This document shows positions 1 through 64,000 of a stretch of DNA of 64,000 nt, in pieces (within the stretch, counting starts at the first letter, position 1; every line of letters starts with the position of its first letter). The translations under genes were made by a program, and so were the position numbers. This stretch comes from an uncultured bacterium (lineage in GTDB: Bacteria > Chloroflexota > UBA5177 > JANWHV01). The notes under the pieces were generated by a model. The model saw only the letters and a program-made list of their open reading frames with translations. It ran no database searches and was not told where the DNA came from. The stretch spans positions 1,536,001 to 1,600,000 of the forward strand of contig CAWHAE010000012.1 in NCBI GenBank assembly GCA_963827235.1. The letters run 5' to 3'.

Positions 1-1765
1 CCTCTGGTCTCTCGCGCATCCCGCGCACCGCGGCGGCATGGGCCTCAGCGAGTACGTGCAGACTGGAAGCATGATCTGCGCCCTGCTCGTCTACGTGGGC
101 CGGCGGAGATTGAGCGTGTCCATCAAGTCCGCCTTTCTGGCCGGCGTGTGGCTCGTTCTTGCCTTCCAGGGACTGTGGACCTATGGCGCCGCCGGCACCG
201 GTATGAGCTATCTGATCGTCTTCGTCCTGCTGGCGACGTTCTTTTTCGGCCTGCGCGGCGGTCTCGTCGCCGGTGCATTGGCGCTGATTGAAGTGAGCGT
301 CTGCCTCGCGGCGGTGCTCACCGGCCGGGTGAGCTTTTCGTCGATCGATCTCAACGCGTACGCGAAGGACCCAACGGTCTGGATCGGCCTGGTACTGATG
401 ACGATCGTTCTGGCCACGGTCGTCGTCTTCATTGCCGTACGGCTTTACCGCGCCCTGCTCGAGGCACTGCGCAGCTCCCACACCCGGCTGGCCGAGCTGC
501 AGACGATGACCGCCGAGCGCGTGGAGCAAGCAGCCGAGGCCAGGGCCCTGGCCGACGCGAGTGCCGCCGTGGCCACCACCCTGGAGCCCCAACAGCTCTG
601 CGACATCATCCTGGAGCATATGACGCGCGTCGTGCCCTGCGACATGGCGGTGATCCTCGCCTATGACCAAGGCTGGGCGGTCGTCATGTCGAGCAGAGGA
701 GAGCCTCGCATGGAACCCGGCACCCGCGTCGCCGGGGTGAGCTCGGGAGCCTGGTACTTCCCGCAATCCGGGGATGCCGCCCAGCTCGCCGGCGATTTGC
801 GCGACGACCCGGACCGCCTGCCTCCTCCGTGGACTGGCGAGCACGAGATGCGAAGCGTGATTGTCCTGCCGCTCGTCATGCGGAGTACCGTCTACGGCTG
901 CCTGAGCATCGGCAGTCTTGCCCCACACGCCCTTACCGAGCGCCACGTGCCGCTTGCCGTCGGCTTCGGCGAGCGTGTCGCCCAGGCATTATGGAACGCC
1001 CATCTCTACCGGCTGGAGCAGGAACGAGCGCGGGCGGCCGAACAGCTCGCGTTCCTCAAGGGTGAGTTTGTCACCACGGTCAGCCACGAACTGCGGACCC
1101 CGCTTGCCGCGGTTCTCGGCTACGCCGAGCTGCTGGACGGCCGATGGGACGACCTCGACGACGCCCGCCGGCGGTCGCACGTGAAGCGCATCGTGAGCGG
1201 CGCCATCCGCCAGCAGCAGCTCATCGAGAACCTGCTTCATCTGGACAGGCTCGATACCACGGCGGTGTTGCTCTCCTGTGAGCCGGTGCCCGTCGATGCC
1301 ATCCTCACCCAGGCGATCGAGGACTTGCGGGACAGCTATCCCGGTCAGCGCGTAGCGTGCGACGTCGAGGACGGTCTGGTTGTCGTCGCGGACGCCGCAC
1401 ACGCCAGGCAGATAGTGGGAAACCTGCTCGACAACGCGGCCAAGTATTCCGACGAAGGCAGTCCCATCACTTTGAATGCCACGCGCGAGGATCGGGCGAT
1501 TGCCATCCGCGTGCGCGATTTTGGACGCGGAATCCCCGAGGCCAGCCGTCCCCTGCTCTTCACCCGCTTTGGCCGCCTGCCCGGAAGCCGCATCCGTGCC
1601 GGGCGGGTGGGGACGGGCCTCGGGCTCTACCTGAGCCGCGAGTTCGCGGCGGCGATGGGCGGGTCGCTCGACCTGGAGACGACCGGTCCCAACGGGAGCG
1701 TTTTCTGCCTGCATTTGCCCTGCTCTGCCGAGCAGCCGGGCGTGGCCGTTCGCCAGGTGGGCTGA
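1..1765 (+). CDS. Membrane GAF-domain sensor histidine kinase (probably 5'-truncated by the window edge)
   Basis: ORF 38..1765: several TM helices, GAF-like region, H-box VSHELRTPL, N-box NLLDNAAKYS, G-boxes DFGRGI/GTGLGL. Confidence 0.9.
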   Translation, partial: LWSLAHPAHRGGMGLSEYVQTGSMICALLVYVGRRRLSVSIKSAFLAGVWLVLAFQGLWTYGAAGTGMSYLIVFVLLATFFFGLRGGLVAGALALIEVSVCLAAVLTGRVSFSSIDLNAYAKDPTVWIGLVLMTIVLATVVVFIAVRLYRALLEALRSSHTRLAELQTMTAERVEQAAEARALADASAAVATTLEPQQLCDIILEHMTRVVPCDMAVILAYDQGWAVVMSSRGEPRMEPGTRVAGVSSGAWYFPQSGDAAQLAGDLRDDPDRLPPPWTGEHEMRSVIVLPLVMRSTVYGCLSIGSLAPHALTERHVPLAVGFGERVAQALWNAHLYRLEQERARAAEQLAFLKGEFVTTVSHELRTPLAAVLGYAELLDGRWDDLDDARRRSHVKRIVSGAIRQQQLIENLLHLDRLDTTAVLLSCEPVPVDAILTQAIEDLRDSYPGQRVACDVEDGLVVVADAAHARQIVGNLLDNAAKYSDEGSPITLNATREDRAIAIRVRDFGRGIPEASRPLLFTRFGRLPGSRIRAGRVGTGLGLYLSREFAAAMGGSLDLETTGPNGSVFCLHLPCSAEQPGVAVRQVG

Positions 1766-1981
1766 CAGCCTTTCGCCCGCCGGGGGAGTCGCCCCTCCCG
1801 CTCACCTGCCATGACAACCCGTTCAAGGCTCGGTCTGCCACCGCACGCTATAGGCACCAAATGCCCCGCGATGGCACAATGAGCTGAAGGATCGTCGAAT
1901 CGGGCGCCCGTCGAGCCATCGCGGGCGTTCTCGCGGCGGGGTGCAACCGCTGTTCTCGTAGCGCGCAAGAAGGATCTCCCA

Positions 1982-2872
1982 GTGCCCAGGCCGGCCAGAG
2001 TCGACAAGCTGCAGCGTCTCAAGGAGCTGGCCGCCCAGCCGGAGGCCGGGATCGACTACGCGCTGACGCTGATCGCGAGCGAGTCCCGCCAGGACATCCT
2101 GGAAGAGGCACTCGCCGTGCTGGCGACCGCACCCGACGACACGCGCGTGCGCGCGGCGATCCTGGCCGCCTACGAGCGCTTCGAGAGCGCCGCCGGGCGA
2201 GGCGACCAGGGGTGCTATGGACGCGTGGCGCTCCTGAAGGCCCTCAGACCGCTGGCTCGGCGTGACGACGGCGCGCTGCTGGCCCGCGCTGCCTCCACCT
2301 ACGAGTTCCTGCCTCCGGGCCGCTCGGAAGTCGCGACGGCACTGCGCTCCGTTGCCCTGGTGGTGCTCAACGACGTCGACGAGCAGATTGCCGCTTATCA
2401 CGCCAGCCGCCTGCTGACGGACCAGCACACGTCCTCGCTCTCCGGCGAGCCCGCGGTCACTGCCGCGCAGACGCTGGCGGCGCAGGGACAATATCTGATC
2501 CTTTATGCATACGCGGTGCGCACCGACGGTGCCGTCATGCCGGAGATCGTGGCCGAATGCCTCCGCAACCTCCGCGGCGTGCCGCTCTCGGTGCTCTGGC
2601 CGCTGGTGGACCGCTACGGTGAGTCGCCGCACGAGATCATCGTGCTCGGCCTCTTCGAGGTGCTCCTGGAGCATCCGGAGCGCCGGGCATTCGTGCCCCA
2701 CATCGTCCAGTTCCTGCGCGAGACCATGCGCATGGACCTCTATCGCTGGCTGGTCAACACGGCGTTGACGAGCAGGGAGCAAAACCTGATCGCCGCCATC
2801 AAGAGCCTCGAGCGCGAGGAGCGCGATCCGCGCAAGCTGGCGATTCTGCACGACGCACTCGCCCTGAGATAG
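1982..2872 (+). CDS. Hypothetical all-helical (HEAT/ARM-like) protein
   Basis: 296-aa ORF with host-like codon usage, AAGGA RBS, Leu/Ala-rich amphipathic helices; no catalytic motif recognised. Confidence 0.7.
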   Translation: MPRPARVDKLQRLKELAAQPEAGIDYALTLIASESRQDILEEALAVLATAPDDTRVRAAILAAYERFESAAGRGDQGCYGRVALLKALRPLARRDDGALLARAASTYEFLPPGRSEVATALRSVALVVLNDVDEQIAAYHASRLLTDQHTSSLSGEPAVTAAQTLAAQGQYLILYAYAVRTDGAVMPEIVAECLRNLRGVPLSVLWPLVDRYGESPHEIIVLGLFEVLLEHPERRAFVPHIVQFLRETMRMDLYRWLVNTALTSREQNLIAAIKSLEREERDPRKLAILHDALALR

Positions 2873-2931
2873 ACGCCCAGATCCCTGCGCTCGAGCAGCT
2901 CTCGCAGGATACATAGTTGGAGGCGACCGCC

Positions 2932-4329
2932 ATGACGGCCACACAGCAGACCATCTCCCCGATCGACGGCACGCTCTGCGTCGAGCGGCCGCTTGCAACC
3001 CCGGAGCAGATCGACCGCGCGCTGGACGAGGCGACGCGGGCACAGCGCGAATGGAAGACCGTGCCGATTGCCGAACGAGCGGCGTATTGCCTGGCCATGG
3101 TCGAGGCCGTCGTGGCGAAGGCCGACGAGCTGGGTCTCGAGCTGACCAGGCAGATGGGCCGTCCCATGCGCTACACGCCGAACGAGATTCGCCGCGGCTT
3201 CGACGAGCGTGCCCGCTACATGATTGCCGCCGCCGAGCAGGCGCTTGCCGACATCCGGATGGAGGCGAAACAGGGCTTCACCCGCTTCATCCGCCGGGAG
3301 CCGCTCGGCGTGGTGCTCACCCTGGCTCCCTGGAACTATCCCTATCTCACCTCCGTCAATGCGGTCATTCCCGCCATCATGGCGGGCAACACGGTCATTC
3401 TCAAGCACTCCAACCAGACGCCGTTGTGCGCCGAGCGCTTCGCCGAGGCCTTCAAGGCCGCCGGTCTGCCGCGCGGCGTGTTCCAGTACCTGCACATGGA
3501 TCATGGCGACGTCGGCAGGGCGATCGGCGACCCTCGCATCGGGTACGTCGCCTTCACCGGATCGGTCGAGGGAGGGCACGCGGTGGTGGAGGCGGCCCGG
3601 CGGCGGTTCCTCAACATGGGCCTGGAGCTTGGCGGCAAGGATCCGGCCTACGTGCGCGCGGATGCCGACATGGAGCACGCGATCGAGAACCTGGTCGACG
3701 GCGCCATGTTCAACTCCGGCCAGTCCTGCTGCGGCATCGAGCGCATCTACGTGCACGAGGCCGTGTTCGACGACTTCGTGGACGGTTACGTCGACCTGAC
3801 CCGCCGCTACACGTTGGGCAATCCTCTCGACGCTGCCACCACGCTGGGGCCGATGGTTCGCACCGGGGCGGCGCAGTTCGTGCGCGCGCAGATCGCCGAG
3901 GCGGTGGAGCGGGGGGCGCGTGCTCTCGTCGATCCGGCGCAGTTTCCGGCCAACCGAGAAGGCACGCCCTACCTCGCTCCGCAGGTACTGGTCGACGTGG
4001 AGCACTCCATGCGCGTGATGAGCGAGGAGACCTTCGGGCCGGTGGTCGGCATCATGCCCGTCTCCGGCGACGACGAGGCTATCCGCCTGATGAACGACAG
4101 CAGGTACGGTCTCACGGCGGCAATCTGGACCGCCGACGTGGACGCGGCAATCGCGATCGGCGACCAGATCGACACGGGCACGTGGTTCATGAATCGCTGC
4201 GACTACCTCGATCCGGCCCTCGCCTGGACCGGTGTGAAGGACTCGGGTCGCGGCTGCACGCTGTCTACCGTGGGCTACGAGTACCTGACGCGGCCCAAAT
4301 CGTATCACCTGCGCACGTCGACCAGGTAG
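2932..4329 (+). CDS. NAD(P)-dependent aldehyde dehydrogenase
   Basis: PWNYP, FTGS, LELGGKDP, GQSCCG (catalytic Cys), EETFGP motifs; GGAGG RBS. Confidence 0.95.
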   Translation: MTATQQTISPIDGTLCVERPLATPEQIDRALDEATRAQREWKTVPIAERAAYCLAMVEAVVAKADELGLELTRQMGRPMRYTPNEIRRGFDERARYMIAAAEQALADIRMEAKQGFTRFIRREPLGVVLTLAPWNYPYLTSVNAVIPAIMAGNTVILKHSNQTPLCAERFAEAFKAAGLPRGVFQYLHMDHGDVGRAIGDPRIGYVAFTGSVEGGHAVVEAARRRFLNMGLELGGKDPAYVRADADMEHAIENLVDGAMFNSGQSCCGIERIYVHEAVFDDFVDGYVDLTRRYTLGNPLDAATTLGPMVRTGAAQFVRAQIAEAVERGARALVDPAQFPANREGTPYLAPQVLVDVEHSMRVMSEETFGPVVGIMPVSGDDEAIRLMNDSRYGLTAAIWTADVDAAIAIGDQIDTGTWFMNRCDYLDPALAWTGVKDSGRGCTLSTVGYEYLTRPKSYHLRTSTR

Positions 4330-4344
4330 AGCGGCCGGCCTTTC

Positions 4345-4406
4345 TTGACATGCTCTTCGGCCGGACTGTAGCATCGGTTATTCCGGCGAGCAGTGAAAGG
4401 CCTTTC
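4345..4406 (+). promoter_or_regulatory. Sigma70-type promoter plus LacI-type operator for the first lacI paralogue
   Basis: TTGACA (4345) -N18- TAGCAT (4369); palindrome GAAAGGCCTTTC at 4395-4406. Confidence 0.7.
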
Positions 4407-4498
4407 CCGCGGCAGCGGACCCGCTTCCGCTTGAACGTGCGTCTTTACGCTCGCAGAGGAAGCCGTCACCCGACCAGCAGGAGCGCGGAGCTGCCAGA

Positions 4499-5569
4499 GT
4501 GGAGGATGCTGGAACCGAACAGCCGGCCACGGGCACACTGCGTAACCCCACCCTGCAGGATGTGGCGCGCATGGCGGGGGTAGCGATCGGCACGGCCTCC
4601 AAGGCGTTGAACGGCGTGGGGAAGCTCAAGCCCGAGACGCGCCGGCGCGTGCAAGAGGCCGCCGAGCAGCTGGGATTCCGTCCGAACGACCTGGCGCAGA
4701 GCCTGATGCGCGGCCGCACGTTCACGGTCGGCCTGCTGACTACCGACAGTTACGGGCGCTTCAGCATTCCGGTGATGATGGGAATCGAGGACGCGCTGGG
4801 GCCGTCGCAGATATCGGTGTTCCTGTGCGACGCGCGGGATAATCCCGAGCGCGAGCAGAAGTACGTCCACGCCCTGCTGGCCAAACGAGTGGATGGGATC
4901 ATCGTCACTGCTCGCCGCACCGATCTGCGCCCTGCCATCGACCTGGGCCGTGCGCACGTGCCCGTCGCCTACGTCTATACTCATGTCTCGGATCCCGACG
5001 CGCTGTGCATATTGCCGGACGACACGCAAGGCGGCCGTCTCGCCACGGAACACCTGCTGCAAACGGGCCGCCGGCATCTTGCGCACATCACCGGTCCGCT
5101 GCGCTTCGAAGCGGCCTGGCAGCGCCTCGAGGGAATGAGGGCCGCAATGCGGGAAAGCGGTCTCGACCTGCAGGATGAGCGGATCGCGGCCGGGGCCTGG
5201 GAGGAGCGGTGGGCACGCGAGGCCGCTAGCTGCCTGCTGGCACGCGATCCGGAGATCGACGGCATCTTCTGCGGCAGCGACCAGCTTGCCCGCGGCGTTC
5301 TCGACGCACTGCACGATCGCGGCCTGCGCGTACCGGACGACGTGGCACTAGTCGGCTACGACAACTGGGAAGTGCTGGCGACCTCCGGCCGCACGCAGAT
5401 CACCAGCGTGGATATGAACCTCTCCGAGCTCGGGCGCTATGCCGGCGCGCGGTTGCTCGCCATGATCGCGGGCGAGCAGGCCTCGGGCACGATCCGTCTA
5501 CCCTGCCGCCTGGTGGTCAGGGAGTCGAGCGGACCGCGTTCGGCGCGGGCATCGACGAGCTCAGAATAG
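4499..5569 (+). CDS. LacI-family transcriptional regulator (paralogue 1)
   Basis: N-terminal HTH TLQDVARMAGVAIGTASKALNG, C-terminal sugar-binding domain (VPDDVALVGYDN, LVVRESS). Confidence 0.95.
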   Translation: MEDAGTEQPATGTLRNPTLQDVARMAGVAIGTASKALNGVGKLKPETRRRVQEAAEQLGFRPNDLAQSLMRGRTFTVGLLTTDSYGRFSIPVMMGIEDALGPSQISVFLCDARDNPEREQKYVHALLAKRVDGIIVTARRTDLRPAIDLGRAHVPVAYVYTHVSDPDALCILPDDTQGGRLATEHLLQTGRRHLAHITGPLRFEAAWQRLEGMRAAMRESGLDLQDERIAAGAWEERWAREAASCLLARDPEIDGIFCGSDQLARGVLDALHDRGLRVPDDVALVGYDNWEVLATSGRTQITSVDMNLSELGRYAGARLLAMIAGEQASGTIRLPCRLVVRESSGPRSARASTSSE

Positions 5570-5676
5570 GAACGGAAGAGGATCCGGCTGCGCGGGCCCG
5601 ACGGCTGTGCCGTGCCTGCTCCTTTGCGGCGCTGCACGATGGCGGCAAGCTATGACAATGTACGGGAGGTTTGACG

Positions 5677-6213
5677 ATGGCCACTGCCTCCAACGCATTT
5701 CCGCCGCGCTCGCCTGCCCCCTGGGCTGAGGTGGTACCCGGTGACGGTCCGGTGACGGTCGATCTGCTGCTGACGCTGCCCGACGACGGATACACGTACG
5801 AGGTCGTGGAAGGGATCTTAGTGCGCATGGCCGGAAGCGGTGATGAAGCAACTAACCTCGGGCTGCACTTGGGCGCGCGCCTGTTTGACTACGTTTTCAG
5901 CCACCGTCTTGGCCGCGTGACCGGTGCCGATGGCGTCTACAAGCTCCCGGGCGCCGAGACGGGCCTCGTCCCGGACGTAGGCTTCTGCCGCGCTGAACGC
6001 CGTGCGCAGATCGTGGACAAGACGAAACCCGTCCCCTTCGCCCCGGATCTGGCGGTGGAGGTTGTGTCACTCGATCAGTGGGCGAACGCGATGGCGGCCA
6101 AGGCTCGTCGCTATCTGCGGGCGGGCACCCACCTCCTCTGGGCCATCTGGCCGCCTCGCTCAGAGAACGACGGAATGATCATAGAGCGCAGGAATCCGGC
6201 ACTGGTGACATAG
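5677..6213 (+). pseudogene. Uma2-family (PD-(D/E)XK) endonuclease-like protein, C-terminally truncated
   Basis: YEVVEG, VPDVGF, APDLAVEVVS, YLRAG motifs; family-like sequence stops after WAIWP. Confidence 0.7.
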
Positions 6214-6233
6214 CCCCCACGCGCAGCGTCGGG

Positions 6234-6623
6234 TCACGCGGAGGTGGCGACCTTCCACAGGTAGCCGTCCGGGTCGCTGAAGTAGCCGAAGTACCCGCCC
6301 CACTGGGCCGCCGCCGGCGCCCGCACCACGCTGCCGCCCGCCGCTTCAGCCTCGCGCAGGACCTCGTCCACCGTGCCGCGGGAATCGACGATGAAGTGGA
6401 AGGAGACGCCGCGGAAACCGGATCCCTCGGACGGGACCCCGGCGTCCTGCGCGGCTGCCTCCCATTCGTAGAGCGCCAGCGGCGAGGATCCCTCGCCCAG
6501 GCTGAGCGACACGAAGGCGGGATAGTCCGCCGTGATCGCGCAGCCGAGGCCCTCGGCATAGAACTTCTTCGCGCGGGCCAGGTCTTTCACGCCGATCATG
6601 ATGGTGCTTGCCTGCAGTGACAT
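6234..6623 (-). CDS. VOC/glyoxalase-family protein
   Basis: GVKDLARAKKFY and WGGYFGYFSDPDGYLWKV motifs; GGAGG RBS. Confidence 0.92.
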   Translation of the reverse strand: MSLQASTIMIGVKDLARAKKFYAEGLGCAITADYPAFVSLSLGEGSSPLALYEWEAAAQDAGVPSEGSGFRGVSFHFIVDSRGTVDEVLREAEAAGGSVVRAPAAAQWGGYFGYFSDPDGYLWKVATSA

Positions 6624-6688
6624 GGTCGTCCTCCGTTGCGTTGCGTTGCGTGGCTGCACATCGACCGGGCGTTGCCGGTCAACTGTAT

Positions 6689-6715
6689 GACAAGTGACGA
6701 AGCGGTAATGTGACA
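6689..6715 (-). promoter_or_regulatory. Putative ECF41-type sigma-factor promoter for the VOC gene
   Basis: Minus strand TGTCACA-N16-TGTC about 65 bp upstream of the ATG; close to the ECF41 consensus TGTCACA-N16-CGTC. Confidence 0.55.
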
Positions 6716-6821
6716 GGAGGCCGGCGGATGACAGCGCCGCCCACAGGCAATACTACCCCGAGCTGCCCGTCGCGGTGATAACGAGCCATGCCGCTGCTCG
6801 CGCTGGGTGCGTTCGATCCCC

Positions 6822-6918
6822 TTGACATGCCTGCCCCGTGCGCGTAGAATGGCGTCGGTGAAGGAAAGGCCTTTCCTGACGTAGGAAATGGGTTTCCCTG
6901 ATGATGAAACCCATTTCC
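6822..6918 (+). promoter_or_regulatory. Sigma70 promoter plus three LacI-type operators for the lacI2-ABC-GH127 operon
   Basis: TTGACA (6822) -N17- TAGAAT (6845); perfect palindrome AGGAAAGGCCTTTCCT 6862-6877; inverted pair GGAAATGGGTTTC 6884-6896 / GAAACCCATTTCC 6906-6918. Confidence 0.85.
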
Positions 6919-6953
6919 CGAATGCGTGGCGGAAGGCGGTTGCGGGGGCAGCG

Positions 6954-8045
6954 ATGACGGACGCTTCGGGCGACCAGCGCGCACAACCGGCAAGCATGCG
7001 CCGCGCCGCGGTCAGCATTCGCGACGTGGCCCGCGCCGCCGGCGTGGCTATCGGCACTGCCTCGAAAGCGCTGAACGGGCAGGGGCAGCTGAAGCCCGAA
7101 ACGCGTGCACGCGTGCAGGAGGCGGCGCAACGCCTGGGTTTCAGCCCCAATGACCTGGCACAGAGCCTGCTGCGTGGCCGCACCTGCACGGTCGGCCTCC
7201 TCACGTCCGACAGCTTTGGCCGCTTTACCATGCCCCTGATGATGGGCATCGAGGACGCGCTCGGGCCGTCGCAGATCTCCGTCTTCCTCTGTGACGCGCG
7301 CGATAACCGCGAGCGCGAGGAGCTCTCGATTCGCTCGTTCCTGGCAAAGCGGGTGGATGGGATCATCGTCACGGCCAGACGCACCGATCCGCGCTGTGCG
7401 ATCGATCTGGGCAGGGCCCAGATTCCCATCGTTTATGCCTATACACACGTGCAGGATGAGAACGCGTCCTGCGTCCTGCCGGACGACACCCAGGGATGCC
7501 GGCTTGCTACCGAACACCTTCTCCAACACGGCCGCCGCCGTTTCGCCTACGTCACCGGACCGCTGCGTTTCATGGCCGTGCGCGAGCGGCTTCTCGGCAT
7601 GCGGCAGGCGCTGTCCGCGGCCGGGCTCGCGGTGCCGGACGAGCACGCTCTCTCGGGTACCTGGGACGAACGGTGGGGATACGATGCCGCTCTCCGGCTG
7701 CTCGCCACGGGAGTGGCGCTGGACGCGGTGGTATGCGGCAACGATCAGCTTGCACGCGGTGTGCTGGACGGCCTGCGCGAGCGCGGCGTGCGTGTGCCCG
7801 ACGACGTCGCGGTCGTCGGCTGCGACAACTGGGACGTGATCACAGCGGCCACCCGGCCGCCACTGACCAGCGTAGACCTGAATCTCTCGGAGCTCGGCCG
7901 CTACGCCGGGCTGCGTCTGCTCGCCATGATGGCCGGCGAGCACATTCCGGGCACGGTGCGCCTTCCCTGCCGCCTCGTGACCCGCAGCTCTTGTGGCAAC
8001 GATCACGCGGGGACGAGTGAGATGGAAGGAGGCGGTTCAGGCTAA
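6954..8045 (+). CDS. LacI-family transcriptional regulator (paralogue 2)
   Basis: HTH SIRDVARAAGVAIGTASKALNG; closely similar to 4499..5569. Confidence 0.95.
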   Translation: MTDASGDQRAQPASMRRAAVSIRDVARAAGVAIGTASKALNGQGQLKPETRARVQEAAQRLGFSPNDLAQSLLRGRTCTVGLLTSDSFGRFTMPLMMGIEDALGPSQISVFLCDARDNREREELSIRSFLAKRVDGIIVTARRTDPRCAIDLGRAQIPIVYAYTHVQDENASCVLPDDTQGCRLATEHLLQHGRRRFAYVTGPLRFMAVRERLLGMRQALSAAGLAVPDEHALSGTWDERWGYDAALRLLATGVALDAVVCGNDQLARGVLDGLRERGVRVPDDVAVVGCDNWDVITAATRPPLTSVDLNLSELGRYAGLRLLAMMAGEHIPGTVRLPCRLVTRSSCGNDHAGTSEMEGGGSG

Positions 8046-8183
8046 AGACAGTGCATGCTGGCGACGCCACACGGTGACAGGTCCGACATGCGTGTGACGG
8101 CGTGCAGAGTGGCGAGGCCACCGTACGATGTCGATCCAAGGATCAGTTTCGTGTGAAGCCTGAGCATATGAGGTTTTCGCAAG

Positions 8184-9455
8184 ATGAAGAAGCGCGCAAT
8201 CATAGGAGCACTGGCACTGCTGGGCATGCTCGGCAGTGGCATCCCCGCCGTGCAGCCCGCGCATGCGGGTCCGATTGAGGTTTCGTTCTGGTCACGCGAT
8301 AGCGATGCCACTGTCGTGCAGGCGATGGCCAAGGCATACAATGCCAGCCAGTCTGCCGTCAAGGTCAACGTCACGATCATCCCTGCCGCCCAGTACTTCA
8401 CCAAGTTCGGTACCGCCGTGGCTGCCGGCGAGGGCCCGGATATCACAGCCATCGACCTCATCTATGTGCCCGCCTTCGCGGCGGCCAACGAGATGACCGA
8501 TATCACGTCGCTGGCCAAGGCGCTGCCGTTCTACAAAGAACTCAGCCCATCCCACACTCGCCTGGCCACCTACAACGGCAAGCAGTATGCAGTGCCATTC
8601 ACCGCCGAGGGCTCGATCCTCTTCTATAACAAGGATCTCTTCGCCAAGGCCGGCCTGGATCCGAACCAGCCACCCACGAATTGGTCCGAGATCGAGCAGG
8701 ATGCCAAGGCCGTGGTGGCGAAGATGGGCAAAGGCTACTATGGCTGGGATTTCGCCAGCCAGTGCGCCGGCTGCAATACCTTCACCTTCCTGCCACTCGT
8801 CTGGGCCAGCGGCGGCGACGTGCTCTCTCCCGATGGCACCAAGGCCACGATCAGCTCATCGCCGCAACTCAAGGCCGCGTTGGCCTTCTACCACCGCATG
8901 TGGGCGGAAGGGCTCATGCCGCCTGGTGTAAAGACCGAGAACGCCACGACCTGGCTCACCGCCTTTACTGCCGGGAAAGTGGCAATGGACAGCTTCGGCG
9001 CGTTCGCCATCGCCACCGTGAAAGCCAATCCCAAGATCCACTTTGGCGTGACCTACATCCCCGGCCAGACTGGCGGCTGGTCCTCCTTCGCCGGCGGCGA
9101 CAGCATCGGTATCCCTCGCGGCTCGCAGCACGTGGCGCAAGCGTGGGAGTTCATCAAGTGGACGATGAGCCAGGCCGCCCAGGTAGATATCGTCGCCAAG
9201 AGCGGCACGGTGCCGATCCGCACCGACTACGCCGCGAACGTCTATTCCAAGCTCGATCCGCGCTATATCACGGCTGCGAGAGCCATGGCCTCCGGGCACA
9301 CTCCTTACAGCGTGCACTACAACGCCCTGTTCAACGACAACAACGGTCCCTTGGCCGGGTTGATCTACAACGGCGTCTTTGGCAACAACCTGGACCAGGC
9401 GCTCAGCACTGCCCAGGCCCAGTTCACGAAGATCCTTAACTCGCCTATCCAGTAG
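8184..9455 (+). CDS. Sugar ABC transporter substrate-binding protein
   Basis: Signal peptide MKKRAIIG..AHA; LFYNKDLFAKAGLDP and AWEFIKW motifs; precedes two permeases. Confidence 0.93.
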   Translation: MKKRAIIGALALLGMLGSGIPAVQPAHAGPIEVSFWSRDSDATVVQAMAKAYNASQSAVKVNVTIIPAAQYFTKFGTAVAAGEGPDITAIDLIYVPAFAAANEMTDITSLAKALPFYKELSPSHTRLATYNGKQYAVPFTAEGSILFYNKDLFAKAGLDPNQPPTNWSEIEQDAKAVVAKMGKGYYGWDFASQCAGCNTFTFLPLVWASGGDVLSPDGTKATISSSPQLKAALAFYHRMWAEGLMPPGVKTENATTWLTAFTAGKVAMDSFGAFAIATVKANPKIHFGVTYIPGQTGGWSSFAGGDSIGIPRGSQHVAQAWEFIKWTMSQAAQVDIVAKSGTVPIRTDYAANVYSKLDPRYITAARAMASGHTPYSVHYNALFNDNNGPLAGLIYNGVFGNNLDQALSTAQAQFTKILNSPIQ

Positions 9456-9464
9456 GTAGAGTTC

Positions 9465-9545
9465 GGTACGCCCAGAGCACCGGCTCGGGGCGTACCGGTA
9501 GGCGCCGCGGTAGCCGCACGCCATCTGGCGGGCGTGCGGCTACCG
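9465..9545 (+). other. Two intercistronic GC-rich stem-loops after the substrate-binding gene
   Basis: CGGTACGCCC..GGGCGTACCG and CGGTAGCCGCACGCC..GGCGTGCGGCTACCG inverted repeats; no U-tract. Confidence 0.7.
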
Positions 9546-9624
9546 GGCAGAGCCGGTGTATGCTGGATGCGACCCGGCTCGTACGCGTTCGCCGGCGCAC
9601 GTTCCAGTCAAGGTGGAGGCTGCA

Positions 9625-10545
9625 ATGGCTTTGGCAAGCAGGCGGCGCGTCACTGCATACCGCCGAAGCAGTGCGTTCAGTCGCCGCGCGTGGACCGGTT
9701 TTCTGTTCGTGCTGCCTGCCACGGCGTTCGTGCTGCTCTTCTTCATCACGCCGCTGGTGATGACCGGCTTCATGTCCCTCAACGACTGGCCTTTGCTCGG
9801 CAACCGGCACTTCACCGGACTCGACAACTACCACACGATACTCAGCGACAGTGTGTTCTGGCAGGCGCTTCTCTTCACGTTCAAGTACACGCTCGTCGTC
9901 ACGCCCGCCATTTTTCTCGCGGCCCTCGGCCTGGCGCTCCTGGTGCGACAGAAAGCCCCCGGTGTCGGCATCTTCCGTACCGCGTTCTTCCTGCCCGTCG
10001 TGCTCGGCTTTGCCGCCACCAGCTATCTGTGGCAATGGATGTATAACGACCAGACCGGGGTCTTCGACGGCGTGCTGCAAGGGATTGGCATCGCACAGCA
10101 GCCCCTTGAGTTCCTGGGCGACGCCTCGACCGACCTTATCTCCATCACCGTGATGGTGGTGTGGAAGACCGCTGGTTTCACCATGCTGCTCTTCGTGATC
10201 GGCATGCAGGCTATTCCCGAGGACCTCTTTGAGGCAGCCCGGGTCGACGGCGCCGGTCGCTGGGCAATGCTGACGCGAATCACCCTGCCGCTGCTGCGCC
10301 GAACCTTCGCCCTGGCGCTCGTCATCTCGGTGATCGGATCCGTGCTGGCCTTCGATCAGTTCTACATTCTGACTGCCGGCGGTCCCAACGACGAGACGCT
10401 CACCGCTGTGTACTGGATCTACAACAACGGCTTCACCTACTTCCATCTTGGCTACGCCGCCGCGCTCTCTCTCGTGTTGCTGGCCATCCTGATCGTCATC
10501 AGTGTGCTGCAGCTCTACTTGCTGCGCGATGACACGCAGTACTAG
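9625..10545 (+). CDS. Sugar ABC transporter permease
   Basis: TM helices; EAA motif EAARVDGA. Confidence 0.93.
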   Translation: MALASRRRVTAYRRSSAFSRRAWTGFLFVLPATAFVLLFFITPLVMTGFMSLNDWPLLGNRHFTGLDNYHTILSDSVFWQALLFTFKYTLVVTPAIFLAALGLALLVRQKAPGVGIFRTAFFLPVVLGFAATSYLWQWMYNDQTGVFDGVLQGIGIAQQPLEFLGDASTDLISITVMVVWKTAGFTMLLFVIGMQAIPEDLFEAARVDGAGRWAMLTRITLPLLRRTFALALVISVIGSVLAFDQFYILTAGGPNDETLTAVYWIYNNGFTYFHLGYAAALSLVLLAILIVISVLQLYLLRDDTQY

Positions 10546-10567
10546 CGGCCGCGGGAGGTCGATTTCT

Positions 10568-11449
10568 ATGCTCGCCGGACAACGCTCGTCGATCGCTTTC
10601 GCTGGCCCACGCCGGCACCGGCTCCTGCCGCGTGCTGTGTACTATCTCGTCTGCAGCGTGCTGCTGTTCATATTCGTGTTCCCGATCCTCTGGGTGATGG
10701 TCAACTCGGTCAAGCCGCCCGACGAGGCGTCGGCCGCACCGCCGACCTTCCTGCCGACGCATCTCTCCTGGCAAAACTACCAGGCTCTGGGAAACATCGG
10801 CGTTGGCATCTGGCAGTATGTCTACAACAGCAGCGTCGTGGCGATCGCGACCGTCTCCGGCACCATCCTGCTCAGTCTGCTTGGAGGGTACGGGTTCTCC
10901 CGGTTCAGCTTCTTCGGCAAGAACGTGCTTTTCGTGGGAATCCTGATCACGCTGATGATCCCCTTCCAATCGATCGTGGTGCCGCTCTTCCTGCTTCTGC
11001 ACCGGATTCACCTGACGAACAGCCTCGTGGGCTTGACGCTTGTGTACATCACGTTCCAGATGCCGTTCTCGATTTTCTTGATGCGCAATTCGTTCGACGC
11101 GGTGCCCCACGAGCTCGAGGAGGCGGCGCTGATCGACGGCTGCACTCCCCTGACCGTGCTCTACCACGTCTTCCTCGCCGTGGTGCGGCCGGGCATCATC
11201 ACCGTGGGCCTGTTTGCCTTCTTCAACTCCTGGAACGAGTTTCTCGCGGCCCTGATCTTCATGACGGACTCGGGCAAGTTCACCCTGCCGGTCATGTTGA
11301 CGACGGTCCAGTCCAGTTACTTCGGGACGATGAATTGGGGCGCGTTGCAGGCCGGAGTGACCATTTCCATGCTGCCGTGCGCGATCATCTTTCTCCTGCT
11401 CCAACGCTACTATGTCGGTGGTCTTCTGGTAGGCGCGGTAAAAGCCTGA
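10568..11449 (+). CDS. Sugar ABC transporter permease
   Basis: TM helices; EEAALIDGC and WNEFL motifs. Confidence 0.93.
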   Translation: MLAGQRSSIAFAGPRRHRLLPRAVYYLVCSVLLFIFVFPILWVMVNSVKPPDEASAAPPTFLPTHLSWQNYQALGNIGVGIWQYVYNSSVVAIATVSGTILLSLLGGYGFSRFSFFGKNVLFVGILITLMIPFQSIVVPLFLLLHRIHLTNSLVGLTLVYITFQMPFSIFLMRNSFDAVPHELEEAALIDGCTPLTVLYHVFLAVVRPGIITVGLFAFFNSWNEFLAALIFMTDSGKFTLPVMLTTVQSSYFGTMNWGALQAGVTISMLPCAIIFLLLQRYYVGGLLVGAVKA

Positions 11450-11468
11450 TGGATTCGGAGGAAATACG

Positions 11469-13383
11469 TTGGCACAACGCAGCGTTGCCGGCGCGGACAT
11501 GACGCCGGTCGTGGACACCTCAACGAGCCCTCATGGGCGGCTCCGACCGGTCGGCCTTGGGGACGTTCGGCTGCGGGATCGCGTGTGGGAACCGCGCCGG
11601 CACGTCAACAGGACGATAACGCTGCCCAGCCAGTACCGGCAGTGCGAGGAGAGCGGACGGCTCGACAACTTCCGGCGCGCAGGGGGAAAGCAAGACGGGC
11701 CGTTTCAGGGTTTGTGGTTCAACGACTCCGACGTCTACAAGTGGATGGAGGCGGTCGCCTGGTCGCTTGCCACGCATCCCGATCCGGAGCTGGACGCCCT
11801 GCTGGACGGCGTGATCGCCGACGTCGCCGCCGCGCAGCGTCCGGACGGCTATCTCAACACCTACTTCGCGTTGAACAAGGGCGAGACGCCGTGGGCGGAT
11901 CTGCAGAAGATGCACGAGCTCTACTGTGCCGGGCATCTCATACAGGCCGCCGTGGCCCACCATCGAGCGACGGGGAAGCGCAGTCTGCTCGACGTGGCCG
12001 TCCGCTGCGCGGACAATCTCGCCGCCACCTTCGGGCCGGTGCGCTCGGGCACCGACGGCCACCCGGAAGTCGAGATGGCTCTGGTCGAGCTGGCGCGAGA
12101 TACAAGAGACGATCGCTATCTGCGGCTCGCGCAGTACTTCATCGACCAGCGAGGGCAGAAGGAGTCTACCCTCGGCGGCCACGAATACCTGCAGGACCAC
12201 GCTCCGGTTCGGGATCAGACGGAAGTGGTCGGGCACGCCGTGCGAGCGCTCTATCTCTACTGCGGCGTTGCCGACCTCTATCTGGAGACGGGTGAGGAGG
12301 CGCTGTGGCAGGCACTGCAAACGCTCTGGCACAACTTCCAGCAGCAGAAAGTCTACATTACGGGCGGCGCAGGGGCCCGTCACGAGGGCGAGTCATTCGG
12401 CGCCGGCTATGAGCTCCCGAATGAGCGGGCGTACAGCGAGACCTGCGCCGCCATCTCGCACCTGATGTGGGCGTGGCGCATGCTGCTGGCCACCGGTGAT
12501 GCCGCGTACACGGATGCGCTGGAGGTCGCCCTCTACAACGGCATGCTCTCCGGCATGGCACTGAACGGCGACGAATACTTCTACGTGAACCCGCTGGCCG
12601 ACCGCGGCGCGCACCGCCGCCAGCACTGGTTTGGCTGTGCCTGTTGCCCACCGAACCTGGCCCGCCTGCTCGCCTCACTGCCGTCCTACTTCTACAGCAC
12701 GTCCTCCGAAGGGCTCTGGGTGCACCTTTATGCCGACGGCGAGGTGTCGACCACCCTGCCGGGGATGGCGGCGATCGCGCTCAGCCAGCGCACGAGCTAC
12801 CCCTGGGACGGCGAGATCGAGATCACCGTCTCCATCGACGCGCCCGCGTCGTTCAGTCTCTTCCTGCGCGTGCCGGCTTGGGCAAGCGGCGTTGCCGCCC
12901 GCGTCAACGGCGAGCCGGCGGGCACGCCGGCCGTGCCGGGCACATACCTCGAGCTGCGCCGCCGCTGGGAGAACGGCGACATCGTGCGGCTCAGCCTGCC
13001 CATGGCCGTGCGGCTCGTGAGCTCCCATCCGCACGTCACCAACAATCTCGGCCGGGTTGCCGTCATACGTGGTCCGCTGGTCTACTGCATAGAGGCCGCC
13101 GACAACCCGGGCCTCGACGTGTGGGACGCCGTGCTGCCGGACGAGATACGACTGGACCACCTCATGGCAGCCGGATCTGCTCGGCGGCGTCCAGCTCCTG
13201 GTCGCCGACGCTCTGGTAGCGAGGGAATCCACTGCGGATTTGCCGCTGTACCGTCCCTACGGCAGTGCTGAGCCGGAGTACCGGCGTGTGCGGCTGACGG
13301 CCGTCCCGTACTGCGTCTGGGCGAATCGGGAGCCCGGCCCCATGCAGGTATGGATTCCCATACGACCGCGTTCTAGCCGATAG
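11469..13383 (+). CDS. GH127-family beta-L-arabinofuranosidase-like glycoside hydrolase, frameshift near 13148
   Basis: DSDVYKW, HELYCAGH, GHAVR, YSETCA, CACCPPN motifs; C-terminus PYCVWANREPGPMQVW continues in another frame to TAG at 13383. Confidence 0.88.
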
Positions 13384-14443
13384 GCATCGTCCAGCCGTGC
13401 TGGTCGGGCAGCTTCCCATACTGGATGCCGGTTATCGTGTCGTAGAGCCGCTGGGTGAGATCGCCGATACGCCGATTGTTGATGATAATGCTCTCGCCCT
13501 TGTAGCTCAGCTCGCCGACCGGTGAGATCACCGCGGCGGTGCCGGTGCCCCACATCTCGACCAGGTGCCCGGCATGGGCGGCGTCGTAGACCTCATCGAT
13601 GGCGATCGGGCGCTCGGACACGGCGATGCCCCAGTCGCGCAGGAGGGTCAAGGCGGAATCGCGTGTCACGCCGGGCAGAATAGTGCCGCTCAGGGGAGGC
13701 GTGATCACCTCGTCGCCGATGCGCACCATGATGTTCATGGTGCCGACCTCGTCGATGTAGCGCCGGTGCACGCCGTCCAGCCACAGCACCTGCGAGAAGC
13801 CGGCCTTATGCGCTTCCTCGCCGGCCAGCAGGCTGGCCGCGTAGTTGCCGGCCGTCTTGGCCGCTCCCGTTCCGCCTTCCACGGCGCGGACGTAGCGATC
13901 GGTGACCAGGATGCGTACCGGGTTCATCCCCTCGGCGTAGTACGCGCCGACCGGGGACAGGATGATGTAGAGCAAGTAGTCCTTCGCCGGTCGCACGCCG
14001 AGAAACGCCTCGGTAGCCACGATCACGGGCCGAAGGTACAGCGAGGTACCGAACGCGCTGGGCACCCAATCGCGATCGAGATCCACCAAGGCGCGCAGAA
14101 GCTCCAGCACAGGCTCGGCGTCGAAGGCCGGAATGCACAGACGGGCGGCGGAGTTCTGCAGCCGTTCCAGGTGTTTGCGAGGCCGGAAGAAGCGGATCAC
14201 GCCGTCGACACCGCGGAACGCCTTGGCGCCGTCAAACACGGCTTGCCCATAGTGCAGCACCGCCGCGGCGGGGTCCAGACTGATCGGCCCGTACGGCACG
14301 ATGCGCGCGCCGGTCCAACCATGCGCGTCTTCGTACGCGATCAGTGCCATGTGATCCGTGAAGACGGTGCCAAACTGGAGCGTGCTGTCTTCCGGCTTGG
14401 CCTTTGGTGCGGCAGTCCGCGTCACGTCGATGGTCGTCTGCAT
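13373..14443 (-). CDS. ilvE: Branched-chain amino acid aminotransferase
   Basis: FTDHM, LHYGQ, SLYLRP, AKTAGNYAA (PLP Lys), EVGTMN, ILPGVTR, GTAAVISPVG; GAAAGGA RBS. Confidence 0.95.
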   Translation of the reverse strand: MQTTIDVTRTAAPKAKPEDSTLQFGTVFTDHMALIAYEDAHGWTGARIVPYGPISLDPAAAVLHYGQAVFDGAKAFRGVDGVIRFFRPRKHLERLQNSAARLCIPAFDAEPVLELLRALVDLDRDWVPSAFGTSLYLRPVIVATEAFLGVRPAKDYLLYIILSPVGAYYAEGMNPVRILVTDRYVRAVEGGTGAAKTAGNYAASLLAGEEAHKAGFSQVLWLDGVHRRYIDEVGTMNIMVRIGDEVITPPLSGTILPGVTRDSALTLLRDWGIAVSERPIAIDEVYDAAHAGHLVEMWGTGTAAVISPVGELSYKGESIIINNRRIGDLTQRLYDTITGIQYGKLPDQHGWTMPIG

Positions 14444-14543
14444 GGCAGATCCTTTCACAGCAGGTGCAGGGGGAGAATACGGCTCATCGGGAAAGTGTAC
14501 CACCGGCGGCAGAGCCCAATGGCGCACGGCCTGATTCGGGCCC

Positions 14544-14680
14544 ACCTGGGCATTGTGACGCATCGGCTTGTTGTCTCGCGACGACGGAAGCCATGCCCGG
14601 GATGACCGGAGGCAGTCGAGACGACCGCGATCCCAGGATCGGCGCACCGAAGCGCTGGATCACAGATTGCAAGTCTGCCC
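14544..14680 (+). repeat. 137-bp structured dispersed repeat, copy 1
   Basis: Ungapped match to 37167..37303 with 18 mismatches by hand count (about 87%). Confidence 0.9.
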
Positions 14681-14735
14681 GCCTCGTTCTGGCGAGCGTC
14701 GCGGTGAGCGGACGCCGGCCGAAGGCGACGATCGC

Positions 14736-14811
14736 GTCACACGTTCGCCACACATTCGTCATCGATCCGGCACGGTGCGCACATAGTGGCGGCACATGGT
14801 CTCCCTAGACT
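14736..14811 (+). promoter_or_regulatory. OmpR-type direct-repeat array upstream of the MMPL gene
   Basis: GTCAC/GCCAC/GTCAT/GGCAC/GGCAC at 14736, 14747, 14758, 14769, 14791 (11-bp phasing), then TAGACT -10 at 14806. Confidence 0.55.
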
Positions 14812-14891
14812 GGTCCTTGAAGCTAGCCGCACACATACATGCCGCACTCGGCGCTTCTCGGAGTAGCCGGCAAGGGAAAGGTCGAAACTAC

Positions 14892-17039
14892 ATGGCTCGC
14901 CTTGCACGTTGGATTCTCGCTCACGCCCGCCTGGTGGTGCTGGCATGGCTCGCCGTCGCCGTGACCAGCCTGCTCTGCGTCTCCTCGGCCAGCAACGCCC
15001 TGTCACAAGCGTTCAACCTGCCCGGACAGCCGGGCTTCGAGACCGATCAGGCAATTCTGCAGACATACGGTAACGGAGGCGGCAATCCGCCCACGGTTCC
15101 GGTGATCACCCTGCTGGCCGGGACCACCGTGAACAGTCCGGGCGTCCGCACGCAATTGGGCGCCGCACTGGCGCGCGTACAGCAGGCAGTGCCCCGGGCG
15201 CGCATTGTCTCCTATGCCTCGACAGGCAGCCGGCTGTTCGTCTCCGCGGACGGCCGCACGACCTTCGCGCTGGTCTATCTGCCGCTCGATCCGGCCACCG
15301 GCAACTCCGCAGACCTGGTTGCGGTGCAACACGCGCTGTCCCGCGCCACGGTCGACGGTGCCCGGTTTCACGTGACGGGCGTCGAGTTGCTGGCCAGCGG
15401 CGGCAGCGGCGGCGGAAACTCCGCCCTCGTGGAGACGGTAGTCGGCGGTATCGGCGCGCTCCTGGTGCTGGCGTTCGTGTTCGGCTCGCTGCTGGCGATC
15501 GTGCCGCTGGGGATGGCCTTGGTCTCGATCCCGACCACCTTCCTCCTCGTGTGGGGTCTGACCGCGATCACCGACGTCTCCGCCATCGTGGAGTATCTGA
15601 TCGCGCTGATCGGGTTGGGCATCGCCATCGATTACTCCTTGCTCATCGTGCTCCGCTGGCGGGAGGAGCGAGCACGCGGCCTGTCCAATCACGACGCCGT
15701 GCTGCGATCGATGGAGACCGCGGGCAAGGCCGTGGTCTTCTCCGGGAGCACCGTGGCAATCGGCATGCTGGCGCTCGTGACGCTGCCGATCCCGGTCATG
15801 CGCAGCATCGGGTACGGCGGTCTGCTGATTCCGTTGGTGAGCGTGCTCGTGGCAACCACGCTGCTGCCGGCGGTGCTGGCATCCGCGGGTCCGCGCGTGG
15901 ACTGGCCGCGGCGCAGGCCGGAGCGGACGAGCCGGTTCTGGTCGGCCTGGGGCAGCCTGATCGTGCGGCGGCGCGGAGCCGCGGCAGCCGTGTCCGCCGT
16001 CGTGCTGGCGCTGATCATGCTTCCCGCCGCCTCCATGGTCGTGGGCTTTCCGCGGGCCACCTCGCTCGCCCAGTCCGGCGATGCATACGAGGGCTTGCAC
16101 GCGCTGGCGGGCAGCGGTATCGGCGCCGGGCCGTTGCTGCCTATCGAGGTGCTGGTGCGGCAGGCCGATCCGCGGGTGGTCGCCGCCGAGATGGCGCGCC
16201 TGCCCGACGTGCGCGGCGCCGTCGCTCCTGCCGGCACGGCATGGCGTGCCGGGTCGAGCACGCTGGTCGCCGTGGTGGCTTCGGCCGACGGCACGTCGCC
16301 GGCCGGCAAGGCCGCGTTGAGCGGCGCGCGCCGTATCGCCGCGCAGTCGGCCGGCAGCATACGCGTGGGCGGCGGGGCCGCAGAGAACTCGGATTTCCTT
16401 TCGGCGGTATACGACAACTTCCCACGCATGGTCGCGATACTGGCGGTGCTGACCTTCGTGCTGCTGGCACGGGCCTTTCGCTCCATACTGCTGCCTCTCA
16501 AGGCGGTGACTCTGGTGCTGGTGTCCGTGGGTGCCGCGTGCGGTTTCATGACCTTCGTCTGGCAGGATGGCCACGGCTCCGGGCTGCTGTGGGGCATTCC
16601 GGCCACGGGATCGGTGACTTCCTGGATTCCGGTGATGGTGTTCGCCTTTCTGTTCGGCATCTCCATGGACTACGAGGTGTTCCTGCTCAGCCGGATGCGC
16701 GAAGTGTACGATGCTACGGGCTCGACCACCGAGGCGGTCGTGCGCGGTATCGGCAGCACGGGCCGGCTCGTGACCAGCGCGGCAGTGATTCTCTTCCTGG
16801 CTTTCGGCGCCCTGGCGTCCGGACCCGAGGTCAACATCAAGATCATCGCCACGGGTCTGGCCGCCGGCATCATCGTCGACGCCACGGTGATCAGGATGCT
16901 CCTGGTGCCGGCGCTCATCTCCCTGTTCGGCCGCTGGAACTGGTGGCTGCCCGTGCCCATGGCACGCGTGCTCGGCATATCGTCCACCACGCCGGCGACA
17001 GCAGTGGACGAAGCACTCACGCTGGAGCGCATCGCCTGA
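14892..17039 (+). CDS. MMPL-family (RND superfamily) transporter
   Basis: Two TM bundles with GIAIDYSL and GISMDYEVFLLSRMRE motifs. Confidence 0.93.
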   Translation: MARLARWILAHARLVVLAWLAVAVTSLLCVSSASNALSQAFNLPGQPGFETDQAILQTYGNGGGNPPTVPVITLLAGTTVNSPGVRTQLGAALARVQQAVPRARIVSYASTGSRLFVSADGRTTFALVYLPLDPATGNSADLVAVQHALSRATVDGARFHVTGVELLASGGSGGGNSALVETVVGGIGALLVLAFVFGSLLAIVPLGMALVSIPTTFLLVWGLTAITDVSAIVEYLIALIGLGIAIDYSLLIVLRWREERARGLSNHDAVLRSMETAGKAVVFSGSTVAIGMLALVTLPIPVMRSIGYGGLLIPLVSVLVATTLLPAVLASAGPRVDWPRRRPERTSRFWSAWGSLIVRRRGAAAAVSAVVLALIMLPAASMVVGFPRATSLAQSGDAYEGLHALAGSGIGAGPLLPIEVLVRQADPRVVAAEMARLPDVRGAVAPAGTAWRAGSSTLVAVVASADGTSPAGKAALSGARRIAAQSAGSIRVGGGAAENSDFLSAVYDNFPRMVAILAVLTFVLLARAFRSILLPLKAVTLVLVSVGAACGFMTFVWQDGHGSGLLWGIPATGSVTSWIPVMVFAFLFGISMDYEVFLLSRMREVYDATGSTTEAVVRGIGSTGRLVTSAAVILFLAFGALASGPEVNIKIIATGLAAGIIVDATVIRMLLVPALISLFGRWNWWLPVPMARVLGISSTTPATAVDEALTLERIA

Positions 17040-17044
17040 ACGAG

Positions 17045-17089
17045 CGGCCACGCTGGGCGGGGACGGAGCGTCCCCGCCCAGCGTGGCCG
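17045..17089. terminator. Perfect 21-bp hairpin after the MMPL gene
   Basis: CGGCCACGCTGGGCGGGGACG-GAG-CGTCCCCGCCCAGCGTGGCCG; no U-tract. Confidence 0.6.
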
Positions 17090-17221
17090 TGAGATGTGCG
17101 CGAGATGGCGGTGCGCTATAGTGGGTGCACGGGTGGGCAACGACTTGCAGACTCAACACGCTTCAGCTTTTGTCCGGCGACCTAGCGCCGTCGACGCCGG
17201 TAGACCAGGGAGAACCGGGGC

Positions 17222-18661
17222 GTGATCTATCTGCGGCAGCTGGCGAAGCAGTCATCAGTCTTGCGTCAGAAGCAGACGTACAGCAATCTGCTCTACCTTC
17301 TGGCTACGTTCCCGCTCGGCATGTCCTACTTTGTCACCCTGATGATCGGAGTATCGCTTGGCCTCGGCCTGGCCATTGTCGGCGTCGGTTTCGTGGTCCT
17401 GTTGCTCACGCTGGGACTCACCTGGACCGCGGCCAAGTTCGAGCGCTACCTGGCAGTGCGATTGCTGCGCGTCGAGATCGCCCCCCTGACCGGGCCATGG
17501 TTCCCCGACTTCAGAGGCTGGCAGCGGATCCGGGAACACCTGCGTCGCCTGACTACCTGGAAGAGCCTGACCTTCGTCGTGCTCAAGTTTCCCTTGGGCC
17601 TGATGACGTTCTGCACTGCCGCGGCACTGCTGGCAGTCTCACTCGGCCTGTTGTTCTATCCGGTGGGCATCGTGGTGCCCACCAGCAGCGGCAGCTACGA
17701 TCTCTTCACACCCGCCCGCTTGCTCTGGCAGTACGTGCCGCAGCCGCTGGCCTCGATCCTCGTGGCGGTACTGATCGCGCTGGCCTGCACGATCGGCTAC
17801 TTCCTCACCATCCTCTCGCTGATCGCGCTCAACGGCATGGCCTCCGCATGGGGACTGCTCTCACGCGGGCTGCTCGGGCAGAGCCTCACCGAGCAGCAAC
17901 TCGCGGAAGCCCGGGGAGAGGCGGCGCGCGAGCAGGCGCGAGCCGAAAGCTCCGATCAGCGCAGGCGCGAGCTGATCGTCAACGTCTCGCACGAGCTGCG
18001 GACGCCGATCGCCAACATTCGCGGGCACGTAGAGTCCCTGCGCCTGCCGCCGGGAGACCATCTCTCCGACCCGGATAAGGACCGGTACCTCGCCATCGTG
18101 GCGCGCGAGACGGAAAGGCTCAGCTCGCTGGTCGACGATCTGCTCGCGCTGGCTCGCTCGGATGCGGACGAGCTGCACCTCGACGTGCGGCCGGTGCAGG
18201 TGAACGACGTCGTGGTGGAAGTCCATCAGGCGCTCGCACCGCTGGCCGCCCGCGACAGACAGGTGTCGATGATCTGCAACGTCGCTCCGGATCTGCCCGC
18301 GGCGCTCGCCGACCGAGATCGCCTTGCCCAGGTACTGTTGAACCTGGCGCGCAACGCGATCACGGCGACCCCCGTCGGCGGTCTCGTCTTCCTCGATCTG
18401 GAGCGCGCCGACGAAGGCCATCTTCGCCTGTCGGTATCGGACACGGGCCACGGCATGCCTCCCGACGAGCTCGATCGCGTCTTCGAGCGCTTCTATCGCT
18501 CCGACACGTCGCGGCAGCGCGCCACGGGCGGGTTCGGGCTCGGCCTGGCCATTGTGCGGGACCTGGTGCAGGCCATGGGCGGCTCGGTCACGGCGACGAG
18601 CACGGTCGGTGCCGGCAGCTGCTTTACCGTCCTGCTTCGCGCGGCGCCCCGTACGGCATGA
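17222..18661 (+). CDS. Membrane sensor histidine kinase
   Basis: N-terminal TM sensor; VSHELRTPI, NLARNA, DTGHG, VFERFYR, GGFGLGL. Confidence 0.93.
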   Translation: MIYLRQLAKQSSVLRQKQTYSNLLYLLATFPLGMSYFVTLMIGVSLGLGLAIVGVGFVVLLLTLGLTWTAAKFERYLAVRLLRVEIAPLTGPWFPDFRGWQRIREHLRRLTTWKSLTFVVLKFPLGLMTFCTAAALLAVSLGLLFYPVGIVVPTSSGSYDLFTPARLLWQYVPQPLASILVAVLIALACTIGYFLTILSLIALNGMASAWGLLSRGLLGQSLTEQQLAEARGEAAREQARAESSDQRRRELIVNVSHELRTPIANIRGHVESLRLPPGDHLSDPDKDRYLAIVARETERLSSLVDDLLALARSDADELHLDVRPVQVNDVVVEVHQALAPLAARDRQVSMICNVAPDLPAALADRDRLAQVLLNLARNAITATPVGGLVFLDLERADEGHLRLSVSDTGHGMPPDELDRVFERFYRSDTSRQRATGGFGLGLAIVRDLVQAMGGSVTATSTVGAGSCFTVLLRAAPRTA

Positions 18662-18680
18662 CGAGATTGGTGGAGAGGCG

Positions 18681-19397
18681 ATGGCTAAAGTGCTGGTGGT
18701 CGAGGACGAGGTCGATCTGTGCAATCTGATCCGCAGCCACCTGGAATCCGAAGGCCATAGCGTCGTCCAGGCATTCGACGGCCCGTCGGCGCTGGCAGCG
18801 GTGGCGCGTGAGCTGCCTCACCTGATCCTCCTCGACTGGATGCTTCCCGGTATGGACGGCCTTGCCGTCTGCCGCCGGGTACGGCAAGAGCACTTGATGC
18901 CCATTATCATGCTGACCGCGCGCGGCGAGGAGATCGATCGCGTGCTCGGCCTCGAGGTCGGGGCCGACGACTACGTGGTCAAGCCCTTCAGCATCAGGGA
19001 GCTCATGGCGCGCGTGCGGGCCATGCTGCGGCGGGTTGAGCTGGATAGCCACGTCGTGGAGCGGGCGGCAAATCCCGTGCCGGCGCGGGATTTGCCGCCC
19101 GCTCCGGCTGCTCTCGTCGCCGGACCGCTCTCGATCGACCCCGCCACGCACGTGGCGGTGCTCGGCGGTGTGGCGCTCGAGCTGACTCCCAAGGAGTTCG
19201 ATCTCCTGTGCCTCTTCGTGTCGCATCCCGGACGTGCCTTCAGCCGCGATTTCCTGCTCGAGCGCCTGTGGGGTGACGACTACGAGGGCTTCGACCGCGT
19301 GGTCGACACACACGTGGCGCGCCTGCGCAAGAAGCTGGGATCGCTGGGCGAGAGCGTCGTCCCCGTGCGCGGCGTCGGCTACCGCTTCGTGCCCTGA
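18681..19397 (+). CDS. OmpR/PhoB-family response regulator
   Basis: VVEDE, LLDWMLPG, GADDYVVKPF, LTPKEFDLL, VRGVGYRF. Confidence 0.96.
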   Translation: MAKVLVVEDEVDLCNLIRSHLESEGHSVVQAFDGPSALAAVARELPHLILLDWMLPGMDGLAVCRRVRQEHLMPIIMLTARGEEIDRVLGLEVGADDYVVKPFSIRELMARVRAMLRRVELDSHVVERAANPVPARDLPPAPAALVAGPLSIDPATHVAVLGGVALELTPKEFDLLCLFVSHPGRAFSRDFLLERLWGDDYEGFDRVVDTHVARLRKKLGSLGESVVPVRGVGYRFVP

Positions 19398-19703
19398 CAC
19401 GGAGCGTCTACGCCCGAGAGGCGCGGCGCGACGATGGGCATCCATGGCGGCTCTGGAATGGGGCATCCAGCTGCGGGTGTCGTAGCACCATGTACATGAT
19501 GTTTGGACCTTGGACTTGATGGCAAAGCCGCACAGCAACCTTTGACGGCCACGAGCGTGAACGTCGTGGGACGCCACAGCGACACGACTCAGCTGGCGAG
19601 GAACAGCTTCGGAGGCACTGAAAGACGTTGACCCGCCGTAGGTGCCGAGCTACTCTGTACTACAGAACGTGTTGCACCGATGGCGATGAGGGGACGGGGA
19701 GCG

Positions 19704-19994
19704 ATGGCAGCAGGAATCACCACCAGCATTCGCATGCCTGAAGAGATTCGGGAGATGTACGACATCCTCGCTCAAGCCACGGGACGGGCCAAGAACGACC
19801 TCATGGTCGAGGTCTTGCGCACCGAAGGTCAGCGACGACTCGATGAGATCGCACTAATTCTCGAAGGGCGCGAGCAAGCGCGCAGTGGAAGGTTGTCACC
19901 CCTCAACGATGTGGTGCTCCGCCTCAAGAGCAACGGTATGCTACCCGCAGACTTCGAACTGGATTCGGATGACGATGACTCAGGGTCAGCGTGA
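19704..19994 (+). CDS. Putative ribbon-helix-helix antitoxin
   Basis: TTSIRMPEE..LAQATGR RHH pattern, acidic tail, 4-nt overlap with the downstream toxin. Confidence 0.8.
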   Translation: MAAGITTSIRMPEEIREMYDILAQATGRAKNDLMVEVLRTEGQRRLDEIALILEGREQARSGRLSPLNDVVLRLKSNGMLPADFELDSDDDDSGSA

Positions 19995-20290
19995 AGGTTC
20001 AGCTCACCGCGGCCGCAGAAGCGGATCTCGCCGGCATCTACACCTACTGTGCTCGTCGGTCAGGACCGGTTGCCGAACGCGTCCTGGGTGCGATCCTACG
20101 GGCGATCAACGGACTCGCCCGCTTCCCATTCATGGGCAAACCGGGAGATGTGCCTGAAACGCGCGAACGCGTGGTGGTCCGCTACCCATACCGCATCGTC
20201 TACCACGTGAATGAACGCCTCCAGATGGTAGAGGTGTGGCGCATCATGCCTCCTGGACAGGACTGGCCGCCCGCTGAGACTGACGGCTAG
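19991..20290 (+). CDS. RelE/ParE-family toxin
   Basis: AEADL..I, LARFPFMG, TRE.VV.RYPYRIVY, VEVWRI. Confidence 0.88.
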   Translation: MKVQLTAAAEADLAGIYTYCARRSGPVAERVLGAILRAINGLARFPFMGKPGDVPETRERVVVRYPYRIVYHVNERLQMVEVWRIMPPGQDWPPAETDG

Positions 20291-21025
20291 ATCCTCGACC
20301 TATTGAGCTTGCTGAGTGCATCCCTTGTGGCCGACTCTCCGAACGCGCCCTTTGCAGTGTTGCCTCCGCTCGCAACATCGGTGCTAGCCGCCTTGACCAC
20401 AGTCTTGGCGAGCACTGGCAGAGCTGCGAAGCCAGAAAGAGGAGACGCCTGGTTCGTTGACCCGCCGTTGGCGTCTGGGTTGACCGCCTGGTACGCCTTT
20501 TGCGCCTCCTGCGTGAGCTGTGCAGTGCTCGGCACTGGTGGCGGCGGTACTGAGAGTGTGGGCTGCCACAGCCCGAGCGAGAGCGGTACTGCCGCCGGCG
20601 CGTCGATGCTCTGCAGCGCGGCGCTCTCCGCCTGTACCGTCGATGAAACGACCGAGGTCGTCGGCACGGTGCTCTGGGCCATCGGACACACGCCGTCCAC
20701 CATGTTGGACCGGCAGGACATCATGCCTGTCTTGTCGTTGTAGTCCACCGGGTCGTCGCCTGCGTACGCGTAGGTGAAGATGCCCTCCTGCTGGCTGGGG
20801 TCCGGCTGCCGGGTACCCGCTCGCGGGTGTCGCTCCAGCACCGGGTCATACGCCCGCGTGGCCATCCAGTACCAGCCCAGCTCTTGGTCGTACCAGGCGC
20901 CGGCGAAGCGCAGGCGTTGCGGCACGTGCTCGCTGCTGCTTACGACCTTGCCCCAGAGGTCATACGTGTAGCGGTCCACCGTGTTGCCGGTGACGTCGGT
21001 GAGCGCGATCACGTTGCCGCGGCCG
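20287..21025 (-). pseudogene. Orphan Rhs module (core C-terminus plus truncated toxin tip)
   Basis: YTYDLWG, RFAGAWYDQELGWYW, RAYDP, QPDP, DDPVDY nearly identical to 21652..23625; starts abruptly at GRGNVIALTD; tip ends shortly after KGAFGE. Confidence 0.85.
20809..20832 (-). repeat. In-frame palindromic micro-insertion in the orphan Rhs module
   Basis: CGACACCCGCGAGCGGGTACCCGG (RHPRAGTR) stands where the paralogue has CGGTTCCTG (RFL); net +15 nt. Confidence 0.75.
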
Positions 21026-21290
21026 GCTGGCTACCGCATGGCGCGCAGGACCAAACTAGCACGTCAATCCTCTAGCTTGCCGGTTAACCAACATGTGGCG
21101 ACCATGCCTCGAGTCGTTCGCTGCCCAACGCACAAGAGGATATCCCAAGCTCCATCTACATGCGCCTGATGCCAACGACGGGAGTGCAGGCGGGAACCCG
21201 AACACAGAACGGACTATCAAGAGTGGCATAACCTGAGGCACTCCTGGCATCGCCCGAAGCTATCCAGCACTGCGGCTCACGGCGTCGCTC

Positions 21291-21629
21291 CTAGCCAATC
21301 TCCAGCACCACGGCCACGCCAACCACACGCGAACCCTCGCACATCTCGAGTCGGTCTCCCACCGCGACTGAACGCCAGAACTCAGGGCAGACGGGGCGCA
21401 GCACCGCAATGCCGCCTCCTCCCGGCGGAATCTCACTTGTGCCCTCCAGCCTGAGCGGTGCGTCGTGGTAGTGTTTCTGCCCGTCACTGGTGTATCGGCC
21501 CAGCCAAAACGCCGCCCGGTATCCGTGGAACACGGGACCTCGCCGCCCCCCCTCATCCGTTGGCGTGACAACTAGATGAACGCGGACCCGAGCCGGGCCA
21601 TCCCGCCTAGCATCTTCCAGCGCTGCCAC
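21291..21629 (-). CDS. Stand-alone EF-Tu domain-3-like protein in the immunity position after the Rhs toxin
   Basis: DEGGRRGPVFHGYR..F, PG and GDR...EGSRVVG..VV match EF-Tu C-terminal motifs (DEGGRHTPFFKGYRPQF..PG..GLRFAIREGGRTVGAGVV); no G domain; GGAG upstream. Confidence 0.8.
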   Translation of the reverse strand: MAALEDARRDGPARVRVHLVVTPTDEGGRRGPVFHGYRAAFWLGRYTSDGQKHYHDAPLRLEGTSEIPPGGGGIAVLRPVCPEFWRSVAVGDRLEMCEGSRVVGVAVVLEIG

Positions 21630-21651
21630 TCTGCTTGGCCCCTTCTCCAGA

Positions 21652-23646
21652 TCAGGGTGCGGTAAAGCCTACGATGGTGATCAGTGACTCGGAGTTCATC
21701 CGCGCGAGCTCGGACGCATCCACAGATACCGCCGGCATACCATCTGCAGCAAAGTGTACATATGACGACTCCAGCGCCGAAGGCACATCGACTCTCACCG
21801 TGAAGAATGACTCTCCTCCCTGGCTGTACAGCATGCGGCCGAACCGCGCCGCATTCGCCGCGGAAGTTGCAAAGAGCTTGCCCTCATACGACAAGCCTCT
21901 GGGTTCGGCCCTGAAGCCTCCATTAGCTTGGATGTCCTGCGCCTCTTTGACGCTCACGACCCGATACAGTGTGGTAACCTGGGTGCCGTCCGCCGACACC
22001 TCGTTGAAGTCCGCAAGTGCTCCTGGATTCACCGTGGCATCCAGGATTACACCATCGACCGATGTTCCAGTTGAAGTCTCGTCACCTGCATCGTCGCCGC
22101 CCCCGCCCTCGCCACCACCGCCGCCGTTGGGTGGCAGCGGCGCGCCAATCGGCCCGTCGCATGCGGCGCTTGCAGACACGCCACCGGATACTGAATCGTC
22201 GATCGGACATTCACCCTCCGTCTGCGCCGCGCTCGTGGTCGTTGATGCCGGATGGAAGACGGCCGGCTGCGACGGGGCGAACTCCCGTACCGCCAGCGGC
22301 TGAACAGCCGGTGGCGCCGCCGTCATCACAGGCGCCACCGGCGCCACCGGCGCAGGGGCGTCGATGCTGGCAATCGCGGTGGTGATGGCCGCCGCCGTGG
22401 TCGAGGCAACCTCGCGCACCGGTACCGTGCTGAATGACGTCGGGCAGACCCCATCCACCATGTTGGCCCGGCACGCCATCATGCCCGTGTTGTCCTGGTA
22501 GTCCACCGGGTCGTCGCCCGCGTACGCGTACGTGAAGATCCCCTCCTGCTGGCTCGGGTCCGGTTGCAGGAACCGCTCGAGTACCGGGTCGTAGGCGCGC
22601 GTGGTCATCCAGTACCAGCCCAGCTCCTGGTCGTACCAGCCGCCGGCAAAGCGCAGGCGCTGCGGCACGGTCTCGCTGCTGCTCACCAGCGCGCCCCACA
22701 GGTCGTACGTGTAGCGGTCTACCGTGTTCCCGCTCACGTCGGTGAGCGCGATCACGTCCCCGCGGCCGTCCACCTCGTACCAGTAGCGGTTGGTGACGGC
22801 GCCAGCGGTGCGGATGAGCTCCAGCGGCGTGCCGTCCCGCCGGTAGAGATAGGTGTCGGTGGTGTTCTGGCTGCCGCTCGTCGTCACCTGCGCGAGCTCG
22901 CCGCCCCGGTACTGGAAGCTCTCGCTCAGGTTGGCGCCGCCCCCGCTCGCCGCGTACGTCATGCGCTGGCCGGCCGCGTTGTAGGTCATGCTCACGCTCA
23001 GGCCGCTGGCCTTGACTACGCTACCGAGCCGTCCCTGGGCGTCATAGAACAGGCACGTGGTACCGGTCGCGTCGCAGCCGGACTGGGCCGTGGGGCCGAT
23101 GCGCGTGGCGTGTCCGCTCTGGTCGTACGAATAGTAGGTGCTTGCGCCGCTGGTCGTCGTGCTGGCCAGCTGGTTGGCGTTGCTCGCACTGTAGGTATAG
23201 GTGGTGGTCGGGCCGCCGTTGCTGGTGCTGCTGGTCAGGTTGTCGCCCTGGTTGGCGTAGGCCCAGCTGCCCGTCACGCCCGTGCCGGTGGCGCCGGTCA
23301 GGTGCCCCAGCGCGTCGTGCGTGATGGTGAGCGTGTTGGTGGTGGTGCCGTTCACCGTGCTGGCCAGGCTGTTCGTCCAGCCAGCCTGGTCGTAGCCATA
23401 GGTGTAGGTGTTGTTTAGCGGCGAGCTCACCCCCGTCGGCCCCACGGCATCCACGTAGGTGGTGCGGCTGGCGCCGTCGTACTGCCCGTGCTGGTTGACG
23501 CTGCCGGGCAGGCCGATCGTGGTGGGCAGGTCGTTGGCGTTGCGCGTGATGCTCGTAGCGTAGGTGCCGTCGGAGATGCCGGTGGAGAGCCCGGCCGCGT
23601 TCAGAGAGAGGCTCACCGTGCTCACGCCCGGCGCCGCCGTAGTAAG
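21652..23646 (-). pseudogene. Rhs/YD-repeat protein, 5'-truncated, with ADP-ribosyltransferase-like C-terminal toxin
   Basis: YD repeats (YDGASR, YDQAG, HDALG, YDAQGRL), Rhs core, tip TTLYRVVS..E..DI..G..EGKLFATS..VRVDVP; begins mid-repeat just after an in-frame TAG. Confidence 0.85.
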
Positions 23647-23903
23647 CGTCTACGCTCGAGAGGCGCGGCGATTCCGGTGTGAAGAACCGCGCGATCGCCC
23701 CACCGGCGGCTGCCGGCAGCATGCCTGCATCGCGTCGCAGAAATCGACCGGATCTCCTGTGCCGCGCGATGTGAGGCGGCCGGGAACGTGCTACGATGAT
23801 CCAGCCGGGATCGCCGCATTCACGGTGCGAGTGGCATCTGGCCGGCTGTTCCCGGGGACCAGGCTGCTCAGCCGTTGCCGCCTTGGCACGTACTGGAGGA
23901 ACG

Positions 23904-24913
23904 ATGAACTCGTACGAGCGCGTGATGTGCCGGTTGCGTGGCGAGCCCGTCGACCGTGCACCCAACTTCAACATCTTCATGAGTTTTGCCGCCCACCACA
24001 TCGGCCAGCCGCTCTCGCGCTACTACCTGGACTACCACGTGCTCTGCGAGGCGAACCTTGCCGTGCTGCATGACTTCTCGCTGGATATCGTCACCACCAT
24101 GTCGGACGCCTACCGCGAAACGGCAGACTGGGGCGCGGCGATCGAGTTCCCCCCGACGCGCTGCCAAAGAGCATGACGCCGTTGCTGCAGGACCTCACCG
24201 ACGTGCGCCGGCTCGTCTCTCCCGATCCCCGTACGGGCAGGCGGATGAGCGACCGGGTGCACGCCGTGCGGCTCTATCGCGAGCAAGTGGGCGGCACGGT
24301 GCCGATCATGGGCTGGGTGGAAGGCGCGCTGGCCGAGACCGCGGACCTGCGCGGCGTGTCCACGCTGATGATGGACCTACACGACAATGCCGAGCAGGTC
24401 GAGGAAGTGCTCGAGCGCTGCACCGAGAACGCCATCGAGTTCGCCCGCGTCCAGGTGGAGGCCGGCGCGGACATCATCGGGCTGGGCGATGCCGTTGCCT
24501 CGCAGATCTCGCCCAAGATGTACCAGCGGTTTGCCCTGCCCTACGAACAGCGGATCTTCGCGGCGGTCCGCGCCATGGGCGTGCTGGCGCGCCTGCACAT
24601 CTGCGGCAACATCACCAGGATCTTGCCCTTCGTGGCGCAGTGCGGAGCCGACATCATCGACGTCGACTGGATGGTCGATCTGGCCGCGGCACGCGAGATC
24701 TGCAGCCCCGCCGCGGTGTGCGGCAACTTCGACCCGGTCGCCGTGATGCTCCAGGGCACGCCCGACACGGTGCGGCAGGCAGTGACGCACGCGCTGGACC
24801 TTGGCGGGCCACGCTGCTTCAGCATGGCCGGGTGCGAAATTCCCGAGGGTACGCCGCACGCCAACCTCCTCGCACACGCCCAGGCGCTGCGGGAGTACGG
24901 CGGCGCCGCTTAG
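23904..24913 (+). CDS. Uroporphyrinogen decarboxylase / MtaA-CmuA methyltransferase-family protein, frameshift in a C6 run at 24149-24154
   Basis: ORFs 23904..24176 and 24173..24913 join as IEFP(P)DALPKSMTP; LHICGN and GCEIP metal-binding motifs. Confidence 0.85.
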
Positions 24914-25179
24914 CGCCAACCCGGCCGACGAGGCGCCGGCGTACGCTGCGAGCCGAGCGGGAACCAACTGAGGAGCGCGCTCACCTACTCGGGCACCATG
25001 CTCGCATGCCCTGAACGGGCACTGCGGAGATGGGCACCTCCACCTATACTTGGGGTACTCGAGCAGCAACTGCTACCTCGTGCCCCTGAAGACGACCGTC
25101 ACGCGCCTCGGCTTCCAACGGTGCGGTGAGCAGGCTAGTGCCGTGCGTGCAGCTCACCAAGGCCAGCGAGGAGAAAACC

Positions 25180-25671
25180 ATGGCGCAGACCGTGTCGCGA
25201 CGTCGTATGCCGGCTTTTCTGGGCGGTCTCTTCAAGCACCGTGCCGCCGGTGACGCCGGTCATGACCATCGATTGGCATGGGACGATTCGCTCTCCGTCC
25301 ACGTGGCAAAGATCGACGAGCAGCACAAGGTCCTCGTCGGGTTGGTCAACGAGCTGGACGATTCCATCCGGCAGGGGCGCGATCGGAAGGTCGTGGGCAG
25401 CGTGCTGGAAAGCCTGATCGAGTACACGCAGACCCACTTCGCCAGCGAGGAAGACAGCATGGTGCTCTACCGGTATCCCACGTACGCACGGCACAAGAGC
25501 GAGCACGACATGCTGACCAGCAAGGTGCTGGACCTGCGGCAGCACTACCGCGAAGGCACCGCGGTCGTCGGCGCGGACGTCCTGCGTTTCCTGCGCACCT
25601 GGCTGGTCGGGCATATTCAGGGCATGGACAAGGTGTTCGGCAACTACCTGAACGGCCAGGGCGTGCACTGA
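25180..25671 (+). CDS. Bacteriohemerythrin
   Basis: W...SV...IDEQHK, HFASEE, HKSEH, WLVGHIQGMD di-iron motifs; GAGGAG RBS. Confidence 0.93.
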   Translation: MAQTVSRRRMPAFLGGLFKHRAAGDAGHDHRLAWDDSLSVHVAKIDEQHKVLVGLVNELDDSIRQGRDRKVVGSVLESLIEYTQTHFASEEDSMVLYRYPTYARHKSEHDMLTSKVLDLRQHYREGTAVVGADVLRFLRTWLVGHIQGMDKVFGNYLNGQGVH

Positions 25672-25725
25672 GAGAGACGAGAGGGCCCTCGGGTCCCGAT
25701 CGTCATTCCCTGAATACCGACACCA

Positions 25726-28700
25726 TTAGCCGGCGGCCGGCAGGTTGGCGAGCGGCAACGTGAGACGGAACACCGTGCCGCCGGGTCCAGTACACTCCAG
25801 AGCCAGGTCGCCGCTCGCCGCCTGAGCCAGGCTGCGGCTCACGAAGAGTCCGAGGCCGGTGCCCACGCGCCCGGAGCGAATGGGGCCGCTCTGCACGCGG
25901 CCGAAGGGCTTGAACAGGTGTTCCCGCCCCTCGGCCGCGATGCCGCACCCGCGATCGCGCACGCGCACGGCCACAAGCGGCCCCTCCGCTCTCCAGACCA
26001 CGTCGATCGGAGATTCCTCCGGAGAGTACTTCGCCGCGTTGTCGATCACGTTCAGCAGAATCTGGACGACACGATCCGGGTCGGCGAGGGCCACCATATC
26101 GGCAGGGCCATCCAGATCGATGCGTTGGCGCCGGTAGATCGCGCGCACCTCGTCCACGGCTCGGTCGACCGCGCCGGCGATCGTGACCGGCGCGCGGCGG
26201 CTGTCGAATGCACCCAACTCGAGCCTGGTCACGAGCAGCAGGTCCTCCACCAGTCGCTGTTGCCGGTTCGCCGCTGCCACGATGCGATTGAGACGATCGA
26301 GCCGGGCCGCATCCTCCATCCGCGCCCAGTGCGCCTGCAGAAGCTCGGCATAGCCCACGATCGCCGTGAGCGGCGTGCGAAGCTCATGACTCACGGCGGC
26401 CACGAAGTTGCTGCGCAGCCGTGCTACTTCCTCTGCCGCCAACCGCGCGCGCTCCGCTTCGAGTCGAGTGGCGGCAAGCTGCCTATCCAGCTCCTCCGCC
26501 CGGGCCGCGGTCGCGCGGTAGACTTCTCTGTCGATATGTTCCAGCGCCTCCTCGAGCTGTTGTGCCCGCGCGTTGCGCACGACGCGAAAGGTCACTTCAA
26601 GCGGTGCGCTCCAGTTCCCACCCCAGTTGCAGGCCGAGACACGAAAGACGTAGAGCCCCGGCCGCAGGTTCGTATAGCGTCGACTGCGCTGGGTAGTAGG
26701 AGACGACCAGCTCTCCTCCAGCCCCTGGAGCTGGACGCGATAGAGCACCAGCATCGGACCCGAGAAGCACACGGCACCGTACTCGAACTGCAGATCGTAG
26801 GCGGTATCCTCGATCTGCAGGTCCTCGGTGAGCTCGCACTCTTCACCAAGCACGCGGAACGCGGTGAGAAATACCTCGCTCGGCGGCACGTCGTCGGGTA
26901 TCAGCCCGGTGTCGACGATGCCTACTCCCTTGATCGTGCCCACCCAGAGCCGGCCGCGCCCATCGAGATGGAGCGATCCGCCCACGCATTCTCGGTGTGG
27001 TAGGCCCATGCTCTGGTCGATGGTCACGCACTGGCCGGTCTTGGCATTGAGCCGGCTGATGCCATGGCTCGTTCCCAGCCAGACGCAGCCCTGGGGATCG
27101 CTGCGACAGCTATACGCGGCATCGCCGCGAAGGCCACCGCCCATGGCGATGCGCCGCACCACGACCGCTTGCCGGGGATCGACGCAGGCGACGCCGGACC
27201 CACCGATGCACGCCCAGAGCATGCCCTCGGCATCGCAGGTCACGTCCTCGACCAATCGCGGTGTCTCGTCGCCGCTCAGCGACACGACATGCAGGACGGT
27301 ACATTGCAACGGGTCGACGCAGACGAGCTGACCCGAGGCCGTGCCGGCCCACAGCATGCCGTCCCGGTCGCCGGCCAGCGAGGCGAGGTAGGCCTCCGGC
27401 AGGCCATCGCCGATCGTGATCTCGCCGGAGACGTCCAGAGTGCGAAGGTCGATACGGAGCAGGCCGTGGCGTGCCGTCGCGGCCCACAGGTCATGCTCGC
27501 CAACCGGACACAGAGCGAACACGGTGGCCGCGCGATCCACGAGCAGATCGGCATAGAGCGCCCCCGAGGACGGGTCCAGACCAAGCAGCCCCTGCCGGCG
27601 GGTGCCAACCCACAAATGCCCATCCTGCCCGAACACGGCGCAGCCAACCGCCGTTTGCATGAGCGCTTCGGGCAGGGCTTCCAGCGTCACGGTCCGCTCA
27701 CTGCCGCAGTCGATCGCGCCAAGCCCGCTTTCCGTGCCCAGGAACAGCCGCCCGTGCCCGTCGCCGGCAAACGTCCAGACCACCCTCCGGTCGCGGGCAG
27801 AGCCGTCGCTCAACGCACGGGCGATGCGTTGCGAGCCGTGGAGGATGGCGAGTCCCATGGGAGTTCCCGCCCAAACACACCCATCACGGTCGCACAGCAA
27901 CGCCGTGATGCAGGCGGACGGAAGACCGTCGGCCGTGGACACGACGTCGCACAGTGTACCGTCGTCCAGCACGTAGGCGCCCGCGCGGGTTCCGACCCAG
28001 AGGCGGCCTTGCTCGTCGCCGCACATGGCCAGCACCTGGGCATCGCACTGCAAGGCGCGAGTCATGTGCAAACCGCCCCGCGGGTCAATCTCGGCCCGGC
28101 AGACTCCACCATCCGCCAATCCCAGCCAGATGGATCCTCGGGCATCACGGTGGAGACACTGCACGGCACCCGTGTCGAGCGAGCCGCGCCGCGAAGCGCC
28201 CGGGCTCGGCTCGCCGGCATCGAGCACAAGCAGCTCCCTATCGGTCCCGACCCACATCCGGCCGTCCGGATCGGTGCAGAGCGCGTTGACGTGTGGAGCA
28301 GGCAGACCGGAATTGCCGCCCACGTGGTGCACAACGTGCTCGTGCTCGAGCACGGCGATGCCATCGGGAGTGCCGGCCCAGAGCCGGCCTCGCGCGTCGG
28401 CGCACAGGGCACGAATGGTGTTGTCAGGCAGGCCGTGCGTGGTGGTCAAACGTCGAACGAGGTGGGGTCCCGCCTTGCCGGTATCTACCTGAGCAAGCCC
28501 GCTGCCGGGCGCGCCGATCCATACGGTTCGCCGAGCGGTGAAACAGAAGCGATGATGGCTGCATCCGCGCAGCGAGGCCAAACCCGGGGGCTCCCAGCCA
28601 AACGAGCCGTCGAACAGCATGGGCCCGTGCTCGCAGCCGATCCACAGGCATCCGCGCGCGTCCTGGGCAAGGCCGGTCACCGGCCACGGAGGAAGATCGG

Positions 28701-28791
28701 CCGGATCGGGAGAATCCGCGAACTCTTCCGGGTCCACGCAGAGAGAAACCCGGCCGGACCGGATGATCCTATACGCTGTCGAGCAGCTCAC
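25726..28791 (-). CDS. Histidine kinase with Reg_prop-type beta-propeller repeats and Y_Y_Y domain; no TM segment seen
   Basis: Repeated DxxGxLWxGTxxG and DGLP motifs, YTNLRPGLYVFRV, VSHELRTPL, GTGLGL. Confidence 0.88.
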   Translation of the reverse strand: MSCSTAYRIIRSGRVSLCVDPEEFADSPDPADLPPWPVTGLAQDARGCLWIGCEHGPMLFDGSFGWEPPGLASLRGCSHHRFCFTARRTVWIGAPGSGLAQVDTGKAGPHLVRRLTTTHGLPDNTIRALCADARGRLWAGTPDGIAVLEHEHVVHHVGGNSGLPAPHVNALCTDPDGRMWVGTDRELLVLDAGEPSPGASRRGSLDTGAVQCLHRDARGSIWLGLADGGVCRAEIDPRGGLHMTRALQCDAQVLAMCGDEQGRLWVGTRAGAYVLDDGTLCDVVSTADGLPSACITALLCDRDGCVWAGTPMGLAILHGSQRIARALSDGSARDRRVVWTFAGDGHGRLFLGTESGLGAIDCGSERTVTLEALPEALMQTAVGCAVFGQDGHLWVGTRRQGLLGLDPSSGALYADLLVDRAATVFALCPVGEHDLWAATARHGLLRIDLRTLDVSGEITIGDGLPEAYLASLAGDRDGMLWAGTASGQLVCVDPLQCTVLHVVSLSGDETPRLVEDVTCDAEGMLWACIGGSGVACVDPRQAVVVRRIAMGGGLRGDAAYSCRSDPQGCVWLGTSHGISRLNAKTGQCVTIDQSMGLPHRECVGGSLHLDGRGRLWVGTIKGVGIVDTGLIPDDVPPSEVFLTAFRVLGEECELTEDLQIEDTAYDLQFEYGAVCFSGPMLVLYRVQLQGLEESWSSPTTQRSRRYTNLRPGLYVFRVSACNWGGNWSAPLEVTFRVVRNARAQQLEEALEHIDREVYRATAARAEELDRQLAATRLEAERARLAAEEVARLRSNFVAAVSHELRTPLTAIVGYAELLQAHWARMEDAARLDRLNRIVAAANRQQRLVEDLLLVTRLELGAFDSRRAPVTIAGAVDRAVDEVRAIYRRQRIDLDGPADMVALADPDRVVQILLNVIDNAAKYSPEESPIDVVWRAEGPLVAVRVRDRGCGIAAEGREHLFKPFGRVQSGPIRSGRVGTGLGLFVSRSLAQAASGDLALECTGPGGTVFRLTLPLANLPAAG

Positions 28792-29039
28792 GCGCGTTCA
28801 GCGATCTCTAGGGAGCACCGCGGGTGGACGGGCACGGCTGGTTGCTCAGCGCACCGGCGCGGCGCTCGACATGCGTGCCAGGCTGCAACGCTTCTCACGG
28901 TTCCTGCACACCTCAGAATACGCAGTCCGCACCGGTTTCAGCATATGCCGGTGCCCGGATGATCGCACTCCCCCAGTCGTTCACGCAAGAACTGGCGCCG
29001 CATCGAGCCGTGCTTTCATCGGGGCACGGCGTGGCGGAA

Positions 29040-30065
29040 TTATCCGTATACCGCCTTGAGCACGGAGCAGGCGCGCAAGGTTACCCACTTGCTCGGCCGG
29101 CCCTGCCTGTCGATATCTACCCAGATCTTGCCGTGATAGGCAGCCTCGTTCCTCCACCGTCCCGACTGATCCTGCCGGCCGAGCAGCCAGGCTACCGCCG
29201 CCTGCAGACGAGCGTCCTTCGCGAAGCCCAGCTCGCAGAGCACGGCGACGTTCTGCAGCAGGTCGGCCACGTAACCATGGGGAAAACCCAGCTTGAACCA
29301 GGACGCGCTGGGCTGCGCCGTGCCCCGTCCGGCCGGGTACGCGGCCGTAGCCGGGTCCTGGCTGAATAGAAACGCCACTCCCTGCCGGATGGCACGTTCC
29401 ACGTGAGGGGCACGCCGTTCGGGTGGGATGCGCGCCAGGGCCAGCAGAGCCTTGATCGCTCCCCAGGCGCAGGGTAAGTGCCCGTTTGACCCGCATTGAA
29501 ACCCCGGTCCACTGGTTCCCGAGCGGTAATAGCGGTCGAACTCTTCTCCCGTGATCGAGCGGGCCTGCCAGTCGATGGCGCGTTGCACGCGCTCGTCCTC
29601 CAGGCGGCCAAAGCCGATCAGCGCCCGAAGCAGATTACCGTTCAGGCAGTGGATCACCAGCGATGGCGGGGCAGGAGCGTCCGGTCTGCTCCCACCGCCC
29701 CAGCAGGAAAAGCCGCCTTCCCGGGATTGGCTGTGGGTCAGCACGTAGTCGCATGCTGCCTGCACCCGCGCGTCCGCGCCGTCGGCGCCAAGCTGGTCGA
29801 GAAACATGAGCTGCCAGACCGTGCCCCGGTACTTGGGACCATACCCCGGGCCGGGCTTGACCCAGAAGCCCTCCGGGTCTTGCGCGGCGAGCATGGCGGC
29901 GATGGGGTCGGCTTGCATGGCGGCGGCGCGCGCCTGCCGCACCTCGGGTGCATCCTCCGGCCGCTCGAGGAGCAGGCGCAAAGCCAGGTGGCGAACCGCG
30001 GGGGTCTCGTCTTCGAGCAACCAGGGCAGCGGATCCGCGTTGAGCACGCGTTGCCAGGCCATCAT
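29040..30065 (-). CDS. Prenyltransferase/squalene-cyclase-repeat-like hypothetical protein
   Basis: QW-like repeats AQDPEGFW, SQSREGGF, RQDQSGRW; C-terminal PSKWVTLRA. Confidence 0.7.
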   Translation of the reverse strand: MMAWQRVLNADPLPWLLEDETPAVRHLALRLLLERPEDAPEVRQARAAAMQADPIAAMLAAQDPEGFWVKPGPGYGPKYRGTVWQLMFLDQLGADGADARVQAACDYVLTHSQSREGGFSCWGGGSRPDAPAPPSLVIHCLNGNLLRALIGFGRLEDERVQRAIDWQARSITGEEFDRYYRSGTSGPGFQCGSNGHLPCAWGAIKALLALARIPPERRAPHVERAIRQGVAFLFSQDPATAAYPAGRGTAQPSASWFKLGFPHGYVADLLQNVAVLCELGFAKDARLQAAVAWLLGRQDQSGRWRNEAAYHGKIWVDIDRQGRPSKWVTLRACSVLKAVYG

Positions 30066-30240
30066 GCCTTGTCCCACCCTTCCGACGAGCTTTTCTCGTG
30101 CTTCTATCGTATTCTGTACCGCGGTGCGGTCAGGCGGCAACCGGCATCTGCCGTCTCTCGCGCCATGCCGCGGCATCGGCCGGCTGGGGACGCTGCAGTA
30201 CGATATGCGCGCGGTTGGCACTCGCCGGCGCGCTTCGCGC

Positions 30241-30317
30241 TCTTAGCAAACACTCACCACTCTCTGCGCCCCTGCTTAGCCGCTACTCACAGTGCTCTCA
30301 GACTGGTGCCCTACGCT
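30241..30317 (+). promoter_or_regulatory. TCTCAG-like hexamer array (MprA/CssR-like OmpR boxes) upstream of the GT39 gene
   Basis: TCTTAG, ACTCAC, GCTTAG, ACTCAC, TCTCAG at 30241, 30252, 30274, 30285, 30296; -10 TACGCT at 30312. Confidence 0.6.
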
Positions 30318-30529
30318 GAGCTTGGGTGTTCGAAGACGGACACCGTGCCGCGAGCAACTGAAAGCGTGCCGAAGCACGCACAGTGGCCGGCACTGCTCAG
30401 GCCGACAGGTGGGAGCGCAGCGTGGCGCAATCAACCGCCGCGCCGCGAGAGACGGCCTGCCGAACCTCTCGACGGGCAGCACCGCACAGACGAGGCGAGA
30501 ATCGGCGTTTTGCCGGAAAGGACATCACC

Positions 30530-32630
30530 ATGCAGGCATATCAGGCGACGGTGTTGGCTGCACCGCCCTTTACACGCGGACGTGCACGGAGCGTCGCCCG
30601 GACGCTCACCGTGCCCTTTCACCGGCTGGCCCTGGGAGCGATCCTGCTGCTTGCCGCGGTGCTCAATCTCTGGCAGCTCGACAAGCTCGGCTACGCCAAC
30701 AGCTACTACGCCGCCGCGGTGCGGAGCATGCTGCAAAGCTGGCACAACTTCTTCTTCGTCTCCTTCGATCCGGGCGGCTTCGTCAGCATCGACAAGCCGC
30801 CGCTGGGCTTCTGGATCCAGGCGGCCAGTGCCAAGCTCCTCGGCTATAGCGGCACCAGCCTCCTCCTGCCGGAAGCGGTGGCCGGCGTACTTTCCGTCGC
30901 CGTGCTCTACCGGCTGATTGCCCGCCCATGGGGGCGCGGCGCCGGTCTCTTGGCCGCACTCTTTCTGGCCGTCACGCCCGTGAGCGTGGTCACCAGTCGC
31001 AACAACACCATCGACAGCCTGCTCGTGCTCACAGTGCTGCTGGCAGCCTGGGCGGTCTCACGCGCCGTCGAGTCCGGCAGCCTGCGCTGGTTGCTGGCTT
31101 GTGCCGTGCTCGTGGGACTCGGCTTCAACATCAAGATGCTGGAAGCCTATCTGGTCGTGCCGGCCTTTGGCCTGGTCTACCTGGTGGGAGCGCGGACGAG
31201 CCGGCGCAAGCGCATTGGACACCTGGCACTGGCGACGATCGGTATTGCTCGGCGTGTCGCTCTCCTGGGCGGTCGCGGTAGACCTCACTCCGGCGAGCGC
31301 CAGGCCATACGTAGGCTCCAGCGGGGACAACTCCGCCCTCAACCTGGCTCTCGGCTACAACGGCGCGGAGCGCTTGCTCGGCGGCTCCGGCACTCCGGGC
31401 GGCGGGAACAGCAGCAGCGGCGTCAATCTCTTCAACGGTGGTCCGGCCGGCGTGTTCCGCCTGATCGGTACCACTCTGGGCGGCCAGGTGGGCTGGCTGC
31501 TGGCGCTTGCGGTGCTCGGCCTGGCCGTGGCCGCCGTATGCGTGCCGTGGCGGCGGATGGATACGCGCACCCGCTCGCTGATACTCTGGGGCACGTGGCT
31601 ACTGGTCACGGGCGCGTTCTTCAGCGTGGCCGGGTTCTTCCACCCCTACTACACCGTGATGCTGGCCCCAGCCATTGCCGCACTGGCGGCCATCGGCGTG
31701 ACCGTCCTCTGGCGGTCCTACTGTAACCGGGAGCGCCGCGGCTGGCTGCTGCCGGTAGTGCTGCTGGCTTCGGCCGGCGTAGAAGCCTATATTCTGCGCG
31801 ACTACCCGGATTGGAGCCGGTGGCTCACACCCCTGGTAGCAGGCTCCTGCCTGGTGGCGGCGCTGGTGCTCGTCGTGGCACGGTTGCGCCTGCGCCGGCC
31901 GGCCCGCGCTGCTCTCGTGGCCGTGGGTCTGGCCACCATGGCACTTCTGACCCCGCCGACCACGTGGGCGGCATACTCGGTACTCAGCGGAACCACCAAC
32001 TCGTCGATCCCGACCGCCGGTCCGTCTGCCCAGTCATCGACGGCGCAGGGCGGCTTTGGCGGCGCCGGCGGCCCGGGCAGTTTCGCGGGATCGGGCGCCG
32101 GGCGCCCAAGCGGCTCCCCGCCGAGCGGCGCTCCCCAGGCCTTCGGCCAGGCCGGAAGCGGTAACGGCAGCTCGGCTGCCGGCAGCACAACCGGATCGGC
32201 TGTAGCCGGCGGCTCTGCCCACACGGGCGCCGCCGGAGGCTTCGGCGGCAGCCAGACGAGCACCGCGCTGATCCGCTATCTGGAGGCGCACCAGGGCAGC
32301 GCGCGCTACCTCGTAGCCACGGCGAGCTCGAACGAGGCGTCCTCCATCATCATCACCACCGGCAAGGCAGTGATGGCGTTGGGCGGCTTCAGCGGCAACG
32401 ACAGCATCCTCACCACGAGCCAGCTGGCCAAACTGGTAGCCGGCGGTAGCGTACACTACTTCCTGGTGCAGTCCGGTGGCATGAACAACAGCAGCCTGAT
32501 GCAATGGGTGGAAGCGCATGGCACGGTGGTATCGCCAAGCCAGTATGGAGCGTCTTCCTCGGCTCAGGGCGCCGGCGGCGGACAGGCAACGAGTCTCTAC
32601 TTTGTGAGCAGCAGTGCTGCCCAGAAGTGA
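30530..32630 (+). CDS. ArnT/PMT (GT39)-family membrane glycosyltransferase (YkcB/YycA-like), frameshift near 31240
   Basis: NSYYAAAV, FDPGGFVSIDKPPLGFW, GFNIKML, GYNG, VMALGGFSGND; Gly-rich linker. Confidence 0.88.
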
Positions 32631-32669
32631 TAGCCGCGAAGGGCAGCGCGGAAACAGGCTACCCTGGAG

Positions 32670-32697
32670 AAGGAACGGGCCAGCCGGCCCGTTCCTT
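32670..32697 (+). terminator. Hairpin after the GT39 gene
   Basis: AAGGAACGGGCC-AGCC-GGCCCGTTCCTT. Confidence 0.55.
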
Positions 32698-32782
32698 CCT
32701 GCTCACGACCCGGCACGGAGCGCGCTCTGCACAAGCAGGCCAATCTCCGTTGCCTTCTCCATCGAGCAAACGAGACGGATAC

Positions 32783-33844
32783 ATGAACAAGCAAGGTGAA
32801 CGAATAGACCCTCGCGGGAGCGAGCCGGCGCCGGAGGCGCGGCAGACCTGGCCCATGGCCGTGTCGCCCTTCCGGCTGCCGGGAGCGCTGCCCGCCCACG
32901 CCCGCGGCGCGTGGCGGCAACGCGCTGCCGGCGTGATCAAACATGCCGCCATGGGGAGCGTGGCCGCGCGCGCCGGTGCCGCGCTGCTCGGCCGCGTGCT
33001 GCCTCCCGTACGGGTGCAGCTGAACCAGTACGAGGTCATCGTGCCCCGGCTCCCGCCGCGCCTCAACGGTCTGCGTGTTCTGCACGTGACCGACCTCCAT
33101 CTGAGCGACGGGCCCCATCCGGCCGACCAGATACCTGCCATCGTCGCGGCGACGCCGCACGATCTGATCTGCTACTCCGGCGACTTCATCGATTGCGACG
33201 ACGACGTGCCGCGCCTGGCCCGCTTCCTGGAGCGCATGCCGGGCGGCGCGCCGGCCTACGCCGTGTTGGGTAATCACGACTACGTGCCGTTTGGACGGGG
33301 GCCGGGCCTCAACGACGCGGCGCGGCTGTGCGAGGCGCTTGACGCGGCCGGCATCGGCATCATGTCCAACCAGGCCCGCCCGCTGTACGACGGAGCGCTG
33401 TACCTGGCGGGCGTCGACGACCCGGCCACCGGGCGGGACGATCTGGATCGCGCGCTGGACGGGCTGTCCGGTGCCTGCGTGCTGCTGCTGGCGCACAGCC
33501 CGGACATCGTGCTGCGCCTGGGAGAACACTGCCCGAGTCTCATTCTCGCAGGGCATACGCATGGCGGCCAGGTCCGCCTGCCGTTCATCGGTCCGCTGTT
33601 GACCGAGAGCAACGTGCCGAGGCGGCTGATCATGGGACTCAACGAGTGGCACGGCACGCCGCTGTTCGTCTCGCGCGGAGTCGGCTTCAGCGGCCTGAAC
33701 ATCCGCATCGGCTGCCCTCCCGAGGTCGCCGTGCTCACGCTTCGATCCCCGGCCGCGGCGGCCGCGTGGGCAGAGCCGGAAACCGGGATCGGTGCAGTGG
33801 CCATCGGCGAGCCCGACGACGCCGCGGATAGCCGCTGCGGCTGA
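32783..33844 (+). CDS. Metallophosphoesterase (YkuE-like)
   Basis: TDLH, SGDFID, LGNHD, LAHSPD, GHTHGGQ, VSRGVG. Confidence 0.92.
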   Translation: MNKQGERIDPRGSEPAPEARQTWPMAVSPFRLPGALPAHARGAWRQRAAGVIKHAAMGSVAARAGAALLGRVLPPVRVQLNQYEVIVPRLPPRLNGLRVLHVTDLHLSDGPHPADQIPAIVAATPHDLICYSGDFIDCDDDVPRLARFLERMPGGAPAYAVLGNHDYVPFGRGPGLNDAARLCEALDAAGIGIMSNQARPLYDGALYLAGVDDPATGRDDLDRALDGLSGACVLLLAHSPDIVLRLGEHCPSLILAGHTHGGQVRLPFIGPLLTESNVPRRLIMGLNEWHGTPLFVSRGVGFSGLNIRIGCPPEVAVLTLRSPAAAAAWAEPETGIGAVAIGEPDDAADSRCG

Positions 33845-33865
33845 CGGAGAGGCCGGAGGCAGAGG

Positions 33866-33914
33866 TACCACGAGGTGGATCGTGCAGGTGACCGGCGCGA
33901 TCCACCTCGTGGTA
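33866..33914. terminator. Perfect 17-bp hairpin
   Basis: TACCACGAGGTGGATCG-N15-CGATCCACCTCGTGGTA. Confidence 0.55.
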
Positions 33915-33960
33915 TGCGGAGTGTGCCGCGTTACGCGGCTCACGCAGAACCGGCTCAATC

Positions 33961-34037
33961 GTTTAGAGGAATCTTAGCCTTCTCTGGGCTTCTGCTTGGC
34001 ACCCCCATATGGTCTTCTTAGCCTGCCCGCCTAGCAT
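33961..34037 (+). promoter_or_regulatory. TCTTAG-like hexamer array upstream of the HtrA gene
   Basis: GTTTAG, TCTTAG, TCTGGG, GCTTGG, TCTTAG at 33961, 33972, 33983, 33994, 34016; -10 TAGCAT at 34032. Confidence 0.6.
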
Positions 34038-34218
34038 GAAGTCATGGGACACGAGGAACACAGCCGCGAAGACTCTTTCCGGCGCTCCTGCAGAGGCGAA
34101 GCTCGAATCGCGCAGGGCGCCGGCGCCGCGGATCCCCGCTCGTCCGCCCTATCCCGGCCGCGTGGCCTGGCCGCGAGGGGGCGTTCTATGAGGTCACGAG
34201 AGTAAGGAACCAGAGGCC

Positions 34219-35361
34219 ATGAGACGAATTGCACGACCCATCGCGGCGGCAAGCTTGATTGCCGCCGGCATGCTCGGCGGGCACATGATCGACCGCACGC
34301 AGACATCGTCATCCGTGGACGCGGCGACAGGCACCACCACGAGCACGACCGCCGCGAGCACGACCGCCGCGACGAAGGCAAGCAGCGCCACCATGTCGAC
34401 GGCCGCGAGCCTCGACGCCGCCACCGAACGAGCCTTCGCCATCGCCAGCCCGTCGGTCGTCTCTGTGGATAGCACCGGCGTGGGCACCGGATCCGGCGTC
34501 ATCTACGACAGCACCGGCGACATCCTGACCAACGCGCACGTGGTCAGCGGCGCACAATCCATCACCGTCACGCTCAGCACGGGCAAGACCTACACGGCTA
34601 CGCTCGTGGGCTCGGACACGGCCGACGACCTGGCGGTGATTCACATCAAGGCGAGCGGCCTGCCCGCGGCGCACTTCGCATCGAGCGGAACCTATGAGGT
34701 GGCCGAAACCGTGCTGGCAATCGGCAGCCCGCTCGGCCTGCAGGAGAGCGTCACCTCCGGGCTGATCAGCGCGCTCGACCGCACCGTCCAGGAGGAGAAC
34801 GGCGCCTACCTGCCCAATGCCCTGCAAACCTCGGCGGCCATCAACCCGGGCAACTCCGGCGGCGCCCTGATCGATCTGGACGGCAACGTGGTGGGTATCC
34901 CGACACTCGAGGCCACCGACTCGCAGAACAACAACGGCGGCGCCGCGCAGGGTATCGGCTTTGCCATCCCCAGCGATCGGGTCACCTACATCGCCAAGCA
35001 GATCATCAGCACCGGCAAGGTCGCGCATACCGGCCGCGCCTACCTGGGCGTGAGCGCGAGCGACGTCTCGTCGGCCAGCCAAACCGGCACCTACTACGGA
35101 TTCGGAGGCCAGGGAACCGACACCAGCGCCGTCTCGGGGGCGGTAATCACGGAAGTGGCCACGGGCAGCCCCGCCGCGCAAGCGGGCATGCAGAAGGGCG
35201 ACGTGATCACCGCTCTGGGCGGCCGCGCGGTGAGCGGAGAGGACGACCTGCTCACCGCCATCGCCCAGCAGAAGCCGGGCGCCACGGTGACGGCGACCAT
35301 CGACCGTGACGGCAGCACGGTCACCCTTCAGGTGCACCTGGGCGAGCTGTCCGCCTCGTAA
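34219..35361 (+). CDS. htrA: HtrA/DegP-family serine protease with PDZ domain
   Basis: ILTNAHVV, DLAVI, INPGNSGGAL catalytic triad motifs; C-terminal PDZ (SPAAQAGMQKGDVI). Confidence 0.95.
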   Translation: MRRIARPIAAASLIAAGMLGGHMIDRTQTSSSVDAATGTTTSTTAASTTAATKASSATMSTAASLDAATERAFAIASPSVVSVDSTGVGTGSGVIYDSTGDILTNAHVVSGAQSITVTLSTGKTYTATLVGSDTADDLAVIHIKASGLPAAHFASSGTYEVAETVLAIGSPLGLQESVTSGLISALDRTVQEENGAYLPNALQTSAAINPGNSGGALIDLDGNVVGIPTLEATDSQNNNGGAAQGIGFAIPSDRVTYIAKQIISTGKVAHTGRAYLGVSASDVSSASQTGTYYGFGGQGTDTSAVSGAVITEVATGSPAAQAGMQKGDVITALGGRAVSGEDDLLTAIAQQKPGATVTATIDRDGSTVTLQVHLGELSAS

Positions 35362-35630
35362 GGGCAGGCCGACGGCTCGCCGGCAGCGGAAGCCGCGCCG
35401 ACCACGGGAAGTGGCGGCACGGCTTCTCGTTTTGTCGTCCAGGGAGGCAGCGTCTCTTTGAGCGGCTTTCCCGCCCCCGTCCGCCGGCACGCGGCGCCCC
35501 AGTGATGAGCGTGACCAGGCCCACTCACTCCGGCATGCTGCAGACGGGCGATGTGCCGGCCCACGATGCCAGAGCGTGCCCAGCGTGAGCGAGCAGTTCC
35601 AGTATGCCGGCGGAGAGCTCGCGCGGCTCC

Positions 35631-35829
35631 CAGAAACGCAGATAGCGCAGATGGACGCGGACCGTGTAAGTCCCGGCGAGGCTATGTGGGCCGGAGAGCG
35701 GCGGTCTCCGGCCTGCCGCGAGACCAGCATCGTGGCGTGCTCGGGCTTGCCGCGATCGCTGCGCACGCTTCCGCTTCGCGCCGCAGACTATCTGCGTCAT
35801 CCTTCGTATCCGCGGTTTCTGCGTTTCTG
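35631..35829. repeat. About 200-bp element with imperfect terminal inverted repeats built from CGCAGA units
   Basis: Left CAGAAACGCAGATAGCGCAGAT versus right ATCCGCGGTTTCTGCGTTTCTG (19/22 complementary). Confidence 0.6.
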
Positions 35830-35855
35830 CGCACCCAGAACGGGGTAACCCACCG

Positions 35856-37028
35856 CTACTGGTGTGCCGGGGGCCAGGAAACCGGTCCGGCCGGTGCGCT
35901 GCCGCATCTGGAGGCTACCATTCCCCCTTCACACGTCCCCATCGCTGAGTCCGTCTCCCGCGTCTCTGCAGCGTAGTGCGCTGCCTGGCCGTCCTGGTAG
36001 CGATCCAGGACGGCCAGGCAGCCGGCCAGCGTGTAGTGCTCGTGCAACTGGCGGCGCAGCTCGGCCCCGCCGCGCAACCCCGAGAGGTAGCCGGCCAGGT
36101 GCCGGCGCACCGCGCAGATACCGGCCCGCTCGTCACGCACGGCGGCAGCCAGCGTGAAATGCCTGCGGCAGGCGTCCAGCCGCTCCTCCACGGAGGGGAG
36201 CCGCACCGGCCTGCCGGCCAGCACGTCGTGCGCCTCGCGGAAGATCCATGGGTTGCCGATCGCGCCGCGCGCTACCATGGCGCCCGCGCAGCCCGTCTCG
36301 GCAAAGGCGCGCGCCACGTCCTCGGCGCACAGAATGCCGCCGTTCACCACCACGGGCACGCGCGCCAGGCCCCGCGCGAGAGTCGCCCACGACCAGTCGG
36401 CGTCTCCCTCGTGCCGCTGCGCGGCCGTGCGGCAGTGCAGGGTGATCCCGGCCACACCCGCATCTTCCAGACGGCGCACCAGATCCGGCACCGGCTTCTC
36501 CTGCTCGCTCCAGCCGATGCGCGTCTTGACCGTGACCGGGATGTTGTGTGCCTCGCGCACCGTCCGCGCCACGGCCCGCACCATGGCCTGCATGGCGTCG
36601 AGGTCGCGCAGCCACCCTGCCCCGGCGCCGCGGCGGGCGATCTTGGGTACCCAGCAGCCACAATTTATGTCAATGACAAGCGGCTCGCGCGCCGCCACGA
36701 TCGCCGCCGCTTCGACGAGCTTCTCCGGATCGGAGCCATAGATCTGGATGCCGATCGGCCAGTCTCCCGGCTCGATCTCGAGCTTGCGCCGGTTCCTGCG
36801 GTCGCCCCGGAGCAGGCCATCGACGTTGACGAACTCCGTGTAGCAGATGTCGGCCCCTTGCTCGCGGCAAATGGCCCGGAAGATGGGGTCGCTCACGTCC
36901 TCCATGGGAGCGAGCATCACCGGGTGCAAAGCCATCAGCGCCGCGAACTCCGCGAAGGCGGCGCCCGCCACGGGCCGGCAAGGAAGGTTAAGGGATGTCT
37001 GTTGCTCGACGTCTGTACCGGATACCAT
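35856..37028 (-). CDS. dusB: tRNA-dihydrouridine synthase (DusB-like)
   Basis: LAPME, YTEFV, IDINCGC, VTVKTRIGW, LHCRT, VNGGI, ARGAIGNPWIF; start uncertain. Confidence 0.9.
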   Translation of the reverse strand: MVSGTDVEQQTSLNLPCRPVAGAAFAEFAALMALHPVMLAPMEDVSDPIFRAICREQGADICYTEFVNVDGLLRGDRRNRRKLEIEPGDWPIGIQIYGSDPEKLVEAAAIVAAREPLVIDINCGCWVPKIARRGAGAGWLRDLDAMQAMVRAVARTVREAHNIPVTVKTRIGWSEQEKPVPDLVRRLEDAGVAGITLHCRTAAQRHEGDADWSWATLARGLARVPVVVNGGILCAEDVARAFAETGCAGAMVARGAIGNPWIFREAHDVLAGRPVRLPSVEERLDACRRHFTLAAAVRDERAGICAVRRHLAGYLSGLRGGAELRRQLHEHYTLAGCLAVLDRYQDGQAAHYAAETRETDSAMGTCEGGMVASRCGSAPAGPVSWPPAHQ

Positions 37029-37166
37029 GGCTCGTGCCTTCAGGAAGCGCGCCCCGCGGTCTGACTCGCGCCCAGGCGCTGGCGCGGAGGCCCGGGCGGC
37101 GTAGGGAACCCCTTGAGTATAGAGGATCGCGCCACTTCGGCGAGGACGCCCGGCGTCTGGGAGCCT

Positions 37167-37303
37167 ACCTGGGCATTGCGACGCGACGGCTTGTTGTCTC
37201 GCGACGATGGAAACCATGTCGGGCATGTCCAGAGGTGGTCGAGACGACCGCGGTCCCAGGATCGGCGCACTGAAGCGCTGAATCACAGATTTCAGGTCCG
37301 CCC
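37167..37303 (+). repeat. 137-bp structured dispersed repeat, copy 2
   Basis: Ungapped match of about 87% to 14544..14680. Confidence 0.9.
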
Positions 37304-37372
37304 AGCGCCCGGAACTTCGGAGCCGCGCCGGCGCTTGCCTGCCGTTCCCGCCTCCGACTATCCTGTGATCGG

Positions 37373-37383
37373 TGGTATGACCA
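37373..37383. promoter_or_regulatory. Possible GntR/FadR-type operator upstream of the sugar kinase
   Basis: TGGTATGACCA (TGGT-N3-ACCA) just upstream of the AGGAGG RBS. Confidence 0.45.
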
Positions 37384-37398
37384 GTATAGGAGGTCCGC

Positions 37399-38940
37399 GT
37401 GCGCTACGTGGTCGGTCTCGATCTCGGTACTTCCAGCCTCAAGGCAGTGCTGCTGGACGAGCGCGGTGCCGTCGCCGCCAGCGCCACGCGCAGCTACACC
37501 ATCCAGAACCCTCGGGCCGGCTGGGCGGAGCAGAACCCGGAGCACTGGTGGCAGGCCTGCCGCGGAGCCACGCTCGCCCTGCTGAGCGAGGCGGCCATCG
37601 CGGGCGACAACGTCGTCGCCCTGGCAGTGGGCGGCCAGATGCACGGCACCGTGCTGCTCGACGCCAATGGCGGCGTGCTGCGCCCGGCGATCATCTGGGC
37701 GGATAGCCGCACGATTACCGAGGCACGCGACGTGGGAGCTACGCTGGCAGGGCTCGGATTACTGGCCAAGCTGGGCGGCGGCGTGTCGCCCGGCTTCATG
37801 CTCACCTCCCTGGTCTGGTGCCGCACACACGAGCCGGAGCTGTGGAAGCGCGTGGCCACGGCCCTGTTGCCCAAGGACTACCTGCGCTACCGGCTCACGG
37901 GCGCGCTGGCAAGCGACGCCAGCGACGGCTGCGGCGTGCCCGCGATCGACCTTGCCGCGGGCACGTGGTCGGAGGAAACCCTTGCCGCGCTGAACCTTCC
38001 CATTCGTCTGCTGCCGCCTCTGCTGAATGCCGCAGGACCGGCCGGTGCCCTGACTGCCGGCACCGCGTCACAGTGCGGCCTGCGTCCCGGCACACCCGTT
38101 CTGTGCGGCGGCAGCGACCAGGCCATGGCGGCCATCGGCTCCGGGCTGCTGTATCCGGGATCGCTCCTGGTCAGCATCTCCACCGGCGGGCAACTGGTGG
38201 CCCCGGTGACCACGCCCGTCGTGGCGATCGAGGAGGGACTGCGCACGGTTTGCCACGCGCTGCCTCTCGCGTCCGATCAGACCGCCGGCGCGTTCGGCGG
38301 GGGCTACCTCGCGCATTCGGCCACCCTCGGCGCCGGGCTGAGCGCGCACTGGCTGCGCGAGATCCTCTACCAGGATCAGGGAGAGGGCCGAGACATACGG
38401 TTGGTTGCCGACGCGGCGCAGGCGCCCGCGGGCTCCGGCGGCTTGCTGTTCCTACCCTACCTGGCCGGCGAGCGCTCGCCGCTGCTCGATCCCAGGGCCA
38501 GCGGCGCCTTCGTGGGCTTCCGCCTGGACCATCACCGCCCCCACCTGGCCCGCGCCGCATTGGAGGGGATCGCGTTCAGCCTGCGCCATGCGCTGGAGCC
38601 GCTGCGAGGAGCCGGAGTCGACACGCACCGCGTGATCGTGGCCGGCGGCCTCGCGCAGAGCACGCTCATGCGCCAGATCCTGGCTGCCGTGCTGGAAACG
38701 CCGCTGCTGCCCCTGTCCTCGGCCGAGCAGTCTGCCCTCGGAGCGGCCCTGCTGGCCGCCGTGCATGCCGGCTTCTTCGGCAGCCTGGACGAGGCCTGCC
38801 TGCGCGCCGTGCACTATGAGCCGCCCGTCGAGCCCGTGGCACAGCAGGTGCCGCTCTACCGCGAGCTGTACGGGCACTACCGCGAGCTGTACCCGGCGCT
38901 CAAGGAGACGATGCACGCCCTGGGCGCACACCGGCAGTAG
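37399..38940 (+). CDS. xylB: FGGY-family carbohydrate kinase, xylulokinase-like
   Basis: GLDLGTSSLKA, GQMHG, LPKDYLR, GSDQ, FLPYLAGERSP. Confidence 0.85.
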   Translation: MRYVVGLDLGTSSLKAVLLDERGAVAASATRSYTIQNPRAGWAEQNPEHWWQACRGATLALLSEAAIAGDNVVALAVGGQMHGTVLLDANGGVLRPAIIWADSRTITEARDVGATLAGLGLLAKLGGGVSPGFMLTSLVWCRTHEPELWKRVATALLPKDYLRYRLTGALASDASDGCGVPAIDLAAGTWSEETLAALNLPIRLLPPLLNAAGPAGALTAGTASQCGLRPGTPVLCGGSDQAMAAIGSGLLYPGSLLVSISTGGQLVAPVTTPVVAIEEGLRTVCHALPLASDQTAGAFGGGYLAHSATLGAGLSAHWLREILYQDQGEGRDIRLVADAAQAPAGSGGLLFLPYLAGERSPLLDPRASGAFVGFRLDHHRPHLARAALEGIAFSLRHALEPLRGAGVDTHRVIVAGGLAQSTLMRQILAAVLETPLLPLSSAEQSALGAALLAAVHAGFFGSLDEACLRAVHYEPPVEPVAQQVPLYRELYGHYRELYPALKETMHALGAHRQ

Positions 38941-39010
38941 CGTTGCCGGCGCGCTGCCCGCGACGCGTGGCAGAGATCGCCGGACCGCCCAAACAGGTGA
39001 ATATGGGCAG

Positions 39011-40305
39011 TCACTCTTCCAGGCCTTCGTCGCGGTCGCGTATGCGCGGATCGATGACGCGGGCGTAGACGATCAGCGTGGCCGCGAAGGCGAGCACCAG
39101 CGTGGCCGCGAACACGACCGGGTAGCCGGCACGGTCGGCGATGATGCCGCCGAGCAGCGGCGCACCGGCGGCGAACGGCGTCGCCGCCAGGTTGGCCAGC
39201 CCGATGTAGGTCGGGCGTTGCGCGCTGGGTGCGAAGTCGACGATGAAGGTCAGCGCCGCGAGTTGCAGGCCGCTGGTGGAGATGCCGGTCAGCACGAAGA
39301 CCAGCCCGTAGCCCACCAGGCCGATGCCCGGTCCGCGCACCAGCAGGGCAATCAGGGCGGCCAGGCCGGCGCAGAGCGCGCCGCCTTCCACCACGCGCTT
39401 GTGCCCGATATGGTCCCCCACGTAGCCCCAGCCGATATTGCCGACCGTGGAGGCGGCCAGCAGCACCACGGCATACACGCCGGTGCTGGCGTCGGTCAGG
39501 TGCAGGGTACGCTCGGCGTCGACGGTATAGAACGAGGTGGCCATGCCGGCGGCGCTGATCAGGGCTGTGGCCACCAGGTACCAGGCGAAGTTATGGTCGT
39601 CGCGCACGATGCCCGGCAGACGGCGCCAGTAATCGCCGGCGGAGGTCACCTTTGCCGGTGTCTCGTCCAGGGGGGCGGGCTCGCGGCTGTTGGCGATGAA
39701 GGCGAAAGAGATGGCGAGCGTGATCGCGGTGCAGAAGAAGCAGAGTGCGAATCCCGTGGGCCAGTCGAAGCGGTCCAGCAGGATGGCGGCGACGGCGGCA
39801 CCGATCACGCCGAGCAGGCCGCCCAGGGCCGAGCTGAAGCCGAAGAAGCGCCCACGCCAATCGGGCGGCAGCATATGGGCCAGCATGTCGAGCCAGGCCG
39901 GCAGGCCGATGCCGCCGAACCAGGTGGCGGTGCCGATCATGAGGAAGAACAGCCAGAGCAAGATCACCTGGATGGTGGCTGGCAAGCAGCAGGGTGGCGA
40001 TCCCGATCACCAGGTAGGGCAATCGCTCGAAGATCGTCATGGTGAGCAAGAACGCGCTTCTTGCGCCGCAGTCGCTCGGTGCGGGGCGCGGCCAGTATGG
40101 GGGGCAGCGAGCTGCCGATCGCGCGCACGGTGGCGATCAGGCCCAGGGCCAGGTTGGAGGCCGTGAGGTGGTGCACGTAGAGCGGCATCACGCCGTAGAC
40201 CGAGACGAAGCTAAGCCCCAGCACGAAGAGGCTGAGATCGAGGCCCATCACCGTGTAGTTCCAGCGATACGCTCGCGACGGTACGACTGTCTGCCACACG
40301 GACAT
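39011..40305 (-). CDS. MFS transporter with two frameshifts (near 40050 and 39975)
   Basis: Three overlapping frames join into one MFS (RGRFFG, GDHIGHKR, RPTYIG). Confidence 0.8.
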
Positions 40306-40509
40306 GCTTGAGCACTTCCTCGATCTCGGACACTTCATCGGGCCGCGCGATCTCATCCGGGCCGCCCGCGGCAATACCTGCCGCGCGGGCCACTAGACGC
40401 GCACAGCATTCAACATACCCGCGTTTCGGTCTGGCTAGGCAAGAATGGCGCTGTTTGCCTGCGTAGCCTGCCGTTCGCGGCCGCCTGTGCAGCGTCTGCG
40501 CGCCAGGCA

Positions 40510-40750
40510 CGGGATCGAATCCGTTGCCGAGACCGAGTTACCCTGGTTCAATGAGCAGGGCCCGACCGCGTACACCCGTGCGTACCACCGCCCGCTCTCC
40601 TGGTACGTGCGATCCCTGCGCACCGCCGACCCAGTGCTGACCGCGCTCGAGGAGCCAGCGCCCACTGCCTAGCTCGTGGCGGGATCGTCCCAAACGCCAC
40701 GGATGGCCGAGACACCGCTCCACTGCGTCTTTGAAGCGCTCAAGGTCGGC
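40510..40750 (+). pseudogene. C-terminal remnant of a class I SAM-methyltransferase-like gene
   Basis: YHRPLSWYV..L....TALEEP.P then TAG then PLHCVFEALK in one frame; no N-terminal SAM motif. Confidence 0.5.
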
Positions 40751-40944
40751 AGCGACCAGGCGACAGACGGGCCGGTTCTGGAACTGGTTGGCGGTTGGGA
40801 GTGGCTCTCCGATCGCTACGAAGCGGCAATCGCCCGCTACGCCGCGCGGCACGGCCGGCTGTGCGAGTGCACGCCGGCCGGCGCCACGGAGTGCCCGGCA
40901 GTGGCGAAGGCGACGGTTGCTCGCCACTGCCGGGCGCGGTGTGC

Positions 40945-43050
40945 TCAGGCCGTGCGCAGCAGACGAGTGGTCGACTTCGCCGGTCCCGTCTCCGTTGCCG
41001 GTCTGCCGGTGTCCAGGGTGAAGTGCTCGACCAGCTCCTTCAGGCTCGCGGCCAGGGCTGCCAGCTCCTGCGCGCCCGCGCTCATCTGCTCCACGCCGGC
41101 GGTCTGTTCCTCCGTGGAAGCCGAGACTTCTTCCGCGCTTGCCGCATTCTCCTCCGTCACCGCGGCAATGGTCTCCATGGCGCTGGCCACCTGCCCGGAC
41201 GCCTCGCGGATCGCCCCCGTCGCCTGCACCGTCTGCTGCGTTGCCTCGTTGACGTCGCCGGCGTCCCGGGCCAGCACCGCCATGGCCGCGTGCATCTGCG
41301 TGGCCGCGCTGCCGATGGCGTGTGCTTCCTTGGTGGTCTGCTCCACCACGCTCAGGATGCTCGCCAGATCGTCGCCCGCGCGGGCTCCTAGCACGGCGCT
41401 CTGCTCCACCTCGCTGCTGCCCTGCTGCATGGCGGCGACGACCTCGGCGATCTGCCGCTGGATGGCGCCTATGCGCGCCGTGATCTCCTTGGTCTCACTC
41501 CCGGCTCGTTCCGCCAGCTTGCGCACCTCGGCGGCCACGACGGTGAACCCCTTGCCATGCTCCCCGGCACGGGCTGCTTCGATCGCCGCGTTGAGGGCCA
41601 GCAGGTTCGTCTGCTCGGCGATATCCTCGATGGCCTCCACGATCTGGCCGATCTCCTGGCTGCGCTGGCCAAGAGCCTGGACCTGTTCGGCGCTCCGGAG
41701 CACGGCCTGTCGCACGACGCCGATGCTCTGCAAGGTCTGGCTCACCGCGCTGCCGCCCTCTTTGGCAGTGGCGGCGGAGCGGTCGGCCGTCTCGGTCACG
41801 GCCGCGACGCTCTGTGTCGTCTCCTGCAGCGTGGCTCCGAGACGCTCCACCGCGGTGTAGGCGCGGCCGACGGCAGCACTCTGCGCGCTCGTGGTGGCGT
41901 CGACGCGCTCGAGCGCCGACGTGAGGGTATGCAGCTGGCCCATGGCCTCCGAGGCGGTCCGGCTCTGCTCGCTGGCACCGCGTGCCACTTCCTCGATCGA
42001 GCGGGCGATCTGCGTGCTGGCCTGGCCCACCTGACTGCTGGCCTGCGCCAACTGGGAGGACCCTTCGTTGACCTGCTCCGCCGAGATCGTGACCTGGCCG
42101 ATCAGTCTGGCCAGGTCCGCGCGGGCCGCCTCGTAGTCGGCGACTGTCTGCTGCACCTTGCCGATGACCTCCCGCATCGCCTCCGCCGTGCGGCCAAGCT
42201 CGTCCCGGCTGGTGCAGCCAGGTGGCGTCGTGCCCGCGCGCGCCGCCATCGTCAGATCCCCCCTGGCAAACGCCTGCATCCCGTTCGCCAGACTGGTCAC
42301 GCACACCCGGCCCAGGCTTTCAGCCGCCATCGTTATGTTGGGAACCGAGCCCAGTATTCCGCGCACGATAATGAGGTTGGCGGCTCCAATGCCCAAACCG
42401 ATCAGACCCACCACCAGATTCTTCTCGAGTATCTCTCGTCTCATCTCCCCCAGCCCGCCAGAGTACAGGTTCACCAGGGTGATGTTCACGACGATGATCA
42501 TCGCTTGTACGCCGAGAACTGTAACCAGTACATTCAGCGCCATCTTGAAGTTCAGGGATAGCACACCGTGCTTCTGGCCGACTGGAATGGAGGAAGACCA
42601 GTTCTCAAGGCGGTTCACGGTGTATCCGTAGAACGGAAGTGAAAACAGTACAATGATCGGGATAGCGACCAATTCTCCCAACAGATACTCGGTCGAAGTT
42701 AGGAACCCGTGTCCCAGCATGCCCGTGTTAGGGCCGATGAGGCAGTAAGGAATCATCGCGAGAATGTAGAACTTCGGAATGCTCAGTATGTCTTTCTGCG
42801 CAGCAGCCAGATCGCCTGGGAGAGGGGATGCGAGATAGCTTGCGATGCGAGATAGCTTGCCATTGACGTAGAAATACACGAACAGGACGTAACCTACCAC
42901 ATATATCCACAGCAGTGGCGACATCGCTATCTGGGCCAAGCCTGCCTCATTGACGATTCCAAGGTAGAGAAGGCCGATCAACCACACCGCGGGGGGCGTA
43001 AGGAAACCGCCAAGAAATCCGACTAAGATCCCGAGTCTCGAGTTCTTCAT
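40945..43050 (-). CDS. Methyl-accepting chemotaxis protein with multi-TM sensor
   Basis: [38 protein letters not shown]; HAMP-like RDELG; about 6 TM helices. Confidence 0.95.
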
Positions 43051-43492
43051 TGCCTTATCCTTCTCCCCTGAGCGAGGGTCCACCGCTCTGGGGCAATCTC
43101 CTCAGCCGCCATGTGCTCCCTGGCGCCTACCTTCTTCCCGCAGCGCGCAGCATGAAGCGGCCGATAAATGTTGACTCCCTGCGCAGGTTCCCGAACCGGG
43201 TCAACCGTCGAATCTCCACTCGCGGGCCATCCCACCGCTCCGGCGCCCGCCGTCTCCCGGGTCGCGGGTTCGCCGATCGCGTCACAGCAGTACGCGTTCG
43301 GGCTCCTCATACTACGCATGGCAAAGGTCATTGGGCCAGATGCCAGATCGTAGGGTCCGGAACGGGCTACCAAACGTCGCAAGCGCGTCAGGTCGTGCGC
43401 GGCCCAGCGGTACCGGGTCATTGCGCAGCAGATAGAGCGGCGCTATGATCGCTCCGCGTGGGGCGAAGGCCGGGAGAATTGGCGGGTCGAGC

Positions 43493-46400
43493 ATGGCTGG
43501 CGAGTATCTGACCAGCACGCAGGTGGCGCGACTTCTGGGCATCTCGAAGAGCGGTGTGCTGCGGGCCGTGGACGCGGGCCAGCTACACGCCGTCTACCGC
43601 ATGCCGGGCGGCGCTCACCGCTTCATGTTGCCCGACGTGGAGCGCTACGCGCAGTGGCGGGAGCTGCGCCAGAAGGTGGAGGAGCAGGCCAAGGCGGTGC
43701 TGCGGACCGAGGCACTGCAGGTCGCCGCGAATGGCGGATCGGAGATGGCGGGCTGGATGGAGCGACTGGCCGGGGTAACGGGGGAGGGAGAAGCCGACGC
43801 CGGGACGGAGATCGGCAATCTGCTGGCCTTGCTGGCGGACAGCCTGCAAGTCGGCGCGACCCTGCTCGCCCGGTGCGAGGATCGGGCATGGCCCATCGCC
43901 TACGTGCACGACCGTGCCGGTCTAGGACTGCAGGCCGGCAGCCTGCTGCCCTGGCCGGAGGTGCTCACGCGGGCGCTTGGAGCGGGACCGTCGGCGGCGC
44001 TGCTGGTCGAGGATGTACGGACCGATGCCCGGCTTGCCCTCATGGCGGAGCCGGCACAGCTGGGCGTAGGCACGCTCACCGCGGTGCCGGTGCACACGAC
44101 GGACGGACAGCTCTTTGGTGGCCTGTGCACGCTGCACCCTGCCACGCGGACCGTGCCGGGCGGGGAGGTAGCGCTGCTGCGCCTGGCCGGGCGGATGGCC
44201 ATGCAGGCGGTGGAGGAGGCCGGACTGCGCGAACGGGAGCGGCAGGCGGCGCAGCGGGCGGCCCGCTTGGCGGCCATCGTGGAGCAGTCGGGCGATGCCG
44301 TCTTCCGCATGTCGGCGTCCGGCCGGATCGAGACCTGGAATGCGGGTGCCGTCCGGCTCTACGGGTATGAGGAAGAGGAGGTGATCGGCCAGAGCATCCG
44401 CATGCTGGCGCCCGCCGAGCGCGCACACGAACAGTCGATCGTGTTGGAGCGACTCGGGCATGGCCAGGACATCGTGGACTTCGAGACGGTACGACGGCAC
44501 AAAGGCGGCAGTCCGATCGACGTCTCGATGACCATCTCCGGCATTTGGGACGCGGACGGCCGGCTGCTGGGCGGCTCGGTGATCTCGCGGGACATCGGCG
44601 ATCGGATGCGAGCGCGCCGAGCGCAGGAGGAGCAGGCGCAGGAGGATGCGGCGGTAGCGGCGGTCAGCGCCGCGCTGGCGGGCTCCCTGGACCTCGACGA
44701 GGTCTCTCAGGCTATCGTGGACCAGGCGGCCCGTCTGCTCCCCTGTGACCTTGCCGCTGTCCTGGAATACCAGGGTGAGACGGCGGTCGTGGCCGCCAGC
44801 TCCGGTCCCTTGCGGGTCCCGGCAGGCGATCGCTACACGTGGCAGCCGGATACCAAGGGGCGGTGGTCCGACATGACCCAGGCAAGACTGTATGTGCCGG
44901 ACATGGCCGCCGAATCAGGCCGGCAAGCCGTGGATGCCGGTGCATCCGGCCCGGCCCTGCGCAGCGTCGTGCACGTGCCGCTGGCGCAGCAAGGAGAAGC
45001 GGCCGGGTGCCTGATCGTCGCCAGCCTGGCGCCCCACGCCTATTCGGCACGGCACGTCCGGCTGGCGGTCAGATTGGGCGAGTATGCCGCCCGGGCTCTG
45101 AGCAATGCTCGGCTCTACGCCTCATTGCGCCGCAGCGAGCAGGACTTCCGCTTGCTGGCGGAGAACTCCGCGGACGTGATCGCGCGACTCTCGCCGGACC
45201 TGATCGTGCGCTACGTCTCGCCCGCCGTGCGCTTGCTGCTGGGCTACGAGCCGGCGCAGGTGGTGGGCCGGCAGGTCGTGGACCACGTTCACCCCGACGA
45301 CCGGGAGGCCTACGCCCGCGCCGTGGGGCGGGTCCTCGCCGAGCCGGTAACTGAGGCCATCACCTATCAGCATCGGCACGCGGACGGCCGCTATGTCTGG
45401 GTGGAGTCGACCGGCCATGCCGTACGGGATCCGGCTACGGGCGCGGTGCTGGAGATCCAGGCTGCCGTGCGGGACATCTCGGTGCGCAAGCAGGCCGAGG
45501 AGGCGCTGCGGCAGGTGGCGGAGGAGCGCGCCGAACGGGCGGCGGTAGCGGAGGCCCTGGCCGAGGCCGGCGCCTTGCTCGCCAGCTCACTGGACGTGGA
45601 GCACATCCACGACGCCATTCTGCAGGCGCTGCCCCGGCTGGTGCCCAGCACGACGACGCACGTCGTCGTCTACCGCGAGGGCTGGGCCGTGGTCGCGGGC
45701 GCGCATGGTACGCCGCGGCTGCCGGTCGGGACGCGGCTGGCCCGGCTGGAGGGCGCTGAAGGCATGTTCCCGCAGTCGCCGGAGCAGGCCCGCTTGCTGC
45801 ACGAGACGCGCGGGGCGCCGGGCTGGCAGAACATCGACCCCTGGGTGGGCGAGCAGGAGACACGCAGTGCCATCCTGCAGCCGATCATCGTGCGCGGCGA
45901 GACGTATGGTGCCCTCGGTCTGGGCAGCGTGACACCGTACCGCTTCACCGAACGCCACGTCTACATTGCCCAAGCCTTTGCCGAGCGGCTGGGCCAGGCG
46001 CTTTGGAATGCTCGGCTCTACCAGTTGGAGCAGGAGCGGGCCCGGGCCGCGGAACGCCTTGCCGCGCTGCGCAATGACTTTGTCACCGCGGTGAACCATG
46101 AGCTGCGCACACCGCTGACCGCCGCGCTGGGCTATGCGGAGCTGCTGGCGGGACAGTGGTCCCAGTTGAGCGATGCGCAGCGGCAGCTGCACGTGCAGCG
46201 TATCGTCCTGGCGGCGAACCGCCAGAAGCGGCTGATCGACGATTTGCTGCGGGCCGGCACGTACGAGGAGCATCAGCTGAGTGCCCGGCAGGAACATGTA
46301 CGCGTGCTGGAGGTGGTAGCACGGGCCAGGGCGCTGGCGAACGCCAGCTATGCGGAACAGCGCATCGACGCCGTGGGATCGCCGGATCTGGAGGCCGTGG

Positions 46401-46822
46401 CCGACCCGTCCCATCTGGAGCAGGTGCTGGTTAACCTGCTGGACAATGCCGCCAAGTACTCTCCTGAAGGCAGTCCCATCGAGGTACGCTGGGCGACGGA
46501 GGACGGCATGGCGGTCATCCGGGTGCGCGACCATGGACACGGCATCCCGGAGGAGGGACGTGGCATCCTGTTCACGCGTTTTGGCCGCCTGCCGGGGAGC
46601 GGCATGCGGCCCGGCCGTGTCGGTACCGGCCTGGGTCTCTACCTGGGTCGTGCCTACGCGGAAGCCATGGGCGGCTCGCTCGACCTGGAGGTCACAGGAG
46701 CGAGCGGCAGTATCTTCTGCCTCCGGCTGCCCGTTCACTGCCCTGAAACGGCCGGCCGGGAGTGTTGCGGCGAGGGTACTGCCCGGGCCGCCCCCCGCTC
46801 GCCCGCTGCCAATCGGGTGTGA
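43493..46822 (+). CDS. Cytoplasmic sensor kinase: excisionase-like HTH + GAF-PAS-GAF-PAS-GAF + HisKA/HATPase
   Basis: YLTSTQVARLLGIS..PGGAHRF; PAS motifs WNAGAVRLYGY and VHPDD; VNHELRTPL, GTGLGL. Confidence 0.9.
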   Translation: MAGEYLTSTQVARLLGISKSGVLRAVDAGQLHAVYRMPGGAHRFMLPDVERYAQWRELRQKVEEQAKAVLRTEALQVAANGGSEMAGWMERLAGVTGEGEADAGTEIGNLLALLADSLQVGATLLARCEDRAWPIAYVHDRAGLGLQAGSLLPWPEVLTRALGAGPSAALLVEDVRTDARLALMAEPAQLGVGTLTAVPVHTTDGQLFGGLCTLHPATRTVPGGEVALLRLAGRMAMQAVEEAGLRERERQAAQRAARLAAIVEQSGDAVFRMSASGRIETWNAGAVRLYGYEEEEVIGQSIRMLAPAERAHEQSIVLERLGHGQDIVDFETVRRHKGGSPIDVSMTISGIWDADGRLLGGSVISRDIGDRMRARRAQEEQAQEDAAVAAVSAALAGSLDLDEVSQAIVDQAARLLPCDLAAVLEYQGETAVVAASSGPLRVPAGDRYTWQPDTKGRWSDMTQARLYVPDMAAESGRQAVDAGASGPALRSVVHVPLAQQGEAAGCLIVASLAPHAYSARHVRLAVRLGEYAARALSNARLYASLRRSEQDFRLLAENSADVIARLSPDLIVRYVSPAVRLLLGYEPAQVVGRQVVDHVHPDDREAYARAVGRVLAEPVTEAITYQHRHADGRYVWVESTGHAVRDPATGAVLEIQAAVRDISVRKQAEEALRQVAEERAERAAVAEALAEAGALLASSLDVEHIHDAILQALPRLVPSTTTHVVVYREGWAVVAGAHGTPRLPVGTRLARLEGAEGMFPQSPEQARLLHETRGAPGWQNIDPWVGEQETRSAILQPIIVRGETYGALGLGSVTPYRFTERHVYIAQAFAERLGQALWNARLYQLEQERARAAERLAALRNDFVTAVNHELRTPLTAALGYAELLAGQWSQLSDAQRQLHVQRIVLAANRQKRLIDDLLRAGTYEEHQLSARQEHVRVLEVVARARALANASYAEQRIDAVGSPDLEAVADPSHLEQVLVNLLDNAAKYSPEGSPIEVRWATEDGMAVIRVRDHGHGIPEEGRGILFTRFGRLPGSGMRPGRVGTGLGLYLGRAYAEAMGGSLDLEVTGASGSIFCLRLPVHCPETAGRECCGEGTARAAPRSPAANRV

Positions 46823-46886
46823 TGGCAGCACCGGATAGCCTGGCCGTGGGCCTGTCCGCGTGGAAGCATCCCATGGGACCACCTGC

Positions 46887-47162
46887 TCATGCCGGCTTCA
46901 TGTAGTCGTGATTCCTGTTCACAACCTCAAAGCCAACTGATTCATAGAGGCATATCGCCGCTCTATTCGACTCGCCGCGCCGAAACCCGTGCCGCTCCAG
47001 AAAGGCAATGCGCCGGGCATCGTCCTGCCGGGCCATAGCGATACAGGGGTCGCCCCAGCGCGTCGGGTCGCGCCGGCGGAGCAGGCTGAGACGGCTTTCT
47101 GCCCAGTCTAGCGCTTCCTCCTCGATGCCCGTCCAGGCATACTCTACAGCTTGGCTGCGGCA
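46887..47162 (-). pseudogene. Internally deleted tandem-GNAT acetyltransferase remnant (not in the ORF track)
   Basis: Frame reads ALDWAESRL..DDARRIAFLERHGF fused to NRAAICLYESVGF..KPA stop; no start codon. Confidence 0.6.
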
Positions 47163-47574
47163 TCAATGTTCGCAATACAGGTCACTGCACCGCAGAACGG
47201 TGCGCCATCGACGTGCTACATGGCGTCTGGCTACGAAACAACCGCGGGGGACGCGCACATCTGACCGCTTGTACCTTTCAAGGCCGCATGGCCGGCCTAT
47301 TTACCGGCCAGCAGGCAAGCACAACGCTGGTGGACTGCGCCTTTGTGGCCGAGGAGCATCCGATCGTCTTTCGCCTTGATCATCGGGGAAGCATATCCGT
47401 CAACGGTAACGCTGCGACGGACAGTGCCGTTTCCGGCCTGGTAGTACGTGAGATGGGCATGCATCACGCTGCTACTTCTCCGGAGTCGCACGAACCTGAA
47501 GCACCGTGAACAAGTGTGTAGCTATCGGCGCATCGATTACGCCGAGCTTGACTCCGTGCCACGGCCCAGTAGGG

Positions 47575-47777
47575 CTGCGGCACTGCGAGCCATGCGAGCA
47601 GAAGCGGATGCGGAGAGCGTGCGCACCATAGCGATACCCCGGATCGGAGCAGGCTACGGCGGTCTCTCCTGGAAACGCGTGCGCGTGGTAATCGAGTCAG
47701 TGTTCGCCGATTGGCGCGGTGTGCTCTTCGTGTACGAGGAGTACGTCCCCGAGAGCACCGATCGGTCGGTGTCGTAG
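47575..47777 (+). pseudogene. C-terminal remnant of a macro domain (ADP-ribose processing)
   Basis: TIAIPRIGAGYGGLSW..V..VIE..F..W....VYE motif; N-terminal half absent. Confidence 0.7.
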
Positions 47778-47955
47778 CCAACCAGCGGAAGCCCGTCCGG
47801 TTCGTGCCTGAGCACAAGCTCTGGCGGGGGCCGCTGTCTGTACCACGCGCGCGCCGTTCGCGTGCGCCGGCTTCGCCTGCAGCATCATGCGCTTCTGTGC
47901 TTATAGACCACCTGGCCTGCCGACGGCCACAGACCGTACTAGCTCATTAGAGCTC

Positions 47956-49605
47956 TCAGATTGATCGCGCGAGGGAGTGCAAGACGATAGCTTGCGCCTG
48001 GTCAACGATTGCGTCGAGGTGACCTTGATCCTTGAAGCTCTCCGCGTAGATCTTGTAGATGTCCTCGGTGCCGGACGGCCGCGCCGCGAACCAGCCGTTG
48101 GCCGACACGACCTTGAGACCATCGATGGGCGCGTCGTTGCCGGGTGCGCGCGTGAACTTGGCGATGATGGGCTCGCCCGCCAACTCAGTGGCGGCGACGG
48201 CATCCGGTGCTAGCTTGCTCAGCACAGCTTTCTGCGCCGGCGTGGCCGCCACGTCCACGCGGGTGTACCACGCCATGCCAAGGTCATTGGTGATCTCTAG
48301 GTAGTGTTCTCCAGGATCCTTGCCGGAGCACGCGGTGATCTCGGCAGCGAGCAGGTCCAGGAGCAAACCATCTTTGTCCGTGGTCCAAACGGAGCCGTCT
48401 TTGCGCAAGAAGCTGGCACCGGCACTCTCCTCGCCCCCGAAGCAGAGGGTACTGTCGAGCAGTCCCGGCACGAACCACTTGAATCCCACAGGGACCTCCA
48501 TCAGGCGCCTGCCTTGCTGCGCCGCCACTCGATCGATGCTGCTGCTGCTGACCACCGTCTTGCCGACCGCACACCCGGCCGACCAGCCAGGACGGTGGCC
48601 CAAGAGGTAGCGGATGGCGACTGCAAGATAGTGGTTGGGGTTGAGCAGCCCGACGGAAGGGGCGACGATGCCGTGGCGGTCCGCGTCAGGATCCGCGCCA
48701 AACGCCACCTGGTAGCGGTCCTTGAGCCCGATCAGGCCGGCCATGGCGTAGGGGCTCGAACAGTCCATGCGGATGACGCCGTCGTGATCCACGGTCATGA
48801 AGCCGAAGGTCGGGTCGAGCCGCTGATTGACTACCGTGAGGTCCAGGTGGTAGAGCTCGGCAATCCGCGACCAGTAGGGCAGGGAGGCACCGCCCAGCGG
48901 ATCCACGCCGAGCTTGAGACCGGCATCGCGCACGACCCGCAGGTCAAGCACGTTCTCGAGATCCTGCACGTAGGACAGGACGAAGTCGACCTGATGCGTG
49001 GTTGCCGCGTGCAACGCCTGATCGAATGAAAGGCGCCGGACCTGAGCGTTGGCGGTACGGAGCAACTCGTTGGCGCGGTCCTGGATCCAGCCGGTCACCG
49101 TCGTGTCCGCCGGGCCACCGCTTGGCGGGTTGTACTTGAAGCCGCCGTCGCCCGGCGGGTTGTGCGACGGCGAGGCGATGATGCCGTCGGCATGCCGTGC
49201 GCCAGACGACCGATTATGGCTCAGGATGGCATGCGATATGACCGGTACCGGCGTCACGCCGTCGTCCTGCTGTACGACGGTCTCCACGCCGTTCGCGGCA
49301 AGCACTTCAAGGGCCGTCCGCTGGGCCGGTCCAGAAAGCGCGTGCGTATCCTTCCCGAGGTAGAGCGGACCCGCGATATCCCGGCCACGCCGATAGTCAC
49401 AGATGGCCTGCGTAATCGCCAGAATATGGGCTTCGGTGAAGGAGCCGTCCGTGGGTGTGCCACGATGACCGCTCGTGCCGAAATGCACGAGCTGGCCTGG
49501 ATCATCCAGATTGGGTTCGCGCGTGTAGTACTGCCGCTCAAGCGAGGCCACGTCGATGAGCAGATCTGCAGGAGCCGGCTTACCCGCCAGGGGACTGATG
49601 CTCAT
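47956..49605 (-). CDS. pgm: Phosphoglucomutase
   Basis: [46 protein letters not shown]. Confidence 0.97.
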
Positions 49606-49782
49606 ACGATGCTCCCTGTTCTCATGCGTGCTCGAGTCCTACCGTTCCACCCTTTCATAGTACGCGTCGACCGTGTCAGGGACCACGTAGCGAACACGCC
49701 TCGCAGCCGCTCGGCAGCACAGAACGGGGGCAGTCGTCACGGCAGTCTTGAACGGCCCAGCGCTGAAACATACTAGTAGCGC

Positions 49783-50037
49783 GTGTACAGCAAGCAGCGC
49801 GCTACGCTCAAGAAGATCTTTGACACGCCTACACGTACGGATATTGATTGGTCAGCCATCGAAAGCCTGTTCGAGGCGCTTGGTGCGGTGATGAAAGGCA
49901 CGGGCGGCTCGCGGGTTGGGGTGAAACTCGGTGGTCGGTATGCAGTCTTTCACCGTCCCCATCCGCAGCCCAACATCGACAAGGGCACCGTGGAGCGCGT
50001 GCGTGACTTCCTTGAGAAAGCTGGAGCAAGGCCATGA
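49783..50037 (+). CDS. hicA: HicA-family toxin
   Basis: IDWSAIESLF..LGA..GSRV..FHRPHP. Confidence 0.88.
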   Translation: MYSKQRATLKKIFDTPTRTDIDWSAIESLFEALGAVMKGTGGSRVGVKLGGRYAVFHRPHPQPNIDKGTVERVRDFLEKAGARP

Positions 50038-50252
50038 TGTACAAGGGCTACGTCGGTTCGGTGATGTACGACGATGACGCCGGCATGCTGTTCGGCACCG
50101 TGACCAACATTGACGACGTGATCACGTTCCAGGGCGCCAGTGTCGAGGAGATCCGCCAGGCCTTCCGCGACTCAGTGGATTTCTACCTGGAGTTTTGCGC
50201 TGAACAGGGTGACACGCCACAGCAGCCGCGGCCGGTGCAAGTCGCAAGCTGA
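50034..50252 (+). CDS. hicB: HicB-family antitoxin, short form with no C-terminal DNA-binding domain
   Basis: YKGYVG..YDD..FG.V..I.DVITFQG.SVEE..AF..SVD.YLEFC; ATGA overlap with hicA. Confidence 0.88.
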   Translation: MMYKGYVGSVMYDDDAGMLFGTVTNIDDVITFQGASVEEIRQAFRDSVDFYLEFCAEQGDTPQQPRPVQVAS

Positions 50253-50300
50253 AGAGGGAGCTGACCCGGTCCGGGTTTCCCTTCCCGCAAGAGCGGGGTA

Positions 50301-51065
50301 CTACGTGCCAAGTCTGAGCCGATGCCCGGCAAAGAACGGGCACCAGTCAGCGGTACCGGGCTCGTTGAAGACGCAGCAGACGTCGAGGTCCGGCCAACCG
50401 GCAAGATACACCCAGACACTTCGCGCTGCCGGGGAAGCAAGGCCTTCCGGGAACAGCGCGACCAGCTGTTGGTAGGGCCGATCGACGACGAAGTCAAGCT
50501 GGATGATAGGGGTCGATGCGGTGTCGAGGGAGACAACTTCGAATTTGGGTCGGCGGGTGGTGTCTAGGTCAAGCTCGACGCCGGCACCCAGCTCGTCACG
50601 CGCGGCAGGGAGGATGAAATCCCATGGCTCACCCGTGGGAAAGGTGAAGTACGCGCAGTGTGGGGCCAGCACGTCCCGCAGCATTGCCATGGCGGGGTGG
50701 AGACCGTCGAACCACGGCAGGTCAAACCCAACATGGTCGAGCGTGGTACACGTTACGGCACGGAGCCGGTCGCGGAGCTGCGTGGGTGCAATCGCCGTGT
50801 ACCGATAGGGGCTGCGTCGCACGGTTCCCGTCGCGTTCACCAGGGCAACTTCCAGGCCGCGATCGTCAAGCAGGAAGCGTGCCCTGGGCGTCGCGGCAGG
50901 TGTAAACCGCAGGGTCACCAACGGCAGATACTCGGGTCGCGAGGGGGTGAGCGCGATCGTCGCATCCTGCCTCGTCCCAAAGGGAGCAAGCAGGTCGAAT
51001 ACAGCGTCGGCCAGGCGTGCCTCAACTGCCGGCACTACAAGCTCGATGGCCGTTAGGCAGTCCAT
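50301..51065 (-). CDS. Hypothetical protein (possibly VOC-like)
   Basis: About 254-aa ORF with LDHVGFDLP and FPTGEPWDFILP; no family recognised with confidence. Confidence 0.6.
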   Translation of the reverse strand: MDCLTAIELVVPAVEARLADAVFDLLAPFGTRQDATIALTPSRPEYLPLVTLRFTPAATPRARFLLDDRGLEVALVNATGTVRRSPYRYTAIAPTQLRDRLRAVTCTTLDHVGFDLPWFDGLHPAMAMLRDVLAPHCAYFTFPTGEPWDFILPAARDELGAGVELDLDTTRRPKFEVVSLDTASTPIIQLDFVVDRPYQQLVALFPEGLASPAARSVWVYLAGWPDLDVCCVFNEPGTADWCPFFAGHRLRLGT

Positions 51066-51265
51066 GTGCTGCAATGTAGCGTCAGCATCGGAAGGCAGGC
51101 TAGCAGTGTGAAGCTGATTACATGCTGGCGTGGAGGGGACGCTCGGGGCGCCAGATTCTTCCCATTTGAAGGTGCAGCACGGCGAGCTCGAGGGGCCTTC
51201 AGCTGCGGTGGAACGCATCAGAACCCTAGGATGGACTGCTCACCCTGGGACAATCCATCGGCCTC

Positions 51266-54112
51266 TCACCGTTGTACGACGTTTGCGGCAGACTGGGCGC
51301 CGGCGGCGAGAGGGAGGCTGAGCCGGAAGGTGCTGCCGCCCGGGCCGGTCGCTTCCAGCTCGACCTCGCCGAGCATCGCCCGCGCAAGGCCGCGCGCCAG
51401 GTAGAGCCCCAGGCCGGTGCCGACTCGACCGGCCCGTATGCGGCTGCCGGGCAGGCGGCCGAAGCGGGTGAAGAGCCGCTCCCTGCCCCGCTCCGACACA
51501 CCCGCACCAAAGTCGCGCACCCGTACGTCGGCGTGCGCGCTGTTCTGTGACCACGACACGTGAATGGGGAATCCCTCGGGGGAGTACTTGGCGGCGTTGT
51601 CGATCAGATTCAAGAGAATCTGCAGGGCGCGATCGGGATCGGCCAGCACCTGCAGGTCGGCTGGACCCGCGAGATCGATCGCCTGGCCCTGGTAACTCGT
51701 CCTGATCTCCTCGACCGCGCGCCTGACCAGGCGGTCCAATACCACTGGCTCCGGGCCGGCCACGACAGGGCCAGACTCGAGGCGGCTGAGCAGGAGCAAT
51801 TCCTCGATCAGACGTTTCTGCCGGTTTGCCGAGGTAACGATACGGTGGACCATCTTCAGGCGATCCGGATCGTCCAGCCGGCGCCACTGCGCCTCCAGCA
51901 GCTCGGCGTAGCCGACGACGGCCGTGAGCGGAGAGCGGAGCTCGTGACTCACCGTGGCCACGAAGCCGCTGCGCAGCTCCGCCAGCTCTTCCGCGGCCGC
52001 AGCCTGCCGCGCCAGGACCTCCTCGGCGCGCTTCAGCTCGGTCACATCGCGTGAGATACCCACGAGCCCCACCACGCTGCCGTCCCGCACGACGGGCACC
52101 TTCGTAGCCTGGATCCAGCAAAGCCGCTGCGCGAAGGCGGCGTGATCTTCGATGACGCCAATCAGAGGCTGCCGCGTCCGCATCATCTCCTGCTCCGCGT
52201 CGTAGAGCACTTGGGCCACGTCGCGTGGGTAGAAGTCGAAATCGGTCTTGCCGATCTCCTCGGCCCGGCTCTGCAGGCCGACGTACGCCGCGTGGGCCTT
52301 GTTGGCCCTGACGAGGCGAGAGCTGCGATCCTTGAAGTAGATGTAGTCAGGGACCGCGTCGAGCAGGGTCTGTAGCAGCTGCCGCTCGGCTTCCAGGGAG
52401 CGGAGCAGATCGTTGCGTTCCAGGGCCGCTGAAAGGTAGCCGGCCAGCTGGGAGAGGCCGTCGAAGGTCTCGGGGATCGCTCCCGACCCTGCGCCGTCGC
52501 CAGGGCCGGCGAGGGCGAGGACTCCCCAGTCGTTCCCAGCCGTGCGCATGGGCAGGACGAGCACGGGGTCATCCTCTCCCACCCCTGGCGCGGTGAGGAG
52601 CTCCTCAGGGGGGAAGGCATCTGCCGCCCAGCTGCTGCCCGGGGTCACCGGTGGGACGCCGTCACGGACGTAGGAGCCAGCGACCGTGAGACGGCGCGAC
52701 CGCCCATCCTCACCGGGCTCGTCCCAGCGGGCCAGACAGCCGCGCCGTACCGGCGAGTGGGCAAGCCAGGCGAGATCGAGCAAGCGCTCGCCGGTCAGGT
52801 TCGCGAGCCGCCCGACGAGCCTAGAGCTGCGCCCGATGAAGTCATCGATGAACTCACCTCGGCGCTCGGCGACCGCGCCTGCGGCGCGCAGGCAGTACAG
52901 CCTGGCCTGGCGCAGGTAGGCGGCGATACGCTTCCGCGCGGTATTGTGTTGCCGCGCGATGGTGGCGGCCTGTTCGAGCACCGCCAACACGCGGTCGAGG
53001 GCGTCGGCATCTGCCGCGCAGCCGCCGGCCACCTGCCAGGCCTCGGCCAGCAGCGCCTCCGGTGGCAGCACGTCGCCCGTGGCGGCAGCCTCCAGTCCCG
53101 CCGCGATCGCGGTGAGGGCGGGCCAGAGGGACCCGGACTGGCCCTGCGGCGGCAGGGGATCGGGAGCCAGCAGCGCAGCCGCTAACTCCTGTGCGAGGGG
53201 CTCCTCCCGTGCCGGGCGCACCGCGCGGGGCGTGCCGGCACGCCGGCCAGACCCGGCAGGCTCCCGGCAACCGCAGGACCCGCGGAGGATCAGCGGGGCG
53301 TCGAGAGAGGACACGCCGGCGTTGGCGGAGTTTCCCACCAACTGCGCCAGCAGCAGTGAGGCTGCCGTCCTGCCAAGCGTGTCGGGGTGCTGGCGGACGG
53401 TGGTCAGAGCCGGCGTGCTGTGCCGGGCCGGCGGCGCGTCGCCGAAGCCGACCACGGCCAGGTCCTCGGGCACGCGACGGCCGAAAGCCCGGGCAGCGTG
53501 CAGCACGGCCAGAGCGATGGCGTCGGTCTCGGCGAAGACCGCGGTACAGGGCGAGTCCGCGGCGAGCAGGCGGTGCATTGCCGCCGCTACGTTGCTCACG
53601 TCGTTCTCGGTGTCCGCGAGGTAGAGCAGGCCAGGATCGGGCTCGAGGCCGCGCTCGTGGAAGGCGTGCAGGTAGCCTGCGTGGCGTCTCCGCAGGTCGC
53701 GGCGTGCGAGGAGGCCGAAGAAAGCGATATGGCGATGGCCGTGGTCGAGGAGGTGGCGCACCGCGGCCAGGGCGCCGGCGGCATCGTCCGTGCAGACGTT
53801 CAGGCAGGGGAGGCCGAGGTGGCTGCCGGCAATGGTGACGAGCGGCCGGCCCGCCTGCAGGAGCATCCGCGCGTCGCCGCTCGTGACGGCATCCTGGACG
53901 ACGATCCAGGCGTCGATGCTGTGCTGCGGGTAGGAGACCAGCTCGCCCGGGACGGGGACGGCGTCGTGGTCGAGCAGTGGCGGGAGGGTCTGGATAACGA
54001 TCAATCGCGCACCATTGGCGCGTGCCACCTGGTGAATGCCGCGCAGCACGCCGCGGAAGTAGTAGCCCCGGCACATCGGTAGCAGCACGCCAACCGTGCG
54101 CTTCTCGGACAT
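51266..54112 (-). CDS. Sensor kinase with N-terminal LacI-type ligand-binding domain (no HTH), PAS and HisKA/HATPase
   Basis: HLLDHGHRHIAF, RVPEDLAVVGFGD, LTTVRQ, LILRGSCGC; IYFKD..GKTDFDFYP; VSHELRSPL; GAGGAGG RBS. Confidence 0.9.
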   Translation of the reverse strand: MSEKRTVGVLLPMCRGYYFRGVLRGIHQVARANGARLIVIQTLPPLLDHDAVPVPGELVSYPQHSIDAWIVVQDAVTSGDARMLLQAGRPLVTIAGSHLGLPCLNVCTDDAAGALAAVRHLLDHGHRHIAFFGLLARRDLRRRHAGYLHAFHERGLEPDPGLLYLADTENDVSNVAAAMHRLLAADSPCTAVFAETDAIALAVLHAARAFGRRVPEDLAVVGFGDAPPARHSTPALTTVRQHPDTLGRTAASLLLAQLVGNSANAGVSSLDAPLILRGSCGCREPAGSGRRAGTPRAVRPAREEPLAQELAAALLAPDPLPPQGQSGSLWPALTAIAAGLEAAATGDVLPPEALLAEAWQVAGGCAADADALDRVLAVLEQAATIARQHNTARKRIAAYLRQARLYCLRAAGAVAERRGEFIDDFIGRSSRLVGRLANLTGERLLDLAWLAHSPVRRGCLARWDEPGEDGRSRRLTVAGSYVRDGVPPVTPGSSWAADAFPPEELLTAPGVGEDDPVLVLPMRTAGNDWGVLALAGPGDGAGSGAIPETFDGLSQLAGYLSAALERNDLLRSLEAERQLLQTLLDAVPDYIYFKDRSSRLVRANKAHAAYVGLQSRAEEIGKTDFDFYPRDVAQVLYDAEQEMMRTRQPLIGVIEDHAAFAQRLCWIQATKVPVVRDGSVVGLVGISRDVTELKRAEEVLARQAAAAEELAELRSGFVATVSHELRSPLTAVVGYAELLEAQWRRLDDPDRLKMVHRIVTSANRQKRLIEELLLLSRLESGPVVAGPEPVVLDRLVRRAVEEIRTSYQGQAIDLAGPADLQVLADPDRALQILLNLIDNAAKYSPEGFPIHVSWSQNSAHADVRVRDFGAGVSERGRERLFTRFGRLPGSRIRAGRVGTGLGLYLARGLARAMLGEVELEATGPGGSTFRLSLPLAAGAQSAANVVQR

Positions 54113-54162
54113 GGGCAGATCCTCCTCAGTAGCGATGCGGCGTGTTGCCGCACGCCGCATCG

Positions 54163-54723
54163 CTAACCCTGCTGAACCGCCTCGAAGTGGATGGTCACCG
54201 TGATCCTGTCGCCGACCACCGCACTTCCCGTCTGCAGCAGCGGGTTGTAGATTATCGCGAACTCTCTGCGCGAGAGCGTCGTCTCTGCCGTGAAGCCCGC
54301 CCGCAGGCTCCCTGCTTCATATGGGTCGGGGATCTGGCCCTCGTACGACATCTCGAGCGTCACCGACCGAGTCACCCCCTTGATCGTCAGCTCACCCCGC
54401 ACCAGATACTGCCGGTCCCGCACGTGTAGCACGCGGGTACTGCGGAACCAGATGGTGGGGTAGTGCGCCACGTCGAAGAAGTTGGCCGAGCGCAGGTCGG
54501 AGTCGCGCCGCTCGTGGCCGGTGCTCAGCGCGGTGACGTCGATTGTGGCCATGGCCGACCCGGTGGTGAGGTCGTCCGGGTCGAAGTGGAGGGAGCCACT
54601 GATGGGGCCCAGGAGCCCGGTGACGGTGGCGATCATGAAGTGCTTGGCCGAGAACTGGGCCTGGTTATGGTCGGGATCAATGGTCCAGGTCGGCATTCCG
54701 GTGGGAGGCGCGTCAGCGCTCAT
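54163..54723 (-). CDS. YceI-family protein
   Basis: WTIDPDH, RDSDLRSANFFDV..YP.I.F.S, GELTIKGVT. Confidence 0.93.
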   Translation of the reverse strand: MSADAPPTGMPTWTIDPDHNQAQFSAKHFMIATVTGLLGPISGSLHFDPDDLTTGSAMATIDVTALSTGHERRDSDLRSANFFDVAHYPTIWFRSTRVLHVRDRQYLVRGELTIKGVTRSVTLEMSYEGQIPDPYEAGSLRAGFTAETTLSRREFAIIYNPLLQTGSAVVGDRITVTIHFEAVQQG

Positions 54724-55076
54724 CGCCGCTTGCCTTTCGTCTGTAGGTGGCGACCGTCTCGTGGCGAGCATGGGCTACGCCCTCCGTGGCGTCCTCTTGC
54801 CGCTCGGTACATGCAGGCACTCGGTCTCCTGGTGCGCTGCGCCGCGTGCGTGGGAGTGCAGACCTGGCCACCCGGCGCAGCGCGTCTCTCTCAGCCTCCA
54901 GTCTGCGTCACCCAAGCGACCCATACCAGCCAAACTGGTCAGTCTGGTGCACAAAGTGTTGAACAGAGTTGCCGCCCTACGGCGCGCTGCCGGCCGCTGC
55001 CGGCGGGGTGCTACAATGACCGCGAACACGGCCGGAGCGCCGGCCTGCGCCGGCCGCTCCCCCGCGAGGGCGCGAC

Positions 55077-58000
55077 ATGGACACGGCAGAAAAGCGGCCG
55101 TTTGGCCTCGTGCTGCGGGGCTATCGGATAGCGGCGGGGCTCTCGCAGGAGGAGCTGGCGGAGCGGGCGGGCCTGCACCGGCGCACCGTCAGCGATCTGG
55201 AGCGCGGGGCGACGGATGCGCCGTATCGGAGCACGCTGGCGCTGCTTGCGGAGGGGCTGAGGCTAGACGCGGCGCAACGCGCGGCACTGGAGCGGGCGGC
55301 GCGCCGCGGCAGGGCTGTGGAGGGCGGCGACGGGAGCGCGCGGCAGGACTGGGGGGAAGCGCCGGCCGTGCCGGTGCTCCAGGGGCGCACCCAGGAGTTG
55401 GCCACGCTGGCCCGCTGGGTGCGCGAGGAGGGCTGCCGTGTGCTCCAGGTGCTGGGGCTGGGTGGCATCGGCAAGACCGCGCTAGCCGTCCGATTGGCCC
55501 ACGACCTGGCAGACGAGCTGGCAGTGGTGTACTGGCGGAGCCTGCGCAACGCGCCGCCGCCCGAGGAGTGGCTGGCCGGCGCCATCGGCGCGCTCTCCGC
55601 GGGCCAAGCCCTCGTCCCCGAGGGGTTCGCGGCGCGCCTGGTGCTGCTCCTGGACCTGCTGCGGCGGCAGCGCGCACTGCTGGTGCTGGACAACCTGGAG
55701 ACGGTGCTGGAGTCGGGGGCACCCGAGGTGCGCTATCGCGCGGGGTATGAGGGCTATGGGGAGGTGTTGGAGCGGCTGGGGGCGAGCGCGCACGAGGGCT
55801 GCCTGCTGCTGACCAGCCGGGAGCAGCCGCTGCCTGTGGAGCAGCCCGCGGTGTGCGCGTTGCGCCCTGGGGGGCTGGCGGTAGGGGAGGCCCGCGCCAT
55901 GCTGGCAGTCCCTGACCTGGCGGGCGATGCGGCGGCGTGGCAGGCGCTGGTACGGCGCTACGGGGGGAACCCGCTGGCGCTCAAGGTGGTAGGGGAGACC
56001 ATCGAGGCAGTGTTCGGCGGGGACATCGCGGCATTCCTGGCACAGGAGGTAACCGTCGTCGGCGGTATCCGGCAGGTACTCGACCAGCAGGCGGCGCGTC
56101 TGTCGGCGCTGGAGCAAGCGGTGGTGACATGGCTTGCGGTGGAGCGGGAGCCCGTGGGGTTTGCCGCGCTGGTAGCCGACTTAGGGCCGGGGGTGGCGCG
56201 GGTGGGAGTGATCGAGGCGGTGGAGGGGCTGCAGCGGCGCTCGCTCCTGGAGCCAGGGGCGCGCGGCACGTTCACCCTGCAACCAGTGGTGCTGGAGTAC
56301 ACCACGGCCCAGCTGCTCGAACGGGTGGAGCAGGAGGTACTGGCGGGCAAGCCAGTCCTGCTGACCAGGTACGCGCTGGTCAAGGCGCAGGGCAAGGATT
56401 ACGTGCGGCGCAGCCAGGAGCGGCTGATCGCGCTTCCGCTCTTGGAGCGGTTGCGTGCCGGCAGAGACAGCTCGGCACTGGAGCGGCAGCTGCTGGCGTT
56501 GCTGGCAGTGTGGCGGCGGCATTCGGTGGAGGAGCAGGGCTACGGTCCGGGCAACGTGGTAAACCTGCTGCGCCTGCTGCGGGGGGAGCTGCGGGGACTG
56601 GACCTCTCGCGCCTGTCAATACGGCAGGCCTACCTGGCCGAGGCAGAGGCCCAGGACGCCAGCCTGGCGGGGGCGCACCTCGCCGAGGCAGCGCTGGCCG
56701 AGCCCTTCGCCTTCCCGGACTCCGTCGCGCTGAGCGCGGACGGCGGGCTGCTGGCCGCGGGGACGTCCACGGGCGAGGTGCGCCTGTGGCGGGTGGCGGA
56801 CCGCATGCCGCTGCTGGCGCTGCCGGGCCATCGCGGCATGGTCTGTTCCGTGGCACTCTCGGCGGACGGCGGGCTGCTGGCCAGCGCCAGTCAGGACGGG
56901 ACGGATCCCAGGCTGTGGGAGGCGCCTAGCGGGCGGCTGCTGGCCACGCTGCAGGGGCACAGCGGCGCGGTCTATCGCGTGGCGGTGAGCGCGGATGGCG
57001 CGCTGGTGGCGAGTGGCGGCCAAGATGGGATGGTCCGGCTTTGGGAGGTGCCGAGCGGGCGGCTGCTGGCCACGCTGCCAGGGCACAGCGATGCGGTGTG
57101 GGGCGTGGCCCTCTCGGGAGACGGACGAGTGGTGGCCAGCGGGAGCTTTGACGGGACGGTCCGGCTGTGGGAAACGGCGAGTGGGCGGCTGCTGGCCACG
57201 CTGGAGGGACACAGCGGCGGGGTCCTGGGCGTGGCGCTCTCGGGGGACGGACGGGTGGTGGCCAGCGGCGGCTTCGACGGGACAGTCCGACTGTGGGAGG
57301 TGCCGAGCGGGCGTCCGCTGGCCACGCTGGACGGACCCGGGGGCACAGTCTGGCGCGTGGCGCTCTCGGGGGATGGACGGCTGCTGGCAAGTAGCAGTCT
57401 CGACGGGACAGTCGGGCTGTGGGAGGCGCCGAGCGGGCGGCCAGTGGCGACCCTGCAGGGGCACAGCGGCCAGGTCAATGGCGTGGCCCTGAGCGGGGAT
57501 GGCGGGCTGCTGGCCAGCGGCGGCCAGGACGGGACGATCCGGCTTTGGGAGGCGCCGAGCAGGCGAGCGCTGGCCACGCTGCAGGGGCACACCGGCGCAG
57601 TCAACGGCGTGGCGTTGAGCGCAGACGGCGGGCTGGTGGCCGGCGGCGGCGAGGACTGGACGGTTCGGCTGTGGGACGTCGCCAGCGGACGGCCGCTCGC
57701 CGCGCTGCAAGGCCACACGGGCGGGATCTGGGGCGCGGCGCTCTCGGCGGATGGGCGGTTGGTGGCCAGCGGCAGCTCCGATGGTGCGATCAAGCTCTGG
57801 GAGGTGCCGAGCGGGCGTCCGCTGGCCACGCTGCAGGCGCACGGCGGCCCAGCCCTGGACGTGGCGCTGAGCGCGGATGGCGGGCTGCTGGCCGGCGGCT
57901 TCGATGGAGCAGTCCGGTTGTGGGAGGTACCGAGCGGGCGGCTGCTGGCCACGCTGCAGGCGCACGGCGGCTGGGTCCTGGGCGTGGCGCTGAGCGCGGA

Positions 58001-58706
58001 CGGAGCGGTGGTGGCCGGTGGCATCTTTAGCGGGACGGTGCAGTTGTGGGAGGCGACGCGACCCGCCGATTCGGCGGGTGCCCCGAGCGGGTCCCCGGGG
58101 CGGCCGCTGGCCACGCTGGAGGGGCACAGCGGCCCGGTCCGGTGCGTAGCGCTGAACGGGGATGGACGCCTCGTGGCAAGCGGCGGCGTCGACGGGACGG
58201 TGCAGCTGTGGGAGGCGACGCGACCCGCCGATTCGGTGGGTGCCCCGAGCGGGTCCCCGGGGCGGCCGCTGGCGACGCTGCAGGCACACAGCGGCGGGGT
58301 CTATGCCGTGGCCCTGAGCGGGGACGGCGGGCTGCTGGCCAGCGGCGGCGCTGACGGGACGGTGAAGTTGTGGGCGACGCCGCGACCCGCTGCCGGGACT
58401 CGACCCGCCCTGGCGGGTACCCCGGAAGCGGGTCGGACACCGAGCGGATCCCCGGGGCAGTTACTGGCCACGCTGGAGGGACACAGCGGCCCGGTCCGGG
58501 GCGTGGCGCTCTCGGGGGACGGGCAGGTCGTGGCCAGCGCCGGCTACGACGGAACGACCCGGCTGTGGGAGGCGAGCAGTGGCGCCTGTTTGCGCGTGCT
58601 GCGTGCCGAGCGCCGCTACGAGCGCCTGGACGTCACAGGCCTGACCGGCGTGACGGGCGTGCAGCGGGCGGCGCTCCTGGCCCTGGGTGCCGTAGAGAAA
58701 AGCTGA
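55077..58706 (+). CDS. STAND/NLR-like protein: XRE HTH + NB-ARC + about 14 WD40 repeats
   Basis: LSQEELAERAG, Walker A GLGGIGKT, Walker B LLVLDNLE, LLTSRE, GNPLAL; 14 GH..W repeats. Confidence 0.93.
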   Translation: MDTAEKRPFGLVLRGYRIAAGLSQEELAERAGLHRRTVSDLERGATDAPYRSTLALLAEGLRLDAAQRAALERAARRGRAVEGGDGSARQDWGEAPAVPVLQGRTQELATLARWVREEGCRVLQVLGLGGIGKTALAVRLAHDLADELAVVYWRSLRNAPPPEEWLAGAIGALSAGQALVPEGFAARLVLLLDLLRRQRALLVLDNLETVLESGAPEVRYRAGYEGYGEVLERLGASAHEGCLLLTSREQPLPVEQPAVCALRPGGLAVGEARAMLAVPDLAGDAAAWQALVRRYGGNPLALKVVGETIEAVFGGDIAAFLAQEVTVVGGIRQVLDQQAARLSALEQAVVTWLAVEREPVGFAALVADLGPGVARVGVIEAVEGLQRRSLLEPGARGTFTLQPVVLEYTTAQLLERVEQEVLAGKPVLLTRYALVKAQGKDYVRRSQERLIALPLLERLRAGRDSSALERQLLALLAVWRRHSVEEQGYGPGNVVNLLRLLRGELRGLDLSRLSIRQAYLAEAEAQDASLAGAHLAEAALAEPFAFPDSVALSADGGLLAAGTSTGEVRLWRVADRMPLLALPGHRGMVCSVALSADGGLLASASQDGTDPRLWEAPSGRLLATLQGHSGAVYRVAVSADGALVASGGQDGMVRLWEVPSGRLLATLPGHSDAVWGVALSGDGRVVASGSFDGTVRLWETASGRLLATLEGHSGGVLGVALSGDGRVVASGGFDGTVRLWEVPSGRPLATLDGPGGTVWRVALSGDGRLLASSSLDGTVGLWEAPSGRPVATLQGHSGQVNGVALSGDGGLLASGGQDGTIRLWEAPSRRALATLQGHTGAVNGVALSADGGLVAGGGEDWTVRLWDVASGRPLAALQGHTGGIWGAALSADGRLVASGSSDGAIKLWEVPSGRPLATLQAHGGPALDVALSADGGLLAGGFDGAVRLWEVPSGRLLATLQAHGGWVLGVALSADGAVVAGGIFSGTVQLWEATRPADSAGAPSGSPGRPLATLEGHSGPVRCVALNGDGRLVASGGVDGTVQLWEATRPADSVGAPSGSPGRPLATLQAHSGGVYAVALSGDGGLLASGGADGTVKLWATPRPAAGTRPALAGTPEAGRTPSGSPGQLLATLEGHSGPVRGVALSGDGQVVASAGYDGTTRLWEASSGACLRVLRAERRYERLDVTGLTGVTGVQRAALLALGAVEKS
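56700..58600 (+). repeat. Tandem WD40-coding repeats of about 126 bp with high nucleotide similarity
   Basis: Recurrent GGCCACGCTG..GGGCACAGCGGC and CTGTGGGAG..CCGAGCGGG units. Confidence 0.85.
58056..58457 (+). repeat. Three in-frame palindromic insertions in WD40 loops
   Basis: Hairpins ACCCGCCG-ATT-CGGCGGGT (58061-58079), ACCCGCCG-ATT-CGGTGGGT (58223-58241), nested CGACCCGCT..ACCCGCC-CT-GGCGGGT-ACCCCGG..AGCGGGTCG (58383-58435). Confidence 0.8.
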
Positions 58707-58796
58707 GAATACAGCGAAGAAATGGCGTAGCGTGCCATCGCCGCACTGCACACCGTGCCGGCGCGGCAGATCGCGGGCCAACGGCTCGGCGAGAGC

Positions 58797-59751
58797 TCAG
58801 CCCTGGTCGAGACCGGCCGCCTGCAGCGCTTCCGCCAGGGTGGGCGTGCCTTCCATGGGACCCAGCCGCGTCACGGCCAGCCCGCCCACGGCGTTGGCAA
58901 GGCGGAGCATGCGCTCCGGCGCCAGATCCATGCAGCAGCCCATAGGCGATGGCGCCGGCGAAGGCATCCCCTGCCCCCGTCGGGTCGCGTTCCTCTCGCG
59001 CCCGCGTGGGCACGTGCACGGCGGCGTCGCGCGTGAACAAGGTGCTGCCCCGCGGCCCTTCTTTCAGGATCACCATTGCCACGCCTCGTTGCAGCAGGAT
59101 ACGTACTGCCTGCTCGACGTCGTCGCTGCCGGCCAGCATGGCCAGCTCCTTGCCGGAGGGCAGCACCACGTCGCTGAGGTCTACGATCGGCCCGCACACG
59201 TCCTCCAGCGACTCGCCTCCGAGCAGCTCCGGACGGATGTTCGGATCGAAGCTCACGCGCGCGCCTGCTTCCTTGCCCAGCCTGGCGGCACGCAGACAGG
59301 CGGCCCGCCACTCGCGGCTGGAGGCCAGCGTGGAGCCGGTGACGTGTACCAACCGGGCCCGGGCAAAGTACGCCGGATCGATCTCCGGCACCCGCGACGC
59401 TGCCGCGTGCTTGAGGTGGAACAGGAAGTCCCGGCCGCCGTCGGCGCGATAGGTGACAAAGGCAGTACCCGTGGCGCGCTCGGGATCCACGAGGAGATGG
59501 GTCAGGTCCACGCCGTCGCCGGCCAGGCGGCCGCGGAGCAGGCGCCCGAACGCATCGTCGCCCACGGAGCCGATGAAGCCGGTGGACAATCCCAGCCGGG
59601 CACAGGCACTGGCGAAGTCGGCAGGCGCGCCGCTGGGAAAGGGTCCCTCGAAGGGGCCGGGGGTATCGAGCGGAATGCCGGCGCGTGGCCGCATCACTTC
59701 CACCAATGCCTCGCCCAGCGCAATGACCTCTGGAGCCTGCCGTCCGTTCAT
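58797..59751 (-). CDS. PfkB-family sugar kinase, frameshift near 58927
   Basis: SGAPA, VGDDAFG, FDPNIR, DPTGAGDAF; C-terminus ANAVGGLAVTRLGPMEG lies in a shifted frame ending at TGA 58797. Confidence 0.88.
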
Positions 59752-59854
59752 GATCAGCTATCCTCATCCGGACTCGTGCAATCACATCCCGACAGCATAC
59801 ATGCTACCCCAGATCGGCGCGCGCCCGGTGCGCACGGCGTCTCTTACCCGAGGC

Positions 59855-61237
59855 CTACGCTGACGAGGAGGCGGCAGACGGGGGCGCCGACTCCAGGTGA
59901 GCGGTGTCCGCGGCTTGCCCACCGAGCCGTGCCCGGGCATAGAGGCCGCCGGCCAGGACCAGCAGGCCCGTCGCGGTGAAGAGGATGTCGATGTCGCTCC
60001 AGGCCATGCCGAGGCAACTGAAGTGCACGCCGTGAAGCACCGTACTCGCCAGGTAGCCGGCCAGGCCGGCGGACAGCAGCGAGGCCAGAGCAGTGGCCGG
60101 ATGGAACACGGCTGCCACGCGGCCGAGGAACTGGGCGGGAGTGACTTTCATGATGATTGGCCCGAGCACCACGTTCACCGCCGCATTCGGCAGACCGATG
60201 GCAAAGAGGAGGGCCACGGCGGGACCAAGACTGGTCATGCGCGAGTACACGAGCACGAGCACGCCCATGCCGACGAAGCCCAGCCAGAAGAGGCGGAAGA
60301 TACCCAGGCGGTCGCCGTAGACGGCGCCCAGCACGGCGCCGACGAGCAGACCGCAGCCGCCGGCTCCGCTGAGCAGACCGTAGAAGTGGGTGGACGCGTG
60401 CAGATTCTGCTGCAGGAAGAAGATGTCGAGCGCGTTGAGGCAGCCGCCGCCGAGCATGACCAGGCAAGCGGTGACCAGCACGACGCGAAGCGTCTGGTTG
60501 CCGACGAAGAACCGAAGTCCTTCCACCAGATCCTGGCGGTAGGTGCGTTCACGCCCGTGCTTGGCTCGGACCAACCACGTGCCGCGTATGGCGGCGATTG
60601 CCGCGAACGAGACCAGGAACGACACGGCGTTCAAGGTCAGGGCGAGCCCGGGCCCGCAGAGAAAATACAACGGCGCGGCGGCCATCGGTCCGAGGATCAT
60701 GGCCAGGCTCGACGTGGCCTGGCTCAGCCCGGATGCGCGCGCCCGGTACGGCTCCGGCACGATCTCCTGGATGATGGCCAGCCTGGCCGGGGCGAAGAAC
60801 TGCGCGCAGACGCCCGCCAGAAACACGACGGCGTAGATGGCTGCCAGCTGCGCCCGGGTGGAGAGACCTGCCGAGGGCAATGCGGGCAGGGCCACGGCAC
60901 CCGTGATCAGGGCCAGCACGGCGATCAGCACGGCGCGGCTGGCATCCATGCGCATCATCAGCCGGCGCCGGTCGAGCCGGTCGACGAAGACGCCGGAGAG
61001 AGGGCCGACCAGTGCGTCGGGCAGGGCACTGGCGGCGAGAACGCCGGCGACGGCGAGCGGAGCCCAGGAGGCGTTATGGGCGAGATCGGTCACGATCCAG
61101 AGCGCGAGCGTGGTGGTGAAGATGAAATCGCCGAGATTGGAAATTGATTGGCCGAGCCACAGCAGGCCGAACTGCCGGTTGACGAGCGGGCTAAATCGGC
61201 CGCCGGGCACATGGGAAGACACCGTGGTAGCATGCAT
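59855..61237 (-). CDS. MFS transporter (DHA3/macrolide-efflux-like)
   Basis: LWLGQSISNLGD, GVFVDRLDRRRLM, LGRV; GGAGGAG RBS. Confidence 0.9.
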   Translation of the reverse strand: MHATTVSSHVPGGRFSPLVNRQFGLLWLGQSISNLGDFIFTTTLALWIVTDLAHNASWAPLAVAGVLAASALPDALVGPLSGVFVDRLDRRRLMMRMDASRAVLIAVLALITGAVALPALPSAGLSTRAQLAAIYAVVFLAGVCAQFFAPARLAIIQEIVPEPYRARASGLSQATSSLAMILGPMAAAPLYFLCGPGLALTLNAVSFLVSFAAIAAIRGTWLVRAKHGRERTYRQDLVEGLRFFVGNQTLRVVLVTACLVMLGGGCLNALDIFFLQQNLHASTHFYGLLSGAGGCGLLVGAVLGAVYGDRLGIFRLFWLGFVGMGVLVLVYSRMTSLGPAVALLFAIGLPNAAVNVVLGPIIMKVTPAQFLGRVAAVFHPATALASLLSAGLAGYLASTVLHGVHFSCLGMAWSDIDILFTATGLLVLAGGLYARARLGGQAADTAHLESAPPSAASSSA

Positions 61238-61453
61238 ACTGCTCCTCCGAGATGCTTCACGTTCAACGGTGGGCGCTGTGTAGGAGCGATGGCGCGGCGG
61301 CCGCTGCAACAGCCGCCGCGTCGCTCTGTATTCTCCGGTTTCTGATCGATCATGGCAGGAGTCCTGCTCCTTGCGTGGGCATGAGCCTGCCGGCCCGTGC
61401 GGTGCGCTATCTGCCGCCGGTACTCCGGCGCAGGGTGCCGGGCACGAGCATGC

Positions 61454-62398
61454 CTAGACGGACGCGCGTGCTCCCTTCTGCTGCAGAATAGCGCGCACTT
61501 CCGGGGCCGCGTGCAGCGTGCCGCGATGCCGTAGCTTCGCGATCACCGCTTCCGCCAGCCCAGGCGGAACGTCGGGCGAGACGGTCAGACGGCCGAACAC
61601 GGTGAGGTCCAGCGCCAGGCCCGCCGCCAGCATGCGCTCCAGCTCGAGGCGCGAATAGGAGATGCTGCCTATGATCACGACCCGACGCGTCTTCGAGGTT
61701 CCCCTGGTACCGGTGACGATGGTCATCCCTTGCGAGCGCGCCGGCACGCCGAGGTCCTCGGACCGGTCGAGCTCTTTTGGCCGCCGAGCCCTGCGGGGCG
61801 CCGGCATGTCCGTCCGGCGCGCGCCCTGATCGGCAGGTACCGGGCTGGGGTGCGAGAGATGGAGAAAGGACATGAGGCGCCTGCCCTCTCCCGGCTGCCG
61901 GTTCACATATGGTTTCAGCACCTCCCGCATCTTCTCGTCGGCCTCGCGATACTCCTCGGGTGTCATCCAGAGATCGAGGTATTCGAGACTGATGCTCTCG
62001 TCGTGCCACGCCTGGGTGCGCATGGCGTGCTGAAAGGCGTGCGTGAAGTGCAGGAGCACTGCCTGCACCAGCTCGGCGATTGTCTCGACGTTCTCGTCGC
62101 GCGGTACGCGCCGCAGCAACGTGTCGGGCATGCGCAGGTAGCGTGCCACGGTCTGGTAGTACTTCTCCAGGATGCCGCTCTTTTCGCGCGTCTCCACGAT
62201 GCGTACCAGGCCGAGGCGCTCCAGCTCACGCATGTGGTAGTGCACCTTGTTGGCCGGCTCGTCGAGCGCCTCACCCACCTGCGTCACCGTCATGGGCTGC
62301 TCGGAGATGTGGTCGATGATGCGCAGGCGCAGCGGGTCGGCGATGCCGCGCAACTGCTCGACCGACTCGATCTCGTAGGTGTCCGGCTCGCTATCCAA
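61454..62398 (-). CDS. ArsR-like winged-helix regulator with C-terminal extension
   Basis: IADPLRLRII, KVHYHMRELERLGLV, EKYYQ. Confidence 0.85.
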   Translation of the reverse strand: MDSEPDTYEIESVEQLRGIADPLRLRIIDHISEQPMTVTQVGEALDEPANKVHYHMRELERLGLVRIVETREKSGILEKYYQTVARYLRMPDTLLRRVPRDENVETIAELVQAVLLHFTHAFQHAMRTQAWHDESISLEYLDLWMTPEEYREADEKMREVLKPYVNRQPGEGRRLMSFLHLSHPSPVPADQGARRTDMPAPRRARRPKELDRSEDLGVPARSQGMTIVTGTRGTSKTRRVVIIGSISYSRLELERMLAAGLALDLTVFGRLTVSPDVPPGLAEAVIAKLRHRGTLHAAPEVRAILQQKGARASV

Positions 62399-62485
62399 GT
62401 ACCCTGACCTTTCAGGAATTGCTGAACGATCAGATACTACTCTTCATCGGGGCCGCCGTCAAGAGGATGGTGCGTAGCCTCTTTC

Positions 62486-62515
62486 CGTCCAGTCTAACAT
62501 AGATTAGACTGGACG
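62486..62515. promoter_or_regulatory. Inverted repeat, likely PadR operator
   Basis: CGTCCAGTCTAA-CATAGA-TTAGACTGGACG ending 1 nt before the ATG at 62517. Confidence 0.7.
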
Positions 62516-62516
62516 C

Positions 62517-63026
62517 ATGTATACTGACATACTGATTCTCACTCACCTCGCACGCGTGCCCGCGCACGGCTACGAGATCAAGAAGCACCTGGAGCGGCTG
62601 CGCGTGAGCCGGGCGCTGAACAACAACGTGCTCTACCCTTCCCTGCAGCGCCTCGAGGCCATGGGTGCCATCGAGCGCGCCGCCGCCGAGGCAGACCCCG
62701 GGCGGCCTCCCCGCACCGTCTACCGGCTGACCGAGACCGGTCAGGACCTCCTGCAGGCGCTGCTCCGCGATTGCGACGAATCCGTGCTCGCCGACGAGGA
62801 CGAGTTCCAGGCCCGGGTCGCCTTCTTCGACCGTATCGACCCCACGAATCGCATGGCGATCATCGCCGTGCGCCGGCGCATCGTGGCCGCCAGGATTGCC
62901 TGGCACCGCGGCATGCGCGAACAGGCGGCCGTGCAGCCATGGGGGCTTCAGGTCGTCGACTTCCTGATCGATCGCCTGCTGCTGGAGGCGGCCTGGCTCG
63001 ATCGGCTCGCGGCGCAGGTCGAGTAG
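62517..63026 (+). CDS. PadR-family regulator
   Basis: HGYEIKK, LYPSLQRLE, YRLTETG. Confidence 0.92.
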   Translation: MYTDILILTHLARVPAHGYEIKKHLERLRVSRALNNNVLYPSLQRLEAMGAIERAAAEADPGRPPRTVYRLTETGQDLLQALLRDCDESVLADEDEFQARVAFFDRIDPTNRMAIIAVRRRIVAARIAWHRGMREQAAVQPWGLQVVDFLIDRLLLEAAWLDRLAAQVE

Positions 63027-63033
63027 GTCTTCC

Positions 63034-64000
63034 TTGGCATCCCAACCCTCCTCGCCGGCAGTAGCGCCCGCGGCCCCGCCGGCACTCTCGCGGATCGTCC
63101 TCTTCGGGCTGATCGCCGGTCCCATGCTCTCCATGATCGACACTGCCGTGGTGAACGTAGCCGTGCCCGATATTGCACGCCAGCTCGGCAGTCCGCTGGG
63201 CACCGTGCAATGGACCGTCAGCACCTACTTGCTGGCCCTCGCCGCCGGCCAGGCCGGGACGGCGTGGCTCGCGCGCCGCTTCGGCACGCTGCGCGCCTAT
63301 ACCGCGAGCGTGGCGGTGTTCAGCGTCGCTTCGCTGCTGTGCGGCCTGGCACCCGGCATGAGCCTCCTGATCGCGGCCCGGGCCGTGCAGGGCGTGAGCG
63401 GCGCGCCGCTGGTCCCCCTTGCCCTCGGCCTGCTGCTCGGCCGCGGCGGGGCGCGCGAGCGTATTCCGGCAAGCGCCGGTCTCATGCTGTTTGCCGCCCC
63501 GGCCTGTGGCCCGGCACTCGGCGGACTGCTGGTAGGCAGCTTCGGCTGGCGCTCGATCTTCCTGATCAATCCGTTCGTCGGTCTCGCCGCCCTGCTGTGC
63601 CTCGCCTTCGCGGCCCCGCGAGGCCTGGGAGCGCCTGGCGATCGCCACGCGCGCCTCGACGCCGTCGGGCTGGTGATCTTCGCCGCCGGCCTGGCCTTCG
63701 CCACCTTCGGCGCCAGCCAGGGCGCCCAGAAAGGATGGCTCTCCACGGCGTCGCTGCCCTGGTGGACGGTGGGGCTGCTGCTGATCGGCGCTTATGCCGG
63801 CTGGGCGAGGCATCTCTCCGGCCGCGCCGGACCGCCTCCGGCCGTGAACCTCGATCTGCTGCGCAGCCGGATGCGCGTCCTAGCCCTCGCCCTAGTAGCG
63901 GTGACCAGCGTCGTGCTCTACGCCGTGCTCTTCATCGCCCCCGTCTATCTGCAGCAGATCCAGGGGCACTCCGCCGAGCTCGCGGGACTGGTCTTGCTGC
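63034..64000 (+). CDS. DHA2-type MFS transporter, runs off the window end (not in the ORF track)
   Basis: TTG start; MIDTAVVNVAVPDI, QWTVSTY, RAVQG, GWRSIFLIN. Confidence 0.85.
   Translation, partial: MASQPSSPAVAPAAPPALSRIVLFGLIAGPMLSMIDTAVVNVAVPDIARQLGSPLGTVQWTVSTYLLALAAGQAGTAWLARRFGTLRAYTASVAVFSVASLLCGLAPGMSLLIAARAVQGVSGAPLVPLALGLLLGRGGARERIPASAGLMLFAAPACGPALGGLLVGSFGWRSIFLINPFVGLAALLCLAFAAPRGLGAPGDRHARLDAVGLVIFAAGLAFATFGASQGAQKGWLSTASLPWWTVGLLLIGAYAGWARHLSGRAGPPPAVNLDLLRSRMRVLALALVAVTSVVLYAVLFIAPVYLQQIQGHSAELAGLVLL

Follow-up and report, generated by a model that had tools for sequence, protein, structure and literature searches.

Genomic organization of the rhs locus

[quoted passage not shown] The Rhs protein has YD repeats and an Rhs-associated core, which a linker of low complexity separates from the toxin tip at the C-terminus. 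The core model TIGR03696 matches with 72.1 bits against a cut-off of 32.5, over profile positions 1-76 of 76, and this core is the boundary between the Rhs shell and the variable C-terminal part of the protein. The stretch C-terminal to the core is unlike that of the paralogues. The linker contains the string DGVILDATVNP, which is common to the window protein and a relative from a metagenome (L049).

Table 1. Features of the rhs locus and their positions in the window.
Feature	Position	Strand	Basis
Rhs/YD-repeat protein, 657 aa	21652..23625	-	ORF list; RHS_repeat PF05593, E 1.2e-8
Rhs-associated core, aa 307-382, ending in ...AGDDPVDYQDNTGMM	22480..22707	-	NCBIfam TIGR03696
Pro/Ala- and Gly/Asp-rich linker, aa 383-545, from core to tip	21991..22479	-	Translation; L049 alignment
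Toxin tip, ~112 aa, unnamed family	21655..21990	-	Relatives in L007, L049/L050, L053, L063, L064, L065
Intergenic spacer, 22 nt, with purine-rich GGAGAAGGGG	21630..21651	-	Read from sequence
Stand-alone EF-Tu domain-3 homologue, 112 aa, candidate immunity protein	21291..21629	-	
Second, shorter orphan Rhs C-terminal fragment, 241 aa	20287..21012	-	TIGR03696, 56.5 bits

The Rhs frame has a stop-to-stop maximum of 665 aa, as it is closed 8 codons upstream of the 657-aa ORF, and the N-terminus of the protein aligns inside a paralogue's 914-aa frame located on contig 9. A full-length shell with an N-terminal trafficking region is not present. Judged by its sequence, the gene is a 5'-truncated orphan and not a full effector, and its product may never be delivered. 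The 241-aa fragment is 86% identical to the 657-aa protein over aa 285-392 and differs from it in the C-terminal part; it ends at the same place as a converging ParE-like gene. Orphan rhs modules have been described as rearrangement reserves downstream of the main rhs gene in Chromobacterium and Salmonella (PMC13617354). The locus resembles such orphan C-terminal modules in that truncated fragments keep the end of the core, the tip and the immunity gene, here two in tandem, but differs from them in that no full-length rhs gene is located upstream in the 64-kb window; related full-length genes lie on other contigs.

The stop codon of the Rhs gene is at 21652-21654 and the small ORF starts with a GTG at 21629, 22 nt further on the same strand. 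The purine run GGAGAAGGGG, which ends 9 nt before the GTG, is a likely ribosome-binding site. In strand, in distance from the stop and in lying behind a purine-rich run, the ORF is placed as an Rhs immunity gene. Its 112-aa translation contains DEGGRRGPVFHGYR..F, PPG and GDRLEMCEGSRVVGVAVV, and the layout is as the first-pass annotation had given it, including the 22-bp gap, the shared strand, the length of the ORF and the strings quoted from ORF and tip. The public gene call of the small ORF is an 80-aa form (P0002) starting at residue 33; this form would lose the first strand and the GGR motif, and relatives align from about residue 10-15.

The small ORF encodes a homologue of EF-Tu domain 3

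The small ORF had been read as a stand-alone EF-Tu D3 homologue, and profile and structure comparisons agree with this reading. When the window protein alone was used, the match with PF03143 was borderline (E 0.0026; 18.5 bits, under the gathering score of 27), and NCBIfam EF-Tu models aligned ORF residues 17-111 to EF-Tu 309-394. A phmmer search of the PDB gave 46 matches, of which 42 are EF-Tu, all of the top 41 included. A profile of 107 family members matched EF-Tu D3 in the PDB with an E-value of 1.7e-13, and PF03143 was matched by 45 of the 107 members at E<0.01 (best 1.8e-9). The AF2 model of the ORF has a pLDDT of 93.5, and the matches listed by Foldseek for the PDB are EF-Tu chains only, with an rmsd of 1.3-2.8 Å (most 1.3-2.1) over 99-107 columns. 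By profile and predicted fold, the small ORF is a true EF-Tu D3 homologue.

The protein has the beta-barrel of EF-Tu domain 3 (PF03143; rmsd 1.3-1.8 Å at about 26% identity) and the GGR, GYR, PG and EG-R-VG motifs are common to both. Near-invariant in the D3-like family are G27, G28, R29, Y37, P69, G70, P79, W85, E98 and G99. Unlike domain 3 of EF-Tu, the window protein stands alone: neither a G domain nor a domain 2 accompanies the small ORF, the open frame being at most 125 aa long with the Rhs gene upstream. The genome's own two true EF-Tu genes are on other contigs. The family also differs from EF-Tu by about 9 inserted residues and by a PE-x-W motif of its own, and its genes sit in toxin cassettes and mobile DNA.

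The tip and the D3-like gene form a conserved pair

The tip family was found at seven independent loci, a small sample with five loci from one phylum, and at all seven a D3-like ORF is located directly downstream, starting a few to about 25 nt from the end of the tip or overlapping it. Besides the window, these loci are in another Chloroflexota genome (L007, identical to L054/L062), three more Chloroflexota genomes (L063, L064 and L065), two metagenome records (L049/L050) and a Nocardioidaceae MAG (Actinomycetota; L053). The family HMM scored 148.5, 118.3, 116.2, 68.3, 52.5 and 30.9 bits on six paired ORFs; the D3 frame of L065, outside that scan, matched PF03143 with an E-value of 0.0011. The delivery context is an Rhs core in the window and L007, PT-HINT in L063 (Pfam E 5.7e-6) and a membrane-anchored 314-aa protein within an Rhs array in L053, where the tip/D3 pair is directly preceded by a bona fide Tox-ART-HYD1/DUF6881 pair. 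A delivery context that varies while the pair remains constant is a hallmark of a polymorphic toxin cassette. Identities to the window proteins fall in step for tip and D3 (57/48, 39/32, 34/36, 29/23 and 23/20%). At two loci the toxin is damaged and the D3 gene is kept: the L007 tip is broken by an in-frame TGA, and in L065 a deletion fuses an N-terminal piece of the decayed tip to the D3 frame.

Among 401 Chloroflexota genomes, all five non-EF-Tu D3-like ORFs identified in the matches listed lie behind this tip. Six short frames checked as possible extra stand-alone D3 copies in these genomes were all EF-Tu C-termini at contig ends; the contig-edge matches G170:C26, G080:C64 and G270:C7 were left out of this check. 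Searches with the tip profile in 401 Actinomycetota genomes found the tip in the sample's centre genome only, tblastn of the tip against plasmids gave nothing at E<=1, and a word-indexed homologue search with the small ORF and the tip returned the window's own proteins only.

A complex of tip and D3-like protein was predicted without alignments and scored an ipSAE of 0.56 (0.55-0.57 in three runs) against 0.01 for the best of three controls, a result which the tool labels 'weak support' and returns as a score without an interface; its mark was reached in calibration by 51 of 78 solved complexes and 2 of 108 mismatched pairs, and at scores of 0.60 or lower 5 of the 78 solved complexes passed versus all 4 of the passing mismatches among 180. 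The partner has a pLDDT of 86 in the prediction and the runs share at least 90% of their contacts. The complex prediction passes weakly and, together with the pairing at seven of seven loci, supports the reading that the ORF behaves as the cognate partner of the tip.

Sequence and fold class of the toxin tip

The tip (about 110-112 aa) reads TTLYRVVSVKEAQDIQANGGF...EGKLFATS...VRVDVP...ADG. The first-pass annotation had seen in it an 'R / F-x-T-S / acidic' pattern of an ADP-ribosyltransferase (ART)-like fold. In an alignment of six tips, L28, R30, V32, E36, I40, S54, F60 and A67 are invariant (132-aa tip numbering), so that the R of the pattern stands and is joined by a Glu six residues later. 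The T62-S63 of 'FATS' is altered in four of the six (S to G in L053, R-N in L007, L-S in L063, P-T in L064), and none of the acidic residues in the C-terminal half is invariant among the six tips, so that a conserved catalytic acid cannot be placed there. The arrangement of R-S-E clade ARTs (R on strand 1, S-T-S on strand 2, catalytic E on strand 5) was not found in the tip.

Profile searches with the tip did not establish the ART fold. No match to the tip was found in Pfam, NCBIfam or the PDB; the PDB matches of the single sequence and of a four-sequence profile (rhamnosidase, ABC transporters, TRPC5; E 0.3-2) are at chance level. The Pfam model of Tox-ART-HYD1 (PF15633) did not match any of five tips, and hhalign of the tip profile (A7) with the Tox-ART-HYD1 domain of L053 gave a probability of 0.24%. 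The TreTu_C HMM (PF24691), run on the tip's own genome, found nothing on the tip at E<=10, and it gave nothing over the cut-off in 401 Chloroflexota genomes. A 19-bit TreTu_C match in a congener genome was rejected, being a secreted non-toxin protein with neither tip nor D3 nearby. The AF2 single-sequence model of the tip has a pLDDT of 39.5. Feature neighbours of the tip in the ESM Atlas include Tox-ART-HYD1 (0.86-0.92). The Atlas model of the L049 relative (pTM 0.63) has as structural neighbours unnamed clusters of 100-117 aa (TM 0.84-0.86 by row) and further a PT-HINT cluster (TM 0.51/0.56) in which 10% of the members carry TreTu_C.

TreTu of Salmonella Typhimurium ADP-ribosylates EF-Tu, and both R6 and E12 are essential in it (PMC9825190). 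The main Rhs of this organism, with TreTu and its immunity protein TriTu, resembles the locus in having a tip of ~100 aa and a small immunity gene directly downstream. TreTu and the tip also share an early Arg with a Glu six residues on (R6/E12; R30/E36 of the tip, invariant in six tips) and a conserved Ser with a beta-2 ring residue six on (S25/H31; S54/F60), whereas H31 and W68 of TreTu do not have identifiable equivalents in the tip. TriTu, a five-stranded sheet with two helices (PMC9825190), is an alpha/beta lid, unlike the EF-Tu-like barrel found here. Tox-ART-HYD1 is likewise a domain of ~100 aa on Rhs or HINT proteins of Actinobacteria and others (Zhang et al., 2012, PMC3482391), and the start of the domain, L-F-H-Y-T...G-I-L, resembles L-Y-R-V-V...D-I of the tip. 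It differs in having H where the tip has R, and in that immunity is by Imm-My6CBD or DUF6881 and not by a D3-like protein.

Because the spacing of R and E equals that of R6 and E12 in TreTu, and because of the Atlas neighbours, the ART fold is kept as a lead for the tip, drawn from sequence and models. Our best guess is a minimal ADP-ribosyltransferase-like fold in the size class of TreTu and Tox-ART-HYD1. A BECR-type RNase was also considered, by analogy with the EF-Tu-dependent CdiA-CT and SRLase1; bearing on this reading, the tips do not have a conserved His.

Stand-alone D3-like genes beyond the tip

The D3-like family comprises about 405 clusters at 50% identity, and as a rule its stand-alone genes do not accompany toxin tips. 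The association seen in Chloroflexota (5/5) is limited to one of five D3-like matches in 301 Actinomycetota genomes, the other four being without this tip upstream, which counts against a cognate toxin-immunity pair. Three of these four genes encode proteins of ~195 aa with a helical N-domain, and one of the four follows a PIN-like gene. At the three Streptomyces plasmid loci examined, out of nine matches, no toxin gene adjoins the D3 gene, which is located among integrases and transposases. In some family members the D3 part is joined to a DUF5063, Mrr_cat or pP_pnuc_1 nuclease domain; nothing related was found in the literature on DUF5063. Fusions and tip-less copies together indicate that the D3 fold has other uses too, or that many copies are orphan immunity genes.

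A probable cognate toxin-immunity pair as the best explanation

The D3 homology of the ORF, its pairing with the tip at all seven loci and the complex prediction make a cognate pair the best reading, and we consider it probable that the Rhs tip and the 112-aa ORF are a polymorphic-toxin module consisting of a toxin and its immunity protein. The immunity protein would be a beta-barrel standing on its own and descended from domain 3 of bacterial EF-Tu. Like other Rhs immunity proteins, it most likely binds the tip 1:1 in the cytoplasm and blocks the face of the tip that is active or contacts the target, thereby protecting the producing cell and its kin. For the tip itself, a small enzyme acting in the cytoplasm is the most likely identity. 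Binding of the tip, its neutralisation and its enzymatic class are what we infer from these comparisons. The orphan Rhs copy could act as a recombination reserve for a full-length rhs gene elsewhere in the genome, and the immunity gene would stay useful by itself.

The first-pass annotation had proposed that the D3-like protein may act as a decoy. In this reading the tip would have to dock on the EF-Tu of the victim at domain 3, and the immunity protein would be a high-affinity mimic that occupies the docking site. We regard this as unlikely, and the same holds for variants in which the tip modifies EF-Tu or in which EF-Tu activates or guides the tip. It is equally doubtful that immunity arose by duplication of the target's own domain, the copy then evolving to bind tightly but non-productively. 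Binding of EF-Tu, or a need for it, is found in several polymorphic toxins: CdiA-CT NC101 binds domain 2 (PMC5737660), SRLase1 needs EF-Tu for cleavage of the sarcin-ricin loop (bioRxiv 10.64898/2026.09.18.752725) and Serratia Rhs2CT depends on it to enter cells (bioRxiv 10.1101/2025.10.28.685041). Like the tip, CdiA-CT NC101/EC869, Tse6, Serratia Rhs2CT and SRLase1 are small C-terminal interbacterial toxins, and the involvement of EF-Tu in their action shows that tips of this type repeatedly use its surfaces for docking. The family profile matches bacterial EF-Tu with E-values of 1e-13 to 1e-9, mitochondrial EF-Tu with only 3e-4 and no other translational GTPase in the PDB at E<=0.01, nine of the ten near-invariant family positions are EF-Tu D3 motif positions (GGR, GYR, PG, P and EG), and the cluster with TreTu_C in 10% of its members is among the Atlas neighbours of the tip. 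However, contact of the tip with EF-Tu is a conjecture, and the known cases use the G domain (helix D and P-loop for TreTu) or domain 2 and not domain 3. EF-Tu is a host factor in those EF-Tu-dependent systems, and their immunity proteins have unrelated folds and can co-bind EF-Tu. What the D3 family has in common with EF-Tu are glycines, prolines and buried pairs, the kinds of residue on which a fold would be expected to depend. The inserted residues of the family, with the near-invariant W85 in the PE-x-W insert, are absent from EF-Tu. Paired D3 proteins diverge to 17-23% identity, a pattern that agrees better with co-evolution alongside the toxin than with close copying of a conserved target.

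It is very improbable that the D3-like protein is no inhibitor but an accessory factor, for example one that chaperones or stabilises the tip until its export, and just as improbable that it restores translation after the damage has been done, for instance through binding of tRNA or EF-Ts, both of which are bound by domain 3 of EF-Tu. Tip-less D3-like genes on plasmids do suggest a function that can stand alone, and EF-Tu itself stabilises or escorts some toxins. A chaperone would, however, not be retained beside a broken toxin, as the D3 gene is in L007 and L065, and position, size and co-variation of the D3 gene match those of immunity genes. Chaperone genes of Rhs effectors are usually located upstream, whereas the D3 gene lies downstream.

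As the immunity protein of a cognate pair, the D3-like ORF most likely represents a previously undescribed kind, a domain exapted from a core translation factor. A D3-like immunity protein was not found in the literature searched, although the supplementary lists of immunity families in Zhang et al. (2012) and Dataset S1 of the SRLase1 preprint could hold one; the part of Zhang et al. (2012) that was searched does not mention EF-Tu or elongation factor. While cassettes of an Rhs toxin with its immunity gene are well known, no description was found of the family of either partner at this locus. If the decoy proposal were true, the locus would clearly exemplify immunity gained by duplicating a domain of the target itself, and domain 3 of EF-Tu would be a toxin docking site; the hundreds of orphan D3 genes on plasmids and in defence-type fusions would then be a general 'EF-Tu bait' module, directed at toxins that grab EF-Tu and perhaps also at phage proteins that do so. 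As a cognate pair, the module gives a first functional context to the stand-alone EF-Tu D3 family, whose proteins are labelled merely EF-Tu-like or hypothetical in databases, and the tip represents a small toxin domain that is new and in which an R, an E, an S and an F are among the invariant residues.

A small ORF homologous to EF-Tu domain 3 follows an Rhs gene

The features of the locus are listed in the table below; their coordinates and all motifs quoted for them in the first-pass annotation proved correct. The reading frame of the Rhs ORF is closed 8 codons upstream of its start and its N-terminal residues align within a paralogous frame of 914 aa on contig 9, indicating that the gene is a 5'-truncated orphan. 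It is one of many Rhs pieces in its own genome (8.0 Mb, 21 contigs), which gave at least 25 Rhs-core matches on contigs 7, 8, 9, 10, 12, and 15. Among them are frames of 2896 aa and 3039 aa, and orphan copies form several tandem Rhs arrays (e.g., contig 10 at 205-213 kb); the repertoire is unusually large for this phylum sample. The window is rich in G+C, with 0.60-0.71 around the site. The stretch with tip and candidate immunity gene (21200-22200) has 0.61-0.63, slightly below its flanks (0.65-0.70), as expected of an exchanged cassette.

Features of the Rhs locus (window coordinates)
Feature	Position	Strand	Details
Second Rhs C-terminal fragment, 241 aa	20287-21012	(-)	TIGR03696, 56.5 bits; ~280 nt downstream of the small ORF
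D3-like small ORF, 112 aa	21291-21629	(-)	GTG start at 21629, 22 nt past Rhs; GGAGAAGGGG run precedes start
Rhs stop codon	21652-21654	(-)	
Rhs ORF	21652-23625	(-)	657 aa; YD repeats (PF05593), E 1.2e-8
Rhs-associated core (TIGR03696)	aa 307-382 of Rhs ORF	(-)	72.1 bits
Linker after core, rich in Pro/Ala and Gly/Asp	Rhs ORF	(-)	translation
Tip	last ~110 aa of Rhs ORF	(-)	translation

Taken as a single sequence, the small ORF gives a borderline signal for EF-Tu domain 3 (D3; PF03143, GTP_EFTU_D3). PF03143 matched at E 0.0026, under its gathering score, NCBIfam EF-Tu models matched residues 17-111 at E 0.001-0.007, and in a phmmer search of the PDB 42 of the 46 matches, including the top 41, were EF-Tu (E 0.003-0.42). 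The two EF-Tu genes of the same genome show 34% identity to it across residues 18-108. Searched exhaustively with HMMER, 1.84 billion representatives yielded a D3-like family of 405 clusters at E<=1e-3 (119 at E<=1e-10), mostly proteins of 100-130 aa. PF03143 was matched at E<0.01 by 45 of 107 members, and in the PDB the profile of these 107 matched EF-Tu D3 (E 1.7e-13), its only matches there being bacterial and, weakly, mitochondrial EF-Tu. An AF2 model built with the 107-member alignment reached pLDDT 93.5, and all Foldseek PDB matches listed for it are EF-Tu D3 (20-28% identity, rmsd 1.3-2.8 Å, most 1.3-2.1 Å). Profile and structure matches bear out the assignment made in the first-pass annotation. 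Near-invariant in the family are G27, G28, R29, Y37, P69, G70, P79, W85, E98, and G99; all are EF-Tu D3 motif positions except W85, which lies within a PE-x-W insert that EF-Tu lacks. The public gene call for this ORF (P0002) has 80 aa and begins at residue 33; since the alignments of relatives set in at residue 10-15, there is better support for the 112-aa start.

The tip family is paired with D3-like genes

The tip gave no match to Pfam, NCBIfam, or PDB sequences and no relatives in a word-indexed protein search; relatives were reached first via the D3 gene and then via tip profiles. In another Chloroflexota genome (L007), the C-terminus of an Rhs fragment is a homologous tip with an in-frame TGA, read as X, and a D3 gene begins 8 nt past it. 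Two metagenome records (L049/L050) carry a 175-aa ORF with 57% identity to the window tip, sharing the pre-tip segment DGV-LDATVNP with the window Rhs; 5 nt past this ORF begins the closest D3 relative (P0004), and in L050 the pair adjoins integrase and transposase genes. In a Nocardioidaceae MAG (L053), a large Rhs gene is followed by a Tox-ART-HYD1 (PF15633) protein (E 1.6e-28), a DUF6881 gene, and a 314-aa membrane-anchored protein whose C-terminal tip, of the same family as in the window, overlaps a 115-aa D3 gene. A tip profile run over 401 Chloroflexota genomes gave 5 matches, of which three were additional: a tip preceded by a PT-HINT domain (L063, E 5.7e-6), a shorter version of the tip (L064), and a remnant whose first ~30 tip residues continue directly into a frameshifted D3 frame (L065). 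Three of the 401 genomes carry an unpublished flag, and none of the conclusions draws on them.

A D3-like ORF lies directly downstream of the tip in 7/7 distinct loci. Six of the paired ORFs score 30.9-148.5 bits with the family HMM, and the L065 frame matches PF03143 at E 0.0011. Tip identity and D3 identity drop in parallel across pairs, and every non-EF-Tu D3-like ORF identified in the Chloroflexota sample sits in such a pair. That tip and D3-like ORF would form a toxin-immunity pair, as the first-pass annotation proposed, is well supported by this comparative genomics. Predicted as a complex without alignments, window tip and small ORF reached ipSAE 0.55-0.57 (three runs) vs 0.00-0.01 for three controls (pLDDT 86 for the partner and 85-87 for the tip), and at least 90% of contacts are common to the runs. 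By the tool's own rating this is weak support; in its calibration, the mark was reached by 51 of 78 solved complexes as against 2 of 108 mismatches, and passing scores of 0.60 or lower came from only 5 of these 78 complexes but from all 4 mismatches, out of 180, that passed. Given that gene order and co-occurrence already provide a strong prior, we take the prediction as modest positive evidence.

Possible activity of the tip and role of the D3 fold

Residues L28, R30, V32, E36, I40, S54, F60, and A67 (132-aa tip numbering) are common to six tips. An R / F-x-T-S / acidic pattern had been likened to ADP-ribosyltransferase (ART) or NADase folds; its arginine (R30) is retained in all six, whereas T-S is not conserved and no catalytic acid could be placed in their second half. 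The Salmonella toxin TreTu is described (PMC9825190) as an Rhs ART of ~100 aa with R6 (strand 1), E12 (helix 1; essential), S25 (next loop), H31 (strand 2), and F41 (after strand 2). Tip R30/E36 and S54/F60 show the same +6 spacings as TreTu R6/E12 and S25/H31, and the low-confidence secondary-structure order of the tip (strand, helix, loop, strand, helix, strands) is compatible with TreTu. By features, the tip adjoins unnamed 117-aa clusters (0.90-0.95) and Tox-ART-HYD1 (0.86-0.92) in the ESM Atlas; by structure, a model of the L049 protein adjoins unnamed 100-117-aa clusters and a PT-HINT cluster with TreTu_C (PF24691) in 10% of members. The TreTu_C HMM did not match the tip, nor did hhalign align it with a HYD1 domain, which, like the variable T-S and the unplaced catalytic acid, speaks against an ART. 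We regard spacings and Atlas neighbours as leads only and an ART-like fold as possible, at somewhat less than even chances; the tip may instead have an RNase fold.

The proposal that the D3-like protein neutralizes the toxin as a decoy of EF-Tu is attractive because polymorphic toxins recurrently partner with EF-Tu, among them TreTu (PMC9825190), CdiA-CT NC101 (PMC5737660) and EC869, SRLase1 (bioRxiv 10.64898/2026.09.18.752725), and Serratia Rhs2CT (bioRxiv 10.1101/2025.10.28.685041). However, use of domain 3 is reported for none of them, and their immunity proteins have unrelated folds. The residues common to the family and EF-Tu moreover resemble fold determinants, and identity among the tip-paired D3 proteins falls to about 20%. 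With these points against it, we consider a decoy unlikely. The literature searched, which covered main texts and, for Zhang et al. 2012, all but the end, yielded no account of a D3-like immunity protein.

D3-like domains beyond tip cassettes

Among 301 Actinomycetota genomes, 5 have a D3-like gene at E<=1e-18, and of these 5 only the sample's centre genome has the tip. On Streptomyces, Kitasatospora, and Nonomuraea plasmids (9 records, surroundings taken from 3), D3 makes up the C-terminal half of proteins of ~195 aa encoded among integrases and transposases. In the Streptomyces-type proteins of this size at six loci (L036-L038, L057-L059), a conserved helical N-domain, with no more than a weak TPR_14 hint (E 0.0016), is joined to a degenerate D3 that has other residues in place of GGR and GYR. 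Their genes adjoin those of tyrosine recombinases and transposases, both on chromosomes and on large linear plasmids. Among long members, D3 is fused to DUF5063 (4 of 28, down to E 4.5e-17), DUF6968 (E 1.9e-10), DUF3466, Mrr_cat (E 9e-4), or a pPIWI-associated nuclease domain (E 5.2e-12), in some (P0077, P0107, P0144, P0096, P0048, and P0123) as the N-terminal module. In these fusions it may be a binding or sensor module of defence-type proteins, or part of a poly-immunity fusion. The tip-less settings are compatible with orphan immunity genes on mobile DNA and also allow other roles.

Neighbouring genes

In L053 (1-2693), the full Rhs gene has its own tip (...VSIYKASQPGLTSRH...). The 122-aa ORF behind it matches the S1 RNA-binding domain at the borderline (PF00575, E 2.3e-4, 21.9 vs 22 bits), which would be a second translation-type fold in immunity position in the same array. 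In the window, a two-gene pair at 19680-20290 (+) converges on the Rhs array; by eye, its 104-aa ORF resembles a ribbon-helix-helix antitoxin and overlaps a 99-aa ORF resembling a ParE/RelE toxin. The 241-aa Rhs fragment ends exactly at the end of the 99-aa ORF, ~20 residues into an apparent toxin-domain start (GAFGESATRDALSKLN), as if the two-gene cassette had cut its tip. Upstream of the Rhs gene, 23796-24913 (+) is split into overlapping frames (23796-24176 and 24173-24913), suggesting a frameshift or assembly error; by eye, the product resembles a uroporphyrinogen-decarboxylase/MtaA-type enzyme.
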